Shown: positions 1-10,564, counted from the stretch's first letter. The stretch is DNA of 10,564 nucleotides from Candidatus Eiseniibacteriota bacterium (GCA_034440375.1 JAWXBZ010000084.1:1-10564), one strand, 5' to 3'. The notes: a model not told the origin generated them from the sequence alone. Translations and numbers: made by a program.

Positions 1-1
1 G

Positions 2-1144
2 CGCCGACCCCATCCGGTGGTCATGTTTACTGCCGCGGCGCTTGTTTTTCTATCCACCATGCCGTTGTGGGCTGGCGAGAAGAACCAGAACTTTTTTCGG
101 CATGATCGTCGTGGGAATTACATTGCTCACAACTATGCCTGGAACATGCTTGTGGGGCTGGAGAAGGACGCCATTCTCTTTACCAATGGCGATAACGACA
201 CGTTTCCGCTCTGGTATCTGCAGGTGGTGGAGAAGTTTCGGCCGGATGTTCGCGTGGTCTGTCTGTCACTGCTCAATACGGATTGGTGTATTCGGCAGAT
301 CCGTGACGAGGAGCCGCGCGTTCCAATGGCGATGAGCGACGACGCGATCCGGCGCCTGTCGCCGTATCGCGACAAGACCGGAAAGGTCATCCTGGTCAAG
401 GACATCATGGTCCAGAACATCCTGACCACCAACCAGTGGCGCCGTCCGGTTTACCTGGCGGTGACCGTGCCGGATCAGATGGGGCTGGAGCGTCAGCTGG
501 TCATGGAAGGACTCGTCTTCCGGGTTCACCCCGAGGCGATGCCGTTCCGAATCGATATCGATCGGACCCGGAAGAACCTGGACGAGACGTTTCAGTACCG
601 GGGCTTCCTGAACAGCGACGGCAACTGGGACACCACGGTGTACAAGGACGAACAGTCGACCCGGTTGCTCCAGAATTATGCGGCGGCCCGGGTGCAGCTC
701 GGCCTGTCGCTGTACGAGTCCGGCAATCTGGACCAGGCGCTCCTTGAACTGGAGAAGGCCCGTCGCATCTCCCCGCACTTTCCGGGTATCGTGGCGGCGC
801 TCGGTTTCGTGTACGAGCGGCTGGGGCGGTGGACGGACGCGGCCGACCACTACGAGGGGCAACTCCTGGCCTTCCCGGGCGATGCGGTCCTCCTGGGCAA
901 CCTGGGACGCGTCAAATCCCGGCTGGGGGACACGGCCGCCGCCATCGACCTGCTGGAAAAATCGATCGCGGCCGAGCCGTCGACCGATTTTGCCCCCTAT
1001 ACCGACCTGGTCAACATTCTGTTCACCCGGGGGGACCGGGCCCGTGCGGCCTCCCTCCTGACACAGTGGCTCCGCTATCATCCCGACGACCAGCGGGCGA
1101 AGAATTCGCTCGGGCTGATCCAGGGATCCATGACACGTCCCTGA
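2..1144 (+). CDS. DUF2723/TMEM260-like (GT117) membrane glycosyltransferase with TPRs, C-terminal part only (5' truncated by window)
   Basis: Frame is open from base 2 (RRPHPVVMF...). It contains the last TM helix, then AILFTNGDNDTFPLWY, DVRVVxLSLL and EGLVFR motifs and TPR-like helices. It is colinear with the C-terminal part of the downstream paralogue, so GTG17 is not the true start. Confidence 0.9.
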   Translation, partial: RRPHPVVMFTAAALVFLSTMPLWAGEKNQNFFRHDRRGNYIAHNYAWNMLVGLEKDAILFTNGDNDTFPLWYLQVVEKFRPDVRVVCLSLLNTDWCIRQIRDEEPRVPMAMSDDAIRRLSPYRDKTGKVILVKDIMVQNILTTNQWRRPVYLAVTVPDQMGLERQLVMEGLVFRVHPEAMPFRIDIDRTRKNLDETFQYRGFLNSDGNWDTTVYKDEQSTRLLQNYAAARVQLGLSLYESGNLDQALLELEKARRISPHFPGIVAALGFVYERLGRWTDAADHYEGQLLAFPGDAVLLGNLGRVKSRLGDTAAAIDLLEKSIAAEPSTDFAPYTDLVNILFTRGDRARAASLLTQWLRYHPDDQRAKNSLGLIQGSMTRP

Positions 1145-1179
1145 ACGACGTCGATGTCACTCCTTCCGGGAGATCCTTC

Positions 1180-3735
1180 GTGAACGTTGCAAAAACCGCC
1201 GACACCCTTCCGAAACCGGCCGCGCGATCGTGGTCCCTTCTGCCGGTCACGGCCGAAGGAAAACTGAATGCCTTGATCGGGGCGCTGGTGTTCCTCGTGT
1301 CGCTCTCGGTGTACTGGTACTGCGTCACGCCCACCGTGCCCTACTGGGACTCCGGCGAATACATCGCCACTTCCTACATCCTCGGCGTGCCTCACCCCCC
1401 GGGGACTCCGCTCTATGTCCTGATCGGGCGATTGTTCACCTTCCTGCCGTTGGGGTCGATCGCCGTCCGGGTGAATCTTCTCTCGGCTTTCTCGGCGGCG
1501 GCGGCGGTGCTCTTCACGTACCTGATCACGGTGCGCATCGGCCGGCGGAACTGGCCGGATGCCGGTTGGCTGGCCTACGTCGGCGGGGTAATGGCGGCCT
1601 TCTTCATGGCCTTTGGCACCACCTTCTGGGACAACGCCATCGAGGCCGAGGTCTATGCCTCGGCCTCGGCCATCATGTGTTTCTGCGTCTGGCTGGGTCT
1701 CCTCTGGTGGGAACACCAGGACGAAGCACAGAACGACCGGATCATCTGGTTGATCCTCTACGTACTGTTCCTGGCCATCGGCATCCACATGGGCACCTTC
1801 CTGGTGTTCCCCTGCATCTACCTCCTGGTGACGATGGTTCACTGGCAGCGGGTCAACAAGGGGGCCTTCTGGACATCGATCGTCATCTTCCTGCTGGCCG
1901 CCCTGATCCGAACCGGGATCACCGTCAACGCTCACCGGCAGTTCGATGTGGCGGAGCTGTCGATGGCCCCGGAATCATTCCGGACCGGGGCCTCGCTGAT
2001 GACGCTGATCATGGCGGCGGCCGTGGCCTGGAATGTCGTGTCGGTCCTCGGTGTTCGATTCGCCATCGGGATCGGCGCCCTGGCGGTGCTGGGTGTCAGC
2101 GTGCATCTCTACCTGCTGCTCAGGTCGCAGCTCGATCCGGGAATCAACGAAGCCGATCCTTCCACCTGGGATGCGTTGAAACTGGTTCTTTCGCGCGACC
2201 AGTACAAGCCGCCGGAGCCGATTTTCCGAAAGGCCAATCTGTTCCTCTACCAGTTTCCCCACATGTACTGGCGCTATTTCGAGTGGCAATTCGTACTGTT
2301 CAAGGCCGGAAGCCTGCCGACCTATTGGCTACCGATCCTGCTCGGCGTCTTCGGCGCCGTCCAGAACTACTTCCGCGAGCGGAAATCGTTCTGGCTCATG
2401 GCCACGCTTTTCCTGATCACCGGACCGTTCCTGGTCTGGTACCTGAACTTCCGCGAAGGCGAGGTTCGTGAGCGGGACTACTTCTTCGTGGCCAACTTCC
2501 ATATCTTCGCCATCTGGATCGGCCTCGGTGCCGTGGCCCTCATGCGGATGCTGGCCGGTCCCCGTGAAAAATTGGCCCCCGGAGCCCTGCGCCGGCCGCT
2601 GGTCATGGGCGCGGCCGCGCTTGGACTTGTGCTGTCGGTGCTGCCGCTGGCCGTCGGAGAGGAAAATCAGAGCTTCTTCCGCCACAACCGCCGGGGCAAT
2701 TTCGTGGCGCATGGCTACGGCCACAACATGCTGGTTGGCCTCGACAAGGATGCCATCCTCTTCACCAACGGTGATAACGACACGTTTCCTCTCTGGTACA
2801 TGCAGGAGGTCGAGCGTTTTCGGCGTGATGTTCGAGTCGTGAATCTCTCGCTGCTTCAGACAAGCTGGTACATCAAGCAGTTGCGCGACTACGTGCCAAA
2901 GGTGCCGATGCGCTTCGACGACGGCCAGATCAACGCCCTGCAGCCCTACCGGGAGAAGAACGGCAATATCGTGTATGTCAACGACCTCATGGTCGACCAC
3001 ATCCTGGAAGTCAACGAGTTCAAGCGGCCGGTCTACTATGCCGTCACCGTGCCGGACCAGCGAAACCTGGTGGGTCGGATGAAGATGGAAGGGCTGGTAT
3101 TCCGCATCTACAAGGATCCCGTGACCAACACGGTCGATGTCGAAAAACTGCGCGACAACCTGGACAACCGGTATCACTACCGTGGATTCCTGACCGCCTC
3201 CGGCGACTACGACAACTCCGTGTACAAGGACGAGCAGGCCACCCGACTGCTTCAAAACTACGCGGCGGCCCGGGTTCAGCTGGCCGTCGGCCTGCATCAG
3301 CTCGGCCGGACGAATGAGGCGCGGGCCAATCTTGATCAGGTCCGGAAATACGCCCAGTACTTCCCGGGCGTGGACGCGGCGCTGGGGGCCACGTACGCGC
3401 AGATCGGCATGGCCGACAATGCGATGGCCTATTATGGGGAACTGCTCAAGACAAATCCCAACAATGCCGGAGCACTGGCCATTCTCGGGCACCTGGAGAT
3501 CGAGAAGGGGGACACCACCTCCGCTATCGCGCACCTGACGAGAGCCATCGAGCTCGACCCCGCGGGTGATTTCAACCCGTATGCCGACCTGGCCAACATC
3601 CACCAGACCCGTGGCGACGCCGGCGCCGTGGTGCAGCTGCTGCAAGGGTGGTTGCGACTTCATCCCGAGGACACCCGGGTGCAAAATTACGTCAATTCCG
3701 TGCTCGGGCGACCTCCGGTTCCCGGCTCACGCTAG
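1180..3735 (+). CDS. DUF2723/TMEM260-like (GT117) polytopic membrane glycosyltransferase with C-terminal TPRs, 851 aa
   Basis: N-terminal PTVPYWDSGEYIATSYILGVPHPPGTPLY, NAIEAEVY, L.RDQY, EVRERDYFF and FTNGDNDTFPLWY motifs. Many hydrophobic helices and a TPR-like tail. Start reassigned to GTG1180 (GGGAG at 1168-1172, 7-nt spacer), which removes the overlap with the upstream gene. Confidence 0.9.
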   Translation: MNVAKTADTLPKPAARSWSLLPVTAEGKLNALIGALVFLVSLSVYWYCVTPTVPYWDSGEYIATSYILGVPHPPGTPLYVLIGRLFTFLPLGSIAVRVNLLSAFSAAAAVLFTYLITVRIGRRNWPDAGWLAYVGGVMAAFFMAFGTTFWDNAIEAEVYASASAIMCFCVWLGLLWWEHQDEAQNDRIIWLILYVLFLAIGIHMGTFLVFPCIYLLVTMVHWQRVNKGAFWTSIVIFLLAALIRTGITVNAHRQFDVAELSMAPESFRTGASLMTLIMAAAVAWNVVSVLGVRFAIGIGALAVLGVSVHLYLLLRSQLDPGINEADPSTWDALKLVLSRDQYKPPEPIFRKANLFLYQFPHMYWRYFEWQFVLFKAGSLPTYWLPILLGVFGAVQNYFRERKSFWLMATLFLITGPFLVWYLNFREGEVRERDYFFVANFHIFAIWIGLGAVALMRMLAGPREKLAPGALRRPLVMGAAALGLVLSVLPLAVGEENQSFFRHNRRGNFVAHGYGHNMLVGLDKDAILFTNGDNDTFPLWYMQEVERFRRDVRVVNLSLLQTSWYIKQLRDYVPKVPMRFDDGQINALQPYREKNGNIVYVNDLMVDHILEVNEFKRPVYYAVTVPDQRNLVGRMKMEGLVFRIYKDPVTNTVDVEKLRDNLDNRYHYRGFLTASGDYDNSVYKDEQATRLLQNYAAARVQLAVGLHQLGRTNEARANLDQVRKYAQYFPGVDAALGATYAQIGMADNAMAYYGELLKTNPNNAGALAILGHLEIEKGDTTSAIAHLTRAIELDPAGDFNPYADLANIHQTRGDAGAVVQLLQGWLRLHPEDTRVQNYVNSVLGRPPVPGSR

Positions 3736-3747
3736 GAGAAGAGTTTC

Positions 3748-4728
3748 ATGACCAGCGACCATCGTCCCCTGGCCCTCGTAACCGGCGCGGCCGGCTTCAT
3801 CGGCAGTCACCTGACGGAAGCCCTGCTCCTGGCCGGCTGGCGGGTGCGCGGGGCGGATTGCCTGACGAGCTACTATCCGGTCGCCTTCAAGAAGGCCAAC
3901 CTCACGGCCATTGGCGACAATGATGATTTCGAGTTCATGGAGATCGATCTCAAAACGGCCGACATGGACTTTTTATGCCAGGATGTCTCAGTGGTATTTC
4001 ATCAGGCGGCCCAGCCGGGTGTTCGGGCCAGCTGGGGATCCGAGTTCGAGGTTTACCTGCGTGAAAACATCCTGGTGACGCAACGACTGCTTGAACACTT
4101 CAAGGAGAAGCCGCTCCGGAAATTCGTGTACGCCTCGAGCTCCTCGGTTTACGGCGAAGCGGTCAGCCTCCCGATGAAGGAGACGGACCGACCCCAGCCC
4201 TACAGTCCGTATGGTGTCAGCAAGCTGGCCGCCGAGCATCTCTGTCGCCTGTACACCAGGAACTACGGCCTGCCGACCGTGTCGCTGCGCTACTTCACCG
4301 TGTGCGGTCCCCGACAGCGGCCGGATATGGCCTTTCACAAGCTGGTGCGCTCCATGCTCAAGGGGGAAGAGTTCACGGTGTACGGCGAGGGGGATCAGAC
4401 CCGTGATTTCACCTTCGTCGGTGACGCGGTGGCGGCCAATATCGCCGCGGCTGAAGTGGGGAAACCGGGGGAGGTGTACAACATCGGCGGGGGCGCTCGC
4501 GTGACGCTCAAGGAAGCCATCGCCCTCCTGGAATCGGCAGCCGGGATGAAGGCGCGCGTCCGGTTTGAAGAGAAGCAGAAGGGGGATCCCTCCCACACGG
4601 TGGCCGACACCACCCGGGCCCGCGAAGATTTGAACTACAGGCCGATGACCCCGCTGGCCGAGGCGCTCCGCCTGGAGTACCGGTGGATGGCCGACCTGCT
4701 CGAGCGGCGGGGGAGTCTGCCGGCGTGA
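3748..4728 (+). CDS. NAD-dependent nucleotide-sugar epimerase/dehydratase (extended SDR, UDP-glucuronate 4-epimerase-like)
   Basis: TGAAGFIG Rossmann motif, HQAAQPGVRASW, ASSSSVYG, catalytic YGVSK, RPDMAFHK and GDQTRDFTFV. AGGAG RBS overlaps the upstream stop codon. Confidence 0.92.
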   Translation: MTSDHRPLALVTGAAGFIGSHLTEALLLAGWRVRGADCLTSYYPVAFKKANLTAIGDNDDFEFMEIDLKTADMDFLCQDVSVVFHQAAQPGVRASWGSEFEVYLRENILVTQRLLEHFKEKPLRKFVYASSSSVYGEAVSLPMKETDRPQPYSPYGVSKLAAEHLCRLYTRNYGLPTVSLRYFTVCGPRQRPDMAFHKLVRSMLKGEEFTVYGEGDQTRDFTFVGDAVAANIAAAEVGKPGEVYNIGGGARVTLKEAIALLESAAGMKARVRFEEKQKGDPSHTVADTTRAREDLNYRPMTPLAEALRLEYRWMADLLERRGSLPA

Positions 4729-5687
4729 CCAGCCTGACGCTGGCCGCCTCCCCCGGCCCGACCCTCCGGCTGACAGTGCTCGTTCCGGCATTCAACGAGG
4801 CCGAGAGCCTGCCGGAGCTTGTTTCGACGATTGGGGTCGAGTTGGCAAAGATTGCCGGAGGGACGGAGATCCTGATCATTGATGACGGATCTTCCGATGG
4901 TACTTTGGAATTGCTCCGCGGGATTGCCGCTGGCAATCCCCTGGTGCGGGTAGTTTCCTTTCGTCGCAATTACGGCAAGTCGGCGGCCCTGGCGGTCGGC
5001 TTCGCCGAGGCACGCGGGGAAGTCATCATCACGATGGACGCTGATCTCCAGGACGATCCGGCGGAAATTCCACATCTCCTTTTGCGCCTCGACGAAGGAT
5101 ATGACGTGGTCAGCGGCTGGAAGCAGAATCGCCAGGACCCGATCATGAAGACGATGCCTTCCAAGCTGTTCAACGCCGTTACCTCCGCCGCCTGCGGCCT
5201 GCGGCTGCACGACTTCAACTGTGGCCTCAAGGCCTGGCGCCGCGAGGCGGCCCGCTCGCTGGAGGTGTATGGCGAGTTGCACCGCTACCTGCCGGCGCTC
5301 TCACATCTGCAGGGGTTCAAGGTGACCGAGTTGCCGGTCCGCCATCATGCCCGGCGATACGGGGTCACGAAGTTCGGCAGCAACCGTTTCATCAACGGGT
5401 TCCTTGACCTGTTGGCCGTCATGTTCCTGCATGGCGGCTCCAGGAGCCCCCTCCATTTTTTCGGTCGCATCGGCATCCTCTTCGGCGCGATTGGCGGCCT
5501 GATCCTGGCCTACTTCGCCGTCATCTGGGTGAGTGGCCAGTGGCTCCGGGTCCGCCCGCTGCTGCTCTTCGGCGTGGGCCTCGTGATCCTGGCCACGCAG
5601 TTCATCTCGCTGGGGCTTCTGGGCGAGATGATTGCGCGGGGGCAACAGCAGGATCGGACATATGCGATTCGGGATCGCATCGGATAA
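4725..5687 (+). CDS. GT2 polyprenol-phosphate glycosyltransferase (ArnC/GtrB/DPM1-like) with two C-terminal TM helices, 320 aa
   Basis: VPAFNEAESL, IDDGSSDGT, RNYGKSAAL, MDADLQDDP, HDFNCGLK and GELHRYLP motifs, then two hydrophobic segments. Start reassigned to GTG4725 (GTGA overlap with the epimerase stop, GGGGAG upstream). Confidence 0.9.
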   Translation: MTSLTLAASPGPTLRLTVLVPAFNEAESLPELVSTIGVELAKIAGGTEILIIDDGSSDGTLELLRGIAAGNPLVRVVSFRRNYGKSAALAVGFAEARGEVIITMDADLQDDPAEIPHLLLRLDEGYDVVSGWKQNRQDPIMKTMPSKLFNAVTSAACGLRLHDFNCGLKAWRREAARSLEVYGELHRYLPALSHLQGFKVTELPVRHHARRYGVTKFGSNRFINGFLDLLAVMFLHGGSRSPLHFFGRIGILFGAIGGLILAYFAVIWVSGQWLRVRPLLLFGVGLVILATQFISLGLLGEMIARGQQQDRTYAIRDRIG

Positions 5688-5719
5688 AAAAAGGGAGCGC
5701 CCCCGAAGGAGCGCCCCCC
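5686..5719 (-). terminator. Intrinsic (rho-independent) terminator of the - strand secreted-protein gene
   Basis: The - strand reads GGGGGCGCUCC-UUCG-GGGGCGCUCCC-UUUUUUU: an 11-12 bp stem with G-U wobbles, a cUUCGg tetraloop and a 7-U tail, starting 17 nt after the stop codon. Confidence 0.9.
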
Positions 5720-5736
5720 ATCAATTTCCTCGTTAC

Positions 5737-6867
5737 CTAGTTCCCGAAGGGCAGCGACTTGATTGCGCCCCACGTGGTGATCGCGACCGGGACAATTGCC
5801 TCGTTCAGCGTGTAGACGCCCCACTCGGAAATCGTACCCGTGTCGCCGACGCCATTGTCGCCGACATGAAGGGTGAAGCAGCCACCCTTGCGGAAATTGT
5901 CGAACACCGACAGCGGGTCCGCATTGGCATTTCCCCTGTAGCAGCCGCCGGGGATGTTGAAGGCGCTGGTGCCGCAGGAGAAGGGCGCGGTGCCGATGAC
6001 GGCCGTGGAAGCGTCACTGATGTAGATATTGTTGGCGGACAGCAGATTGGACGGGCAGCCGAAGCCGGTCCCGACGGTCGGGATGCAGCTGGCGCGGGCC
6101 GGCCGACAGATGAACTTGGAGCTGGCATCGGCCAGCCCATCGCAATCCTGGTCATAGCTGAGCGTGGCCACGATGTCGCCGAGCCAGGTGTGCGTCATGC
6201 GCAGGCTGACGATGACGTCCAGGAAGCGGGTGCCGTCGTTGGCCGTCGGCAACGTGCCGACCACGACGCCGCCCAGATTGTTGTCCGGAATCGCCAGCGG
6301 CGGCGAAACGGTCACGATGTCGCCCTTGTAGTTCGGAATGTCACAGGTGAGCGGCGGCGGGGTGTTGCAGGTGATGAACGCCTTGTACAAGCCGGCGCTG
6401 GTGGCACCGAAGCCGCGGATACGACCGTAGTAGGTACCGGTGTAGGTTGCGGTGAAATTGAGGAGCGAATAAGCGCCGGGGCCGGCGTCATCGTCGGAAG
6501 CCAGCTGCGTCGTGCCGTCCGCGGCGTACAGGTGAATGAACGTGTCGACGGTGGGCGTGCCATCGGCGTCGGTGCCGAAGGAGATGATCTGGCCGGCCGT
6601 CGCGGTAAAGACGATATAGTCGTTGTCAGCGGCCGTGATGGCGGCCGGGCGAAGCACATCGCCGCAGCTGAAGGCGTTGGCGGTGGGGGCCGTGTTATTC
6701 GGTTCCACTTCCGGCACGTCTGCCGCGACGGAGTAGGCGCCCATCTGTTCGGTCCACTTCGCCTCGTCCTCGATCTCGGGAACGTCGGCCGCCAGGGCCA
6801 TGGTGGCGGTGAGGGCCAGTACGGCCGTCAGCGTGGTTGCCAGCACGTGGTAGCGTTTACGAGCCAT
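5737..6867 (-). CDS. Secreted protein: signal peptide + PPC (pre-peptidase C-terminal)-like domain + proprotein convertase P-domain + C-terminal TTWGAIK motif
   Basis: Sec signal MARKR...ALA|A. PPC-like region EVEPNN...DNDYIVF...VDTFIHLY...DDDAGPG...GTYY. P-domain-like region AIPDN...VSLRMTHTWLGDI...FTLHVGD...DTGTISEW. AGGAG RBS lies 8 nt upstream and the gene has its own terminator. Confidence 0.85.
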   Translation of the reverse strand: MARKRYHVLATTLTAVLALTATMALAADVPEIEDEAKWTEQMGAYSVAADVPEVEPNNTAPTANAFSCGDVLRPAAITAADNDYIVFTATAGQIISFGTDADGTPTVDTFIHLYAADGTTQLASDDDAGPGAYSLLNFTATYTGTYYGRIRGFGATSAGLYKAFITCNTPPPLTCDIPNYKGDIVTVSPPLAIPDNNLGGVVVGTLPTANDGTRFLDVIVSLRMTHTWLGDIVATLSYDQDCDGLADASSKFICRPARASCIPTVGTGFGCPSNLLSANNIYISDASTAVIGTAPFSCGTSAFNIPGGCYRGNANADPLSVFDNFRKGGCFTLHVGDNGVGDTGTISEWGVYTLNEAIVPVAITTWGAIKSLPFGN

Positions 6868-6875
6868 GGTGAATT

Positions 6876-6880
6876 CTCCT
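6876..6880 (-). promoter_or_regulatory. Shine-Dalgarno AGGAG for the secreted protein
   Basis: CTCCT on the + strand, 8 nt from the ATG at 6867. Confidence 0.75.
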
Positions 6881-7029
6881 CGGTGCTGCCCAGGGGATGG
6901 GCGGGGTGAGTAACTCGGAGACAGATCGCTGAACCCCGATCGCGGCAGGGACCTTCATTTGCGACGCGGCTTATCGGGGGGTCCTTAACGGCGCCACCGC
7001 GTCCCTCGCGTGCGGCACCTCAGATCGGC

Positions 7030-7058
7030 ATCATAAGACTCGTTTACGGGTGGCACAA
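7030..7058 (-). promoter_or_regulatory. Candidate sigma70 promoter for the secreted-protein gene
   Basis: On the - strand: TTGTGC (-35, 7058-7053), 17-nt spacer, TATGAT (-10, 7035-7030), in a locally AT-richer divergent intergenic region. Confidence 0.5.
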
Positions 7059-7161
7059 TGGTTATTGATCAAAATCCAGTAGGATGTGCCACGTGCCGGG
7101 CGGTTCGTACCCGGATGGGGACGGGCGCCGATCCCCACGACCACTCAGGGGGAGCGGGATC

Positions 7162-7950
7162 TTGACGACACGACAGGCGGTGATTCTGGCCGGAGGCCTG
7201 GGAACCCGGATCGCCGCACTATCCGGCGGCCTCCCGAAGATCCTGCTTCCTGTGGCCGGGAGGCCGTTCCTTCACCATTTGCTTGAACACCTTGCCGGAC
7301 AGGGGATTACCGAGGTCGTGCTGCTACTGGGAGTCGGCGCTGACGCCGTGGTGGCGGCGGCCCGGACCGATCCACTCCCAGGATTGTTGGTGGCCACCTC
7401 CGTCGAGCCCCGGCCGCTTGGGACTGGCGGGGCTCTCCGGTTGGCGGCGAATCAACTGGCTGACCGGTTCTTCCTGGTCAACGGCGACACATTGCTGCGG
7501 GCCGACCTCCCGGCACTTGAGCGGCGGCATGTTGCCGGAGGCTTGCCGGGAGCCGGGACCGGGTCGGTCGTCGGCGCGCTGTTCGAACGAGACCCCCTGC
7601 CATCAGCGAGCGCCGACACTGCCGCCACACTGGCCCTGGTGCGCGTGACCGAGGCCGGCCAGAAGGGAAGCGTCGAGTTGAACGAACGCGGCTTCATCAC
7701 CCGCTTCCTCGAAAAGGGCCGAAGCGGGCCGGGCCTGATCAACGGCGGCGTCTACTTGATTGAAAAGGATGCCGTGAGCGACATTCCTCTGCATCGACCC
7801 GTGTCGCTGGAGCAGGAGATCCTGCCGGCGTGGATAGATCGAGGTGGTCGGCCCGCATTGCAGGGTGTCGTGACCGATGCCTACTTCGTCGACATCGGTT
7901 TACCGGAGGATTATCTCGGAGTGATCAATGGCTTCCCGGACAAAAAGTAA
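7162..7950 (+). CDS. Sugar-1-phosphate nucleotidyltransferase, HddC-like (D-glycero-alpha-D-manno-heptose 1-phosphate guanylyltransferase) / NTP_transferase family, 262 aa
   Basis: AVILAGGLGTR...PK, GRPFL, EPRPLGTGGAL, VNGDT, FLEK, INGGVY, SLEQE and FVDIGLPEDY motifs. No C-terminal beta-helix domain. Adjacent to an HddA-like kinase. Start reassigned to TTG7162 (GGGGGAG at 7148-7154). Confidence 0.82.
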   Translation: MTTRQAVILAGGLGTRIAALSGGLPKILLPVAGRPFLHHLLEHLAGQGITEVVLLLGVGADAVVAAARTDPLPGLLVATSVEPRPLGTGGALRLAANQLADRFFLVNGDTLLRADLPALERRHVAGGLPGAGTGSVVGALFERDPLPSASADTAATLALVRVTEAGQKGSVELNERGFITRFLEKGRSGPGLINGGVYLIEKDAVSDIPLHRPVSLEQEILPAWIDRGGRPALQGVVTDAYFVDIGLPEDYLGVINGFPDKK

Positions 7951-9064
7951 GCCGGTCGTCGCTCCGTCAGGGCGTCGGATCGGACTGACCCCCGTCACTC
8001 CGCAACACCGCAAGACCGGCTCGCCTCCCGCCGTGCTGTACCGCGCGCGCGCGCCGCTCCGCATTTCGTTTTGCGGCGGCGGGACCGATGTCGATCCGTA
8101 CCCCGCCGAACGGGGAGGTGTGGTCCTCTCGACCACGATCGACAAATTTGCCTGGGCCACGCTCCGACCAAGGCCTGACAGCCGGATGACGATTCACTCG
8201 CTCGATTACAACGTGGTGGCCAACTACCGGGTGAAGGGGCGGAAGCTGGCCTATGACGGTGAGCTGGATATCGTCAAGGCCGTTGCCAACCACTTCAAGC
8301 CGAAGTCAGGATTCGATCTCTTTCTTCATTCGGATGCCCCGCCCGGCTCGGGACTCGGATCATCATCGACGATGACCGTGGCCCTGGTCGGCCTGATGCG
8401 CGAGTGGCTCCGATTGCCGCTGACCGATTACGAGATTGCCGAGCTGACGTATCAGATCGAGCGGATCGAACTCAAGCTGGCCGGCGGCCGGCAGGATCAA
8501 TATGCCGCCACGTTCGGCGGATTCAACTTCATCGAGTTTCATGACGGCGTCACCGTCGTGAATCCGCTCCGGATCAAGCCGGCCACCATCCGCGAACTGG
8601 AGTACAACCTGCTGCTCTGCTTCACCGGCCGTACCCGCGAGTCAGCCGGCATCGTGGCCGAGCAGACGAAGGCGTACATGCAGAAGCGGAAGGGGGTCGT
8701 CCAGGCCCTCGATCGGATGAAGAGCCTCACGCTGGAGATGAAGTCGTGCCTGCTGCGCGATCGCCTGGCCGACTTCGGCAGCCTCCTGCACACCGCCTGG
8801 CAGGAAAAGACACGCCTCTCCGACCGGATCAGCACGGAGCGGATTGATGAGCTGTACGCCGTCGCACGCAAGGCCGGCGCGCTGGGCGGCAAGATCCTTG
8901 GCGCCGGCGGCGGCGGCTATCTCCTGATCTATGTTCCCTTCAACGCGCGACACCTGGTGGCCGAAAAGCTGGAGGCGGGCGGGGGACAGGTCGTGCCGTT
9001 TTCGTTCCGCGAGGATGGGCTGGTGACCTGGACGGCTGAGGCGGGTGGAAAGGCGTCGCGGTGA
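7928..9064 (+). CDS. hddA: GHMP-family sugar kinase, D-glycero-alpha-D-manno-heptose 7-phosphate kinase-like
   Basis: RAPLRISFCGGGTD, SDAPPGSGLGSSS (GHMP ATP-binding loop), GGRQDQYAATFGGFN and GGKILGAGGGG motifs. GGAG lies 6 nt upstream of the ATG; 23-nt overlap with the nucleotidyltransferase. Confidence 0.8.
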   Translation: MASRTKSKPVVAPSGRRIGLTPVTPQHRKTGSPPAVLYRARAPLRISFCGGGTDVDPYPAERGGVVLSTTIDKFAWATLRPRPDSRMTIHSLDYNVVANYRVKGRKLAYDGELDIVKAVANHFKPKSGFDLFLHSDAPPGSGLGSSSTMTVALVGLMREWLRLPLTDYEIAELTYQIERIELKLAGGRQDQYAATFGGFNFIEFHDGVTVVNPLRIKPATIRELEYNLLLCFTGRTRESAGIVAEQTKAYMQKRKGVVQALDRMKSLTLEMKSCLLRDRLADFGSLLHTAWQEKTRLSDRISTERIDELYAVARKAGALGGKILGAGGGGYLLIYVPFNARHLVAEKLEAGGGQVVPFSFREDGLVTWTAEAGGKASR

Positions 9065-9966
9065 GGGTTCGGGATAATTTCAGACTTCGGTTGAGGGAGC
9101 GGCCTGCTGCCGGCCGGATGCTCACGGTCGGTCACGTGCTCACGACGGCTCTCTTGCTCACGGTCCCTTTTCTGCCCGCTCCCGCCCGTGGCACGGAGCC
9201 TTCCCGGGCCGCGGAGCCCCAGCGCGCGGCCGACCCCTGCGGCCCGGCACGGGCCCTGCCGGCCTATGCGCACAATGACTATCGAAACACGCGCCCGCGC
9301 GAGGAAGCCCTGGAGCTGGGTTACCTGGGTATCGAGGCGGATGTCTTTCTCGTCGACGGTACGTTCCTCCTGGCTCATGATCGCAAGGACATTCGAAACG
9401 ACTTCGGCTTCGAGGCCACCTATCTCTGGCACCTGCTGGACCGGGTTCAACGATGCGCGCGCGTCCTTCCCGATGCGCGCCCGTTCCTGATCGCAATAGA
9501 GGACAAGGCACCGACAGTGGAGAGTCGGCTCGCGATGGCCTCACTCCTCGGACGCTACCGGGCGCTGCTCCGGCCGGCCCAGGATCATCCGATCGCCGAG
9601 TTCATTCTCGTCGATGACAGCGCCACACCCGAATCGATCCCGGAGGATCTGAAGCGCTTCGTCGGCTTCCAATGGCGCGTTACCAGTCGGAACCCCGCCC
9701 CGCCGGCCGCCTCCGCCGCCAACTATCGTCTCCTGAGCCTCGATTTCAAGAAGGAGGTCGGGTGGGATGGAACCGGTGACCCGCCTCCCGCCCTGCGCAA
9801 ATTGATTCCCGCCGTCGTCGCCGCCGCGAAATGCATTCCGGGTTGCCGCGTGCGAGTTCACAACGTTCCCGTGCGCGGCCGCATCTGGACCTACCTGCTC
9901 GACGCCGGCGTCGACCTGATCGGTGTGACGGAGTTGTCGAAAGGGGCCGGGTTGCTGGGGGGGTAG
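9061..9966 (+). CDS. Putative exported PLC-like/GDPD-superfamily phosphodiesterase (AIM6-like)
   Basis: AHNDY...ALELGYLGIEADVFLVDG.FLLAHD at the N-terminus and W..LLDAGVDLIG at the C-terminus fit this TIM-barrel family. A hydrophobic signal-like stretch ends in PARG. Start is either GTG9061 (GTGA overlap) or ATG9118. Confidence 0.7.
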   Translation: MRVRDNFRLRLRERPAAGRMLTVGHVLTTALLLTVPFLPAPARGTEPSRAAEPQRAADPCGPARALPAYAHNDYRNTRPREEALELGYLGIEADVFLVDGTFLLAHDRKDIRNDFGFEATYLWHLLDRVQRCARVLPDARPFLIAIEDKAPTVESRLAMASLLGRYRALLRPAQDHPIAEFILVDDSATPESIPEDLKRFVGFQWRVTSRNPAPPAASAANYRLLSLDFKKEVGWDGTGDPPPALRKLIPAVVAAAKCIPGCRVRVHNVPVRGRIWTYLLDAGVDLIGVTELSKGAGLLGG

Positions 9967-9975
9967 CGGGGAGGG

Positions 9976-10041
9976 GCCAACTCGCACCGGTGCGAGTTCG
10001 GTCAGTCGGCACTAACAAGACTCGGTCCAGGCCGAGTTGGC
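9976..10041. repeat. Nested inverted-repeat cluster
   Basis: Perfect 20-bp palindrome AACTCGCACCGGTGCGAGTT (9979-9998). Second hairpin ACTCGG/CCGAGT (10020-10037). Outer 9-bp inverted repeat GCCAACTCG (9976-9984) / CGAGTTGGC (10033-10041). Confidence 0.75.
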
Positions 10042-10057
10042 GGGGGATCCCCGGAGC

Positions 10058-10132
10058 CCCGGAGGAACCCAGGTGCTGGTCGAGGATCCCTCCGGTAATC
10101 CGGTCGAATTGTTCGAGGCGCGGGGCGAGTAA
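10058..10132 (+). pseudogene. 3' remnant of a VOC/glyoxalase-family gene
   Basis: Translates as PGGTQVLVEDPSGNPVELFEARGE*, matching the xDPxGNxxEL C-terminal motif of VOC proteins. An in-frame TAA at 10013-10015 leaves no room for the usual N-terminal portion. Confidence 0.65.
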
Positions 10133-10161
10133 CGGCTCGGAAATTGTAATATCCCGTTCGC

Positions 10162-10564
10162 ATGAATGTCCCGGCCGGCCTGGAACCGATCGATGTACGC
10201 GTCACTACGTGGATGGCCCGGCAGGGCATTCGGCTGACACGCCTGGCGCTCGGCATCGTCTTCCTCTGGTTCGGCGCCATCAAGTTCGTCCCCGGCTGGA
10301 GTCCCGCCGCGGACCTGGCCGTGCGGACCATCTCCTGGTTGACCGTCGGTAGCCTGGCGCCGAACGTGGCTCTTCTTGTGCTGGCCACCTGGGAAGTACT
10401 CATCGGCCTGGGCCTTCTCTGGGGACGCCACCTCCGCATCACCCTTCTGCTGCTGTTTCTCCAGCTGCCCGGCACGATGCTGCCGCTTGTCCTGTTCCCG
10501 AAAGAGATGTTCACCGTATTTCCGTTGGCACCGACGATGGAGGGGCAATACATCATCAAGAACC
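10162..10564 (+). CDS. DoxX-family (YkgB/RclC-like) membrane protein, 3' truncated by window
   Basis: Manual translation: MNVPAGLEPIDVRVTTWMARQGIRLTRLALGIVFLWFGAIKFVPGWSPAADLAVRT...WEVLIGLGLLWG...PTMEGQYIIKN. RxxLGIVFLWFGxxK and GQYIIKN are family motifs. Absent from the ORF track because there is no stop in the window. Confidence 0.85.
   Translation, partial: MNVPAGLEPIDVRVTTWMARQGIRLTRLALGIVFLWFGAIKFVPGWSPAADLAVRTISWLTVGSLAPNVALLVLATWEVLIGLGLLWGRHLRITLLLLFLQLPGTMLPLVLFPKEMFTVFPLAPTMEGQYIIKN

Follow-up and report, generated by a model that had tools for sequence, protein, structure and literature searches.

TMEM260, an ER protein O-mannosyltransferase for IPT domains that is classified as GT117 (structures 9rql, 9rqm and 9rqn), was not known to be a glycosyltransferase until 2023. 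In a preprint on the human enzyme, Dol-P-Man is the donor, the D52A, H67A and D441A variants are inactive, D441 is proposed to be the catalytic base and D52 and H67 to function in donor binding, and the TPR region suffices to bind the acceptor peptide (preprint 10.64898/2026.03.17.711096). A search for bacterial relatives of TMEM260 at E up to 1e-30 gives 1267 representative clusters, and the family was found in all 201 sampled Bacteroidota genomes; our literature search found no paper characterising a bacterial member.

Other described systems resemble parts of the locus analysed here. In the ArnC/ArnT system lipid A is modified from undecaprenyl-P-L-Ara4FN. The Rgt system of Rhizobium and Mesorhizobium begins with a UDP-GlcA 4-epimerase, LpsL. 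From there it leads through a GT2 polyprenyl-P-GalA synthase (RgtE, which makes bactoprenyl-P-GalA) to periplasmic GT-C enzymes, a succession like the one predicted below; RgtD/F add GalA to lipid A, and the targets of RgtA-D/F are lipid A and the LPS core (PMC7663294). The O-mannosyltransferases of the PMT and TMTC1-4 groups have a GT-C fold, glycosylate Ser/Thr from a polyprenyl-P-sugar and form multi-member families that divide their clients, and TMTCs carry lumenal TPRs (PMC10214176).

The window, i.e., the whole stretch of DNA that was analysed (10,564 nucleotides), opens with four genes that the initial annotation described as a TMEM260/GT117-type protein glycosylation operon with its own lipid-linked donor pathway. 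In our preferred reading, to which we assign a probability of about one half, the four genes constitute one operon for periplasmic, lipid-donor-dependent glycosylation with Ser/Thr residues of exported proteins as the acceptor. The features are:

2..1144, + strand: tmA, C-terminal 380 aa of a TMEM260-like paralog; 5' end open, stop TGA at 1142-1144
1180..3735, + strand: tmB, full-length TMEM260-like (GT117-type) GT-C glycosyltransferase of 851 aa; start GTG at 1180
1348..1359, + strand: DSGE motif (D57-E60) in the first periplasmic loop of tmB, corresponding to TMEM260 D52-S-G-E55
2662..3219, + strand: Rossmann-like periplasmic domain of tmB, about residues 495-680
2767..2784, + strand: NGDNDT motif (N530-T535), which opens the Rossmann-like domain; D532 at nt 2773-2775
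3232..3705, + strand: TPR region of tmB, about residues 685-842, roughly ten helices in the model
3748..4728, + strand: SDR epimerase, an NAD-dependent extended SDR; start ATG at 3748
4725..5687, + strand: GT2, a glycosyltransferase of the ArnC/GtrB/DPM1 type, 320 aa; start GTG at 4725
5692..5719, no strand assigned: G+C-rich hairpin between the convergent GT2 and 5737-6867 genes

Operon structure and the TMEM260-like proteins

The genes tmA, tmB, epimerase and GT2 form a single, tightly coupled operon on the + strand. In the ORF calls of the window, tmA and tmB are separated by 35 nt, with GGGAGA located 6 nt 5' of the tmB GTG; tmB and the epimerase are separated by 12 nt that contain AGGAGAA; and the GT2 start overlaps the epimerase stop as GTGA. 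Both this spacing and the extent of the gene set (2-5687) are as originally annotated. The end of the operon is marked by the hairpin, which has a 12-bp stem with nine G-C pairs, an A-run before the stem and a T-run on the minus strand.

This arrangement is more than chance; related genomes repeat the same gene order. At a minimum identity of 45%, 7 of 79 related loci have an epimerase ortholog immediately downstream, 6 have a GT2 ortholog and 5 have both, with two of the seven epimerase-linked contigs ending before the GT2 position. In the tree, the window's clade comprises Eisenbacteria, Krumholzibacteriota and Latescibacterota; all seven of its loci are linked, and across these groups the order is kept at only about 35–40% GT-C identity. 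The neighbourhood is conserved, but only within this clade.

The assignment of tmB to the TMEM260/DUF2723 family is borne out by its match to PF11028 (TMEM260-like; E 7.7e-45, with 153.3 bits where the cut-off is 24.2 and 1-177 of the 179 profile positions covered) and by its direct alignment to the human chain 9rql (E 6e-23 with a single sequence, 1.5e-46 with a profile), although the two proteins align by sequence over only about 140 + 88 residues. tmB is thus a true TMEM260/GT117 relative; neither PMT nor PMT_2 is matched in Pfam at E up to 0.01. Two such proteins with TPRs had been proposed, and for tmA family membership follows from identity: the window holds its last TM helix (one hydrophobic segment, residues 6-24), its Rossmann-like domain and its TPRs (TPR families matched in Pfam), the N-terminal GT-C part and its own PF11028 domain lie beyond the window edge, and the protein is placed in the family because it is 51% identical to tmB over 371 residues (tmB 473-843).

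In the AF2 model of tmB (pLDDT 88.7, pTM 0.88) the membrane core has the GT-C fold that had been expected. VIA gives Z 24-25 to STT3 (25.0), Pmt1-2 and Pmt4 (24.5-24.8), ALG12, PglB and ArnT (24.1), with 378-442 residues aligned at an rmsd of 3.9-4.9 A, and the top of the Foldseek list is taken by PglB, AglB and STT3 (E 6e-7 to 1e-5). TMEM260 is absent from the Foldseek and VIA rows, the comparison of tmB with TMEM260 being one of sequence only. In the modelled Rossmann-like domain strands and helices alternate from E526-529 to E640-643. With residues 485-690 as query, the sole significant PDB match, 9rql, aligns tmB 503-590 to TMEM260 412-497 (E 1.1e-5), the human Rl domain being reported at 416-564. 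The TPR region matches TPR_19, TPR_14, TPR_8 and related Pfam families at residues 733-809 and reaches Z of about 16-17 to TPR proteins and to the TPRs of OGT.

In addition to the PF11028 domain, tmB therefore has in common with human TMEM260 a GT-C core, a Rossmann-like lobe, a TPR tail and an identical DSGE motif. In contrast, tmB is bacterial, predicted to be periplasmic and longer (851 aa vs 707 aa); its TPR tail has about ten helices vs five reported for the human protein; its putative base lies in an invariant NGDNDTxP motif rather than in RGDLPGN; the donor predicted from its operon is a polyprenyl-P-hexuronate rather than Dol-P-Man; and the operon contains tandem paralogs. With respect to PMTs, the Rossmann-like domain of tmB occupies the place of the MIR domain.

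tmB keeps the split active site of human TMEM260 (D57/H72 plus D532). D57 and H72 (nt 1393-1395) align without gaps to D52 and H67 in 9rql, and D532 lies over D441 in the sequence alignment. W56, D57, E60 and H72 are invariant in all 40 sequences of the family-representative alignment A1 and also in every one of the 74 locus proteins that align, two more rows being gapped. G531-D532-N533-D534-T535 is likewise invariant in A1, and tmA keeps NGDNDT, with D64 (nt 191-193) aligned to tmB D532. Because the 79 related loci were retrieved with the NGDNDT and RERDY motifs themselves, the invariance of these motifs there is no evidence and only A1 counts. Further invariant tmB residues in A1 are R315, R339/Q341/Y342 and R430/R432, and TMEM260 R264, Y267 and R355 (donor-loading loop, TMH10) fall in a region without significant alignment to tmB. 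The initial annotation had singled out the acidic DSGE motif. Its position (nt 1348-1359, residues 57-60) and the conservation of its Asp stand; according to the preprint, the counterpart D52 functions in donor binding and not as the base in the human enzyme.

Donor synthesis and the predicted sugar

GT2 matches Glycos_transf_2 (PF00535; 102.6 bits, E 3e-29) and aligns nearly end-to-end with ArnC structures (E 1e-54, residues 11-306), followed by GtrB sll0501 (5e-27) and Dol-P-Man synthase (2e-16). It contains a DAD motif at residues 105-107 (nt 5037-5045) and C-terminal hydrophobic segments at 249-267 and 273-291. The structure matches and the score on the NCBIfam ArnC model NF007986 make its earlier assignment as a polyprenyl-P-sugar synthase of the ArnC/GtrB/DPM1 type plausible. 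GT2 is not ArnC itself, because that score (186.7 bits) is under the equivalog cut-off of 529; in addition, the operon has no ArnA, ArnB or ArnD homologs and the GT-C domain of tmB belongs to a family other than that of ArnT.

The epimerase matches Pfam Epimerase at 6e-58, and its best PDB matches are 6zl6, the B. cereus UGAepi (BcUGAepi; E 1.2e-84), and MoeE5 (1.5e-56). Y155 and K159 form the catalytic YxxxK, and S131-S133, T184 and R191 (nt 4318-4320) match BcUGAepi T126-S128, T178 and R185. The Ser/Thr residues of BcUGAepi (T178, T126-S128) are presumably carboxylate-binding. R185 binds the GalA carboxylate (PMC12338863). The GPRQRPDM segment is kept in all seven aligned operon-linked orthologs. 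The protein reached no NCBIfam equivalog cut-off, the best scores being for dTDP-glucose dehydratase (152.6 vs 365) and GalE (146 vs 262). It is most likely a UDP-glucuronate 4-epimerase making UDP-GalA. Since it is closest to UGAepi and keeps the carboxylate-binding Arg, the donor is probably polyprenyl-P-galacturonate and not mannose-based, and GalA as the sugar of this operon is a reasonably likely assignment. The epimerase is missing from 72 of the 79 related loci, so GalA is at best clade-specific. In the closest complete relative, Eisenbacteria genome G001, a second epimerase-GT2 pair beside a UDP-sugar dehydrogenase was considered as support for GalA and rejected because the equivalents of R185 and T178 are missing (GPRQTADS, RYFNV); this second epimerase would have a different specificity.

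In the proposed pathway, the epimerase would convert UDP-glucuronate to UDP-galacturonate in the cytoplasm, membrane-anchored GT2 would put the sugar onto a polyprenyl phosphate such as undecaprenyl-P, and the lipid-linked sugar would be flipped across the membrane (no flippase gene was seen in the window). The two tandem TMEM260-like GT-C enzymes would then transfer the sugar, with inversion, onto an acceptor hydroxyl: D57 and H72, in the membrane-proximal loop, would bind the donor, the base would be D532 in the Rossmann-like 'palm', and the acceptor, Ser/Thr of exported proteins, would be held by the TPR 'fingers', each paralog having its own clients. The seven PF11028 matches in one Eisenbacteria genome resemble, by analogy, the client-dividing PMT and TMTC families. 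The operon thus ties a TMEM260-like enzyme to donor-making genes, thereby naming a probable donor, polyprenyl-P-GalA, and candidate catalytic residues, D57 and D532.

The acceptor

The least certain element of the preferred reading is the protein acceptor, which we consider just short of an even bet. Homology and the TPR tail favour a protein; the neighbours found in relatives (GT4, GT9, an MsbA-like ABC transporter, a WecA-like transferase) suit an LPS or lipid-linked glycan equally well. Within the window no candidate acceptor is visible and no protein is enriched in the Bacteroidota sequon D(S/T)(A/I/L/V/M/T). The secreted PPC/P-domain protein encoded convergently at 5737-6867 has a tblastn relative in none of the 79 loci, contains 0 D[ST][AILVMT] motifs vs a shuffle mean of 2.2 and was rejected as acceptor.

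A real, if lesser, possibility is that the same enzymology and donor route serve lipid A/LPS core, another lipid-linked polysaccharide or a membrane glycolipid, decorated in the periplasm as by ArnT, RgtA-D/F or mycobacterial PimE/Mpt, with the TPRs docking envelope-assembly proteins. In G001 the gene order is MsbA-like ABC, GT9 (heptosyltransferase family), TMEM260-like, epimerase and GT2, the GT9 and GT-C genes overlapping by 11 nt. Of the 79 loci, 36 have GT4, GT2 or GT9 clusters, with GT9 adjacent in 8 and GT4 in 14, and loci L057 and L083 show a TMEM260-like, GT4, LPG_synthase_TM, GT2 arrangement, with a WecA-like gene in L083; cytoplasmic GT neighbours are, however, common at protein-glycosylation loci too. 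HddC/HddA-like genes of NDP-heptose type lie 1.4 kb downstream in the window, and ArnT (Z 24.1) ties with protein transferases in the fold search. Against this, seven paralogs per genome are many for LPS decoration, and the lipid A/LPS GT-Cs ArnT and Rgt (the latter ArnT-like) belong to the PMT_2/ArnT families and are not known to have a Rossmann-like or TPR lobe. The only characterised route from a UDP-GlcA epimerase through polyprenyl-P-GalA to a GT-C enzyme, that of Rhizobium Rgt, modifies lipid A/LPS core and not protein (PMC7663294). The sole characterised TMEM260 family member is specific for protein, with a TPR region that binds the acceptor peptide by itself (10.64898/2026.03.17.711096).

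It is improbable that the genes, though adjacent, serve separate pathways, with the epimerase and GT2 feeding another transferase, such as a GT-C of ArnT/PMT_2 type located elsewhere in the genome, and the TMEM260-like enzymes using a different donor, e.g., polyprenyl-P-mannose as in humans. The cassette can serve other GT-Cs, since the second epimerase-GT2 pair of G001 adjoins a PMT_2-type GT-C; GT2 orthologs (49–55% identity) of genomes G004 and G005 lie far from the sole TMEM260-like gene, and most related loci have no epimerase. However, translational coupling through the 12-nt gap and the GTGA overlap, an order kept across the three groups of the clade despite the low GT-C identity, and a chance adjacency roughly estimated at about 1% per genome (two pairs and seven PF11028 matches in 4.6 Mb) argue for a common pathway. 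Very improbable is an OST-like action, in which a glycan would be transferred en bloc from polyprenyl-PP and GT2 would provide only a side decoration: PglB, AglB and STT3 do head the Foldseek ranking, VIA gives STT3 a Z of 25.0, and a WecA-like initiating transferase, a Wzx-like flippase and several cytoplasmic GTs occur near relatives' loci, but the fold does not discriminate OSTs from monosaccharide transferases because Pmt4, Pmt1-2, ALG12 and ArnT score within 1 Z unit of the OSTs, a dedicated polyprenyl-P-monosaccharide synthase is translationally coupled in the operon, and TMEM260 itself uses Dol-P-Man in the available part of its description (preprint 10.64898/2026.03.17.711096).

If the acceptor is a protein, the operon would represent a new kind of bacterial protein O-glycosylation and bear on the missing Bacteroidota O-glycosyltransferase; if it is LPS or a glycolipid, the TMEM260 architecture would not be restricted to protein acceptors. 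A broader and doubtful extension is that TMEM260-like proteins are the initiating protein O-glycosyltransferases of the FCB group, including the missing enzyme of the Bacteroidota O-glycosylation system, which spans that phylum, and that the tandem paralogs of the Eisenbacteria-like clade put GalA on Ser/Thr of exported proteins, which would be the first protein O-galacturonosylation pathway.

Loci of Bacteroidota, Ignavibacteria and Chlorobi share an upstream lepA-lepB-lepB-hemW synteny; it was considered as a sign of a protein acceptor and set aside as probable housekeeping synteny.

The TMEM260-like transferase and its operon

Four ORFs run in the same direction along positions 2-5687 of the + strand of the window, and the short gaps and closing overlap between them bear out the tight linkage proposed in the initial annotation.

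Features of the window
2-1144, +: tmA, 5'-open ORF, stop at 1144; C-terminal 380 residues only
1180-3735, +: tmB, 851 aa, GTG start; 35-nt gap before, GGGAGA 6 nt upstream of the start
1348-1359, +: sequence encoding the DSGE motif of tmB
3748-4728, +: epimerase, 326 aa; 12-nt gap before, containing AGGAGAA
4725-5687, +: GT2 glycosyltransferase, 320 aa, GTG start overlapping the epimerase stop as GTGA
5692-5719, no strand: G+C-rich 12-bp hairpin between the operon and the convergent gene
5737-6867, -: secreted protein, 376 aa, N-terminal hydrophobic signal; convergent with GT2
7084-9064, +: overlapping nucleotidyltransferase and GHMP kinase genes (from profile scores)
9061-9966, +: ORF, 301 aa, start overlapping the kinase stop by 4 nt; one N-terminal hydrophobic segment
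10162-10563, +: DoxX-like membrane protein, partial, after the 301-aa ORF

The full-length transferase tmB belongs to PF11028, the former DUF2723 family now named "TMEM260-like" in Pfam (153 bits, cut-off 24.2), and carries C-terminal TPRs (Pfam). The truncated upstream gene product tmA is a paralog of tmB, because the two share 51% identity over 371 residues (tmB residues 473-843). Of the pair of DUF2723-TPR proteins initially annotated, the kinship thus stands, but the DUF2723 domain of tmA falls outside the window. An AlphaFold2 model of tmB, built from an alignment of 40 homologs, reached a pLDDT of 88.7 and a pTM of 0.88. Its membrane core matched the solved GT-C enzymes STT3, Pmt4, Pmt1-Pmt2, ALG12, PglB and ArnT with Z scores of 24-25 that spread over less than one unit (378-442 residues aligned, rmsd 3.9-4.9 A), and oligosaccharyltransferases took the top ranks in Foldseek. 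The predicted structure confirms the GT-C fold expected from the annotation, but such evenly matched hits do not discriminate between acceptor classes.

Human TMEM260 (PDB 9rql) is the sole non-TPR PDB match of tmB by sequence, with E values of 6e-23 for the single sequence and 1.5e-46 for the profile; this comparison is one of sequences, the fold-search results being without TMEM260. According to the available text of the structure preprint (10.64898/2026.03.17.711096), TMEM260 is built of a GT-C core (24-415) followed by Rossmann-like (416-564) and TPR (565-706) domains, and the TPR domain suffices to bind the acceptor peptide. The same text describes a donor held by D52 and H67 and proposes D441 as catalytic base, both D52A and D441A being inactive. 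D57-S-G-E60 of tmB aligns without gaps to D52-S-G-E55, and H72 to H67. When residues 485-690 were used as a separate query, 9rql was again the sole match (E 1.1e-5), with D532, within NGDNDT, aligned to D441. The equivalents of D57, H72 and D532 are invariant among the 40 aligned homologs, which came from a HMMER search independent of these motifs, and NGDNDT is also kept in tmA. Together, the alignments and this invariance indicate that the bacterial proteins share the whole three-part architecture of TMEM260 and its split active site. The DSGE aspartate highlighted initially is real and conserved, but its human counterpart, as far as the preprint text goes, serves donor binding and not base catalysis.

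Predicted donor genes and conservation of the linkage

GT2 aligns over almost its full length with ArnC structures (E 1e-54) and more weakly with GtrB sll0501 (E 5e-27) and Dol-P-Man synthase (E 2e-16). It contains a DAD motif as well as a pair of hydrophobic helices in its C-terminal part. It scores 186.7 bits against the ArnC equivalog model, far under the 529-bit cut-off. These features point to a polyprenyl-phosphate sugar synthase of unassigned sugar specificity. The closest PDB matches of the epimerase are 6zl6 (E 1.2e-84), which we take to be the UDP-glucuronate 4-epimerase of Bacillus cereus, and MoeE5 (E 1.5e-56), whose substrate is presumably UDP-GlcA. The assignment of 6zl6 is supported by its residue 149, the Tyr of YxxxK, which is Phe in the sister entry 6zlj. 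Y149, T126-S128, T178 and R185 of 6zl6 align to Y155, S131-S133, T184 and R191 of the epimerase, and GPRQRPDM is kept in all seven operon-linked epimerase orthologs of related genomes. R185 holds the UDP-GalA carboxylate, according to the accessible part of PMC12338863. With these residues in place, the donor is probably polyprenyl-P-galacturonate. Neither a UDP-glucose dehydrogenase nor a flippase gene was found among the window genes with Pfam and NCBIfam profiles.

When one genome per species was scanned with motif seeds, 607 relatives were obtained; the best 80 were kept as 79 loci, so that the fractions below refer to close relatives, not to the family at large. All 79 come from FCB-group phyla, the closest being Candidatus Eisenbacteria (~40% identity), and in 65 of them the sequence continues downstream for 2.2 kb or more. 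At a threshold of at least 45% identity, the GT-C gene is immediately followed by an epimerase ortholog in 7/79 loci (L001-L005, L007, L012) and a GT2 ortholog is present in six (L002, L003, L004, L007, L012, L057), both occurring together in five; the sequences of L001 and L005 stop short of the GT2 position. Among the 76 family proteins of a FastTree phylogeny, those of the window and of the seven epimerase-bearing loci appear as one clade of Eisenbacteria, Krumholzibacteriota, Latescibacterota and unnamed MAGs, with no unlinked member within it and the Fibrobacterota locus L057 outside it. The linkage of GT-C, epimerase and GT2 genes is thus genuine and ancient, yet confined to the clade of the window. 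The co-occurrence that the initial annotation singled out for a survey holds only within these limits.

In further loci, the GT-C gene is accompanied by a DPM-like GT2 of more distant relationship, by a "flippase-like" LPG_synthase_TM protein or by both, which brings the loci with either to 12 of the 79. The order in L057 and in the Zixibacteria locus L083 is TMEM260-like, GT4, LPG_synthase_TM and DPM-like GT2, flanked by rib genes or nusB before and by further GT2s and then accA after. Tandem GT-C paralogs like those of the window also occur in L005, L013, L017 and L019. The Eisenbacteria genome G001 contains a second cassette (L082, G001:C1:1358000-1375000), inside a Wza/Wzc-type export cluster. 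This cassette combines a PMT_2-type GT-C with a UDP-sugar dehydrogenase, a GT2 (47% identity) and an epimerase that shares 41% identity but lacks an R185 equivalent. The epimerase-GT2 pair can thus partner a different GT-C family.

Acceptor class and neighbouring genes

A protein acceptor is the leading reading, at about 45-50%. The only characterised family member is protein-specific, and the Rossmann-like/TPR (Rl-TPR) lobe, which binds the peptide substrate in TMEM260, is conserved. Paralogs are also numerous, with seven PF11028 matches in one Eisenbacteria genome and six in one Zixibacteria genome, versus one in each of three other genomes. Transfer to a lipid-linked glycan, LPS or glycolipid is a somewhat less likely alternative, supported by the gene neighbourhood. 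In G001, genes encoding an MsbA-like ABC transporter and a member of the GT9 (heptosyltransferase) family precede the operon on the same strand, and the gene ends overlap. GT4 (14/79), GT9 (8/79) and further GT2 genes (12/79) recur as neighbours, at least one of them in 36 of these 79 loci (best 80 of 607), and HddC/HddA-like genes lie in the window 1.4 kb downstream of the operon. In addition, the sole known pathway of the same logic, the Rgt system of Rhizobium, transfers GalA onto lipid A, as given in the available text of PMC7663294. No candidate substrate for the favoured protein acceptor is visible among the window proteins by neighbour conservation in the 79 loci and sequon counts: the secreted protein at 5737-6867 lies beside the operon in 0/79 of them (best 80 of 607) and contains no Bacteroidota-type sequons.

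This secreted protein matches a PPC pre-peptidase domain and a proprotein-convertase P-domain, both weakly. In the pair at 7084-9064, the nucleotidyltransferase is HddC/ManC-like (127-139 bits, under the cut-offs) and the kinase is nearest to the D-glycero-D-manno-heptose 7-phosphate kinase HddA (291 bits versus a cut-off of 600); by these profiles, the pair looks like an NDP-heptose-type sugar activation module adjoining the glycosylation operon. The 301-aa ORF (9061-9966) has no match in Pfam or NCBIfam.

Distribution of the family

The family is very large, with 1267 representative clusters at an E-value limit of 1e-30, a number that rises to 8481 when the limit is relaxed to 1e-10. We found no published characterisation of a bacterial member, although supplements of the TMEM260-structure preprint may show bacterial homologs; the available text of the TMEM260 discovery paper mentions only "distant homologs in bacteria" (PMC10214176). 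PF11028 scores above the cut-off in 201/201 evenly sampled Bacteroidota genomes (G004, G006-G205), mostly as a single-copy protein of about 880-1300 aa, and Bacteroides thetaiotaomicron is the sole one of 14 control genomes with such a match. The transferase that adds the conserved hexuronate of the Bacteroidota O-glycan was still unidentified according to the accessible part of a 2024 paper (PMC10897501), and its possible identity with this family is a lead and not evidence. In loci of Bacteroidota, Ignavibacteria and Chlorobi (L016, L021, L023, L034, L049, L052, L060, L076 and others), the family gene follows lepA, a pair of signal peptidase I genes and a gene for a HemN-like radical SAM protein.
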